Virus record (IMG/VR): IMGVR_UViG_2574180019_000005
Length of the DNA stretch: 8,042 nt
Strand: one strand, 5' to 3'
DNA from: a virus
Taxonomy: Duplodnaviria > Heunggongvirae > Uroviricota > Caudoviricetes
In this document: positions 1-8,042 of the stretch, piece by piece
How the letters are laid out: every line of letters begins with the position of its first letter
Numbering within the stretch: position 1 is the first letter of the stretch
Made by a program: the position numbers and the translations under genes
The notes under the pieces: generated by a model
What the model was told of the DNA's origin: nothing
The model's input: the letters and a program-made list of their open reading frames with translations, nothing else
Databases searched by the model: none

Positions 1-177
1 AGGGGAGGCTTTTGGTGTTTTTCCCTGCCGCTCATCACGTAATTGTTTCACCCATCGCGTCATTGTGGAAAGGCCGACATCCATAGCGCTGGCTGCATCT
101 GCCACGGTGTAATTCTGGTCAACGACCAGTTGAGCGGATTCGCGTTTAAACTCTGCGCTGAAATTTCTTTTTTTCAT
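1..177 (-). CDS. IS911-like OrfA (transposase N-terminal HTH protein), partial; runs off window
   Basis: Mirror copy of the right-end orfA; reverse-strand ATG at 175..177. Translation [59 protein letters not shown] matches IS911 OrfA as I recall it. Confidence 0.8.
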
Positions 178-249
178 TATGGCACCTGTGTTGTTCTGAG
201 GTGAGCATATCACCTCTGTTCAGGTGGCCAAATTCAGTAAACCACTTCA
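1..249 (-). mobile_element. IS3-family (IS911-like) insertion sequence, left-end fragment; IS body continues off the window to the left
   Basis: Bases 1..249 are the exact reverse complement of 7793..8041. The element end is TGAAGTGG (reverse strand, terminal base at 249), a TG-initiated IS3-family terminus, and it carries the start of an orfA reading frame. Confidence 0.8.
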
Positions 250-283
250 ATTCACCCCTACAGAGAGCAAAAGAGAAACGCCG

Positions 284-865
284 ATGAACAACTCATGGTG
301 GCAGGAACTAATGCATTTTTTCCTGCAAGGAATGACACTTAAACAGTTGATTCATATGCTAATCATCCTGATCATATTGATTATTGTTATGCCGGTAAGC
401 GTAAAAGAATGGATAAACCTGCATAGTCCAGAAATCCTTCCTCATTACTGGATGTATTACATCCTGTTGTTTTGCGTTAGCTATGTGCTTAACGGCGTTG
501 TTAATTCCGCTTATCACGCTGTGACTGAAAGAATTGAGGTATTCGCTGCTCAGAAGCGCAAATCTAAAGAAGAAAAATATGTGCAAGATTTGTTTGATTC
601 GTTAACTCTTGGAGAAAGAGCGTATTTGGCATTCGCTGTAGCCGCTAATAACCAGCTACAAACGGAAAAGGGCGCTCATGAATCAATTTCATTGCTCAAA
701 AAAGGACTCCTCGTTCGAAGGCCTCCTGCTGTTGGATATCCTGATACCGACCGTTTCGTTATCCCTGAAAGCTATAGACATGAGTGCTACATTAGGTTTG
801 CCGGGAAGGCAGACAGCCTTATGGATGAACTTATCGCTCAGGATAAGCATGGCAAAAACAAGTAA
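284..865 (+). CDS. sieB: Superinfection exclusion protein B-like membrane protein
   Basis: The ORF-track start at 224 lies inside the IS end; the first ATG in phage DNA is 284, giving 193 aa. Two strongly hydrophobic segments (LIHMLIILIILIIVMPV; YWMYYILLFCVSYVLNGVV). It is convergent with N, the position and size of sieB in lambda and P22. Confidence 0.6.
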   Translation: MNNSWWQELMHFFLQGMTLKQLIHMLIILIILIIVMPVSVKEWINLHSPEILPHYWMYYILLFCVSYVLNGVVNSAYHAVTERIEVFAAQKRKSKEEKYVQDLFDSLTLGERAYLAFAVAANNQLQTEKGAHESISLLKKGLLVRRPPAVGYPDTDRFVIPESYRHECYIRFAGKADSLMDELIAQDKHGKNK

Positions 866-881
866 TTAGCAAATGAATTTA

Positions 882-1154
882 TCATCTCGCCGTCAGTTGT
901 TTTGATTTCCGGTAGCCTGCCGCGTAAAGAGCTACGTTCGGAAGACAAGTTGAACCTTCATATTTTCTGGTCAACGTTGTCAGAGTTATCACTTCTGCTC
1001 TCATTGCTGGTTTGAGCTTGCATTGCAAGACCACTCGTGAAGGGGTTGGCCTGTGTAGCTTGTCGGAGCTGATCGCCTCCTGACTTTGCAGATTTGCGCG
1101 ACGAGCTCTACGGCGAGAAGCTGCGGTGCCTTTAAATTCTGTTTTTCTGGACAT
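882..1154 (-). CDS. N: N-family transcription antitermination protein (P22 gene 24-like)
   Basis: Internal ATG at 1154 with GGAGG 5 nt upstream on the reverse strand. N-terminal arginine-rich motif GTAASRRRARRA; C-terminus LPNVALYAAGYRKSKQLTAR resembles the P22 gp24 C-terminus as recalled. Lies between sieB and nutL/pL as in lambdoid phages. Confidence 0.75.
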   Translation of the reverse strand: MSRKTEFKGTAASRRRARRANLQSQEAISSDKLHRPTPSRVVLQCKLKPAMRAEVITLTTLTRKYEGSTCLPNVALYAAGYRKSKQLTAR

Positions 1155-1265
1155 GGATTCCTCCCGAATAAACTTTGGCGATGCAATCTCGAAGCTCCTC
1201 CTGAGACGGTTGCTTCGGCATTGCATCCCACAGCTTATGTGGTTGGGTGATCTGGCTTTTCAGCC

Positions 1266-1297
1266 ACGTAGTCGAGAGTCGACGTTGTTTAAAGAGC
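1266..1297 (-). promoter_or_regulatory. Candidate nutL (boxA GCTCTTTAAACAA plus boxB-like hairpin GTCGA-CTC-TCGAC)
   Basis: Reverse strand reads GCTCTTTAAACAACGTCGACTCTCGACTACGT. BoxA matches the lambdoid consensus (CGCTCTTA-like). A perfect 5-bp-stem hairpin follows. It sits about 110 nt upstream of N, downstream of the putative pL. Confidence 0.45.
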
Positions 1298-1343
1298 CTG
1301 CCAGTCTGTTCCATTTGGCTTCCAGCGTCCTGCTGACGGTTAA

Positions 1344-1386
1344 ATAGTACGATATGTACTTTACAAGATCAATACAATTTGTTGTA
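1344..1386 (-). promoter_or_regulatory. Candidate pL promoter with overlapping OL operators
   Basis: On the reverse strand: -35 TTGATC (1367..1372), 17-bp spacer, -10 TACTAT (1344..1349). Perfect palindrome AGTACGATATGTACT (1346..1360) overlaps the spacer and -10. A second palindrome TACAA-TTTG-TTGTA lies at 1373..1386. The 11-mer AAAGTACATAT (promoter-relative) is shared with the pR region. Confidence 0.4.
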
Positions 1387-1558
1387 AGTTGGCGTGGTTT
1401 TTTATAACGCTTTGTATTTAATAGTGTTGTTTTTTAGCGTGGATGTATTGCCTCGGCGATGTAAGGAGAGATCAGAATTGCGTGGTTTAGTGGGTTGCAT
1501 CTATTTATTTTTCAATAAATATAATTGGTTATGTGTTTTTAGGTGGGCGAACGTGAGG

Positions 1559-1587
1559 CAAAGAAAACCCGGCGCTGAGGCCGGGTT
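1559..1587 (-). terminator. Intrinsic terminator ending the leftward cI operon
   Basis: Directly after the stop of the 250-aa gene: 6-bp GC stem CCCGGC/GCCGGG (1568..1573 / 1580..1585) with a 6-nt loop, followed on the reverse strand by UUUUCUU (1561..1567). Confidence 0.6.
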
Positions 1588-1590
1588 GTA

Positions 1591-2343
1591 TTATGCTGCA
1601 AGTCTCTTAACCCAAGTCTCTCTTTTGGAGAATGGTAGAACTTGGCTTGATTCATGGAAGAGTAAGGAGAGTTGTTGCATTTGATCACCAATTGCTTCGC
1701 TGTCTATAACAACAAATCTGTTGTTATACTCCTCACTTGAAGCTTTAAGATCAATTAGTTTCCCAAGCAATGAGTAAGCACTATTCCAGCTTCCTCCGTG
1801 TTTCACGCTTGATGTAAAAACGTATTTAGGTATGTCGGTTTTTATTGTTACAGGGACGGTAATTTGATGTCCACTCAAGCCATATACGTTTTCACGAAGA
1901 GAAAGTGCGTCTCTAAGCTCTGTGTGATATAGATAATCAATAACCATACTTTCAAACTTTTCAGCTTGAACTGGCTGATACCAGTCTAACGACAAAGTTG
2001 ATGCGAGTATACCAGCTCTAATTATGTTCGATGTAATCGCACCGACATCCTTTTCTGTTGCCCAAGCAATGATTTCTCCTCGAGCATTGAGTTCTGCGCC
2101 TTCTTTAAGCAGTAATTGTCGTATCTCATCAAGTCGTTTTTTGGTAAGCGAGATCCCTCTTGCCTCCATATTCATTAAGGCATCGCATCTGTCACTAACT
2201 AAATACCTACCATTGACTTCACGGATAAAGGCACCGACATGCTCTCCATCATCACAGTAAGTGAATGGACTGATAATTCTCAAGGTCTTGCCTATTGGAT
2301 GGCATTCGAAACCTAGTTGTGAGATCACTGTTGAGCACATCAT
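1591..2343 (-). CDS. Hypothetical protein (250 aa), distal gene of the cassette at the rex position; candidate defence or exclusion component
   Basis: Long ORF on the same strand as cI. Its ATG (2341..2343) overlaps the stop of the upstream gene in an ATGA arrangement. Followed by a terminator. I recognise no motifs. Confidence 0.75.
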   Translation of the reverse strand: MMCSTVISQLGFECHPIGKTLRIISPFTYCDDGEHVGAFIREVNGRYLVSDRCDALMNMEARGISLTKKRLDEIRQLLLKEGAELNARGEIIAWATEKDVGAITSNIIRAGILASTLSLDWYQPVQAEKFESMVIDYLYHTELRDALSLRENVYGLSGHQITVPVTIKTDIPKYVFTSSVKHGGSWNSAYSLLGKLIDLKASSEEYNNRFVVIDSEAIGDQMQQLSLLFHESSQVLPFSKRETWVKRLAA

Positions 2344-2897
2344 ATTCCAAACCCCATTTGCCCCGACTCATCTTCAAGCGGTAAAGGTATTCTCCCAGAG
2401 TAAGTTATGTTCAGATGTTTACAGAAGTAATTCCAATACCCTACCAGGTCATCTGGGTTTATGTCATCTTCGATTGGAAACGCTATTCTATCACTATAGT
2501 ATCCAGCTTCTTCATAGTATACATGGTAGTGAGCACCGTAAATGATATCTTGGTACTTCGGATGATCGACCTTGTAACTATTCGTGTGTTTGTCAAAGTG
2601 ATAGGTATCTACCGCGAAAACCCTCTTGTTATGATAGAAAGCAATAATATTTATTTTAGGGTAAGAAATCGGGTCATCAGGTTCTGAATCCTGATCTGGT
2701 TTCCATTTCAGTTCAAACTTTAGCCCTTGTATAGGTATACAATCCTCATCCAAGGGGATGATATGGGCTTGTAGCCACATATCAGAGCGACTTGGTTTCT
2801 GTTTCCATTTAACGCCAGAAAAGTTAACTATTTTTTTACAATAAAGTACTTTATCAACTTCTACTTGGCTTGGCTGATAATCATCTATTTTTGCCAA
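2340..2897 (-). CDS. Hypothetical protein (185 aa), proximal gene of the cassette at the rex position; candidate defence or exclusion component
   Basis: ORF begins 40 bp downstream of the cI stop. The first in-frame start is TTG (2895..2897), just after an in-frame TAA; the next ATG is at codon 40. Protein is rich in Asp/Glu/Tyr/His (for example HFDKHTNSYKVDHPKYQDIIYGAHYHVYYEE). Very AT-rich DNA. Confidence 0.7.
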   Translation of the reverse strand: MAKIDDYQPSQVEVDKVLYCKKIVNFSGVKWKQKPSRSDMWLQAHIIPLDEDCIPIQGLKFELKWKPDQDSEPDDPISYPKINIIAFYHNKRVFAVDTYHFDKHTNSYKVDHPKYQDIIYGAHYHVYYEEAGYYSDRIAFPIEDDINPDDLVGYWNYFCKHLNITYSGRIPLPLEDESGQMGFGI

Positions 2898-2936
2898 TGT
2901 TTACCGCCCTGTAAATTGTAGATAAAAGTGGTTTCA

Positions 2937-3596
2937 TCACCCAAACGTCTCTTCAGGCCATTGGCTGGCGATAACTTTCCCCACAACGGAACAACTCTCA
3001 TTGCATGGGATCATTGGGTATTGTGGGTTTAGTGGCTGTAGAAACACCTGACCGCTATCCCTGATCAGTTTCTTGAAGGTAAATTCATCACCACCAAGTC
3101 TGGCTATGCAGAAATCGCCGGGCTCAACAGCTTGCTCAGGGTCAACCAGAATTAACATCCCGTCAGGAAAGCTGGGTTTGGAACCTGTTGGTGCGGTCAT
3201 TGAGTTACCTTCAACCTCAAGCCAGAATGCAGAGTCACTGGCTTTTTTGGTTGTGCTTACCAATCTCTCCGCATCGCCTTTGGTAAAGGTTCTGAGTTCT
3301 GGAGAGAACATCCCAGCCTGAACATGAGAAAAAACAGGGTACTCATATTGTTTTTTAACTGGGGCCGATGAGTATTCGCCAACAGGTGAAAATGTCCCGT
3401 CGTGGTTGAATGATATGTTATCAATACCAAGGTATTTAAACACCACACCAATATCACTAAGAGATGGATGACGAGATCCGCGCAACCAGTGTCCAATCCC
3501 ACCCTGCGTCATACCTAGCTCTTCGGCTAACTTCTCTTGAGTTATGCCGAGCTCTTTCATTCTGGATCTAGCCAGTTCATACCATTTCATTTTCAT
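2937..3596 (-). CDS. cI: Phage repressor cI (LexA/S24 family) with a lambda-type C-terminal domain and a non-lambda N-terminal HTH domain
   Basis: From [20 protein letters not shown] to the C-terminus QWPEETFG the protein matches lambda cI as recalled, including the Ala-Gly autocleavage site (VQAGMF) and the S24 domain. The N-terminal HTH ([23 protein letters not shown]) is different. Start is ambiguous (ATG at 3596 or 3590; the ORF track uses TTG at 3638). Confidence 0.9.
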
Positions 3597-3707
3597 GTCC
3601 TTATTATTACGCTCTGTACTGGAACCATCCATGCACAATGTGTATTTTTACTTGTATTCGCAAAGTACATATTGTATTTTTTTATTCGTGTTTACTATGG
3701 AGGGCAT
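3597..3707. promoter_or_regulatory. OR operator region with candidate pR (and divergent pRM)
   Basis: Candidate pR: -35 TTGTAT (3652..3657), 17-bp spacer, -10 TATTTT (3675..3680), GGAGG 4 nt before the cro ATG. AAAGTACATAT (3662..3672) ends 2 bp before the -10, the same spacing as in the pL candidate. TGTATT occurs three times (3641, 3653, 3673). Confidence 0.45.
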
Positions 3708-3923
3708 ATGAGCAACCTACGAAAATATCGAGAGTCACTGAATATCTCTCAAACAACACTTGCTAAGGCAGTTGGATGCACACAGGGAGCTATCGGACAT
3801 TGGGAATCTGGTCGTCGCTTCCCAGACCTTAAAACATGCCGTGCTCTTGTTGCGTGCCTAAACAAGTTAGGCGCAAAAGTCAGTCTTGATGACGTGTTCC
3901 CGCCGGAACACAAAGCCGCTTAA
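3708..3923 (+). CDS. cro: Cro-like HTH (XRE-family) repressor
   Basis: 71 aa, HTH TQTTLAKAVGCTQGAIGHWESG. Divergent from cI across the operator region with a GGAGG ribosome-binding site. The ORF-track start at 3537 would overlap cI and OR, so I take ATG 3708. Confidence 0.8.
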   Translation: MSNLRKYRESLNISQTTLAKAVGCTQGAIGHWESGRRFPDLKTCRALVACLNKLGAKVSLDDVFPPEHKAA

Positions 3924-3933
3924 TAAGCGGATC

Positions 3934-3966
3934 CGCTCTTTGTAACAACGGACATTCGTCCTACGT
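3934..3966 (+). promoter_or_regulatory. Candidate nutR (boxA CGCTCTTTGTAACAA plus boxB-like hairpin GGAC-ATTC-GTCC)
   Basis: Located just after the cro stop. BoxA and the flanks ACAACG ... CTACGT match the nutL candidate, while the hairpin stem sequence differs. Confidence 0.5.
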
Positions 3967-4064
3967 CGCTGAAAAGCGAGTTCCAAGATATCTGACCAAC
4001 TAAGGCCATATGCGTTTCCACGCATACCTTTCAACTAACTATTCACTATTGGAAATCTTAAGAA

Positions 4065-4361
4065 ATGGAAAGAACAAGTTACAGCAAACTATCACAGCGT
4101 GACGTTGATCGCGCAGAAACAGATTTACTTATCAATCTGTCAGCTATTACCCAGCGCGGTCTGGCAAAGATGATTGGCTGTCATGAATCGAAGATAAGCA
4201 GAACGGACTGGAGATTTATTGCTTCGGTCTTGTGTGCTTTCGGAATGGCATCAGACATCAGTCCGATTAGCAGGGCTTTTAAGTATGCGCTTGATGGACT
4301 CACCAATAAAAAACGCCCGGCGGCAACCGAGCGTTCTGAACAAATCCAGATGGAATTCTGA
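4065..4361 (+). CDS. cII: Transcriptional activator cII (hybrid: lambda-type C-terminus, divergent N-terminal and DNA-binding part)
   Basis: C-terminal LTNKKRPAATERSEQIQMEF matches lambda cII as recalled; the N-terminal two-thirds differ. Position between cro/nutR and O. Confidence 0.85.
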   Translation: MERTSYSKLSQRDVDRAETDLLINLSAITQRGLAKMIGCHESKISRTDWRFIASVLCAFGMASDISPISRAFKYALDGLTNKKRPAATERSEQIQMEF

Positions 4362-4382
4362 GGTCATTACTGGATCAATCCA
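4305..4382 (-). ncRNA. oop: OOP antisense RNA (with terminator to), overlapping the cII 3' end
   Basis: Plus-strand sequence AATAAAAAACGCCCGGCGGCAACCGAGCGTTCTGAACAAATCCAGATGGAATTCTGAGGTCATTACTGGATC is the reverse complement of lambda oop RNA as I recall it, with a few substitutions. The GC hairpin plus U-tract lies at the 3' end (about 4305..4330). Confidence 0.7.
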
Positions 4383-4393
4383 CAGGAGTCATT

Positions 4394-5293
4394 ATGACAA
4401 ATACAGCAAAAATACTCAACTTCTGCAGAGGTAACTTTGCCAAACAGGAGCGTAATGTGGCAGATCTCGATGATGGTTACGCCAGACTATCAAATATGCT
4501 GCTTGAGGCTTATTCAGGCGCAGATCTGACCAAGCGACAGTTTAAAGTGCTGCTTGCCATTCTGCGTAAAACCTATGGATGGAATAAACCAATGGACAGA
4601 ATCACCGATTCTCAACTTAGCGAGATTACAAAGTTACCCGTCAAACGGTGCAATGAAGCCAAGTTAGAACTCGTCAGAATGAATATTATCAAGCAGCAAG
4701 GCGGCATGTTTGGACCAAATAAAAACATCTCAGAATGGTGTATCCCTCAAAACGAGGGAAAATCCCCTAAAACGAGGGATAAAACATCCCTCAAATTGGG
4801 GGATTGCTATCCCTCAAAACAGGGGGACACAAAAGACACTATTACAAAAGAAAAAAGAAAAGATTATTCGTCAGAGAATTCTGGCGAATCCTCTGACCAG
4901 CCAGAAAACGACCTTTCTGTGGTGAAACCGGATGCTGCAATTCAGAGCGGCAGCAAGTGGGGGACAGCAGAAGACCTGACCGCCGCAGAATGGATGTTTG
5001 ACATGGTGAAGACCATCGCGCCATCAGCCAGAAAACCGAATTTTGCAGGGTGGGCTAACGATATCCGCCTGATGCGTGAACGTGACGGACGTAACCATCG
5101 CGACATGTGTGTACTGTTCCGCTGGGCATGCCAGGACAACTTCTGGTCCGGTAACGTGCTGAGCCCGGCCAAACTCCGCGACAAGTGGACCCAGCTCGAA
5201 ATCAACCGTAACAAGCAACAGGCAGGTGTGACAGCCTGCAAACCAAAACTCGACCTGACAAACACTGACTGGATTTACGGGGTGGATTTATGA
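4394..5293 (+). CDS. O: Replication initiation protein O (lambda type)
   Basis: 299 aa, MTNTAKILNF...DWIYGVDL, essentially lambda O as recalled. Contains the ori iterons. Stop overlaps the P start (ATGA). Confidence 0.95.
   Translation: MTNTAKILNFCRGNFAKQERNVADLDDGYARLSNMLLEAYSGADLTKRQFKVLLAILRKTYGWNKPMDRITDSQLSEITKLPVKRCNEAKLELVRMNIIKQQGGMFGPNKNISEWCIPQNEGKSPKTRDKTSLKLGDCYPSKQGDTKDTITKEKRKDYSSENSGESSDQPENDLSVVKPDAAIQSGSKWGTAEDLTAAEWMFDMVKTIAPSARKPNFAGWANDIRLMRERDGRNHRDMCVLFRWACQDNFWSGNVLSPAKLRDKWTQLEINRNKQQAGVTACKPKLDLTNTDWIYGVDL
4742..4870. repeat. ori-lambda: four O-binding iterons followed by an AT-rich unwinding region
   Basis: Iterons ATCCCTCAAAACGAGGGAA (4742), AATCCCCTAAAACGAGGGAT (4761), ATCCCTCAAATTGGGGGAT (4786), ATCCCTCAAAACAGGGGGA (4809), then the A-rich stretch AAAAGACACTATTACAAAAGAAAAAAGAAAAGATTATT. 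Confidence 0.9.
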
Positions 5294-5991
5294 AAAACAT
5301 CGCCGCACAGATGGTTAATTTTGACCGTGAGCAGATGCGTCGGATCGCCAACAACATGCCGGAACAGTACGACGAAAAGCCGCAGGTACAGCAGGTAGCG
5401 CAGATCATCAACGGTGTGTTCAGCCAGTTACTGGCAACTTTCCCGGCGAGTCTGGCTAACCGTGACCAGAACGAACTGAACGAAATCCGCCGCCAGTGGG
5501 TTCTGGCTTTCCGGGAAAACGGGATCACCACAATGGAACAGGTTAACGCAGGAATGCGCGTAGCCCGTCGGCAGAATCGACCATTTCTGCCATCACCCGG
5601 GCAGTTTGTTGCATGGTGCCGGGAAGAAGCATCCGTTATCGCCGGACTGCCAAACGTCAGCGAGCTGGTTGATATGGTTTACGAGTATTGCCGGAAGCGA
5701 GGCCTGTATCCGGATGCAGAGTCTTATCCGTGGAAATCGAACGCGCACTACTGGCTGGTTACCAACCTGTACCAGAACATGCGGGCCAATGCGCTGACTG
5801 ACGCGGAATTACGACGCAAGGCTGCCGATGAACTGACCTGTATGACAGCGCGAATTAACCGTGGTGAGACGATACCTGAACCAGTAAAACAACTTCCTGT
5901 CATGGGCGGCAGACCTCTAAATCGTGTTCAGGCGCTGGCGAAGATCGCAGAAATTAAAGCTAAGTTAGGACTGAAAGGAGCAAGTGTATGA
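5290..5991 (+). CDS. P: Replication protein P (DnaB helicase loader, lambda type)
   Basis: 233 aa, MKNIAAQMVNFDREQMRRIANNMPEQYDEKPQ..., matches lambda P as recalled. Translationally coupled to O and ren. Confidence 0.95.
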   Translation: MKNIAAQMVNFDREQMRRIANNMPEQYDEKPQVQQVAQIINGVFSQLLATFPASLANRDQNELNEIRRQWVLAFRENGITTMEQVNAGMRVARRQNRPFLPSPGQFVAWCREEASVIAGLPNVSELVDMVYEYCRKRGLYPDAESYPWKSNAHYWLVTNLYQNMRANALTDAELRRKAADELTCMTARINRGETIPEPVKQLPVMGGRPLNRVQALAKIAEIKAKLGLKGASV

Positions 5992-6278
5992 CGGGCAAAG
6001 AGGCAATTATTCATTACCTGGGGACGCATAATAGCTTCTGTGCGCCGGACGTTGCCGCGCTAACAGGCGCAACAGTAACCAGCATAAATCAGGCCGCGGC
6101 TAAAATGGCACGGGCAGGTCTTCTGGTTATCGAAGGTAAGGTCTGGCGAACGGTGTATTACCGGTTTGCTACCAAGGAAGAACGGGAAGGAAAGATGAGC
6201 ACGAACCTGATTTTTAAGGAGTGTCGCCAGAGTGCCACGATGAAACGGATATTGGCGGTATATGGAGTTAAAAGATGA
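5988..6278 (+). CDS. ren: Ren protein (lambda type)
   Basis: 96 aa, MTGKEAIIHYLGTHNSFCAPDVAALTGATVTSINQAAAKMARAG..., matches lambda Ren as recalled. Start overlaps the P stop. Confidence 0.85.
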   Translation: MTGKEAIIHYLGTHNSFCAPDVAALTGATVTSINQAAAKMARAGLLVIEGKVWRTVYYRFATKEEREGKMSTNLIFKECRQSATMKRILAVYGVKR

Positions 6279-6303
6279 CCATCTACATCACTGAGCTAAT
6301 AAC

Positions 6304-6335
6304 AGGCCTGCAGGTAATCGCAGGCCTTTTTATTT
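6304..6335 (+). terminator. Intrinsic terminator between ren and ninB (tR2-like)
   Basis: 8-bp stem AGGCCTGC/GCAGGCCT (6304..6311 / 6320..6327), 8-nt loop, followed by TTTTTATTT. Confidence 0.7.
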
Positions 6336-6351
6336 GGGGGAGAGGGAAGTC

Positions 6352-6792
6352 ATGAAAAAACTAACCTTTGAAATTCGATCTCCGGCACATCAGCAAAACG
6401 CTATTCACGCAGTACAGCAAATCCTTCCAGACCCAACCAAACCAATCGTAGTAACCATTCAGGAACGCAACCGCAGCTTAGACCAAAACAGGAAGCTATG
6501 GGCCTGCTTAGGTGACGTCTCTCGTCAGGTTGAATGGCATGGTCGCTGGCTGGATGCAGAAAGCTGGAAGTGTGTGTTTACCGCAGCATTAAAGCAGCAG
6601 GATGTTGTTCCTAACCTTGCCGGGAATGGCTTTGTGGTAATAGGCCAGTCAACCAGCAGGATGCGTGTAAGCGAATTTGCGGAGCTATTAGAGCTTATAC
6701 AGGCATTCGGTACAGAGCGTGGCGTTAAGTGGTCAGACGAAGCGCGACTGGCTCTCGAATGGAAAGCGCGATGGGGAGATCGGGCTGCATGA
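6352..6792 (+). CDS. ninB: NinB (Orf) recombination mediator protein
   Basis: 146 aa, MKKLTFEIRSPAHQQNAIHAVQQILPDPTKPIVVTIQERNRSLDQNRKLWACLGD..., matches lambda NinB as recalled. Ribosome-binding site GAGGGAAG upstream of ATG 6352. Confidence 0.9.
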   Translation: MKKLTFEIRSPAHQQNAIHAVQQILPDPTKPIVVTIQERNRSLDQNRKLWACLGDVSRQVEWHGRWLDAESWKCVFTAALKQQDVVPNLAGNGFVVIGQSTSRMRVSEFAELLELIQAFGTERGVKWSDEARLALEWKARWGDRAA

Positions 6793-7316
6793 CTATCAAA
6801 TCAAATACGCCAGCACACGACAAGGACTGCTGGCAAACGCCGCTTTGGCTTTTTGATGCACTGGATATTGAGTTTGGATTCTGGCTGGATTCGGCAGCGA
6901 GCGACAAAAATGCTCTGTGCGCTCACTGGCTAACTGAGGACGACGACGCGCTCAATTCTGAGTGGGTAAGCCACGGTGCAATCTGGAATAACCCACCGTA
7001 CAGCAATATCAGGCCGTGGGTGGAAAAAGCCGCTGAGCAGTGTATACAACAGCGACAGACGGTAGTGATGCTTGTGCCAGAGGATATGTCTGTCGGATGG
7101 TTCAGCAAGGCTCTGGAGAGTGTTGACGAAGTTCGTATTATCACTGATGGACGGATTAATTTTATCGAACCATCGACAGGGCTGGAGAAGAAGGGAAACA
7201 GCAAAGGCTCCATGCTGCTGATTTGGCGACCGTTCATCAGTCCTCGACGGATGTTTACTACCGTATCCAAAGCGGCATTGATGGCGATCGGGCAGGGCGT
7301 CAGGAGGGCTGCATGA
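6789..7316 (+). CDS. Phage-type DNA N6-adenine methyltransferase
   Basis: 175 aa. Catalytic motif IV NPPY (WNNPPYSN), typical of amino-methyltransferases. ATG overlaps the ninB stop and the stop overlaps the ninE start. Sits where lambdoid prophages carry the small phage Dam-type methylase. Confidence 0.8.
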
Positions 7317-7489
7317 GACGACAGCGACGAAGCATCACCGACATAATCTGCGAAAACTGCAAATACCTTCCAACGAAACGCTCCAGAAATAAACGCAAGC
7401 TAATCCCAAAAGAATCTGACGTAAAAACCTTCAATTACACAGCCCACCTGTGGGATATCCGGTGGCTAAGATATCGTGCGAGGAAATGA
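7313..7489 (+). CDS. ninE: NinE protein
   Basis: 58 aa, [58 protein letters not shown], near-identical to lambda NinE as recalled. Confidence 0.85.
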
Positions 7490-7491
7490 CA

Positions 7492-7896
7492 ATGGATTAT
7501 TCACAGTTAAGTGATTTTGAAATTAACAGAATGGTAGGAGACATAATTTTTAAAGGCCTTTGGGCAAGTAAACCGGAAACATCAGGGAATAACACCAACA
7601 AATGGTATTACGGAAATGCTGATACAACTTTTGAGCCATTAAATCATTTGCCTGACTACTGCAATGATCCGAGCGCTTCATGGCCGATTATTGAGAAATA
7701 CAGGATTTCTATCTTAGACCAGTTAACTGAATGGTGTGTGGATGCAAAAGGCGTAAGCCCAATATTTGATACCAGACCTCTCCGCGCCGCCATGAAGTGG
7801 TTTACTGAATTTGGCCACCTGAACAGAGGTGATATGCTCACCTCAGAACAACACAGGTGCCATAATGAAAAAAAGAAATTTCAGCGCAGAGTTTAA
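7492..7896 (+). pseudogene. nin-region ORF of unknown function, interrupted by IS insertion at 7792/7793 (native part 7492..7792, tail read from IS DNA)
   Basis: ATG 7492 with GAGGA 7 nt upstream. The reading frame continues across the IS terminus TGAAGTGG at 7793, so the last 34 codons are IS-derived. Confidence 0.5.
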
Positions 7897-8042
7897 ACGC
7901 GAATCCGCTCAACTGGTCGTTGACCAGAATTACACCGTGGCAGATGCAGCCAGCGCTATGGATGTCGGCCTTTCCACAATGACGCGATGGGTGAAACAAT
8001 TACGTGATGAGCGGCAGGGAAAAACACCAAAAGCCTCCCCTA
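7793..8042 (+). mobile_element. IS3-family (IS911-like) insertion sequence, left-end fragment; IS body continues off the window to the right
   Basis: Terminus TGAAGTGGTTTACTGAATTTGGCCACC... followed by the orfA start. 7793..8041 is the exact inverted copy of 1..249. Confidence 0.8.
7865..8042 (+). CDS. IS911-like OrfA (transposase N-terminal HTH protein), partial; runs off window
   Basis: ATG 7865. [59 protein letters not shown]. Confidence 0.8.

Follow-up and report, generated by a model that had tools for sequence, protein, structure and literature searches.

The 8,042-nt window analysed here probably represents the unique DNA between two copies of a multi-copy IS911-like element in the draft genome of E. 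coli LAU-EC6, the left copy inherited and the right a later insertion private to this strain. The window is the entire contig AYNF01000040.1 of that draft (GCA_000506445.2), with which it is identical over 8,042 bp. Under this explanation, assembly from 250-nt reads would have extended only about one read length into the IS repeat on each side (249 and 250 nt), and the halted extension would have produced an apparently perfect inverted repeat touching both contig ends. The DNA between would be an ordinary, uninterrupted part of a lambdoid Jouyvirus (ev017-like) prophage with the gene order sieB-N-cI-cro-cII-O-P-ren-nin; in relatives this prophage lies at icd. On the left, the IS would have been inherited as a simple insertion that separates ral from sieB and is flanked by an ATT duplication, as in the ATCC 25922 group; on the right, the same element would have entered ninX later and in reverse orientation, in this strain only.

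The inverted repeat ends at the contig boundary

A repeat search of the window delimited two arms (1-249 and 7793-8041) of 249 nt that are 100% complementary and enclose 7,543 nt, a match that cannot have arisen by chance. Both arms stop at TGAAGTGG, the IS terminus, and adjoin unrelated phage DNA, the upstream region of sieB on the left and the interior of ninX on the right. The earlier note had described the arms as exact reverse complements that end at an IS terminus beside unrelated phage sequences, and all three points are borne out. The repeat reaches both window ends, where the sequence runs out before any divergence sets in. The right stub measures 250 nt, and base 8042 still corresponds to position 250 of the full IS; 249 nt is therefore a lower bound on the repeat, with the window setting the limit.

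LAU-EC6 was sequenced with MiSeq paired-end 250-bp reads from 300-600 bp fragments and assembled with the a5 pipeline into 106 contigs (PMC3931373). At 249 and 250 nt, the stubs are about as long as one read (250 nt). They show no mismatches to full IS copies, and these copies remain identical past position 250, so the contig does not break at a point where copies differ. Because the window is a short-read draft contig, the 100% identity of its arms is no proof that the genomic copies are identical. We infer that arm length and perfect identity are contig-end effects, the link between stub and read length resting on presumed assembler behaviour.

The closest complete genomes have several copies of the IS: IS-containing queries match ~7-8 places per genome. 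The window, a whole record of the 106-contig MiSeq assembly, shows no difference from repeat-bounded short-read draft contigs, being unique DNA that ends on both sides within a multi-copy IS with stubs of about one 250-nt read; its junctions still inform on the position and orientation of two IS copies. The remark in the earlier note that the arrangement might be an assembly artefact was its most pertinent, as both ends of the complete MiSeq contig lie one read length inside the repeat.

Both stubs belong to an IS3-family element

Both stubs represent the orfA-proximal (IRL) end of the element and point inward. The left stub is identical to positions 1-249 of the complete copies (1,250 bp) found in ATCC 25922 and 19AR0253, and the right stub has 0 differences from positions 1-250; orfA of the left stub matches HTH_Tnp_1 (6.5e-10). 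Full copies in relatives run over 1,250 bp from TGAAGTGG to CCACTTCA, with TG…CA termini and imperfect inverted repeats (25/36). They encode an OrfA of 100 aa (HTH_Tnp_1, 6.1e-14) and an OrfB of 272 aa (rve (DDE), 1e-31; NCBIfam transpos_IS3, 3.8e-90). The two frames overlap in the -1 frame, and an A6G motif (A AAA AAG) at IS position 324 lies within the overlap, so that the programmed -1 frameshift of the IS3 family is predicted from the motif. Three complete copies in ATCC 25922 and 19AR0253 are flanked by 3-bp target duplications (ATT, CAT and CCA). Compared with the features annotated 'IS911A' in K-12 MG1655, the element is 98.5% identical over 335 nt and 95.6% over 429 nt.

Length and termini, the two reading frames, the 3-bp duplications and the identity to the K-12 fragments place the element among IS3-family, IS911-like sequences, in agreement with the first reading of the ends as IS911-like. 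PGAP names most copies ISEc52 family. The element shares with IS911 and ISEc52 the 1,250-bp length, TG…CA ends, overlapping orfA/orfB and 3-bp duplications; it differs from IS911 in not being identical to the K-12 remnants, and the window holds only 249-250 nt of each copy. In LAU-EC6, each stub would form part of a complete IS.

The enclosed module is ordinary Jouyvirus DNA

Between the stubs, window positions 250-7792 (7,543 bp) show 0 mismatches to phage ev017 and one to ev207, and both IS sites are empty in these phages. These lambdoid Jouyvirus genomes, of which ev017 is an isolated phage, have the same gene order (sieB, N, cI, cro, cII, O, P, ren, nin) and differ by the lack of an IS at either site. 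Prophage 3 of Nissle 1917 has a module that is 99.9% identical with a like gene order; it differs in that the left IS lies 11 bp off, the left arm is deleted and ninX is intact. The features of the window are collected in Table 1.

Table 1. Features of the 8,042-nt window, with positions, strands and supporting evidence
Feature	Position	Strand	Evidence
Left IS stub	1..249	-	IRL terminus at 249 (…CCACTTCA); promoter-proximal region; orfA first 59 codons (177..1); cut by contig end
ATT, sieB-side copy of the 3-bp target duplication of the left insertion	250..252	.	ATCC 25922 comparison
sieB, superinfection exclusion protein B	284..865	+	Pfam SieB 9.1e-22; PGAP in ATCC 25922 locus
N-type antiterminator	882..1154	-	Pfam N_peptide 1.5e-32
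Overlapping gene pair at the rexA/rexB position, flanked by N and the repressor gene	1591..2897	-	Position and profiles
cI-like repressor, HTH and S24 LexA-type autopeptidase	2937..3632	-	Pfam Peptidase_S24 1.3e-28, HTH_3 2e-10
cro-like HTH regulator	3708..3923	+	PGAP at 12708-12923 of ATCC 25922 locus; HTH_3
cII-family regulator	4065..4361	+	Phage_CII
Replication gene O	4394-5293	+	Phage_rep_O
Replication gene P	5290-5991	+	Phage_lambda_P
ren, ninB, Dam-type N6-adenine methyltransferase, ninE	5988..7489	+	Annotations and Pfam
ninX, cut short by the right IS with 100 of 113 codons kept	7492..7792	+	Pfam Phage_P22_NinX 1.9e-11
CCA, triplet predicted as the 3-bp target of the right insertion	7790..7792	.	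Inferred from ATT, CAT and CCA duplications
Right IS stub	7793..8042	+	IRL terminus at 7793; orfA first 59 codons (7865-8042); cut by contig end

The two genes in the rex slot encode a DUF1828 protein (1591-2343; Pfam DUF1828, 5.3e-8) and a 185-aa protein (2340-2897). The pair gave PADLOC matches to PDC-M24B (4.7e-10) and PDC-M24A (4.8e-4) and a Pfam DUF6978 match below cut-off, and an NCBIfam profile search returned no match; on these profiles it is a candidate defence pair. The methyltransferase gene matches the PADLOC orphan MTase profile (1.6e-19). Within O, four lambda-type ori iterons (direct-repeat family D1) lie at 4742-4828. The cII-family gene was cloned from Nissle 1917 by Bury et al. 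2018 as 'phage repressor pr' (EcN_1294); the primers of that study map at 4019 to ~4385 and at 4262-4320.

The left insertion is inherited

Complete genomes of the ATCC 25922 type match window positions 1-7795 with 100% identity; they carry the left IS between ral and sieB, within a complete prophage at icd, int and the structural genes included. The ATCC 25922 site reads …ctctATT/IS/ATTcacccc, with a complete IS at 7997-9249 of the locus; the corresponding empty sequence, …ctctATTcacccc, is present in 19AR0253, ev017 and ev207. The comparison with related genomes that the earlier note had proposed found the left junction occupied in 33 and the left site empty in 298 of 5,426 complete E. coli genomes, with the two phages likewise empty. 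By these comparisons, the left insertion is inherited and common to the ATCC 25922 group. Annotations of dozens of complete genomes already include it. The proposal that the left copy had replaced the DNA upstream of sieB does not hold for the ATCC 25922 type, where the insertion is simple, with an ATT duplication, and the remainder of the prophage is present. Replacement upstream of sieB is found in Nissle 1917, at the junction 11 bp away.

The right insertion is private to LAU-EC6

The right copy interrupts ninX, as had been noted for a nin-region gene. The frame continues into the IS to 7896 and yields a 134-aa fusion (ETE13740.1 / WP_023908416.1), a NinX-IS protein known from this one contig only. 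Native ninX reads …gccgccatgattgtc… in ATCC 25922, ev017 and ev207. As TGA at 7793-7795 is common to native ninX and the IS terminus, the position of the right junction rests on the assumption of a complete terminus. The ninX site is intact in 599 of the 5,426 complete genomes. The right junction occurs in none of the 5,426 and is also absent from GTDB representatives and JGI metagenome contigs; as judged by these searches, the insertion is private to LAU-EC6. On this side, simple insertion would have duplicated CCA, and the remainder of ninX and of the prophage would continue after the IS; the second CCA copy would lie past the far IS end, outside the contig.

Alternative explanations for the arrangement

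The same IS has reshaped the same prophage in relatives, and in LAU-EC6 one or both copies might abut deletions, the module being an isolated remnant that kept immunity, exclusion and replication genes and lost recombination and/or late genes. Nissle 1917 has a truncated int that abuts the IS, lacks the whole int..ral arm and shows no duplication, which agrees with the short EcN prophage 3, only 39.8 kb and non-inducible (PMC5987069). The IRR of an IS is joined to mid-sieB in LTC201, with an adjacent deletion of 5,198 bp, and C25 has a rearranged, tandemly duplicated left flank beside an identical IRL/ATT junction. These three strains, in which an IS at this place is not always a simple insertion, count against the simple-insertion view and make prophage erosion the most relevant of the ideas in the earlier note. 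Insertions at no fewer than five different sites of the ev017-type prophage in related E. coli strains, together with deletions and a tandem duplication, resemble IS-driven prophage decay (e.g., IS-adjacent deletions in cryptic lambdoid prophages). However, the ATCC 25922 type, with 100% identity to the window, has a simple left IS and a complete prophage, no LAU-EC6 sequence shows a deletion, and LAU-EC6 differs in that ninX is the only visibly damaged gene on the contig; erosion is an unlikely account of this arrangement. Recombination between the copies, or intramolecular transposition with inversion, might otherwise flip the 7.5-kb module. Inverted repeats of this kind are a substrate for RecA-dependent inversion, and those flanking the module (1-249 and 7793-8041) are presumably 1,250 bp each and 7.5 kb apart. 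Native and inverted states share the four junction sequences, so the contig fits either, and this ambiguity of the junctions also counts against the simple-insertion view. As a proxy, the ATCC 25922 type carries, in the same prophage, a 3.4-kb exo..ral segment between two inverted copies of this IS: its native state was found in 21 genomes, including at least 13 separate ATCC 25922-type assemblies, and its inverted state in 0 of 5,426. No recombinase or programmed switch is involved, and inversion of the module appears quite improbable.

A composite transposon, in which the two copies jointly move an immunity/replication/defence module, had been suggested by the geometry of two copies of one IS around a gene cassette. 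The module occurs solely in normal phage or prophage context, colinear with flanking phage genes, in four phages (ev017, ev207, PhiR57_1 and PhiR63_2) and 227 complete genomes; none of the 5,426 complete genomes has both IS junctions, and no plasmid carries at least 80% of the module. Instead of a single outer duplication, the left copy alone has an ATT pair in relatives, which indicates that the copies arrived separately. Such a unit would have an IRR at each outer end, and no event involving these ends was seen. We regard joint mobilisation as extremely unlikely; the pattern that the earlier note had named as contrary to it, separate insertion with no sign of inversion or mobilisation, is what the left copy, with its own duplication in relatives, presents. 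Equally slight is the chance that the enclosed DNA is a functional unit in LAU-EC6, either a composite element that carries the cassette into new replicons or an O-P-ori circle, excised by the IS and replicating on its own. The right junction is known from one short-read assembly only, so it might reflect an assembly chimera or a minority subpopulation, the bulk genome retaining an intact ninX. The join coincides precisely with the IS terminus, TGAAGTGG, as expected of transposition and as a random chimera would seldom do, and the element has been active at five or more different sites of the same prophage in related strains; a chimeric or minority junction is very unlikely.

Discussion

Two independent insertions of one element, seen through the ends of a short-read contig, thus remain our preferred explanation of the window. 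As a discovery this carries little weight, since IS insertions in prophages and short-read contigs ending in IS are routine. The lesson for method is that a perfect inverted repeat touching both window ends, with arms of about read length, should first raise suspicion of a contig boundary. Were the enclosed DNA a functional unit after all, its cargo would be a cassette for immunity, superinfection exclusion, candidate defence (PDC-M24-like) and lambda-ori replication. Two reference strains in wide use carry the prophage hit by this IS: ATCC 25922, which serves for quality control, and the probiotic Nissle 1917. IS-linked changes probably explain the short, non-inducible prophage 3 of Nissle 1917, which still gives immunity functions.

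Inverted IS911-like ends flank the module

A repeat search of the window aligns positions 1–249 with 7793–8041 at 100% complementarity over 249 nt, separated by a 7,543-nt spacer. This confirms the perfect inverted repeat described in the earlier note, and its length cannot be explained by chance. The arm termini read TGAAGTGG and CCACTTCA, and both stubs are the orfA-proximal end (IRL) and, as that note had stated, point inward.

Complete copies of the element in related genomes measure 1,250 bp and carry the termini TGAAGTGG…CCACTTCA, matching at 25 of 36 terminal positions. Each complete copy encodes a 100-aa OrfA (HTH_Tnp_1, 6.1e-14) and, in the −1 frame, a 272-aa OrfB (rve, 1e-31; NCBIfam IS3-family transposase, 3.8e-90), with an A AAA AAG motif at IS position 324 within the orfA/orfB overlap. 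Identity to the two annotated fragments of IS911A of K-12 MG1655 is 98.5% and 95.6%, which, together with the IS3-family genes and the motif, justifies the name "IS911-like" used earlier; PGAP labels the complete copies "IS3-like element ISEc52 family." Three complete copies are flanked by 3-bp duplications (ATT, CAT, and CCA). In the left copy of an older ATCC 25922 assembly (L001, CP009072.1, 7997–9249), two Ns occur and indels and substitutions cluster near IS positions 903–927, features missing from the other copies; these odd bases are probably sequencing errors rather than true divergence.

Contig ends lie about one read length inside the IS

The window is identical along its entire length to AYNF01000040.1 (GCA_000506445.2, Escherichia coli LAU-EC6), a genome sequenced from 300–600-bp TruSeq libraries with MiSeq paired-end 250-bp reads and assembled with the a5 pipeline into 106 contigs without scaffolding (PMC3931373). 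It is a complete short-read contig that terminates 249 and 250 nt into the repeat, approximately one read length. The inverted repeat reaches both ends, and the right stub is really 250 nt long (7793–8042), with base 8042 still matching the IS; arm length therefore reflects where the sequence stops rather than any divergence of the arms. A contig break at a point where IS copies diverge was rejected, as full copies in relatives remain identical to one another and to the stubs far past position 250, the sole differences among the full copies compared being Ns and indels confined to a single old assembly. IS-containing queries match ~7–8 places per genome in the closest complete genomes, and multi-copy repeats of this kind break up short-read assemblies. 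We infer that assembly halted once reads with an anchor in unique DNA were exhausted, which makes the perfect identity of the arms uninformative about the two genomic IS copies. The striking features, perfect identity and arms extending to both ends, result from the assembly of short reads at a multi-copy IS.

The module is shared with lambdoid phages

Window 250–7792 shows 0 mismatches to ev017, an isolated lambdoid phage (Jouyvirus, NC_049948), and a single differing base to ev207, and PhiR57_1 and PhiR63_2 also match the module at 100.0% identity (BLAST). The module has the standard early-region layout: sieB and N are followed by two genes inserted in the rexAB slot, then by the cI-like repressor gene, cro, cII, O, P, ren, ninB, a Dam-type methyltransferase gene, ninE, and ninX. 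Comparison with related genomes, as the earlier note had proposed, revealed that both IS target sites are empty in ev017 and ev207 (left, …aaactctATTcacccc…; right, …gccgccatgattgtc…). Judged by these alignments, the module is an uninterrupted piece of a functional phage type and not an IS-defined unit.

The rexA/rexB-slot pair matches PADLOC PDC-M24B (4.7e-10) and PDC-M24A (4.8e-4), marking it as a candidate defence pair; neither gene receives an NCBIfam name. The primers used for cloning and quantification of the Nissle 1917 "phage repressor pr" (EcN_1294), which in MG1655 cuts plating of lambda and stx phage >200-fold (Bury et al. 2018), flank the cII-family gene, not the cI-like repressor gene, so the protective gene appears to be a CII homologue.

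Two 48,499-bp records deposited as plasmids of unrelated bacteria, NZ_CP104294.1 (Stenotrophomonas maltophilia) and NZ_CP068597.1 (Paenibacillus sonchi), contain rexA, a LexA-family (cI-like) repressor gene, and O/P replication genes with ~96% identity to the window. They are nearly identical in length to phage lambda, and both resemble control or spike-in lambda DNA that was assembled as a plasmid.

Features of the window and loci of IS911-like insertions in the prophage type
Feature	Sequence	Coordinates	Strand	Remarks
Two overlapping genes	Window	1591–2897	−	rexA/rexB slot between cI and N; DUF1828 protein and 185-aa protein
cI-like repressor	Window	2937–3632		
cII-family gene	Window	4065–4361	+	Bracketed by primers of Bury et al. 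2018
Four lambda-type iterons	Window	4742–4828		Within O
IS insertion	Window	7793		ninX
IS insertion	ATCC 25922 (L001)	3298–4547		
IS insertion	ATCC 25922 (L001)	7997–9249		Between ral and sieB
IS insertion	19AR0253 (L002)	9406–10655		
IS insertion	Nissle 1917 (L007)			
IS insertion	C25 (L008)			

Left and right insertions

Complete genomes of the ATCC 25922 type match window 1–7795 at 100% identity; in them, the left IS is complete, lies between ral and sieB, and carries its own target duplication, ATT on each side. The prophage in these genomes is whole: one flank runs from int-xis at icd to exo-bet-gam-kil-cIII-ral, and the opposite flank holds rusA-Q-lysis-terminase. In these closest relatives, the left copy thus does not replace the sequence upstream of sieB, contrary to the earlier proposal. 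Among 5,426 complete E. coli genomes, the left junction is IS-occupied in 33 and the site is empty in 298. By these comparisons, the left copy is an independent simple insertion that LAU-EC6 inherited.

The right copy does truncate a nin-region gene: ninX is cut after codon 100 of 113 at the exact IS terminus. TGA at 7793–7795 is common to native ninX and the IS terminus, and the junction can consequently be located to a 3-nt interval if the IS end is taken as complete. The gene is intact at this position in 599 of the 5,426 genomes, including ATCC 25922 and Nissle 1917; the ninX–IRL junction occurs in none of the 5,426 and is also missing from GTDB species representatives and JGI metagenome contigs. 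The open frame running from ninX into the IS encodes a 134-aa fusion protein (ETE13740.1/WP_023908416.1), for which ~15 billion proteins yield a single exact match, on the LAU-EC6 source contig. The UniRef name of the fusion protein reads "n=7," and its 90% cluster comprises one member from one contig. On this sequence evidence, the right copy is private to LAU-EC6.

If both copies are simple insertions in an otherwise intact prophage, the IRR-side (far-end) sequence …GTTGACCACTTCA would lead into ATT-rc(ral side) at the left copy and into CCAtgattgtctttctcc at the right one. Beyond the right IS, we predict, by analogy with the three complete copies, a CCA duplication and then the last 13 ninX codons; the predicted outer junction (IRR, 0–8 nt, and then tgattgtctttctcc) has no match in GTDB or metagenome contigs.

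Alternative arrangements

A composite transposon, as the earlier note had envisaged, or a plasmid-borne module was rejected because the module is never found outside a phage context, no plasmid carries ≥80% of it, none of the 5,426 complete genomes has both junctions, and the left copy has its own duplication. A circular module with its ends joined by one IS is ruled out because the same IRL is present at both junctions and one IS provides one IRL. The earlier caution about assembly is pertinent to the length and identity of the arms, which are contig-end effects; a chimeric join is unlikely, as the right join falls exactly at the IS terminus, favouring genuine transposition. Native and inverted states of the module share all four junctions, and the contig therefore cannot decide its orientation. 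As a proxy for inversion, we used the 3.4-kb exo–ral segment of ATCC 25922, which lies between two inverted copies of the same IS in the same prophage (L001 3298–4547 and 7997–9249), with a synthetic query that detects only the inverted state. The inverted state occurs in 0 of 5,426 genomes and the native state in 21, at least 13 of which are separate ATCC 25922-type assemblies; inversion is possible in principle and was not observed for the proxy segment tested.

IS-linked erosion in related prophages

The earlier reading of the segment as a deletion scar finds real counterparts in relatives, but LAU-EC6 itself displays only the ninX truncation. In Nissle 1917 (CP022686.1, 5572–7260), a truncated int is joined directly to the IS IRR with no duplication, the IRL junction (…CTTCA|cagagagc) is shifted by 11 bp towards sieB relative to the window, and the whole int–ral arm is gone, which fits the 39.8-kb, non-inducible EcN prophage 3 (PMC5987069). 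In the laboratory strain LTC201 (AP029249.1, 6701–7990), which otherwise resembles ATCC 25922, the IS copy within the DUF1382 gene has its IRR fused directly to mid-sieB sequence at window position 746; with this 5,198-bp IS-adjacent deletion, exo, bet, gam, kil, cIII, and ral are lost, as are the second IS copy and the 5′ portion of sieB. C25 (CP127314.1, 800–7249) carries a unit of the IS plus 1,345 bp (an Ea22-like fragment, TraR, and a small ORF) twice in tandem, beside an IRL|ATT-sieB junction identical to that of the window, and lacks the exo–ral genes. The IS lies inside sieB in 19AR0253, where a CCA duplication is read, and in OZ547099.

Across strains, at least five insertion sites of one IS911-like element fall within ~14 kb of a single prophage type. 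The DUF1382 and Ea22-like genes, sieB, and ninX are all hit, as is the ral/sieB spacer, at two positions separated by 11 bp. This clustering suggests regional preference or repeated local hopping. IS insertions and a prophage of this type are already-known territory, of low interest as a discovery. Biologically, a known IS911-like element has inserted on two separate occasions into a known lambdoid prophage, with the left insertion inherited and the right one private to LAU-EC6, and the cases in Nissle 1917, LTC201, C25, 19AR0253, and OZ547099 indicate that the IS is active in this prophage type and erodes it.

Follow-up and report, generated by a model that had tools for sequence, protein, structure and literature searches.

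Results

Layout of the locus

The window, by which we mean the whole 8,042-nt stretch of Caudoviricetes DNA analyzed here, contains an N antiterminator gene, cro and cII, together with the promoters pL and pR, two nut sites and a putative tR1-like region (Table 1). nutL lies on the minus strand in the pL leader, between the promoter and N, and nutR follows cro and precedes tR1 and cII. Genes were placed from the open reading frame map and Pfam, and promoters and terminators by homology with the annotated record of phage VT2-Sakai (AP000422). The window pL coincides exactly with the 'putative major leftward promoter' of that record, the nut sites correspond to its features 'putative N-utilization leftward' and 'putative N-utilization rightward', and the tR1-like region was located through its 'putative rho dependent terminator for pR transcript'. 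pL overlaps operator-like repeats, and has no entry in the consensus promoter scan because its score of 8/12 falls under the 9/12 cut-off.

Table 1. Features of the nut loci and their surroundings, in window coordinates
Feature	Position	Strand	Evidence or remark
N antiterminator gene, 90 aa	882..1154	-	Pfam PF25694 N_peptide, E = 1.5e-32; phrog_271 'anti-termination protein N-like'
Complete nutL (boxA, spacer hairpin, CUACG, boxB)	1249..1299	-	covariance model R1, 77 bits, E = 3.6e-21
nutL boxB, proposed N-binding hairpin, UGGCU-GAAA-AGCCA	1253..1266	-	-7.1 kcal/mol, z = -2.7
CUACG linker, single-stranded, between nutL hairpins	1267..1271	-	
nutL spacer stem-loop GUCGA-CUC-UCGAC ('nutL boxB' of the earlier note)	1271..1283	-	-4.9 kcal/mol
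nutL boxA GCUCUUUAAACAA	1285..1297	-	rrn-type CUUUA consensus
pL promoter: -35 TTGATC, 17-nt spacer, -10 TACTAT	1344..1372	-	sequence reading
pR promoter: -35 TTGTAT, 17-nt spacer, -10 TATTTT	3652..3680	+	sequence reading; maps onto VT2-Sakai 'putative major rightward promoter'
cro, upstream of nutR	3708..3923	+	Pfam HTH_3, E = 4e-12; Cro annotated in homologous phages
Complete nutR (boxA, spacer hairpin, CUACG, boxB)	3933..3983	+	model R1, 39.4 bits, E = 2.3e-10
nutR boxA CGCUCUUUGUAACAA	3934..3948	+	
nutR spacer stem-loop GGAC-AUUC-GUCC ('nutR boxB' of the earlier note)	3950..3961	+	-5.2 kcal/mol; identical to H-19B nutR
nutR boxB, proposed N-binding hairpin, UCGCU-GAAA-AGCGA	3966..3979	+	-6.7 kcal/mol, z = -2.2
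Putative tR1-like region, hairpin AUGCGU-UUCC-ACGCAU then CCUUUC	4007..4032	+	downstream of nutR
cII	4065-4361		nutR sits between cro and cII

Both nut sites are 100% identical to those of E. coli ATCC 25922 and of phages ev017 and ev207, and RefSeq annotates an identical 273-nt N coding sequence in ATCC 25922. The product carries its arginine-rich motif at the N terminus (MSRKTEFKGTAASRRRARRANLQS). It is 98.9% identical to the N of VT2-Sakai and 41.7% identical to that of H-19B, a homology from which it probably functions as an antiterminator. A covariance model trained on nutL sequences only also recovered nutR, the best of the remaining matches in the window having E = 0.56. In the 5' part of each site, ahead of the hairpins, lies a boxA (nutL GGCUCUUUA, nutR CGCUCUUUG) that agrees with the lambda/rrn consensus, given as CGCUCUUA for lambda and UGCUCUUUA for rrn (PMC2724277). 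The CUACG linker is invariant in 18/18 distinct aligned sites and in 31/31 listed site variants. Judging by sequence, nutL and nutR are true nut sites, carried by a lambdoid prophage, and serve the N encoded in the window.

A candidate boxB downstream of CUACG

An earlier note on this DNA had quoted the nut sites as GCTCTTTAAACAACGTCGACTCTCGACTACGT (1266-1297, minus strand) and GCTCTTTGTAACAACGGACATTCGTCCTACGT (3935-3966, plus strand), and both strings are present as given; the composite nut pattern matches twice in the window, against 0.00 matches expected from 200 shuffles. The note was also right that boxA and the hairpin flanks are common to the two sites and that the hairpins it picked as boxB differ, as the folding check in Table 1 bears out. 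Taken as isolated 31-mers, the quoted strings fold unremarkably (z = -1.2 and -1.4). Three readings of this difference had been offered, namely that N recognizes shape plus flanks, that one site is mosaic and non-cognate, or that the hairpins had been wrongly assigned, and the evidence favors the third. The first reading ended at CTACGT, the last T of which is, at both sites, base 1 of a second and stronger hairpin; both second hairpins fall just beyond the span 1266-3966 to which the note was confined.

The second hairpin is predicted to be more stable than the first at both sites (Table 1; z about -1.3 for the first), and the pattern CTACGT-SGCTGAAAAGCS-AG matches twice in the window against 0 expected. 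An equivalent hairpin with the same GNRA-type loop, GAAA, is thus found 3' of boxA at nutL and at nutR, with four of five stem pairs identical and the fifth exchanged by a compensatory G:C/C:G swap. The boxB loop reportedly adopts a GNRA fold, as the title of Legault et al. from 1998 has it. Since the adjoining likely boxB hairpins match each other there is no paradox between nutL and nutR, and neither recognition of shape plus flanks nor a non-cognate mosaic site is needed as an explanation. The premise behind the paradox, identity of the two boxB elements of lambda, was itself mistaken, as they differ at loop position 9 (PMC2724277); the two boxB elements annotated in P22 combine unlike stems with the same loop.

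Published reagents and annotations point to the same hairpin. The H-19B oligonucleotide RS664 is described as 'antisense to nutR boxB', and its reverse complement is TACGTCGCTGACAAAGCGAGTCCC (Muteeb et al. 2012, PMC3526286 supplement); the window nutR boxB differs from this target by one loop nucleotide, GAAA versus GACAA. The GenBank record of epsilon34 annotates TCGCTGAAAAGCGA, identical to window positions 3966-3979, as 'putative NutR - boxB', the VT2-Sakai nut annotations span boxA into the second hairpin, and the second hairpin of H-19B nutL, GCGCUGACAAAGCGC, is identical to the boxB inside the annotated P22 nutL. Alignment with relatives, a check that the earlier note had itself proposed, places the boxB of homologous phages elsewhere in the leader than supposed, directly after CUACG. 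A second hairpin in this position is present in H-19B, VT2-Sakai, POCJ13, epsilon34, S137 and more than 150 viral contigs.

In the naked RNA, boxA of the window (GCUCUUU) can pair with the loop and 3' arm of boxB. At equilibrium this fold is favored over the two-hairpin fold at nutL (-14.2 versus -12.0 kcal/mol, with a boxB pair probability of about 0.36) and is only marginally ahead at nutR. When sought in relatives, the alternative boxA-boxB pairing was not conserved.

Both stems are supported by covariation. In anchor-based counts all boxB cells (50/50) and all spacer cells (52/52) were standard pairs. Sliding the register brought this down to 23-60%, or 15-60% in the count given for the spacer. 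Across sites, the outermost boxB pair takes U:A, A:U, C:G and G:C. The Infernal alignment comprises 81 sites, 32 of them distinct (alignment A4), and is fitted to the structure of the model; its 300 cells were 100% paired, with both-sided change in 7/10 pairs and 19-46% pairing in slid registers. The covariation score of this alignment was 0.472, against 0.111 after shuffling (0/500).

The first hairpin as a spacer stem-loop

A boxB is expected to be equivalent at both nut sites of a phage and to change with the specificity of N. The first hairpin was considered as boxB and rejected: between nutL and nutR its stem differs, as do the size and sequence of its loop, and it does not track N. Both sites have instead the spacer dyad characteristic of H-19B-type nut sites. 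Where relatives share the N type of the window, the nutL spacer keeps its stem while its loop is CUC, AUC, ACAC, ACUC, GCAC or AUGAA. Relatives with other N proteins have wholly different nutL spacer stems, GAUUC/GAAUC and GGUGA/UCACC, the former occurring with both GACAA-type and GAAA-type N. Four unrelated spacer stems (GUCGA, GAUUC, GGUGA and GGAC) all pair, with their loops free to vary. Neely and Friedman reportedly named the H-19B spacer stem-loop a 'reducer' in 2000 (Mol Microbiol 38:1074), and compensatory stem changes are said to restore its function and its deletion to have little effect.

The nutR spacer GGAC-AUUC-GUCC is seen with all seven N types, beside GAAA, GCAA or GACAA boxB loops, and SF6 has the loop variant AAUC. 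The roughly 190 nutR sites compared come from loci across all N types, most of them retrieved by matching that hairpin sequence, and the invariance of the nutR spacer is partly a matter of ascertainment, since the scan demanded it. The segment GGACATTCGTCCTACG is identical in the window nutR and in H-19B, where it is the target of oligonucleotide RS663, 'antisense to nutR spacer of H-19B'; the reverse complement of RS663, CACAATGGACATTCGTCCTACG, contains the window nutR spacer hairpin (PMC3526286 supplement).

boxB loop class and N type

Among 166 N-encoding loci we resolved seven arginine-rich-motif types, two of which were completed by hand. The length class of the second-hairpin loop is equal at nutL and nutR and follows the N motif in 7/7 types, with the caveat that the sites are phylogenetically related, so that the loci amount to fewer independent events than their count suggests. 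Tetraloops (GAAA or GCAA) accompany the types ...RRRARRANLQS, ...RRRERRAALQN, ...RRRAHRAELQS, ...RRREARKHLQA and ...RRRERRAHMQS. A GACAA pentaloop is found at nutR in both ...RRRERLKAKAL types; their nutL loop is GACAA in the H-19B type and C-GUCAA-C in the Oslo type. The window has a GAAA loop at each site, and the N encoded beside nutL has the N-terminal arginine-rich motif GTAASRRRARRA.

Discussion

We consider it highly probable that the window sites are nut sites of the H-19B type, boxA(...ACAAYG) - short stem-loop - CUACG - boxB, in which the hairpins first compared are spacers and N most likely reads the next hairpin. This architecture is already known. The spacers of nutL and nutR can be unrelated in sequence because only pairing matters there.

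The mechanism we propose is drawn by analogy with lambda, P22 and H-19B. The pL and pR transcripts would carry the nut RNA. boxA is bound by NusB/S10, and the rrn-like boxA of the window should be bindable by them. The folded spacer hairpin would shorten the distance between boxA/ACAAYG and CUACG/boxB and may serve as a contact region for NusA (and Rho). The arginine-rich helix of N (residues about 9-22, GTAASRRRARRANL) would dock on the GAAA loop of boxB, and the assembled complex could render RNA polymerase resistant to the tL and tR1 terminators. Physical binding and antitermination by the window N are what the analogy leads us to expect, and the way boxB loop class varies with N motif type supports them indirectly.

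Of the other explanations, one refines this account and does not contradict it. The spacer hairpin might do more than reduce distance and act at nutR as a sequence-specific platform, presenting ACAUUC to the S1/KH domains of NusA or serving Rho utilization, which would explain why the nutR spacer is invariant. The same 12 nt recur in about 190 nutR sites while boxA and the downstream flanks vary, a count inflated by the retrieval of most sites through that sequence, and the loop and 5' arm read ACAUUC, a hexamer also found in the lambda nutR spacer CACAUUCCA. The AUU of the lambda nutR spacer is critical for NusA binding (PMC2724277), and the H-19B nutR spacer is protected by Rho and by N plus NusA (PMC3526286). 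However, nutL spacers have unrelated stems and loops, most of them without AUU. The stem-compensation and deletion results reportedly obtained by Neely and Friedman also speak against a platform. Conservation of the nutR spacer beyond what a passive 'reducer' needs suggests an additional sequence-specific role, and we hold the platform to be possible, although rather doubtful.

It is very unlikely that one nut site is mosaic and non-cognate, nutR having for instance arrived with the cro-cII module from a phage with another N, so that only one site works. The nutR module (spacer hairpin, CUACG and the UCGCU/AGCGA stem) is indeed nearly unchanged across N types, consistent with exchange of cro-cII, but the boxB loop, the part expected to confer specificity, is of one class at nutR and nutL whichever N type is considered. 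A GAAA-type nutL is accompanied by a GAAA or GCAA nutR and a pentaloop nutL by a GACAA nutR.

Still less probable is that the first hairpins are boxB after all and that N reads their shape and conserved flanks (ACAACG, CUACGU) in place of stem or loop sequence. The flanks ACAAYG and CUACG are invariant at all sites and always enclose a hairpin. Against this, the loops of the first hairpins vary freely within one N type and none is GNRA-like, N proteins whose arginine-rich motifs plainly differ share an identical nutR first hairpin, and a perfectly matched GNRA hairpin follows 5 nt further downstream. Published work on H-19B moreover calls the first hairpin the spacer and puts N on the next (PMC3526286). 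That the conservation of nutL reflects a protein-coding frame (1132-1314, minus strand; 60 aa, called in ATCC 25922 as WP_000438342.1; phrog_3137, E = 1.5e-47) and not an RNA element is hardly credible, given that relatives with a 12-nt spacer loop region lack the start codon (49 loci) or are frameshifted to 26 aa (L092) with both hairpins intact, and that nutR, which follows the stop codon of cro and is non-coding, shows the same architecture.

The window sites thus read as H-19B-type nut sites can be set beside those of known phages. Lambda has the same order of boxA, spacer and boxB, with N binding boxB and NusA the spacer (PMC3526286, PMC2724277). The window boxA, GCUCUUUAA(A)CAA, resembles the rrn boxA-spacer UGCUCUUUAACAA. 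Unlike that of the window, the lambda spacer is 8-9 nt long and unstructured, the lambda boxB has a GCCCU/AGGGC stem closed by a pentaloop, GAAAA or GAAGA, and lambda N has no detectable sequence similarity to the window N (PDB sequence search, no match). P22 resembles the window in having boxA GCUCUUUA followed by a boxB with a GNRA-like loop, GACAA, and in the C terminus of N. It differs in its pentaloop, in a 7-9 nt spacer that lacks a stem-loop or CUACG, and in gp24 (N), which shows no sequence relationship at the N terminus or in the arginine-rich motif.

VT2-Sakai (Sp5), an Stx2 phage (AP000422.1), has essentially the same nut sites: its nutL is identical to that of the window over the region read, and its nutR departs from the window at two bases, one upstream of boxA and the other 3' of boxB. 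Its record annotates the nut sites without marking boxA, spacer and boxB separately. Salmonella phage epsilon34 (EU570103.1) shares the boxB TCGCTGAAAAGCGA, preceded by GGACATTCGTCCTACG, but its nutR is without a consensus boxA (CACCACUUCC), its N is of a 120-aa type with the motif GRRRERRAALQN, and its nutL boxB has the stem CGGCU/AGCCG.

H-19B has the same layout, and at nutR its spacer hairpin plus linker GGACAUUCGUCCUACGU and its boxB stem UCGCU/AGCGA are base-identical to those of the window. The two N proteins are homologous, with a common MxRxTxFKG N terminus and CLPNVALYAAGYRKSKQLTAR C terminus. The nutL spacer stems differ, GUCGA/UCGAC in the window versus GAUUC/GAAUC in H-19B. Whereas both window sites have an rrn-like consensus boxA, H-19B nutL has no recognizable boxA; the independence from boxA, NusB and S10 of the H-19B type may therefore not carry over. 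The boxB loop is a GAAA tetraloop in the window and a GACAA pentaloop in H-19B, and the N motif reads RRRARRANLQS (90 aa) versus RRRERLKAKAL (127 aa). We tentatively raise the idea, for which the odds seem to us less than even, that N proteins of the RRRARRANLQS class (VT2-Sakai/ATCC 25922) read a true 4-nt GNRA boxB (GAAA/GCAA) with no extruded loop base, while those of the H-19B class read GACAA on an otherwise identical nutR. In P22 the extruded base helps to contact the peptide, and in lambda it takes part in the NusA-dependent assembly of the complex; a tetraloop boxB could therefore mean a different dependence on host factors. If the two classes do read their loops in this way, a one-nucleotide indel in the loop and a few substitutions in the motif would constitute a natural, and possibly orthogonal, specificity switch among the antiterminators of Stx phages.

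Results

The earlier note had read each nut candidate as boxA, a hairpin taken to be boxB, and CTACGT, and had remarked that the hairpin stems differ between the two sites. Both of its strings are exact (1266-1297 on the minus strand and 3935-3966 on the plus strand), and the composite pattern boxA-AACAACG-N10/11-CTACGT occurs twice, with 0 occurrences expected. The sites are indeed nutL and nutR. One is located in the leader of the pL transcript, upstream of N, the other shortly after cro, and each falls on one of the "putative N-utilization leftward/rightward" features annotated by the VT2-Sakai depositors. The first hairpins, between boxA and CUACG, also fold as described (GUCGA-CUC-UCGAC, -4.9 kcal/mol; GGAC-AUUC-GUCC, -5.2 kcal/mol). 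It is their identification that has to be revised, since the unlike stems attributed to boxB belong to the spacer stem-loops of an already described type of nut site, and matching second hairpins adjoin them.

The earlier reading ended at CTACGT, the last T of which opens a second hairpin at both sites; the two second hairpins adjoin the coordinates of that reading from outside, one per side. Folding energies of -7.1 and -6.7 kcal/mol (z = -2.7 and -2.2) make them more stable than the first hairpins; they have a GNRA tetraloop in common and differ solely by a compensatory G:C to C:G swap in the second stem pair. The 20-mer CTACGT-SGCTGAAAAGCS-AG occurs twice against 0 expected. In the epsilon34 GenBank record TCGCTGAAAAGCGA, the same as window 3966-3979, is annotated "putative NutR - boxB", and the second hairpin of H-19B nutL, GCGCUGACAAAGCGC, is the boxB inside the annotated P22 nutL. 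Moreover, in Muteeb et al. 2012 (PMC3526286) the oligo described as "antisense to nutR boxB", RS664, has TACGTCGCTGACAAAGCGAGTCCC as its reverse complement, and RS663, "antisense to nutR spacer of H-19B", has CACAATGGACATTCGTCCTACG; the same paper, drawing on earlier work, places N on the boxB loop and NusA on the spacer (PMC3526286). Three independent lines, comparative, covariation and published definitions, agree that boxB is the second hairpin.

The premise of an identical boxB pair in lambda does not stand either: the spacers of lambda nutL and nutR are of unequal sequence and length, and their boxB loops differ at position 9 (PMC2724277). The annotated P22 sites have boxB stems GCGCU/AGCGC and CCGC/GCGG with one common GACAA loop. 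Thus, boxB stem identity is not required even in classical systems. A search of the window against Rfam (E <= 1) returned no nut or boxB family, only four sub-threshold chance matches elsewhere in the window.

Features of the window, with the sequences of N and of the proposed test RNAs
Feature	Coordinates	Strand	Sequence or remark
sieB	284-865	+	
N	882-1154	-	residues 1-24: MSRKTEFKGTAASRRRARRANLQS
ORF, 60 aa	1132-1314	-	WP_000438342.1, hypothetical protein in RefSeq; phrog_3137 (E = 1.5e-47)
nutL site, with predicted boxA:boxB alternative helix	1249-1299	-	
Second hairpin, nutL	1253-1266	-	UGGCU-GAAA-AGCCA
pL/oL region			between N and the rexAB-position genes
Gene at rexAB position	1591-2343	-	DUF1828
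Gene at rexAB position	2340-2897	-	DUF6978-like, below Pfam cut-off
cI	2937-3596	-	
cro	3708-3923	+	
nutR site, with predicted boxA:boxB alternative helix	3933-3983	+	
Second hairpin, nutR	3966-3979	+	UCGCU-GAAA-AGCGA
cII	4065-4361	+	
O, P, ren, ninB, Dam-type methylase, ninE, ninX			after cII, in this order
Test RNA, nutL hairpin 1			GUCGACUCUCGAC
Test RNA, nutR hairpin 1			GGACAUUCGUCC
Test RNA, nutL hairpin 2			UGGCUGAAAAGCCA
Test RNA, nutR hairpin 2			UCGCUGAAAAGCGA

The window represents the part of a lambdoid prophage that governs immunity and early regulation, and its positions 1-7795 are 100% identical to the E. coli ATCC 25922 chromosome. In a search of the phage collection, segments 860-1600 and 3600-4400 showed 100% identity to phages ev017, ev207 and PhiR57_1 and about 93-95% identity to VT2-Sakai and many Stx phages. 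A sigma-70 consensus scan missed pL and pR, each of which scores 8/12; both were located by sequence reading and homology to the VT2-Sakai annotation. At the lambda rexAB position, between cI and the pRM-transcript terminator (1566-1587), two overlapping genes give weak matches to both components, in the same order, of the PADLOC candidate defence system PDC-M24 (B, E = 4.7e-10; A, E = 4.8e-4), and this pair may be a lysogen-expressed exclusion or defence cassette. The window ends form a perfect 249-nt inverted repeat (1-249 and 7793-8041) that contains the start of an IS3-family transposase orfA (Pfam HTH_Tnp_1), which we take to be IS911-like. E. coli ATCC 25922 has the left IS only, between ral and sieB; there the match ends at 7795 and ninX runs on intact. 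Consequently, the right end of the window either derives from another strain with two IS copies or is an artefact of assembly.

Covariation indicates that both hairpins are real structures. A covariance model trained on eight nutL sequences alone scores nutL at 77 bits and nutR at 39.4 bits (E = 2e-10) and picks out no other place in the window, where the third-best match has E = 0.56. When 81 sites (32 distinct) were aligned to this model with Infernal, 100% of 300 cells were paired, both sides changed in 7/10 pairs, and the covariation score was 0.472 against 0.111 for shuffled alignments (0/500); slid registers brought the paired fraction down to 19-46%. Anchored counts, with the arms placed by the invariant CAAYG and CUACG, gave standard pairs in 50/50 boxB and 52/52 spacer cells, compared with 23-60% when the 3' arm was slid, and all four Watson-Crick types occur among the sites at the outermost boxB pair. 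A MAFFT alignment of 18 nut sites misplaced the tetraloop/pentaloop gap, moving it to the 3' end, and displaced the spacer arm of nutR; the pair counts were taken from anchored counting and Infernal instead.

The relation of hairpin to N was examined in 166 loci with an N relative and its nutL, most also with nutR, together with individual phage records. The search for N-related loci gave only 98-100% identical loci, which are of no use for covariation; diversity came from a nutR-anchored pattern scan and hand-picked phage records. Seven N types, defined by arginine-rich motif, were resolved. In all seven, nutL and nutR agree in the loop-length class of their second hairpins, and this class tracks the motif; these types are a fairer unit than locus counts, which overstate independent events among sites related by descent. 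Five types (RRRARRANLQS, that of the window N, RRRERRAALQN, RRRAHRAELQS, RRREARKHLQA and RRRERRAHMQS) have GAAA or GCAA tetraloops, and at nutR a GACAA pentaloop is found in the two RRRERLKAKAL types, which have either GACAA (H-19B type) or C-GUCAA-C (Oslo type) at nutL. The nutR first hairpin, GGAC-AUUC-GUCC, is unchanged with all seven N types, many sites having been retrieved by this very sequence. At nutL the first hairpin carries CUC, AUC, ACAC, ACUC or GCAC loops on a constant stem within a single N type, and the spacer stem GAUUC/GAAUC occurs with tetraloop-type and pentaloop-type N alike. A conserved, N-correlated loop is found in the second hairpin only. The comparison shows that natural boxB stems covary freely and that the loop class is held.

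Individual phages add detail. Oslo (locus L086, around 4860-4900 and 2376-2426) and 103203_sal5 (locus L329), of N type SRARRRERLKAKAL, have the nutL boxB GCUC-C-GUCAA-C-GAGC, with the GUCAA loop flanked by a C/C pair, and the nutR boxB UCGCU-GACAA-GGCGA, closed by a U:G pair; a similar arrangement, C-GACAA-C, is present at P22 nutR. In Oslo and sal5 the boxB pair of one phage is truly different, the nearest case to the paradox raised by the earlier note. POCJ13 (L084) and locus L175 carry a GCAA boxB loop at one nut site and GAAA at the other, so their N types tolerate either base at GNRA position two. H-19B nutL (L083) and both nut sites of epsilon34 (L085) have no recognisable boxA (GGCGGUGAAUAUACAACG; CACCACUUCCAACAACG) and retain ACAAYG and CUACG flanking the spacer hairpin; the invariant linear elements of this nut family are ACAAYG and CUACG, not boxA. 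Salmonella phage SF6 (L328) has the nutR spacer loop AAUC, not AUUC, on the same stem (GGACAAUCGUCC), the sole variant of this hairpin among the sites examined. A scan of genome contigs with the pattern CTACGNNGCTGN{1,2}AAAGC was discarded, as its 120 loci, from unrelated taxa, lacked boxA and the spacer hairpin and can be put down almost entirely to chance. N had no match among PDB sequences even at E <= 10.

Other readings of the sites were weighed. In naked RNA, boxA GCUCUUU can pair with the loop and 3' arm of boxB (AAAAGC), enclosing the spacer hairpin, and the predicted energy of this fold is below that of the two hairpins by 2.2 kcal/mol at nutL (-14.2 against -12.0) and by 1.1 kcal/mol at nutR (-12.8 against -11.7). 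The base 5' of GCUCUUU, G at nutL and C at nutR, even matches the boxB swap. A conserved, regulated alternative structure is nevertheless contradicted by the relatives, where single-base changes beside boxA abolish the helix: it is lost with AUGCUCUUU or AAGCUCUUU, and at boxA-less sites, and most family members have the two-hairpin fold as their structure of minimum energy. Since it is not kept, the boxA:boxB helix is best regarded as a side effect of having two conserved motifs. Nor is the conservation of nutL due to coding: the 60-aa ORF, which spans the whole site and overlaps the start of N, has lost its start codon or is frameshifted in those relatives whose spacer loop region measures 12 nt, although these still have both hairpins, and it is probably a spurious gene call. 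A terminator-like plus-strand match at 1271-1283 (GTCGAGAGTCGAC then GTTGTTTAAA) is not an independent feature; it is made up of the nutL spacer hairpin read in antisense and the complement of boxA behind it.

Discussion

Our results bear primarily on annotation. In phages of the H-19B/VT2-Sakai/epsilon34 type, many Shiga-toxin prophages among them, boxB is not the hairpin that comes first after boxA, and a lambda-style scan for "boxA + 8 nt + hairpin", or an N-peptide or antitermination experiment designed on that basis, would select the wrong element. The window itself holds no new biology: its architecture is already known, and the proposed boxB pair had been annotated or used experimentally in close relatives. 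The seven N motif types, set against loop class at both sites, provide a compact and testable map of N/boxB specificity.

The layout of the window sites is that of an H-19B-type nut: boxA(...ACAAYG), spacer stem-loop, CUACG, boxB. The window sites retain an rrn-like boxA; H-19B lacks dependence on NusB/S10. The spacer dyad symmetry is said, in work of Neely and Friedman from 2000, to act as a "reducer" that draws the flanking linear elements together; single-arm mutations reportedly inactivate, compensatory changes restore, and deletion has little effect. Natural variation at nutL, with its covarying stem and free loop, fits this picture, whereas the nutR hairpin, being nearly invariant, accords with it less closely. 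The lambda nutR spacer CACAUUCCA contains ACAUUC, as does the nutR first hairpin of the window, and NusA binding needs the AUU of that lambda spacer (PMC2724277); in H-19B the nutR spacer is protected by Rho and by N+NusA (PMC3526286). Together, near-invariance, likeness to lambda and protection suggest an added, sequence-specific role for the nutR spacer hairpin, a refinement rather than a contradiction.

By analogy with lambda, whose N recognises a GNRA fold (Legault et al. 1998, as cited in PMC2724277), the arginine-rich helix of the 90-aa N, a candidate whose function is placed by homology, would be expected to dock on the GAAA loop of boxB. The nutR first hairpin and linker of H-19B, GGACATTCGTCCTACG, are the same as those of the window. 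Judged from sequence, this N class with GAAA and the H-19B class with GACAA, on an otherwise identical nutR, would make a candidate natural specificity pair that is mildly novel.

Follow-up and report, generated by a model that had tools for sequence, protein, structure and literature searches.

The immunity genes

The window, by which is meant the whole 8,042-nucleotide stretch of caudovirus DNA that was analysed (IMG/VR record IMGVR_UViG_2574180019_000005), carries a repressor gene and a cro gene.

2937..3596, minus strand: cI repressor, 219 amino acids, start codon ATG at 3596, with Pfam domains HTH_3 and Peptidase_S24
3708..3923, plus strand: Cro, 71 amino acids, of the all-helical HTH_3 type

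An in-frame ATG of cI is also present at 3590, where it is accompanied by an AAGGA Shine-Dalgarno sequence. The C-terminal domain of cI is a Peptidase_S24 domain (E=1.1e-28) and is nearly identical to that of lambda cI, as the comparison with PDB 3bdn, the lambda repressor, brings out (E=2.6e-96; near identity over residues 84-219). The N-terminal domain is another matter, as it is of HTH_3 type with the recognition helix TQGGIGHW, and that of lambda cI is only distantly related to it. Cro is a paralogue of this N-terminal domain (35% identity) with the recognition helix TQGAIGHW, and being all-helical is quite a contrast to the beta-sheet Cro of lambda. The original prediction that neither the cI N-terminal domain nor Cro is of lambda type was right. 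Rfam gave no RNA family in the window.

Promoters and a word common to two of them

Three promoters are pertinent.

1344..1372, minus strand: pL, with -35 TTGATC (1372..1367), a 17-bp spacer and -10 TACTAT (1349..1344), directed leftward to N
3652..3680, plus strand: pR, with -35 TTGTAT (3652-3657), a 17-bp spacer and -10 TATTTT (3675-3680), transcribing cro
3603..3631, minus strand: predicted pRM, with -35 TGGATG (3631..3626), a 17-bp spacer and -10 AATAAT (3608..3603)

Both elements of pL agree with features annotated at the equivalent positions of a Stx1-converting phage (GenBank AP005153); in that record the -35 of pR is placed one base further left and its -10, though truncated, is at the same place, and the -35 of pRM is annotated as 'maintenance promoter'. 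The -10 of pRM and its start at about 3596 are predicted from sequence. As that start would coincide with the A of the cI ATG, the mRNA would be leaderless, as it is in lambda. A strict scan for the sigma-70 consensus, with a threshold of 9/12, missed all three promoters, which score 7-8/12, and they are retained solely by position and annotation. By consensus they are weak, and this was counted against the explanation favoured below.

The starting point was an 11-mer, AAAGTACATAT, that had been noticed at the same place in pL and in pR. Both copies are there, at 1352-1362 on the minus strand and 3662-3672 on the plus strand, and they are the only two in the window, where allowing up to one mismatch yields no further match (0.14 expected). 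In promoter orientation each starts 4 bp after the candidate -35 and ends 2 bp before the candidate -10, so the register is identical. The half-site words TTGTAT and TACAA, said to recur in both control regions, are indeed concentrated there, with 4 of the 9 window copies of the former (0.22 expected) and 6 of 19 of the latter (0.47 expected). What did not hold up is the 'perfect palindrome' of which the leftward copy was thought to be part, since AGTACGATATGTACT (1346-1360) is self-complementary at just 10 of 15 positions, and only 5-bp arms, AGTAC and GTACT, pair.

How much weight can a shared word of this length bear? When the two AT-rich regions were dinucleotide-shuffled, 1.3% of shuffles had a word of at least 11 nt in common, and the complete phage ev017 has the 11-mer a third time, at position 31759, outside the window and within an ea22-like gene. 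On its own the 11-mer is modest evidence; a model with six sites is strong evidence.

Six putative 17-bp operators

The sites, each 17 bp and each a putative operator, are as follows.

1345..1361, minus strand: OL1, AAGTACATATCGTACTA in pL orientation, an exact match to AP005153 and to Table S5 (see below)
1370..1386, minus strand: OL2, CAATACAATTTGTTGTA on the plus strand, one mismatch to the Sakai/AP005153 operator
1403..1419, minus strand: OL3, TATAACGCTTTGTATTT on the plus strand, one mismatch to the Sakai/AP005153 operator
3605..3621, plus strand: OR3, TATTACGCTCTGTACTG, an exact match to AP005153 and Table S5
3631..3647, plus strand: OR2, ATGCACAATGTGTATTT, an exact match to AP005153 and Table S5
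3663..3679, plus strand: OR1, AAGTACATATTGTATTT, an exact match to AP005153 and Table S5

The half-site consensus of the six is W-A-R-T-A-C-A, with AC-N5-GT invariant. The 11-mer consists of one flanking base and bases 1-10 of OL1 or OR1, the two operators nearest the promoters, of which it takes in the outer half-site and the centre; it does not correspond to a natural unit. Its copies do lie in operators placed alike at pL and pR, but the proposal that the 11-mer or the 15-bp palindrome is itself the operator fails, as the unit is 17 bp and runs 7 bp beyond the 11-mer.

A degenerate IUPAC consensus, WARTAC-N5-GTAYTW with up to three mismatches allowed, was unspecific (32 matches, 22.8 expected), and for this reason a symmetric position weight matrix (PWM) was derived from the six sites, with leave-one-out scoring in which each site is removed from the matrix before it is scored. 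With the symmetric matrix the six are the top six both of the window and of the 50-kb ev017 genome, and on leave-one-out they rank between 1 and 8 among the 49,984 positions of that whole genome. OR1 is the best (20.6 bits, rank 1) and overlaps the -10 of pR by 5 bp; OL1 (18.9 bits, rank 3 of 49,984) overlaps the -10 of pL, and OL2 (16.2 bits, rank 6), its centre 25 bp from that of OL1, overlaps the -35 of pL by 3 bp. OL3 (16.0 bits, rank 6) is centred 33 bp from OL2. On the right, OR2 (15.5 bits, rank 8) adjoins the -35 of pRM, its centre at about -43 from the predicted pRM start and 32 bp from that of OR1, and OR3 (14.8 bits, rank 8) lies within the spacer and -10 of pRM, centred 26 bp from OR2. 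OR2 and OR3 are poor dyads, with 4 of 8 symmetric pairs each, and this was counted against the operator reading.

Could the shared word be instead a conserved or duplicated promoter core, part of the spacer between -35 and -10 and kept by selection for RNA polymerase, not for repressor binding? Both copies are inside that spacer in the same register, and pL and pR change together at the base next to the 17-mer, which is A at both in the window and G at both in Sakai. However, the half-site recurs in OL2, OL3, OR2 and OR3, none of them in that spacer register and OR3 on a promoter of the opposite strand, the sites are dyad-symmetric, and the correspondence between recognition helix and half-site reaches distant phages whose promoters differ. 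A promoter core is accordingly very unlikely as the explanation.

An immunity region of VT2-Sakai type

Is the immunity type one that had escaped recognition, as was originally proposed? From 2939 to 3930, i.e., across cI and cro, the window is 98.4% identical in nucleotide sequence to the Shiga-toxin phage VT2-Sakai (NC_000902), and the N-terminal 82 amino acids of cI are 98.8% identical to those of VT2-Sakai and 100% identical to those of 2851, 1717, Stx2 II and PA phages. The features annotated as 'putative operator' in AP005153 are the six 17-mers, four exactly and two with one mismatch, and the six operators of VT2-Sakai were tabulated by Yin et al. 2015 (Table S5, PMC4587872), who credit them to Fattah et al. 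2000. That both promoters carry the 11-mer without a mismatch, and that the sequence does not match the lambda consensus or the 434 one, would suit a new type with the 11-mer or a perfect 15-bp palindrome as an operator unit unlike those described. But its novelty is refuted by the Sakai identity and by the prior annotation and publication, the palindrome is imperfect, and the boundary of the 11-mer is not conserved (its first base is G in Sakai); this alternative is exceedingly improbable. Very probably the window represents a lambdoid prophage immunity region of VT2-Sakai type with six 17-bp operators. As the operators are already known, the finding of the 11-mer is real but ordinary.

The same operators were used in EMSAs with lambda CI, which bound weakly, with an apparent Kd of 3.7-6.4 uM (PMC10742460), a result counted against the favoured explanation. 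For the cognate repressor the searchable literature, outside which Fattah 2000 and Tyler 2004 fall, yielded no binding, footprint or transcript-start data, and a full-text literature search for the operator 17-mers themselves found nothing. A 'bully phage' preprint and the BAA2326 paper were set aside, as they concern other immunity types.

VT2-Sakai (Sp5), AP005153, Nil2, 2851 and 1717 have the same cI, cro, operator regions, promoters and operator spacings. In comparison with Sakai, OL2 has G for C here and OL3 has T for C, bases in the spacers between operators differ, and the -35 of pL is TTGATC where Sakai has, in the same place, the stronger TTGACC. Between cI and OL the cargo is a DUF6978-like plus DUF1828 gene pair where Sakai has orf22, and the replication genes are lambda-like O/P, unlike those of Sakai. 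The same prophage region is present in E. coli ATCC 25922 and in phages ev017 and ev207.

Conservation, near and far

In OL of five Sakai-type phages, 2 of 51 alignment columns are variable within operators, as against 13 of 110 elsewhere. In the more diverged phages Louie and Dewey the spacers have diverged, and the changes in OR either affect the centre or an edge of a site or bring it closer to the consensus; those in OR2 affect only the central positions 9-10 or are towards the consensus (C4 to T), and OR3 is unchanged, last base excepted, in Nil2, 2851, Sakai, Louie and Dewey. Their OL retains three sites, with spacings of 25 and 33 bp, amid unrelated flanking DNA, and the OL3 17-mer is identical in both though the DNA surrounding it is otherwise different. 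In the motif search that had been suggested for phages with related cI N-terminal domains, sites and spacings persisted in Louie, Dewey and phage L. Phage mEp021, whose N-terminal domain is 45% identical, was without a comparable cro and OR layout.

The immC region of Salmonella phage L/ST64T (c2, cro) has the same recognition helix, TQGAIGHW/Y. Phage L shares the half-site and has six sites, three plus three (11-18.8 bits), at nearly the same spacings, that between OL1 and OL2 being 25 bp as it is here and in Louie and Dewey; the N-terminal domain of its c2 is 55% identical, the range for L/ST64T and relatives being 52-55%, and the C-terminal domain is not lambda-like. For epsilon34/g341c the published or annotated consensus is WTACRAWWTGTAT, and as its helix is KGA and its half-sites ATACA, the specificity is probably different. 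More generally, in relatives whose helix is KGA or QSA the half-site is ATACA or ATTACA. With a related N-terminal domain, a helix of the form x-x-G/S-x-[IVL]-x-H-W and, at OR, 17-mers with a TAC-N5-GTA core, the present system belongs to what may be called the TAC-N5-GTA operator family (L, epsilon34/g341c, Erwinia, Klebsiella and Vibrio phages), an operational grouping of our own and not a curated one, in which OR spacings are about 32-34 and 25-26 bp. Across the phages of E. coli, Salmonella, Erwinia, Klebsiella and Vibrio it is OR1-OR2 that is kept at 32-34 bp, approximately three helical turns, and OR2-OR3 and OL1-OL2 that are kept at 25-26 bp.

This conservation of sites and spacings across genera, taken with the leave-one-out ranks of 1-8 among 49,984 positions, is what tells against coincidence, namely an AT-rich word arising by chance in both of two AT-rich intergenic regions. 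The shuffles and the copy within the ev017 gene are in its favour, and it is nevertheless scarcely credible.

Comparison with lambda, 434 and P22

The layout is that of lambda. The genes cI and cro diverge, each side has three operators, all of them 17-bp pseudo-dyads, which overlap pL, pR and pRM, O1 overlaps the -10 of a lytic promoter, and OR2 adjoins the -35 of pRM, which is weak and apparently without a leader. The sequence recognized is WARTACA in place of the TATCACC of lambda; the half-sites share A2, A5 and C6 and differ at positions 1, 3, 4 and 7. The lambda operator consensus, TATCACCGCCGGTGATA, has no match at up to three mismatches. The sites had been described as unlike the 17-bp operators of lambda, which stands for sequence specificity and does not stand for architecture, these too being 17-bp pseudo-dyads, three to a side. 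Their stated lack of resemblance to 434 operators is borne out, as the 14-bp ACAA-N6-TTGT has zero matches in the window. Where there is likeness to 434 and P22 is in a repressor N-terminal domain and Cro that are paralogous all-helical HTH proteins with a common recognition helix, here TQG[G/A]IGHW, and the same operators. The operators of 434 are 14 bp and those of P22 18 bp, and here they are 17 bp. In lambda the OR1-OR2 spacing is 24 bp; with 32 bp here, OR1-OR2 cooperativity in the style of lambda is not assured.

A possible mechanism

The sites, their statistics and conservation, the helix and half-site correspondence and the promoter register were observed directly, and a scheme may be built on them in which binding, affinity order, activation and cooperativity are supplied by homology with lambda and by geometry. 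Dimers of cI would bind the six sites through the HTH_3 N-terminal domain and its helix TQGGIGHW. At OL1 and OL2 they would occlude the -10 and -35 of pL, and at OR1 the -10 of pR, while from OR2, given the position of its centre, they may activate the weak and probably leaderless pRM, which occupation of OR3 at high cI concentration would turn off. The C-terminal domain, so close to that of lambda, would be expected to mediate dimerisation, pairwise cooperativity and RecA-stimulated self-cleavage. Cro, a paralogue of the cI N-terminal domain that shares its recognition helix (TQGAIGHW), would bind these sites too, shutting down pRM first and pR and pL afterwards.

Given the conserved spacing and a C-terminal domain nearly identical to that of lambda, cooperative pairing at OR could differ from that in lambda; for example, OR2-OR3 may be the pair with lambda-like spacing, or cooperativity between OR1 and OR2 may extend over three turns. 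From the identity of helix and operator consensus in phage L/ST64T it is predicted that Sakai-type Stx phages and P22-like Salmonella phages would repress each other. The two taken together, an OR pairing logic unlike that of lambda and such cross-repression, are a tentative proposition, and one that is rather unlikely to be correct. No prior statement of the pairing idea based on spacing, or of the cross-repression prediction, was found in the literature searched.

Implications

The operators entered the literature in 2000 and GenBank annotation in 2003, and the addition made here is a modest one, namely statistics and comparisons that independently support six sites still labelled 'putative', and the observation that phages of several genera share this operator type, its spacing and the recognition helix. 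The VT2-Sakai immunity type governs induction of the Stx2 prophage and hence release of Shiga toxin, and it is through that control that the operators are medically relevant.

The region and its known operators

The window holds a lambdoid prophage's early region, in which Pfam identifies:

224-865, + strand: SieB
882-1226, - strand: N
cI: HTH_3 and Peptidase_S24 domains
Cro: HTH_3 domain
CII

There are two cargo genes between cI and OL. Positions 880-4400 are 100% identical to phages ev017, ev207, PhiR57_1 and PhiR63_2, and positions 1-7795 match, again at 100%, a prophage carried by E. coli ATCC 25922 and its relatives. Is this an unrecognised immunity type, as the original prediction held? 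It is not, because the cI-cro segment (2939-3930) has 98.4-98.6% identity with VT2-Sakai, the Stx1-converting phage AP005153, Nil2, 2851, YYZ-2008, the PA-series Stx2a phages and others, in which residues 1-82 of cI show 98.8-100% identity; the immunity type is that of VT2-Sakai. Sakai CI falls in Clade I of Llarena et al. 2022, and has 61% overall identity to lambda CI.

Operators of VT2-Sakai type are already known. The GenBank entry AP005153 carries six 17-bp 'putative operator' features, together with -10 and -35 features, and their counterparts here are:

1345-1361: OL1, exact match to AP005153
1370-1386: OL2, 1 mismatch
1403-1419: OL3, 1 mismatch
3605-3621: OR3, exact match
3631-3647: OR2, exact match
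3663-3679: OR1, exact match

Yin et al. 2015 (PMC4587872, Table S5) give these six as the operators of Sakai/PST1 and credit them to Fattah et al. 2000, with OL and OR labels that appear swapped relative to gene order; PMC9803871 and PMC10742460 take them as the six VT2-SA operator sites. By EMSA, lambda CI has an apparent Kd of 3.7-6.4 uM on each VT2-SA site, versus 0.2-3 uM on lambda's own (PMC10742460). The literature searched, which did not take in Fattah 2000 and Tyler 2004, yielded no experiment with the cognate repressor on the six operators, and the sites are therefore still predicted.

The 11-mer shared by pL and pR

The word AAAGTACATAT, an 11-mer common to the early promoters pL and pR, has exactly two copies in the 8,042-bp window, at 1352-1362 (-) and 3662-3672 (+), and no further match there at up to one mismatch (0.14 expected). 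In the direction of early transcription the promoters read:

pL: TTGATC-TTGT-AAAGTACATAT-CG-TACTAT
pR: TTGTAT-TCGC-AAAGTACATAT-TG-TATTTT

The register is equal, each copy starting 4 bp past the -35 candidate and ending, as had been proposed, 2 bp before the -10 candidate. In each copy the 11-mer comprises a single flanking base followed by bases 1-10 of the operator, OL1 (AAGTACATATCGTACTA) or OR1 (AAGTACATATTGTATTT), and is so a fragment of 17-bp operators already annotated and tabulated, rather than the novel operator unit it was taken for. Nor is AGTACGATATGTACT (1346-1360) the perfect palindrome claimed: only its 5-bp arms, AGTAC/GTACT, pair (10 of 15 positions self-complementary). The recurrence of half-sites in the two control regions is real, with four of nine copies of TTGTAT lying there versus 0.22 expected, and six of 19 copies of TACAA versus 0.47. 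Of dinucleotide shuffles, 1.3% give the two AT-rich regions a common word of 11 nt or more; the sharing is by itself only modestly improbable. The main observation is real and marks genuine operator sites, though these are still only predicted.

Complete phage ev017 has a third exact copy of AAAGTACATAT at 31759-31769, outside the window and within an ead/Ea22-like gene; no good 17-mer site includes it, as its absence among the top matrix hits shows, and it is probably due to chance. The base just outside OL1 and OR1 (1362 and 3662), the first of the 11-mer, is A at both promoters here and G at both in Sakai, Nil2, 2851 and the Stx1 phage, which could be coincidence or could reflect recognition reaching one base past the annotated 17-mer.

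Support for six sites

The twelve half-sites give the consensus W-A-R-T-A-C-A-n-W, with A5 and C6 in all 12, A2 in 11 and T4 in nine. With a symmetric position weight matrix built from the six 17-mers, the operators take the first six places whether the window or the 50-kb ev017 genome is scanned, the next best scoring at least 3 bits lower; when the scored site is withheld from the matrix, each still ranks 1st to 8th among 49,984 positions. The score order, OR1 > OL1 > OL2 ~ OL3 > OR2 > OR3, is compatible with the strongest sites being promoter-proximal, scores not being affinities.

In the OL of Sakai-type phages, 2 of 51 operator columns vary versus 13 of the 110 other columns. Louie and Dewey have a cI N-terminal domain that is 94-96% identical; the substitutions in their OR lie at the central positions 9-11 or at edge position 17, or go towards consensus (C4->T), and the spacers have diverged. 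Their OL, in otherwise unrelated DNA, keeps three sites (15.6-20.0 bits) with the centre spacings of the window, 25 and 33 bp.

The sites had been described as unlike those of lambda and 434. As to sequence specificity this stands, the window having no 434-type ACAA-N6-TTGT site and no lambda-consensus site at up to three mismatches, but the architecture is lambda's: pseudo-dyads of 17 bp, three on each side. The half-site shares A2, A5 and C6 with that of lambda.

A proposed switch

OL1 lies over the pL spacer and 5 bp of its -10, OL2 overlaps the pL -35, and OR1 lies over the pR spacer and 5 bp of its -10. The leftward cI maintenance promoter, pRM, would comprise a -35 TGGATG (3631..3626), 17 bp, and a -10 AATAAT (3608..3603), with transcription predicted to begin near 3596, on the A of the ATG of cI, which would make the cI mRNA leaderless, as in lambda. 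OR2 would adjoin the pRM -35, its centre at about -43 being a class-II-like activating position; lambda cI activates pRM from such a position. OR3 would cover the pRM spacer and -10. From residue 84 to 219, cI hardly differs from the C-terminal domain of lambda cI (3bdn, 8gmu), so that it is expected to dimerise, to bind cooperatively as pairs of dimers and to undergo RecA-stimulated cleavage much as lambda cI does. The centre spacings (OR1-OR2 32 bp; OR2-OR3 26 bp; OL1-OL2 25 bp; OL2-OL3 33 bp) differ as a set from lambda's, and any cooperativity between OR1 and OR2 would have to act across about three turns.

Neighbouring features

Two overlapping genes occupy the rexAB position, downstream of cI, and probably form a candidate pair for anti-phage defence, expressed in the lysogen as part of the cI operon; in Sakai, Nil2 and 2851 the cargo there is another one (orf22).

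within 1591-2897, - strand: cargo gene 1, 185 aa, weak DUF6978 match, PADLOC PDC-M24A E=4.8e-4
within 1591-2897, - strand: cargo gene 2, 250 aa, DUF1828, PADLOC PDC-M24B E=4.7e-10
1566-1587, - strand: intrinsic terminator after the cargo genes

The pL leader (1254-1296, - strand) has a boxA-like GCTCTTTAA (1296..1288) with two small hairpins after it:

1283..1271, - strand: hairpin 1, GTCGA-CTC-TCGAC
1267..1254, - strand: hairpin 2, TGGCT-GAAA-AGCCA, GNRA loop

It is a plausible nutL for an N protein of H-19B/933W type, and the likeliest start codon of N is ATG 1154, with a GGAGG Shine-Dalgarno. A CII-type TTGC-N6-TTGY motif, TTGCTGTAACTTGT (4074-4087, - strand), just within the start of cII (4065-4361), is where pRE would be expected; chance alone would give one such match in the window, and only the position is suggestive.

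The window ends, 1-249 and 7793-8041, carry the same 249 bp, without a mismatch, in opposite orientations; this is the terminus of an IS3-family element (inverted repeat starting TGAAGTGG, orfA start present). ATCC 25922 and relatives have the left copy only, between ral and sieB, and match the window only up to 7795. The right copy, which interrupts ninX, is either a real second inverted insertion, giving a composite-transposon-like bracket round the whole of the immunity/replication region, or an artefact of fold-back in the assembly.

Repressor helix and distant relatives

The HTH_3 domains of cI and Cro are paralogous (35% identity, E=8e-11) and have a recognition helix in common, TQGGIGHW in cI and TQGAIGHW in Cro, as one would expect of two proteins reading the same sites; the glutamine at its start aligns with lambda Gln44. 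PDB 28tn chain A, a 'lambda repressor-like protein' of 82 aa, matches the window Cro (3708-3923) over its full length (E=4.5e-17), and as the solved structure of a close homologue is usable for modelling Cro-operator contacts.

The motif search suggested for phages with related cI N-terminal domains finds similar sites in Louie, Dewey, phage L and others. The c2 and Cro of Salmonella phage L have an N-terminal domain 55% identical, an unrelated C-terminal domain and the helix TQGAIGHW/Y, and the phage (2416-2492, 3228-3299) has three OR and three OL sites of 11-18.8 bits on the window-derived matrix. Further afield, relatives with a KGA helix (g341c, where the sites are annotated as repressor-binding, and Erwinia Midgardsormr38) have ATACA half-sites preceded by a variable base, a QSA-helix Vibrio phage has ATTACA, and QGG-helix Klebsiella phi8.3 has AATACA/AGTACG. 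The outer half-site base tracks the helix (QGG/QGA, A[AG]TACA; KGA, ATACA; QSA, ATTACA). A TAC-N5-GTA core is common to Salmonella, Erwinia, Klebsiella and Vibrio phages with related repressor N-terminal domains, and OR spacings of ~32-34 and 25-26 bp are kept in all these distant relatives. The epsilon34 paper gives the operator consensus WTACRAWWTGTAT and names the L, VT2-Sa and Nil2 repressors as the closest relatives of its repressor.

What is mildly new, besides the apparent absence of a cognate-repressor footprint, is that this operator type and its asymmetric spacing are kept across genera. Since the phage L helix is the same as that of the window cI, the two repressors are predicted to recognise each other's operators.

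Follow-up and report, generated by a model that had tools for sequence, protein, structure and literature searches.

What is the function of two genes which, in a lambdoid prophage, stand directly behind the repressor gene cI, in the slot where lambda carries rexA and rexB? The window (the whole analysed stretch of 8,042 nucleotides) contains such a pair, here called gene A and gene B, for which the initial annotation had proposed a novel defence system made of two unrecognised proteins. We consider that A and B form a two-gene accessory ("moron") defence cassette expressed in lysogens, with a probability of about 0.6, and that its most likely role is protection of the lysogen, by exclusion or abortive infection, against other phages. 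The argument relies on the following features.

224-865, plus strand: sieB, in the lambdoid immunity/replication region
882-1226, minus strand: N, in the same region
1557-1587, minus strand: intrinsic terminator expected to close the cI-A-B transcript (hairpin scan, fold, identity to lambda)
1588-2934, minus strand: exchangeable cargo unit of 1347 bp (blastn against PhiR11_1 and 2G7b)
1591-2343, minus strand: gene B, 250 aa (ORF)
2340-2897, minus strand: gene A, 185 aa, TTG start (ORF)
2898-2936, minus strand: spacer of 39 nt between cI and A, without terminator (terminator scan)
2937-3638, minus strand: cI-type prophage repressor (Pfam Peptidase_S24, E 1.3e-28; HTH_3, E 2e-10)

Beyond cI, which corresponds to the annotated cI of phage PhiR57_1, the window carries cro, cII, O, P, ren, ninB and a gene for a Dam-type methylase. 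Both same-strand reading frames proposed initially, of 185 and 250 aa, are present as described. The cI stop codon occupies positions 2937-2939 and gene A starts at 2897, so that the close spacing noticed earlier holds, while its exact length is 39 nt and not 40 bp. At the A/B junction, GGAATATGATGTGC, the TGA stop of A overlaps the ATG of B within the ATGA at 2340-2343, the overlap that had been taken for a sign of translational coupling; a further in-frame ATG of B lies just after. The TTG start of gene A is supported by the M-A-K N-terminus, conserved in all A homologues. G+C content amounts to 38.2% for A and 40.6% for B; the window as a whole has 45.9%, and the genes cI, O and P have 46-53%. 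The pair thus lies lower in G+C than the window, yet is just modestly "foreign". When A and B are compared across genera, pS reaches 0.68-0.89 (saturated) while pN stays at 0.13-0.44, which implies purifying selection on both genes; dN/dS does not exceed about 0.26 wherever dS is computable, and A evolves faster than B. Both products are acidic and soluble, without signal peptide or transmembrane segment, the latter following from maximum 19-residue Kyte-Doolittle hydropathy values of 0.45 for A and 1.19 for B. In the records of phages PhiR57_1 and PhiR63_2, they are annotated as hypothetical proteins only. These two phages probably originate from Brenes & Laub 2025.

Scanning of the minus strand between 1200 and 3800 revealed a single terminator-like site: a hairpin at 1587-1566, whose 8-bp stem has six G-C pairs, and behind it the T-rich tail TTCTTTGCCT; its fold was estimated at -17 kcal/mol with z = -2.1 (56-nt test stretch). 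This site, spanning 1557-1587, is the intrinsic terminator that had been placed at 1559-1587 after the pair. The same scan found no terminator between cI and A. Since termination is predicted after B and not between cI and A, transcripts from the repressor promoters should run through cI, A and B and stop there, which agrees with the co-transcription logic of the initial annotation. Co-transcription would accordingly involve the repressor promoters, pRM in lysogens and pRE during establishment, reading cI, then A, then B up to the terminator. Promoter-like sites in the region numbered 5 against 6.1 expected by chance, and a promoter-like pair at 2915-2887 near the start of A was dismissed, its -10 element lying inside gene A. 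Rfam revealed no RNA families in the window.

Comparison with related phages delimits the unit that was exchanged. The segment 1466-1587, terminator included, is 91% identical to lambda DNA just downstream of rexB, and on this similarity the terminator of the window is the conserved lambdoid terminator found after rexB in lambda; on the other side, the 3′ part of lambda cI (~400 nt) shares 93% identity with 2936-3347. Window segments 247-1587 and 2935-4959 are 99% identical (blastn) in PhiR11_1 and 2G7b, which hold a different gene pair between the same junctions, 1587/1588 on the left and 2934/2935 on the right; identity to these two phages (99%) and to lambda (93%) picks up again at 2935/2936. 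Flanks that are 99% identical around differing pairs define the cargo as 1588-2934. Judged from these alignments, the same junctions are used by at least three cargo types, and the interval between cI and N was earlier described as a mosaic hotspot holding RexAB and BstA (Owen et al., PMC8585504). The initial placement of the pair is therefore corroborated: from the cI stop to the conserved terminator, A and B stand where lambda has rexAB. The alternative pair of PhiR11_1 (locus L027, 3588-4968; likewise locus L028 for 2G7b) encodes a 283-aa soluble protein and a 163-aa hydrophobic one, probably a multi-pass membrane protein. Neither finds a match in Pfam or PADLOC; the pair resembles RexA/RexB in sizes and architecture and may be regarded as a second candidate exclusion cassette.

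With lambda RexAB the cassette shares the position behind cI, the two-gene composition, the same conserved terminator followed by oL/pL and, as far as expression of A and B may be deduced, production in lysogens. The likeness does not extend to the proteins, which have neither sequence nor fold relationship to RexA and RexB: RexB is a multi-pass membrane protein and RexA an RdgC-like DNA binder, whereas A and B are both soluble and possess other folds. The earlier statement that the proteins are not Rex is borne out by Pfam and PADLOC, where neither shows homology to RexA, RexB or BstA. The last of these, the abortive-infection defence of Salmonella prophage BTP1 (PMC8585504), likewise lies directly downstream of the repressor in diverse Gram-negative prophages, but it consists of one protein only and has an anti-BstA DNA element of its own, and A and B have no PADLOC BstA match.

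Phages ev207, ev017, PhiR57_1 and PhiR63_2 carry the cassette DNA with 100% identity, and an Stx1a phage with 99.3%. Of 5426 complete E. coli genomes, 239 (~4%) contain at least 80% of the cassette length, the carriers including the probiotic Nissle 1917, the reference strain ATCC 25922, NU14, UM146 and avian pathogenic strains; no plasmid copies were found. Homologues of B with at least 47% identity occur sporadically in Salmonella, Klebsiella, Yersinia, Providencia, Xenorhabdus, Photorhabdus, Pantoea, Edwardsiella, Thorsellia and Aeromonas. A search among 185,579 species-representative genomes gave 8 loci only, one of them on a 518-bp contig labelled Actinomadura and taken as contamination. 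Among 50,697 phage records, A and B match exactly the same 8. A pair 28-30% identical stands behind a CI-like repressor in a Pseudomonas D3-like phage, whose record leaves the A gene unannotated; the A-family gene missing from the GenBank annotation of Pseudomonas phage VB_PaD_phPA-G (L020, 4486-5004) overlaps the B homologue by 4 nt.

Eighteen loci, representing ten Enterobacterales genera, Aeromonas and one Pseudomonas phage, were analysed in detail. Gene order is repressor-A-B in all 18, with A directly upstream of B on the same strand, the A stop overlapping the B start, and a same-strand repressor of S24 or HTH type located upstream with no more than one intervening gene. An intrinsic terminator (hairpin and U-run) follows B in 16 of the 18 loci, and the start codon of A is TTG or GTG, again in 16 of 18. 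One identical A protein is found behind repressors of 237, 231, 219 and 258 aa and beside several different Cro-type genes. Every A/B locus examined is a prophage immunity region and none is surrounded by a classical defence island. Repressor and A are separated by a 113-aa DUF3024 gene in prophages of Providencia and Izhakiella (L013, 6053-6394; similar in L011 and L014), where this gene is further cargo on the repressor transcript.

Protein A has a confidently predicted fold for which no solved structural relative was found, and no recognisable enzyme fold appeared in the predicted structure. Its family is small, with 32 clusters at 50% identity among 1.84 billion proteins. Residues W31, R92, N106, H123, H125, F158 and P173 are invariant and K22, D97, H104, G121 and Q180 nearly so, a G-x-H-x-H motif being conspicuous. 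The C-terminal tail (...SGQxG...) is conserved family-wide, residues 181-185 are predicted to be disordered, and the tail may represent a docking peptide, possibly for the chaperone-like domain of B. We regard A as a candidate effector or toxin. Sequence and profile searches found no genuine relatives of A or B among PDB chains; the sole significant match, the designed Kelch repeat protein SAKe6, arose by summing a short repeated hairpin motif and was rejected.

For B, a two-domain architecture is predicted. Residues ~10-120 belong to DUF1828, matched in Pfam above threshold, with a predicted fold resembling type III secretion chaperones, and residues ~128-250 adopt a restriction-endonuclease PD-(D/E)xK (DUF1829) fold, including the predicted alpha-beta-beta-beta-alpha-beta core. 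This reading agrees with published HHpred annotation of the identical protein, which places DUF1828 at 25-114 and DUF1829 (PDDEXK clan, 98.8%) at 155-241 (PMC13092281). The C-terminal domain alone has no Pfam match even at E = 10, DUF1829 being detected just by that HHpred result and by fold comparison. Canonical D...(D/E)xK catalytic residues are absent from it: as judged from predicted secondary structure rather than superposition, the position of the first "D" holds an invariant G-x-S-G-H159, and the third strand carries xPK173, whose lysine is lost in the Pseudomonas homologue. The invariant residues of the domain are F130, V134, L138, G155, S157, G158, H159, P164, T177, W186, G194, D198 and R209. 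Absence of the canonical motif suggests either a non-canonical catalyst or a binding module, and B is accordingly a candidate sensor/regulator or nucleic-acid-binding partner.

The assertion that both proteins are unrecognised has to be amended, since B is a DUF1828 protein in Pfam and both match PADLOC PDC-M24 models, A weakly. B aligns to PDC-M24B with E 4.7e-10, its residues 2-249 covering model positions 4-254 of 256, and B proteins from Aeromonas, Klebsiella, Thorsellia and the Pseudomonas phage match the same model with E from 1.5e-9 to 3.5e-5. For A of the window the match to PDC-M24A is marginal (E 4.8e-4, residues 104-163 only), and the Aeromonas, Klebsiella, Thorsellia and Pseudomonas-phage A proteins scanned have none. 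Homology of A to PDC-M24A finds indirect support in the wider family: three PDC-M24A models gave 6, 3 and 2 matches (11 in total) among 23 aligned A-family proteins, DUF6978 is matched by 7 of these 23 representatives, and the close and distant A groups are related with hhalign probability of 99.7% (E 5e-27). PDC-M24 corresponds to cassette CAS_00098 (FAM_00129>>FAM_00065), which was drawn from genes lying inside BREX, DISARM or type I restriction-modification loci; like the other PDC systems, it is explicitly no more than a candidate in PADLOC (Payne et al. 2024, bioRxiv 10.1101/2024.01.29.577857). In both systems two same-strand genes encode a DUF6978-like first protein and a DUF1828-type second one. 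The A/B clade differs in standing only behind prophage repressors instead of inside such defence loci, and in that its A proteins match PDC-M24A models barely or not at all, for which reason PADLOC may well miss this cassette. Profile similarity places A/B with candidate PDC-M24, as a divergent relative.

These very proteins have also been listed before. DefensePredictor Tables S5 and S10 (PMC13092281, Science 2026) carry A (WP_001062368.1) and B (WP_000968518.1) under the label "Predicted novel defense gene"; the window proteins are identified with these accessions through the 100% DNA match to Nissle and the Nissle annotation. Mean log-odds in the 69-strain set are 5.6 for B and 4.9 for A, and in the 3000-strain set 5.4 for A and 6.3 for the B variant WP_000968517.1, the cut-off being 4; Table S5 assigns A and B to one operon (PMC13092281). 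Both are absent from Table S6, which lists the units chosen for screening (PMC13092281), and so stand outside the units screened with DefensePredictor. Validation in that study was 45% overall and higher with higher score (PMC13092281). "Novel" is therefore too strong a word for proteins already on DefensePredictor lists and for a pair distantly related to PDC-M24. Among validated two-gene defences of the same study, DS-6/HipAD has a second protein with DUF1829, proposed to neutralise a HipA-type kinase (PMC13092281). The DUF1829 (PD-(D/E)xK clan) domain of the second protein is shared with B, whereas the first gene encodes a HipA-family kinase, which A is not, and the partner carries DUF3037 in place of the DUF1828 of B; by analogy, DS-6/HipAD is a precedent for a DUF1829 partner in toxin-antitoxin-like defence. 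NCBIfam gave no meaningful match for A or B, PHROGs matched them just to families of unknown function, and no toxin-antitoxin family match was obtained in Pfam, NCBIfam or PADLOC. No functional study of DUF1828, DUF6978, PDC-M24, the PHROG families or the A/B accessions was found in the literature covered, to which Brenes & Laub 2025 does not belong.

Position, obligatory linkage, mobility among unrelated immunity regions, purifying selection and two computational predictions taken together make defence the best explanation, with the reservation that both screens partly use genomic context, so that the predictions are not fully independent of the argument from position. Several observations speak against it: DefensePredictor scores of ~5-6 are not far over the cut-off of 4, the loci examined lie outside classical defence islands and plasmid copies are lacking, the match of A to PDC-M24A is marginal and four A proteins of the clade have none, B is devoid of catalytic D...(D/E)xK residues, and A of a recognisable enzyme fold. 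The defence proposal of the initial annotation thus stands as a candidate assignment, supported by the slot, the linkage and two independent published computational screens, while no phenotype of A or B was found in the literature covered.

As for a mechanism, our preference goes to an abortive system of toxin-antitoxin-like type, working in the cytoplasm, in which A would be the effector, present in low amounts, and B its sensor/regulator; because B has no canonical catalytic residues and A no recognisable enzyme fold, effector, trigger and A-B complex are all inferred. Gene A would be produced at low level, as suggested by the weak non-ATG start codon in most loci, and translation of B would be coupled to that of A. 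The two cytoplasmic proteins would form a complex in which the DUF1828 domain of B holds A, perhaps via the conserved disordered C-terminal tail of the latter; alternatively, this domain may sense a phage protein. Effector activity might reside in the invariant His/Asn/Arg set of A together with near-invariant Asp97 and His104, or in the endonuclease-fold domain of B, lacking the normal acidic catalytic residues. Upon superinfection the effector would attack nucleic acid or some different essential target, and the working mode would be that of a toxin-antitoxin-type abortive system, unlike the membrane channel of RexAB. A stronger proposal, that the repressor transcript carries a mechanistically new defence family in which an effector A, with a fold that has no solved relative, is checked or triggered by a chaperone-like/degenerate-nuclease B, is put forward only tentatively and appears rather doubtful at present. 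Should it be true, both the chemistry of the effector and the architecture of sensing would be new, and PADLOC PDC-M24 would be validated.

Other explanations have to be weighed against the defence reading. That the reading frames are spurious or decaying is practically refuted: the non-ATG start of A is the sole point in favour, against which stand pN well under pS between genera, confident structure models for both proteins, and conservation of synteny, of the A/B overlap and of the N-termini. It is rather unlikely that A and B constitute a toxin-antitoxin or addiction module which stabilises the prophage or is merely selfish, without a meaningful anti-phage role. Such a module would fit two small coupled genes, the weak start on the upstream gene in 16 of 18 loci, the antitoxin-like role proposed for the DUF1829 partner in DS-6/HipAD (PMC13092281) and the retention of the immunity region in degraded, IS-flanked prophages; yet Pfam, NCBIfam and PADLOC offer no toxin-antitoxin family, strict placement behind repressors, instead of at any site on mobile elements, and lack of plasmid copies are atypical for modules of this kind, and many addiction modules are themselves defences, so that the two explanations overlap.

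The same operon position as rexA raises the thought that A and B modulate the phage's own lysis-lysogeny decision or DNA transactions in a RexA-like manner; rexA is described, in work cited in passages of PMC12315714 and PMC11077077, as biasing the switch towards lytic growth. A nuclease/DNA-binding type of fold predicted for B and the presence of other DNA-interaction proteins beside cI in lambdoid phages point the same way. We nevertheless hold such a role improbable, since a factor tuned to the switch should co-evolve with its repressor, while this cassette moves among unrelated immunity types and replication modules, and defence-prediction tools are positive for both proteins. Still less credit is given to a pair contributing to host fitness or virulence and unrelated to phages. 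It would account for the frequency of the cassette in extra-intestinal pathogenic and probiotic strains (Nissle 1917, ATCC 25922, NU14, UM146, avian pathogenic isolates), and bstA too was tied to virulence before its defence role became known (PMC8585504), but its spread over these strains is accounted for by a 100% identical prophage passed on clonally, the same pair resides in prophages of insect, plant, fish and environmental bacteria, and both proteins are cytoplasmic, devoid of signal peptides and transmembrane segments.

If the preferred reading of A/B as a lysogen-expressed defence cassette is validated, it would concern a family carried by ~4% of complete E. coli genomes, provide the first function for DUF1828, DUF6978 and PDC-M24, and supply a clean natural cassette exchange at the rexAB slot, with three cargoes between identical junctions. 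The result might also matter for the host range of therapeutic phages among extra-intestinal pathogenic E. coli, and for earlier reports of phage protection by the lambdoid prophage of Nissle. The value is limited by the fact that these genes already figure on published candidate lists, among thousands of such candidates.

Several observations concern the prophage itself. Both ends of the window (1-249 and 7793-8041) are exact inverted copies of the end of an IS3-family (ISEc52-like) element and take in the beginning of its first transposase ORF. On the left, the copy stands in place of the early-left operon beside sieB, as in Nissle 1917; on the right, it interrupts ninX. Positions 1-7795 are 100% identical to ATCC 25922 and others, and a right-hand IS copy at that position was not seen in the best complete-genome matches. 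In the Nissle assembly CP007799 (L019, 10438-11139) cI is annotated in two pieces, as a partial LexA-family pseudogene and a separate HTH protein, unlike in the window, where it is intact; the split may come from a sequencing error or a real frameshift.

Two published reports touch on neighbouring parts of the region. The lambdoid prophage NC-SV, integrated at icd in E. coli NC101, is reported to encode a protective small RNA, svsR, where its cI gene ends on the 3′ side (PMC12803456, 2026). The corresponding position in the window is the cI 3′ end, about 2937-3100, and the Nissle copy of the present prophage is likewise integrated at icd. If NC-SV carries A/B, the cassette could contribute to the protection credited to svsR (PMC12803456). 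Bury et al. 2018 (PMC5987069) cloned the "phage repressor (pr)" gene of Nissle 1917 and reported that, with this clone, plating dropped more than 200-fold for lambda and stx phages. The primers used in that work match window positions 4019-4387 exactly and bracket cII (4065-4361), not cI, from which it follows that the reported protection came from a cII-type activator fragment of the same prophage.

Follow-up and report, generated by a model that had tools for sequence, protein, structure and literature searches.

A two-gene, AT-rich cargo module exchanged in the slot between cI and pL of a lambdoid prophage

Does the low GC content of two small genes beside a phage repressor gene tell us that they were acquired recently? 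The question arises from a viral DNA stretch of 8,042 nucleotides (IMG/VR record IMGVR_UViG_2574180019_000005; the whole stretch is called the window here). A preliminary description of it had seen a sharp drop in GC content at positions 1591-2936, and had suggested that the interval is a recent horizontal acquisition, typical of moron and defence cargo. Escherichia phages ev017, ev207, PhiR57_1, and PhiR63_2 match positions 247-7795 at 100% identity. The window comes from a lambdoid prophage, of which it covers the immunity and early region. Genes were named from Pfam and RefSeq annotation. The sieB gene (311-865, plus strand) is followed by N (882-1226), orfA (1591-2343), orfB (2340-2897), and cI (2937-3632; HTH_3 and Peptidase_S24 domains by Pfam), all four on the minus strand, and then by cro, cII, O, P, ren, ninB, a DNA methyltransferase gene, and ninX, all on the plus strand. 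The orfA gene encodes a protein of 250 amino acids with a DUF1828 N-domain and a putative PD-(D/E)xK-like C-domain, while orfB, starting with TTG, encodes a small, soluble, beta-rich protein of 185 amino acids. The two ORFs overlap by 4 bp (ATGA). Thus, the interval in question consists of orfA, orfB, and a 39-bp spacer under cI (2898-2936, minus strand). No RNA family was found in the window by Rfam.

The base composition was examined first by simple counts. The hand counts reported earlier are correct: 2821-2880 has 16 G+C of 60, the lowest among all 60-base lines of the window, and 5281-5340 in gene P has 27 of 60. The GC content of 1591-2936 is 39.5%, against 45.9% for the whole window and 47.1% for the remaining phage DNA within 247-7795 (chi-square p = 5e-7). 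A sliding-window and codon-usage analysis pointed mostly in the same direction. The interval is nearly the lowest 1346-bp window (the minimum begins at 1589; rank 0.15%), and its GC3s of 0.325 is below that of the neighbouring genes (0.458), of sieB/N/cI/cro/cII (0.414, p = 0.003), and of O/P/ren/ninB/MTase (0.505, p = 1e-9); sieB, on the other hand, with a GC content of 41.7%, cannot be told apart statistically from the cassette (p = 0.37).

Is the drop sharp? At the cI junction (2936) it is, with 36% on the left and 49% on the right over 200-300 bp, but at the pL junction (1590) there is no step (41% and 39%), and the 250 bp left of the cassette, containing the terminator, a spacer, and oL/pL DNA, are equally AT-rich. 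An operator-like palindrome, AGTACGATATGTACT, lies in this oL/pL region at 1342-1362 (an inverted repeat of 21 nt, 86% complementary, given without strand), with a second copy in oR at 3662-3682; it marks the AT-rich regulatory region that stretches the low-GC tract to the left past the cassette. A two-state segmentation separated 310-4880 (42.7%) from the rest (50.5%), so that the largest compositional boundary of the window is inside gene O, near 4880, and not at a cassette edge. Since the P line at 5281-5340 falls in the GC-rich part, the comparison with P mostly measures the break in O. A search for the best low-GC sub-segment within 310-4880 gave 1340-2945 (39.3% vs 44.6%), which as a scan statistic is marginal, being matched by 14 of 200 block shuffles; the pre-specified interval 1591-2936 differs from its adjacent flanks by 4-5.5 points (p = 0.03 on the left and p = 0.004 on the right). 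The GC dip is thus real but modest, and one-sided.

These numbers leave room for a plain explanation, namely that the dip is ordinary local heterogeneity caused by amino-acid content or AT-rich regulatory DNA, with no horizontal exchange at all. The missing step at the left edge, the equally AT-rich sieB, and the marginal scan statistic in the immunity region all fit it, as do the share of FYMINK residues (30% in the cassette vs 26% elsewhere) and the low GC2 of orfB (0.29). However, GC3s is low too, so that amino-acid content alone is insufficient for the dip. The comparison with related phages then made this explanation extremely unlikely. Phage 2G7b is homologous to the window at 247-1587 (99.0% identity) and 2935-7795 (98.5%), but between the junctions it has an unrelated segment of 1476 bp encoding one protein of 283 amino acids. 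Phage 2B8 is homologous at 882-1588 and 2936-6792, and it has between the junctions an unrelated 990-bp segment encoding an NYN-domain protein. In other words, exactly this interval is replaced in phages whose flanks are 98-99% identical, and what lies from the stop codon of cI (2937) to a shared terminator (1566-1587) is unrelated DNA. The preliminary description had proposed a comparison with related prophages carrying other cargo between cI and pL, and 2G7b and 2B8 differ from the window precisely there. Judged from these homologies, 1591-2936 is exactly a swapped module; the whole module that was exchanged, on the minus strand and with a GC content of 39.5%, extends over 1588-2935, where homology to 2G7b and 2B8 breaks off at both ends.

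On the right, the slot is anchored by the stop codon of cI, where the junction lies. On the left, the junction falls at the outer foot of a hairpin (1587-1566, minus strand) that is rich in G+C and leads into a T run. A terminator scan identified this element as an intrinsic terminator with an 8-bp G+C-rich stem, and the hairpin is kept at the junction in all three phages. Because it is kept beside other cargo, the terminator belongs to the backbone and not to the cargo. It would end the cI-cargo transcript and is the shared left anchor of the slot. The order of the junctions gives a layout of promoter, cI, cargo, shared terminator, and oL/pL. In contrast to the terminator, the spacer at 2898-2936 is part of the cargo and differs in 2G7b and 2B8, with no conservation there. 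A purine-rich GGGCGG lies inside the spacer, 8 nt upstream of the orfB TTG codon.

How variable is this slot? I scanned IMG/VR for the 24-nt 3′ end of cI and then located the conserved left flank for each match. The 24-nt sequence was found in at least 120 viral contigs, and 90 loci had both anchors. Their cargo falls into 25 unrelated clusters of 339-2085 bp, a diversity that local heterogeneity would not produce. The orfB-orfA cassette is the commonest cargo (18 of the 90 loci), and a diverged allele of the pair, with 51% and 41% amino-acid identity, was also present. The slot further carries a BstA homologue (cluster C1, with the same cI 3′ end; match 2.5e-20), Ser/Thr kinases resembling PD-T4-6/mad6 (matches from 1e-37 to 7e-50), two versions of the candidate system PDC-M63 (match 7.5e-45), and the NYN protein. 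Thus, the slot between cI and pL/N is a hotspot for cargo, and defence genes are abundant in it. This agrees with earlier work, in which the cI-N region was described as a mosaic hotspot containing rexAB and bstA, and the cargo there was thought to use probably the promoter of the repressor (Owen et al. 2021, PMC8585504).

The cI 3′ end is common to at least four repressor types, lambda cI among them; each repressor type was seen with 5-12 cargo types, and the orfB-orfA cassette is linked to three repressor types. Two repressor groups have 411 bp of cI 3′ sequence in common at 95.9% identity, which fits an exchange through the C-terminal half of cI. It is likely that cargo is exchanged by homologous recombination between the conserved 3′ half of cI on one side and the terminator/pL flank on the other. 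The survey also revealed that low GC content is the rule for this position. The cargo clusters have GC contents of 0.35-0.46 (mean 0.41), while the adjoining cI is about 0.46, and 24 of the 25 clusters are AT-richer than the adjoining cI.

When was the orfB-orfA cassette acquired? The reasoning of the preliminary description amounts to saying that an AT-rich donor, not part of the enterobacterial phage pool, supplied the cassette recently. The cassette lies 7.5 points below the remaining phage DNA, with the low GC3s given above, and such a donor would account for both. The picture within E. coli is also one of recency: 241 of 5426 complete genomes have the cassette, at least 99% identical in all of them, and it is at least 99.3% identical among the 18 viral contigs despite their differing repressor types. 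Because of this near-identity across repressor types, the cassette looks, by sequence, to have spread recently within E. coli. A further point for a foreign donor is that the closest relatives outside E. coli are just 84% (OrfA) and 71% (OrfB) identical.

The wider distribution tells otherwise. Homologues of both proteins co-occur in Enterobacterales, Aeromonas, and Thorsellia; a family profile search reached no relatives of OrfA outside these groups. I inspected at least one locus per genus in Salmonella, Aeromonas, Klebsiella, Thorsellia, Erwinia, Photorhabdus, and Pectobacterium. In all inspected loci of these seven genera, the pair is directly downstream of a prophage repressor gene, on the same strand, and with the 4-bp overlap. 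The repressors beside the orthologous pairs differ in kind, yet the repressor-orfB-orfA synteny stays, in eight genera in total. The GC content of the orthologous cassettes varies from 32.6% (Thorsellia) to 51.0% (Aeromonas). In the seven other genera it tracks the GC content of the respective prophage flank (r = 0.96, slope 0.72) and is always 3-9 points lower. Since composition follows the flanks with a steady deficit, the AT offset is a lasting trait of the pair and not the signature of a fresh donor. Between the E. coli copy and those of the other genera, Salmonella included, synonymous sites are saturated while dN is 0.09-0.47. Saturated dS, low dN, and host-tracking GC together indicate that the family has a long history in these hosts, with purifying selection acting on it and a composition largely adapted to each of them.

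An import from an AT-rich donor is therefore quite unlikely: besides the tracking and the saturation, 24 of the 25 unrelated cargo types share the low GC content, and a lineage of about 39% GC with a cassette more than 95% identical is absent. It is more plausible that cargo in this slot is, as a rule, AT-rich in a lasting way, drifting toward the composition of the host while keeping its offset. Thus, of the earlier claim of a recent horizontal acquisition, the exchange stands, owing to the swap junctions and the slot survey, but low GC content as a proof of recency does not, because the orthologues keep such a deficit in seven genera. The preliminary description was right in its conclusion that the interval is exchanged cargo of a kind typical of defence genes, whereas its argument from GC content to recency fails. 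It is comparative evidence, not composition, that carries the reading of horizontal exchange.

Is the pair expressed in the prophage state? A promoter scan gave no convincing promoter of the cassette's own. Matches in the cassette region reach at best 9 of 12 consensus positions, and their number is no higher than in shuffles (5 seen vs 6.1 expected); the match in the spacer (2915-2887) would put the transcription start at or after the start codon of orfB. As the layout suggests, the pair is probably co-transcribed with cI from the lysogenic promoter, ending at the shared terminator. If so, the pair would be made in lysogens.

What do the two proteins look like? Both OrfA and OrfB are predicted to be cytoplasmic, with no signal or transmembrane segment; their maximum 19-residue hydropathy is 1.19 and 0.45, respectively, against 3.03 in the SieB control. 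OrfA matches Pfam DUF1828 (PF08861) with 33.5 bits, above the gathering cut-off of 22, and DUF1828 is matched by all 24 members of the OrfA family. It also matches PADLOC PDC-M24B over residues 2-249 of 250 (E = 4.7e-10). An AlphaFold model (pLDDT 83.5) has two domains. The N-domain, corresponding to DUF1828, is predicted to adopt a fold like YbjN and type III secretion chaperones, and its invariant residues are D31, D32, G33, E34, H35, D51, D54, N58, E60, and R62. The C-domain is modelled as a restriction-endonuclease-like alpha/beta core of the PD-(D/E)xK superfamily, with H159, K173, D198, R209, D214, and Q224 invariant. At the catalytic places, OrfA has H159 at the start of strand 2 and K173 in strand 3, with the invariant D198 and D214 nearby. 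No canonical D...(D/E)xK signature can be made out in the C-domain, and no acidic residue stands two positions before K173, which makes the nuclease activity of OrfA uncertain. Sequence searches of the PDB with the family profiles returned noise only, and NCBIfam had no match for OrfA or OrfB.

OrfB is more elusive. It scores 22 bits against Pfam DUF6978 (PF22398), below the gathering cut-off of 29.6, and 11 of 19 relatives match DUF6978 weakly at a lax threshold of E <= 5 (best E = 1.1e-4). PADLOC PDC-M24A gives a weak and partial match (E = 4.8e-4) limited to residues 104-163 in the C-terminal part. These matches weakly suggest that OrfB is a distant relative of DUF6978 and PDC-M24A. The structure model of OrfB (pLDDT 82) had no meaningful fold match in the PDB or BFVD. 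An exhaustive HMM search of 1.84 billion clustered proteins yielded a family of 20 representatives; all 20 are single-domain, and no domain fusion was found among them. Invariant in the family are K22, W31, R92, D97, N106, G121, H123, H125, F158, and P173, and H104 is nearly so. I considered a cupin assignment based on a motif like cupin motif 1 (HxHxxxE), and it was dropped since E129 varies in distant relatives and no cupin is among the fold matches.

Taken together, 1591-2936 is best read as a cargo module of two genes that occupies the variable slot from cI to pL/N, at the rexA-rexB position of lambda, and the pair is probably an anti-phage system of the candidate type PDC-M24, expressed by the prophage. 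Two separate lines of genomic context favour defence: the slot carries validated defence genes, with expression in lysogens probable, and distant relatives of the pair sit inside loci for BREX, DISARM, type I RM, or Hma. PDC systems were predicted from exactly such an embedding, and the 145 PDC systems are candidates in the authors' own listing (bioRxiv 10.1101/2024.01.29.577857). The two PDC-M24 components are adjacent and in the right order (A then B) in the cassette, the match to component A being weak and partial as described above.

Could the pair serve the prophage in a way that leaves other phages alone? It might be a toxin-antitoxin or addiction module, or might regulate lysogeny or induction: two small overlapping genes are closely tied to the repressor in eight genera, and the nuclease-like fold modelled for OrfA could serve as a toxin. 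No match to known toxin or antitoxin families was found in Pfam, NCBIfam, or PADLOC, and such a role would not explain why validated defence genes (BstA and the PD-T4-6-like kinase) occupy the same slot or why distant relatives are embedded in BREX, DISARM, and RM loci. I regard it as fairly unlikely. Many toxin-antitoxin pairs also work as defence, so that this alternative overlaps with the anti-phage reading.

A second alternative was suggested by the carriers. The cassette is present in the probiotic strain Nissle 1917, the reference strain ATCC 25922, UM146, NU14, APEC O18, and others, and it is common in B2 extraintestinal strains, so the pair might be a host-fitness or virulence factor, that is, a case of lysogenic conversion unrelated to phages. 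There is a precedent in bstA, which was at first tied to virulence phenotypes and only later recognised as a defence gene (PMC8585504). But both proteins are cytoplasmic by prediction, their domain content resembles nucleic-acid enzymes, and the strain distribution may just track one prophage lineage; the idea is very unlikely.

If the pair is an anti-phage system, how might it work? One tentative mechanism is that the chaperone-like DUF1828 domain of OrfA binds OrfB, or else a protein made by the invading phage, and that this binding controls the endonuclease-like C-domain. OrfB, with its invariant Asp/His/Asn/His/His residues, might be the sensing or gating partner. The scheme is speculative, and weaker than the reading as defence. 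A bolder and rather doubtful version is that OrfB-OrfA is a mechanistically new, prophage-specific immune system, in which OrfB, of a fold not seen before and with the invariant Asp/His/Asn/His/His site, and a chaperone-like domain joined to a non-canonical endonuclease would sense and stop superinfecting phages, and which would have been retained beside the repressor across Enterobacterales and Aeromonas. It would explain the residual resistance of Nissle 1917 prophage 3 to lambdoid phages. In the literature searched, I found no experiments on the orfB-orfA pair and no functional work on DUF1828, DUF6978, or PDC-M24, and neither DUF1828 nor DUF6978 appears in the supplements of Vassallo et al. 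2022. A paper on a Nissle "phage repressor" was considered as a test of this locus and was set aside, as its primers map to cII and not to cI or the cassette.

What, then, is new at this locus? The GC finding re-finds a known rule, namely that lambdoid phages have in their cI-N slot a mosaic hotspot where AT-rich accessory genes collect. The phenomenon is well known, and the orfB-orfA cassette is an uncharacterised addition to it. The limits of the slot are now placed to the base, with the cI stop codon at one end and the shared terminator at the other, so that a 24-nt anchor yields dozens of cargo types; harvesting with this anchor is a cheap route for mining candidate defence genes. The commonest cargo turned out to be an uncharacterised pair present in more than two hundred of the complete E. 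coli genomes and placed behind a repressor well beyond that species. A practical lesson is that low GC content in slot cargo should not be taken as recent acquisition, as it follows the host with a constant deficit.

Compared with known systems, the cassette most resembles lambda rexA-rexB in its arrangement. Both are pairs of genes located between cI and pL on the cI strand, with a terminator before oL/pL and presumably with expression from the repressor promoter in lysogens; the terminator at 1566-1587 stands where lambda has tIMM. The lambda rexAB genes are likewise AT-rich relative to their backbone. The proteins, in contrast, have no sequence or profile similarity (Pfam, NCBIfam, and PADLOC). 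OrfA and OrfB lack a membrane segment, unlike RexB, which crosses the membrane several times, so that their mode of action is not that of RexAB, and the chaperone-like and endonuclease-like folds predicted for OrfA set the pair further apart. BstA shares with the cassette the place directly downstream of a prophage repressor, the slot terminator, and the synteny across genera, but it is a single protein of other domain make-up, and its gene holds an anti-BstA DNA element. PDC-M24 has two genes in the same order, A followed by B; the cassettes that defined it lie inside loci for BREX, DISARM, type I RM, or Hma, whereas the pair described here is at a prophage repressor and its similarity is distant. 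Among PD-(D/E)xK nucleases with sensor domains (Can2/Card1 and the NgoMIV/Cfr10I group), OrfA would stand out by an N-domain that resembles YbjN and type III secretion chaperones rather than CARF, and by acidic catalytic residues that are not evident at the canonical places.

The comparison with morons concerns the last part of the earlier claim. As in a moron, extra DNA of deviant composition lies between two backbone genes, and it is likely to be expressed in the prophage and dispensable for lytic growth. A moron in the sense of Juhala and Hendrix is autonomous, with its own promoter and terminator, while the cassette has no convincing promoter of its own and ends at a terminator that belongs to the shared backbone and is kept with every cargo type. 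Thus, the cassette is not a classical moron in the strict sense, but the other half of the claim, that it is typical defence cargo, fits a slot that carries BstA and PD-T4-6-like kinases.

Is the orfB-orfA pair (orfA at 1591-2343 and orfB at 2340-2897, both on the minus strand) confined to a single sequence type? It was found that one cargo cluster, C2, is a second, diverged allele of this two-gene system, encoding proteins of 258 and 180 amino acids at 51% and 41% identity. The C2 allele sits in the same slot, between the cI stop codon and the common terminator, in other E. coli phages (loci L023, L043, L051, L056, L058, and L063). Thus, one phage pool holds two old, circulating alleles of the orfB-orfA system. 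The OrfA-like protein of the C2 allele, P0089, is present on at least 1000 contigs.

The same slot is also occupied by other cargo, represented by the IMG/VR clusters C8, C10, C11, C16, and C18 (for example, in loci L038, L078, L002, L026, and L048). These include proteins of 332-348 amino acids and a 285-residue protein whose segment has a GC content of 34.7%. Several of the cargo proteins in these five clusters, where scanned, gave no match to the PADLOC defence-system profiles. Two further cargo proteins of these clusters, judged by eye from the sequence alone, resemble a ParA-type ATPase in one case and a ClpP/SppA-type protease in the other. The cargo types of the five clusters are further candidates.

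I compared the cI 3′ sequence of the window (2937-3350) with those of the 84 loci, among the 132 IMG/VR loci found by the 24-nt cI 3′ end, that have the full 696-bp cI region. It was revealed that a near-identical cI 3′ end, recognized by the 24-nt pattern, is common to at least four repressor types, the lambda-type cI being one of them, and that 411 bp are 95.9% identical between two repressor groups. The half of cI encoding the cleavage domain appears to be a recombination anchor common to immunity swaps and cargo swaps. A small RNA, svsR, was proposed at the cI 3′ end of the lambdoid prophage NC-SV of a B2 strain (2026, PMC12803456); the corresponding position in the window would be 2937-3010, and an Rfam search of the whole window found no RNA family.

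Within gene O (4394-5293), at about 4880-4900, the GC content changes more strongly than anywhere else in the window: it is 42.2% in the N-terminal part of the gene and 54.2% in the C-terminal part. This boundary would be consistent with a mosaic joint that separates the origin-binding half of O from its P-interacting half. As for the antiterminator N, the RefSeq records of the related phages ev017, 2G7b, and 2B8 have a CDS of only 123 bp, whereas Pfam N_peptide aligns with residues 23-114 of a 114-residue ORF at 882-1226 (minus strand) of the window. Thus, N looks under-annotated in these three records.

The window ends (1-249 and 7793-8041) form a perfect 249-bp inverted repeat of non-phage DNA, which is the terminus of an IS3-family element (annotated as ISEc52) and includes the beginning of the element's transposase gene. 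On the left, the junction that places the IS beside sieB is shared by 33 complete E. coli genomes, ATCC 25922 among them. On the right, the junction that places the IS within ninX (7795/7796) was found in none of 5426 complete genomes. Therefore, either the source strain carries an IS copy on each side of the 7.5-kb phage segment, in opposite orientations, or the end of the contig arose as an artefact of assembly.

A gene named "phage repressor pr" was cloned from prophage 3 of E. coli Nissle 1917 and was reported to lower the plating of lambda and Stx phages about 200-fold (Bury et al. 2018, PMC5987069). I found that the cloning and qPCR primers of that study map to the cII gene of the window (4065-4361, within the region 4019-4387) and not to cI. 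The same authors stated that another, unidentified factor of the Nissle prophage must exist. The sieB gene (311-865, plus strand) and the orfB-orfA pair are candidates for this further prophage 3 factor.

Follow-up and report, generated by a model that had tools for sequence, protein, structure and literature searches.

In the laboratory hybrids lambda imm434 and lambda imm21, the immunity region is foreign, whereas the backbone and the replication genes are of lambda type. LexA regulates the SOS response of the host instead of phage immunity, and its N-terminal domain is a winged helix; like the repressor reported here, it also carries a Peptidase_S24 domain, an Ala-Gly site and a Ser/Lys dyad, and our protein matches LexA structures with an E value of ~2e-6. 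Phage lambda cI has the same two-domain architecture as our protein, with the Ala-Gly site, the Ser149/Lys192 dyad, a gene divergent from cro and three operators per side. According to the summary in PMC10742460, Fattah et al. 2000 described a VT2-Sakai CI with a lambda-like C-terminus and a divergent N-terminus. It has also been reported (PMC2629481) that the repressor of phage epsilon34 is ~80% identical to that of lambda in the C-terminal protease domain and ~50% identical to those of L, VT2-Sa and Nil2 in its N-terminal part; the same work proposed an epsilon34 operator consensus, WTACRAWWTGTAT, which resembles the operator core TACRnnnTGTA of the locus analyzed here. Lambda CI and VT2-Sakai-type CI have been placed in one clade (PMC8951638). 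The gene that we describe, its chimeric relation to lambda cI and its carrier phage are therefore already known from public records and the literature, and our study identifies this cI as a real, ordinary and widespread repressor allele, not a new hybrid.

We analyzed a stretch of 8,042 nucleotides (the window) from IMG/VR virus record IMGVR_UViG_2574180019_000005, assigned to the Caudoviricetes. Positions 247-7795 match the isolated phages ev017, ev207, PhiR57_1 and PhiR63_2 at 100% identity. The longer interval 1-7795 is shared, again at 100%, with a prophage carried by E. coli ATCC 25922 and its relatives, and at 99.9% with one in Nissle 1917. Since ev017 is classified as Jouyvirus ev017, that is, in a different genus, the element is not lambda with a substitution. 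The N-terminal domain of its repressor is found at 90% identity or more in ~63 phage records and the C-terminal domain at 95% or more in ~98, and P0001 stands for a protein cluster, formed at 90% identity, that comprises 1,686 sequences. The features of the gene are the following:

2937..3596, minus strand: cI prophage repressor, 219 amino acids plus stop (open reading frame list, Pfam, identity to the Stx1-phage protein, cI annotation of PhiR57_1)
3348..3596, minus strand: HTH_3 DNA-binding domain and linker, VT2-Sakai immunity type, codons 1-83
2940..3347, minus strand: cleavage-site region and S24 dimerization/autocleavage domain, lambda-type, codons 84-219
3312..3317, minus strand: predicted RecA-stimulated self-cleavage site Ala94-Gly95, aligned with lambda Ala111-Gly112
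3201..3203, minus strand: predicted catalytic nucleophile Ser132, equivalent to lambda Ser149, in the context EGNSMTA
3072..3074, minus strand: predicted general base Lys175, equivalent to lambda Lys192, in the context FTFKKLI
3261..3263, minus strand: Leu112 codon (TTG), Trp129 (TGG) in lambda, the sole amino acid difference in the C-terminal domain

The reading frame is intact, with a TGA stop at 2937-2939 and an ATG at 3596. Pfam assigns residues 11-58 to HTH_3 (E = 1.9e-10) and residues 87-209 to Peptidase_S24 (PF00717, E = 1.1e-28) over the full length of the profile. The protein thus shows the traits of the S24 lambdoid repressors (cI/c2), namely the HTH, the Peptidase_S24 domain, the Ala-Gly site and the Ser/Lys dyad. 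Three positions are candidates for the start codon: 3596, which falls in a column shared with many 219-residue homologues; 3590 (Met3), as annotated in the vB_SosS_Oslo homologue; or 3632, giving a form of 231 amino acids as in the RefSeq and PhiR57_1 annotations, which falls within the predicted operator OR2. The record of the Stx1-converting phage annotates a putative PRM -10 element immediately 5' of the ATG at 3596, so that a lambda-like leaderless transcript would result from this start.

Our BLASTP comparison of the protein with lambda cI (NC_001416; NP_040628) gave an E value of 8e-112. The two proteins agree at 135 of the 136 positions from Tyr84 to the end (99.3%), the one change being W129L in mature lambda numbering, and this part directly matches the solved lambda cI structures 3bdn, 8gmu, 2ho0, 1kca and 1f39. 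A preliminary description of this DNA had recognized the match to lambda cI through to the C-terminus, and the cleavage site and S24 domain that it named are both present. At the DNA level, the C-terminal domain (2936-3347) differs from lambda at 27 of 412 bases (93.4% identity); 26 of these differences are synonymous and one is non-synonymous, which gives Nei-Gojobori estimates of 0.37 for dS and 0.003 for dN (dN/dS ~0.008).

The N-terminal 83 residues compare very differently with lambda. They are 18 residues shorter than the lambda N-terminal domain, with 15 of 50 aligned residues identical (30%, pairwise E = 8e-8), or 20% in the multiple alignment; synonymous divergence is at saturation in the aligned 50-codon block (pS 0.82, nucleotide identity 43%), and no BLASTN similarity to lambda was found for the DNA of this part (3348-3596). 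The HTH segment is similar to lambda's MGMGQSGVGALFNG. Judged from these alignments, the cI N-terminal domain is a diverged homologue of the lambda N-domain with a different specificity. The preliminary description had spoken of roughly 90 N-terminal residues forming an unrelated HTH; the different specificity stands, but the segment is 83 residues long and belongs to the same Pfam family as its lambda counterpart, at the pairwise E value given above. Its description of a C-terminal part close to that of lambda and an N-domain that is not lambda's agrees with the 99.3% and 20-30% found. The wild imm-lambda phages HK97 and mEp332 are 98-100% identical by the N-domain comparison, and at 20-30% our repressor falls outside imm-lambda.

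The sequences around cI belong to the same non-lambda immunity type. The gene is divergent from cro, and the interval that separates the two holds three predicted 17-bp operators; a further set lies near N:

3605..3679: OR region, three 17-bp sites between cI and cro: OR1 3663-3679, OR2 3631-3647, OR3 3605-3621
1345..1419: OL region, three 17-bp sites: OL1 1345-1361, OL2 1370-1386, OL3 1403-1419
3708..3923, plus strand: cro, 71 amino acids, Pfam HTH_3, unlike lambda Cro
882..1154, minus strand: N antiterminator of Sakai/HK97 type, Pfam N_peptide

The OR sites have no mismatches to the putative operators annotated in the Stx1-converting phage (NC_004913) and the OL sites have zero or one; of the six, four match exactly and the other two have one mismatch each. 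The motif TACRNNNTGTA clusters at the OR and OL regions, whereas the lambda core is TATCACCGC..., and no lambda-type operator (the TATCACCGCCAGTGGTA family) was found in the whole window with up to three mismatches allowed. Cro is identical to that of the Stx1-converting phage over 71 of 71 residues and of a different fold family from lambda Cro, N is identical to its Stx1-phage counterpart at 89 of 90 residues, and cI itself is identical over its full length (219/219, 100%). The cro, N and operators had been taken from the start as non-lambda, and they are so. The stretch from cI through OR and cro to cII is 96.5% identical in DNA to the VT2-Sakai/Stx1 group; the N-terminal cI DNA is 99.6% identical to the Stx1-converting phage and 98.8% to VT2-Sakai. 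Taken together, the Stx1-type cI, Cro, N and operators indicate that the immunity region is of the VT2-Sakai type and that its chimeric cI was inherited as part of this type. The cI genes of VT2-Sakai (Sp5), the Stx1-converting phage, Nil2 and the non-Stx phages ev017, ev207, 2B8, 2G7b and PhiR57_1 are the same gene. A sigma-70 promoter scan of the window gave hits no commoner than in shuffled sequence and failed to single out PR, PL or PRM; the promoter positions are those of the Stx1 phage annotation only. An Rfam scan of the window gave no family above threshold, so that oop or nut RNAs are not supported by a curated model.

The preliminary description considered this phage a natural immunity hybrid with the recombination joint inside cI, near the linker. 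We therefore set out the mosaic structure of the window as follows:

882-1588: N, nutL and OL, Sakai-type, 93% identical
1466..1587 (122 bp), minus strand: block resembling lambda (90% identity) that includes a terminator-like hairpin (1566-1587)
1591..2897, minus strand: two-gene cassette (open reading frames) at the position of lambda rexA/rexB, downstream of cI
2936-3347: cI C-terminal domain, 93.4% lambda-like, 98.3% Sakai-like
3348-4296: Sakai-type DNA unlike lambda, with the N-terminal part of cI, OR, cro and most of cII
4065..4361, plus strand: mosaic cII, Pfam Phage_CII, Sakai-type to 4296 and lambda-identical from 4297 (last 20 residues)
4297..6792, plus strand: lambda-type block (cII 3' end, O, P, ren, ninB), with 97.3% identity to lambda over 4299-6792
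7320-7486: ninE, 94.6% identical to lambda

The block at 1466-1587 probably marks the end of the cI operon. The two-gene cassette between this block and cI has a weak DUF6978 match and a DUF1828 match in Pfam, with PADLOC matches to PDC-M24A (E = 5e-4) and PDC-M24B (E = 5e-10); it was found in neither lambda nor VT2-Sakai when compared with these two, and by its position and domains it is probably an accessory or defense cassette expressed in the lysogen. On the other side, the lambda type ascribed to O, P, ren, ninB and ninE is borne out, and O carries four ori iterons at 4742-4828. The combination of non-lambda immunity with lambda-type replication genes is thus genuine. It distinguishes this phage from the Stx phages with the same cI, which have HK022/DnaB-type replication genes, a different cassette downstream of cI and a cII C-terminus that, unlike the one here, is not that of lambda.

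Such an arrangement might have arisen by a fresh crossover with lambda in the cI linker, everything on the C-terminal side being lambda-derived as in imm434. Both the sharp homology edge in the linker and the nearby O, P, ren and ninB, lambda-type at 97.3%, fit this account, but two observations make it very improbable. First, the degree of divergence: the DNA of the C-terminal domain is 93.4% identical to lambda, with a dS of 0.37, and 98.3% identical to both VT2-Sakai and the Stx1-converting phage, whereas in the true lambda-like block ren shows no synonymous change and dS is 0.08-0.16 in O, P and ninB, so that synonymous divergence from lambda is several-fold higher in the cI domain than in the replication block. 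Second, the extent of the similarity: it vanishes one base beyond the cI stop, there is no rexA or rexB, and the identical chimeric protein occurs in Stx phages with non-lambda replication genes. The chimera was thus not formed in this phage. In a three-way alignment the switch from Sakai-like to lambda-like sequence falls at 4296/4297, in codon 78 of cII, and by this alignment it is here, and not in cI, that the immunity module joins the lambda replication module; compared with lambda imm434 and imm21, the immunity module spans N to cII codon 78 and its right joint lies in cII. The proposed joint in cI therefore holds as a homology edge at codon 83/84, but not as the junction to the lambda replication genes. 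On these divergence values, the C-terminal domain of cI is an older patch of similarity to lambda, enclosed in an immunity region of non-lambda type, and not an imm434-style left edge.

The edge within cI nevertheless requires an explanation of its own. Nucleotide similarity to lambda begins abruptly at codon 83/84 (TATGAGTACCCT...), within the inter-domain linker. It could be argued that no recombination took place, and that cI and lambda cI descended vertically while the DNA-binding domain diversified rapidly and purifying selection kept the C-terminal domain from changing; the very low dN/dS of that domain (0.003/0.37) agrees with this, as does the general tendency of N-terminal domains in this family to diverge faster than C-terminal ones (48% against 80% for Oslo). 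However, dS passes from 0.37 to saturation across a single codon boundary, where nucleotide similarity is lost. A step of this kind in synonymous divergence at the linker is impossible under vertical evolution, which indicates that the two halves differ in history and that the linker is the recombination joint. Strict vertical descent also has to face the incongruence between the N-terminal and C-terminal trees of cI and the occurrence of one C-terminal type on four N-terminal classes, with a breakpoint elsewhere in one of them; we regard it as highly unlikely.

The reading that we favor, with high confidence, is that this cI is a repressor of VT2-Sakai/Stx1-type lambdoid prophages whose C-terminal module is shared through an old horizontal exchange. 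Its identity to the Stx1-phage cI, and the greater closeness of its C-terminal DNA to Sakai than to lambda, indicate that the intragenic joint is old and inherited. A search covering 5.8 billion proteins found this type of C-terminal domain, with identities of 76% and above, on four N-terminal classes:

Sakai-type N-terminal domain, 75-95% identical
epsilon34/Oslo-type, 41-54% identical
lambda-type, 63-99% identical, in proteins annotated to Klebsiella aerogenes, Citrobacter koseri, Yokenella regensburgei, Intestinirhabdus alba and Salmonella enterica
HTH_19-type, less than 25% identical to the Sakai-type or lambda-type

In P0107, a member of the HTH_19-type class, identity to lambda begins only at about AFWLEVEG, which implies a different breakpoint. 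The repressors of the Salmonella phages epsilon34, g341c, SPN9CC and vB_SosS_Oslo are full-length homologues with the same N- and C-terminal types as ours, ~48-52% identical in the N-terminal part and ~80% in the C-terminal part; given this N-terminal divergence, their immunity specificity is probably different.

The direction of the exchange was also considered. In a comparison of five proteins, the window protein has its closest N-terminal partner in Oslo (48%), and lambda has its own in TL-2011c (56%), while by the C-terminal domain the window protein pairs with lambda (99%), followed by Oslo (80-81%) and then TL-2011c (60-65%). Taken alone, this comparison suggests that lambda was the recipient: the C-terminal domain would be native to the Sakai/epsilon34/Oslo lineage, and lambda cI would be the chimera that acquired it. 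The argument is that Oslo is the nearest to the window by its N-terminal domain and the nearest non-lambda protein by its C-terminal domain, and that TL-2011c, the nearest N-terminal relative of lambda in the phage collection, reaches only 65% in the C-terminal domain. Against it, lambda-type N-domains (63-70%) are joined to C-domains of 79-85% in proteins of the larger database such as P0049, P0063 and P0113. Both lineages thus have full-length relatives at similar depth, which led us to downgrade the reading of lambda as recipient to one that is quite possible without being probable. Since the domain sits on at least four N-terminal classes, a donor in the lambda/Sakai exchange cannot be named. 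The initial notion that a lambda C-terminal domain had been joined to another DNA-binding domain is accordingly right about the domain-level mosaic, but presumed a direction for a module that at least four N-terminal classes carry: 'lambda C-terminal domain' is a historical label that says nothing on origin. The lambda-type C-terminal domain is a promiscuous module across Enterobacteriaceae prophages, found with at least four DNA-binding classes.

An IS3-family element interrupts the prophage beside sieB and perhaps in ninX too. A 3-bp overlap at the IS junctions was considered as an anomaly and rejected, the left one being an ordinary 3-bp ATT target duplication. The right-hand junction, in ninX, was found in none of the complete E. 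coli genomes checked; it is perhaps a second insertion or a contig end in a repeat. The source prophage with its IS insertions may be defective as a phage, though its cI is intact. One could go further and take cI for an inactive remnant in a decaying, IS-ridden prophage, with no repressor function, pointing to these insertions and to the VT2-Sakai record, which has a TAG stop at cI codon 31. Our cI, however, does not have this stop; its reading frame is identical to that of ev017, ev207 and PhiR57_1, isolates that form viable particles, every catalytic and cleavage residue is present, and the dN/dS shows strong constraint. We consider the loss of repressor function extremely improbable.

The mechanism can be proposed from the near-identity to the lambda cI C-terminal domain and from the mechanism of the family. 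The HTH_3 domain would bind the six predicted 17-bp pseudo-palindromic operators, three in OR and three in OL, with a core of about TACRnnnTGTA, and binding would repress PR/cro and PL/N. The S24 C-terminal domain would provide dimerization and dimer-dimer cooperativity. Upon DNA damage, RecA-stimulated self-cleavage at Ala94-Gly95 by Ser132/Lys175 would separate the two domains and lead to prophage induction; RecA-dependent induction is to be expected in view of the conserved Ala-Gly site and Ser/Lys dyad.

From the operator differences, it is plausible that a lysogen would not be immune to lambda. This prediction is contradicted by Fattah et al. 2000, who, according to the summary in PMC10742460, reported that lambda and VT2-Sakai are cross-immune. 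In vitro, lambda CI binds VT2-Sakai operators weakly, with an apparent KD of 3.7-6.4 uM against 0.21-3.07 uM on its own sites (PMC10742460). The C-terminal domain is 99% identical to that of lambda and occurs at 79-89% identity on at least three other N-terminal classes, which would make mixed oligomers possible. It is conceivable, although we think it rather unlikely, that repressors of different immunity in one polylysogen form mixed dimers, tetramers or octamers and thereby couple the stability and induction of hetero-immune prophages. If so, the coupling would act through negative dominance or shared cooperativity, it might underlie the lambda/VT2-Sakai cross-immunity in the summarized report of Fattah et al., and the conservation of the C-terminal domain (dN/dS ~0.008) might reflect selection on the shared interface.

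This cI is a clean textbook case of domain-level mosaicism, in which the specificity domain has been swapped at the linker and the self-cleaving oligomerization domain is near-invariant. Its immunity type is common to the Stx phages of E. coli O157:H7 and to the prophages of ATCC 25922 and Nissle 1917, and this sharing may bear on superinfection immunity between ATCC 25922 or Nissle 1917 and Stx phages.

Our analysis of the repressor encoded on the minus strand at 2937-3596 shows that its lambda-type C-terminal domain is under extreme purifying selection, far stronger than that acting on O, P or ninB. The comparison of positions 2940-3347 with lambda identified 26 synonymous changes and a single non-synonymous one, which corresponds to a dN/dS of about 0.008, against values of 0.07 for O, 0.11 for P and 0.04 for ninB in the same window. 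The domain has also been joined to a third class of N-terminal domain, of the HTH_19 type and less than 25% identical to both the lambda and the Sakai types, in P0053, P0107 and their relatives, which were recovered in a search of 5.8 billion proteins for similar C-terminal domains. The C-terminal domains of these proteins are 79-89% identical to that of lambda. In P0107, from E. coli, identity to lambda is present only from about AFWLEVEG onward, which places the recombination joint of this protein beyond the cleavage-site region, on its downstream side.

In the cI of VT2-Sakai, the deposited sequence (AP000363.1) carries an in-frame TAG at codon 31 (GMT*GG), and for this reason the cI annotated there is limited to a C-terminal fragment of 169 aa. 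The same codon encodes Gln in the Stx1-converting phage and in the window.

The cII gene (4065-4361) is also a mosaic: residues 1-77 are of the Sakai type, and the final 20 residues are those of lambda cII. The joint at 4296/4297 is the true crossover point at which, in this phage, the immunity module meets the replication genes of lambda type. Two features were identified among the replication and nin genes:

4742-4828: within the O gene, four ori iterons of the lambda type, resembling ATCCCTCAAAACGAGGGA and spaced 20-24 bp apart
6789-7316: a gene for a Dam-family N6-adenine methyltransferase, between ninB and ninE

The iterons lie inside O in lambda as well. The methyltransferase gene takes the position that ninC and ninD have in lambda.

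The two ends of the window (1-249 and 7793-8041) form a perfect 249-bp inverted repeat. Each copy derives from an IS3-family element (ISEc52/IS911-like), of which it comprises the left end (TGAAGTGG...) and the first part of orfA. The copy on the left (1-249) is genuine: E. coli ATCC 25922 carries it between ral and sieB, with a target duplication of 3 bp (ATT). The junction on the right, within ninX, was absent from all 5,426 complete E. coli genomes. Either the source strain alone has a second insertion at this point, or a contig ends here within the repeat.

Downstream of cI, we identified the following cassette:

1591-2897, minus strand: two co-oriented genes 3' of cI, at the position of lambda rexA and rexB

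Their products are a 185-aa protein with a weak match to DUF6978 and a 250-aa protein with DUF1828; they matched the PADLOC candidate defence system PDC-M24, with E-values of 5e-4 for component A and 5e-10 for component B. Because lambda-like sequence borders it on either side, in the form of the C-terminal domain of cI and a terminator block of 122 bp, the cassette looks like a swappable slot that would be expressed in the lysogen.

Follow-up and report, generated by a model that had tools for sequence, protein, structure and literature searches.

A short reading frame lies between ninB and ninE in a viral DNA segment of 8,042 nucleotides (IMGVR_UViG_2574180019_000005; the window below is this whole stretch), and the question it raises is whether it encodes a true adenine DNA methyltransferase and, if so, which site the enzyme modifies and how the phage might benefit. 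The segment itself is a lambdoid immunity–replication–nin region of phage or prophage origin, and most of the larger ORFs in it belong to the standard lambdoid set (sieB, cI, cro, cII, O, P, ren, ninB, ninE and ninX). A sequence-only reading of this DNA had described a 175-aa protein with an NPPY motif at 6789–7316, and both the frame and the motif were found as described; the core of that reading, an orphan adenine methyltransferase coupled between ninB and ninE, held on each point that was tested. The gene, which we refer to as dam (6789..7316, + strand), is an intact ORF of 528 nt with 175 codons and a TGA stop; it encodes a phage N-6-adenine DNA methyltransferase (WP_000153286.1) and is an allele of M.EcoVT2Dam. 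Our account as a whole, to which we would give a probability of about 90%, is that dam specifies a stand-alone GATC N6-adenine methyltransferase that would be made in lytic growth and raise the methylation of phage DNA.

Family and fold of the enzyme

The ATG at 6789 was preferred as the start codon because it is the start used in RefSeq and is shared by 39 homologues, and because the PF05869 and TIGR01712 models begin at residues 4 and 2, respectively, of the resulting protein; the longest extension of the frame, from a GTG at 6729 (195 aa), was dropped in its favour. An antisense ORF at 6923–7270 (115 aa) was also set aside as a mechanical ORF within a strongly supported gene.

The product had been called an adenine methyltransferase from the sequence-only reading, which left open that a database search might reveal some other kind of protein. 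The searches returned the methyltransferase family with scores far above the curated cut-offs, both for PF05869, ‘DNA N-6-adenine-methyltransferase (Dam)’ (219.1 bits against a cut-off of 28.1, E = 3.7e-65, covering model positions 1–167 of 169), and for the NCBIfam equivalog TIGR01712, ‘phage N-6-adenine-methyltransferase’ (265.6 bits against 97.05, E = 1.2e-79, positions 1–165 of 165). The protein also matched PHROG 111, ‘DNA methyltransferase’ (E = 8e-88), and its top matches in PADLOC were the ‘orphan methyltransferase’ (oMTase) models. By these family matches the dam product is classed as a real adenine DNA methyltransferase of the PF05869/TIGR01712 family, that is, of the T1–HP1–VT2 Dam type. 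It should be noted that PF02086 (MethyltransfD12), the canonical family of EcoDam, T4Dam and DpnM, gave no match, and that PF05869 was the sole Pfam match at E <= 0.01, so the protein, which is expected to act in the way of the host Dam, falls outside the canonical Dam family. The host E. coli Dam and T4 Dam (PF02086, alpha-class) catalyse the same reaction at the same reported target, G6mATC, and are orphans as well, whereas the enzyme described here is smaller by about 100 residues and lacks a separate domain for DNA recognition.

Every residue that is invariant in the family is kept in this full-length protein. The NPPY tetrapeptide (residues 68–71, codons at 6990..7001, + strand), which is the catalytic motif IV of amino-methyltransferases, is unchanged across 40 homologues and in the Dam proteins of HP1 and T1, and L33 and D34 are likewise invariant in the 40-homologue alignment and in the HP1/T1 comparison. 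The latter pair falls within FWLDSAAS (residues 31–38, codons at 6879..6902, + strand), a motif-I-like strand that is the probable SAM-binding site. The HP1 Dam of the Haemophilus phage (orf13, 35–38% identical to our protein) and the T1 Dam of the coliphage (ST20, 32% identical) belong to the same family and are of similarly small size, and they share with it the set of motifs DxWxTP, LD, NPPYS, D-S-WF and an R-F hairpin; residue by residue, the three have in common D13, W15, T17, P18, L33, D34, W59, W66, N68 to S72, D99, S101, W104, F105, E114, R122, F125, I126, N137 and K139. T1 Dam differs in being extended by 45 residues at the N-terminus and in having an insert of 14 residues, and unlike the gene in the window, the HP1 and T1 genes lie outside a nin operon and are not beside ninB.

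An AlphaFold2 model of the product of 6789–7313, built from the 40-sequence alignment, was of high confidence (mean pLDDT 90.5, pTM 0.88) and consists of alternating strands and helices. In this model the N-terminal segment bears DxWQTP (the family pattern being DxWxTP), and the strand formed by residues 31–36 (FWLDSA, with the invariant D34) is the first strand of a Rossmann-like sheet, which suggests that this strand and D34 are the equivalent of motif I and would bind SAM. A short strand at 46–48 is followed by acidic residues, and a strand at 64–68 leads into NPPY, which we propose to be the catalytic loop in which the flipped adenine would be held. Beyond it come a helix (75–88), a strand (92–97), a helix (103–109) and a strand (114–119), then a hairpin or loop at 120–140 which is modelled with lower confidence and carries the invariant residues G121, R122, F125, K139 and G140, and finally two strands (141–146 and 155–160) and a C-terminal helix. 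The motifs thus run in the order X, I, II and IV to VIII, a target-recognition domain is neither inserted nor appended, and from the model the 120–140 hairpin is the likely DNA-reading element.

When the model was compared with the PDB using Foldseek, the nearest structures were the methyltransferase domains of PCIF1/CAPAM, the cap-specific adenosine N6-methyltransferase (E 5e-5 to 5e-4, TMq 0.54–0.59), with CamA, EcoDam, HsdM of EcoR124I, METTL4 and others among the further matches at E of about 0.01 or weaker; PCIF1/CAPAM is closer than EcoDam, for which the fold match was weak (E 0.027, TMq 0.34). Together with L33 and D34, the model and these matches identify a class I (Rossmann-like) SAM-methyltransferase fold that has the motif-I acidic residue. 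As the fold neighbours are almost all N6-adenine methyltransferases they confirm the class of the enzyme, although none is a close experimental structure, and a sequence search of the PDB with the dam protein gave only chance-level matches (SdiA, E 0.31; a DHH protein, E 0.69). We note that the PF05869 family is without a solved structure, the nearest solved fold being that of the eukaryotic mRNA cap m6Am writer PCIF1/CAPAM, and that the literature on this family also covers oomycete 6mA methyltransferases and fungal DIRS retrotransposons.

The target site

The product of orf32 of VT2-Sakai, an Stx2 phage (AP000363; BAA84315.1), is identical to our protein at 174 of 175 residues, and the sole difference (D51 in the window, A51 in VT2) lies at a position where the homologues vary freely. 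In a six-frame survey of the 60,942 bp of VT2-Sakai, covering ORFs of at least 80 aa, orf32 was the only one with a (D/N/S)PP(Y/F/W/H) motif and is therefore M.EcoVT2Dam; a second VT2-Sakai methyltransferase as the real bearer of that name was ruled out in the same survey, as there is no other motif-bearing ORF. Besides their equal length, the VT2-Sakai gene (copies of which occur in 933W-type and other Stx phages) and the gene in the window share the ninB–dam–ninE position and the coupling of the genes through ATGA overlaps.

In a passage of PMC6602927 that cites Radlinska & Bujnicki 2001, GATC is given as the known target of the M.EcoVT2Dam enzyme from prophage VT2-Sa. Given the near-identity of the two proteins and the specificity reported in that passage, the enzyme encoded in the window is expected to methylate GATC at its adenine, which is also the site used by the host Dam, an unrelated enzyme. 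Phages that carry Dam-like genes include HP1 and VT-2 (PMC7556043). The window contains 28 GATC sites where 31–37 would be expected, with no sign of selection for or against the site. As for the more distant relatives, HP1 Dam has reportedly been described as a GATC methylase, by Piekarowicz and Bujnicki in 1999, and T1 Dam is said to have been described as one by Schneider-Scherzer et al. in 1990; if these descriptions hold, GATC specificity extends across the family at about 35% identity.

It had been suggested from the sequence-only reading that methylation-sensitive sequencing of a strain expressing the gene could define the target motif, and that finding no new methylated motif would count against a methyltransferase. 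We consider that the motif is predictable as GATC and that the motif-defining experiment has in effect already been done. Since the host Dam already methylates GATC, no new motif is expected on expression in a dam+ host, where such a test would wrongly reject the gene, and a dam- host is required instead.

Two other views of the substrate can be weighed against this evidence. An active adenine methyltransferase with a new, relaxed or non-specific motif would add a new pattern of methylation on expression, and this might be entertained for an enzyme that lacks a separate target-recognition domain, particularly as promiscuous prophage adenine methyltransferases do exist (M.EcoGI and M.EcoGII, and a Serratia prophage enzyme). 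M.EcoGI and M.EcoGII are likewise prophage-borne orphan m6A methyltransferases, and are silent in lysogens, but unlike the dam product they are non-specific beta-class enzymes of 349 aa with a target-recognition domain and belong to a different family, and on these grounds we rejected a non-specific methylase of their type, an idea that came from an ST131 methylome paper. With a single residue in 175 separating our protein from M.EcoVT2Dam, for which GATC is reported in the passage referred to above, and that residue in a variable column, a specificity other than GATC is very improbable. The true substrate could instead be RNA, single-stranded DNA or recombination-intermediate DNA, on which the enzyme would act with NinB rather than as a general methylase of duplex GATC. 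This is a thought prompted by the best PDB fold match being an RNA cap-adenosine methyltransferase (PCIF1/CAPAM, E 5e-5, TMq 0.57–0.59) and by the position of dam next to ninB in E. coli prophages, among the matches listed. Here DNA methylation at GATC is reported for an enzyme that is 99% identical, other fold matches are DNA methyltransferases, ninB is not found beside the homologues of HP1 and T1, and the ninB allele beside dam differs between the window and VT2-Sakai, so that the two genes have been exchanged independently; we regard such a substrate as extremely improbable.

The duplex GATC methylase that we prefer could still hold some surprise, either in recognising GATC in a way unlike that of any solved Dam, or in a functional link with NinB, of which its constant placement directly after ninB in E. 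coli prophages might be a sign and in which, for example, recombination or replication intermediates would be methylated and so escape cutting by MutH, though we think this improbable and neither feature would be specific to this window. No published functional link between NinB and Dam was found in the Orf-family (NinB/Orf) and RAGNYA papers.

The dam cassette in the nin operon

The 5' neighbour of dam is ninB (orf; 6352..6792, + strand), a recombination mediator identified by PF05772 (184 bits), PHROG 72 and RefSeq, and the 3' neighbour is ninE (7313..7489, + strand; PF05322, 140 bits, and RefSeq), after which comes ninX (PF10765). The three genes are tightly packed: the dam ATG (6789–6791) overlaps the ninB stop TGA (6790–6792), and the dam stop TGA (7314–7316) overlaps the ninE ATG (7313–7315), so that both junctions read ATGA, in keeping with the translational coupling between ninB and ninE that had been claimed for the gene. 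GGAG lies at 6775–6778, 10 nt 5' of the dam ATG, and AGGAGG at 7302–7307, 5 nt 5' of the ninE ATG. Overlaps of this kind are typical of all lambdoid nin regions (PMC8022706).

The two junctions also carry the same 11-mer, GGGCTGCATGA, which occurs exactly twice in the window (copy 1 at 6782..6792, + strand, in the ninB stop/dam start overlap; copy 2 at 7306..7316, + strand, in the dam stop/ninE start overlap) as a direct repeat bracketing dam, where only about 0.15 copies would be expected even with one mismatch allowed. It is because of this repeat that NinB and Dam both end in RAA. Homology with lambda runs through P, ren and ninB, ends at 6792 and resumes at 7320 in ninE, and homology with VT2-Sakai starts at 6782 and continues through dam and ninE; the 11-mer is found at the ninB/ninC junction of lambda and at the ninB/dam junction of VT2 as well. 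With lambda homology ending and VT2-Sakai homology beginning at GGGCTGCATGA, the sequence can be read as marking the mosaic crossover point of the dam cassette, copy 1 being its left junction. In the lambda nin region (ninB–ninC–ninD–ninE) there is the same tight ATGA packing, and ren, the terminator, ninB and ninE are 94–96% identical to those in the window, where dam sits between the two gene junctions exactly in the place that lambda gives to ninC and ninD. VT2-Sakai has a ninB allele unrelated at the DNA level to that of the window, and its 11-mer at the dam–ninE junction differs by one base. The dam gene is thus a self-contained cassette and an example of textbook lambdoid module exchange at gene boundaries.

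No cognate restriction endonuclease had been visible from the sequence-only reading and we came to the same view, as the immediate neighbours are NinB and NinE, no nuclease family was found among the window ORFs, and there was no restriction endonuclease among the window ORFs examined or in the 20-kb locus of E. coli ATCC 25922, in which the same arrangement of genes is seen for 6 kb on each side of dam. The enzyme is an orphan (solitary) methyltransferase, and assignment as the methyltransferase of a type II restriction-modification system was rejected as there is no paired endonuclease in either the window or the 20-kb ATCC 25922 locus.

The clustering of several host–phage conflict functions in this short segment, to which the sequence-only reading drew attention, is the normal lambdoid immunity and nin layout and is not peculiar to this segment. 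The exception to the standard lambdoid genes is a two-gene cassette at the rex position, encoding a DUF1828 protein of 250 aa (1591–2343, - strand) and a protein of 185 aa whose match to DUF6978 is below threshold (2340–2897, - strand), which lies between the putative N ORF, with the pL-side region, and cI, 4 kb from dam and on the opposite strand. Both of its products give weak matches to PDC-M24, a candidate defence system in PADLOC (E 5e-10 for B and E 5e-4 for A), and the cassette contains no nuclease or restriction-modification signature. Scanning the window against Rfam yielded no matches.

At the ends of the window there is a perfect 249-nt inverted repeat (1–249 and 7793–8041), which represents two ISEc52-like copies of the IS3 family in opposite orientation flanking the 7.5-kb segment from sieB to ninX. 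The right copy interrupts ninX after 7792, while in ATCC 25922 ninX is intact and the left copy alone is present, and the ninX::IS junction was absent from all 5,426 complete E. coli genomes.

Expression, role and distribution

A strong motif for a tR2-like intrinsic terminator (6304..6337, + strand), made up of an 8-pair stem with 6 G-C pairs followed by TTTTATTT, lies in the gap between the ren stop at 6278 and the ninB start at 6352. Its position matches that of the ren–ninB gap in lambda, which we take to hold tR2. Upstream, between cro and cII, is a hairpin CGCTGAAAAGCG (3961..3983, + strand) that is a putative nutR boxB by virtue of its position and form, and its partner on the leftward transcript is the putative nutL boxB hairpin GGCTGAAAAGCC (1249–1271, - strand); the two form a 23-nt inverted pair which is 87% complementary and differs by a compensatory change in the stem. 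The ORF that we read as N (882–1154, - strand) is annotated only as hypothetical in RefSeq. The whole pR–cro–cII–O–P–ren–ninB–dam unit, cI, the putative N and nutL/nutR are intact in the window, and by analogy with lambda dam is most likely a delayed-early lytic gene in the N-dependent part of the pR operon, as would follow from its place downstream of the tR2-like terminator, and is expected to be off in a repressed prophage. Within the O gene of this operon there are four tandem 20-nt repeats (ATCCCTCAAAACGAGGGAAA-like; 4742–4828, + strand), which are the expected ori iterons.

In the mechanism we propose, inactivation of cI would allow dam to be co-transcribed with ninB and ninE from pR, with N letting RNA polymerase pass tR1 and tR2 and so reach dam, which would then be translated by coupling at the ATGA overlaps along the packed nin genes. 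Dam would appear in lytic growth or on induction, and would most probably top up GATC methylation on fast-replicating phage DNA that the host Dam leaves under-methylated. Progeny DNA might thereby be shielded from cutting or nicking at unmethylated or hemimethylated GATC (by MboI/DpnII-type restriction or by MutH), and the phage would be freed from dependence on the level of host Dam. The virion DNA of lambda and P22 is under-methylated by the host Dam, possibly as a result of replication outrunning methylation (PMC8022706), and the purpose that Dam enzymes serve in phages is still poorly understood (PMC7556043). We infer the timing of expression and the biological role, as we do the residues that would contact SAM and DNA.

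The sequence-only reading had put forward two roles, protection of phage DNA from host restriction and alteration of host gene expression in lysogens, and the second is the less likely in view of the terminator and the position of dam in the operon; in lysogens, prophage methyltransferases belonging to other families were found to be transcriptionally silent. One observation does not fit a strictly lytic role, as a homologue from Phi24B came out of a screen of lysogen cultures. The authors of that work speculated on a role in lysogeny and pointed out that stable 933W lysogeny needs the host Dam. Bearing on this detection is that lysogen cultures contain spontaneously induced cells.

A different concern is that dam might be a silent passenger, intact but functionally irrelevant and with no current role in this strain, carried by a decaying, IS-ridden prophage. 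This copy of the prophage, with IS insertions nearby, may perhaps never be productively induced: the inverted ISEc52-like copies bracket the segment and interrupt ninX, two genes downstream of dam, more IS copies, along with truncated genes, occur in the ATCC 25922 relative, and the silence of the other-family methyltransferases in lysogens would be in line with such a fate. Set against this are the full-length ORF with all of its family-invariant residues and the undamaged regulatory unit from pR to dam described above, including cI, the putative N and nutL/nutR, and we consider a silent passenger here unlikely, if less so than either of the other substrates considered earlier; it would in any case concern this copy only and not the identity of the gene.

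The dam gene is far from confined to the window. Positions 1–7795 match, at 100% identity, a lambdoid prophage carried by E. coli ATCC 25922 and by related strains, and the ATCC 25922 copy of the gene is already annotated in RefSeq as ‘phage N-6-adenine-methyltransferase’ under the accession given above. Using thresholds of at least 95% nucleotide identity and at least 80% of the gene covered, dam was identified in 1,540 of 5,426 complete E. coli genomes (about 28%), and the ninB–dam–ninE order was almost always present among the ten genome matches listed. Amongst phages, a homologue occurs in 1,906 records, and 244 records encode a protein that is at least 95% identical, a set in which Stx1 and Stx2 converting phages and lambda-like isolates are numerous; the ninB–dam–ninE order recurs in many Stx and lambda-like phages. 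The gene is therefore already known and ordinary, being annotated in RefSeq, carried by over a quarter of the complete E. coli genomes and represented by a near-identical allele reported to be GATC-specific. It has little discovery value, and the enzyme is to be listed neither among sources of novel epigenetic motifs nor as one half of a restriction-modification system.

We also note that some entries in four of the protein clusters (P0002, P0005, P0011 and P0016) fuse the Dam domain to NinE, CII, a RusA-like protein or NinB, and these probably reflect frameshifts or errors in gene calling where the ATGA junctions lie, not real fusions.
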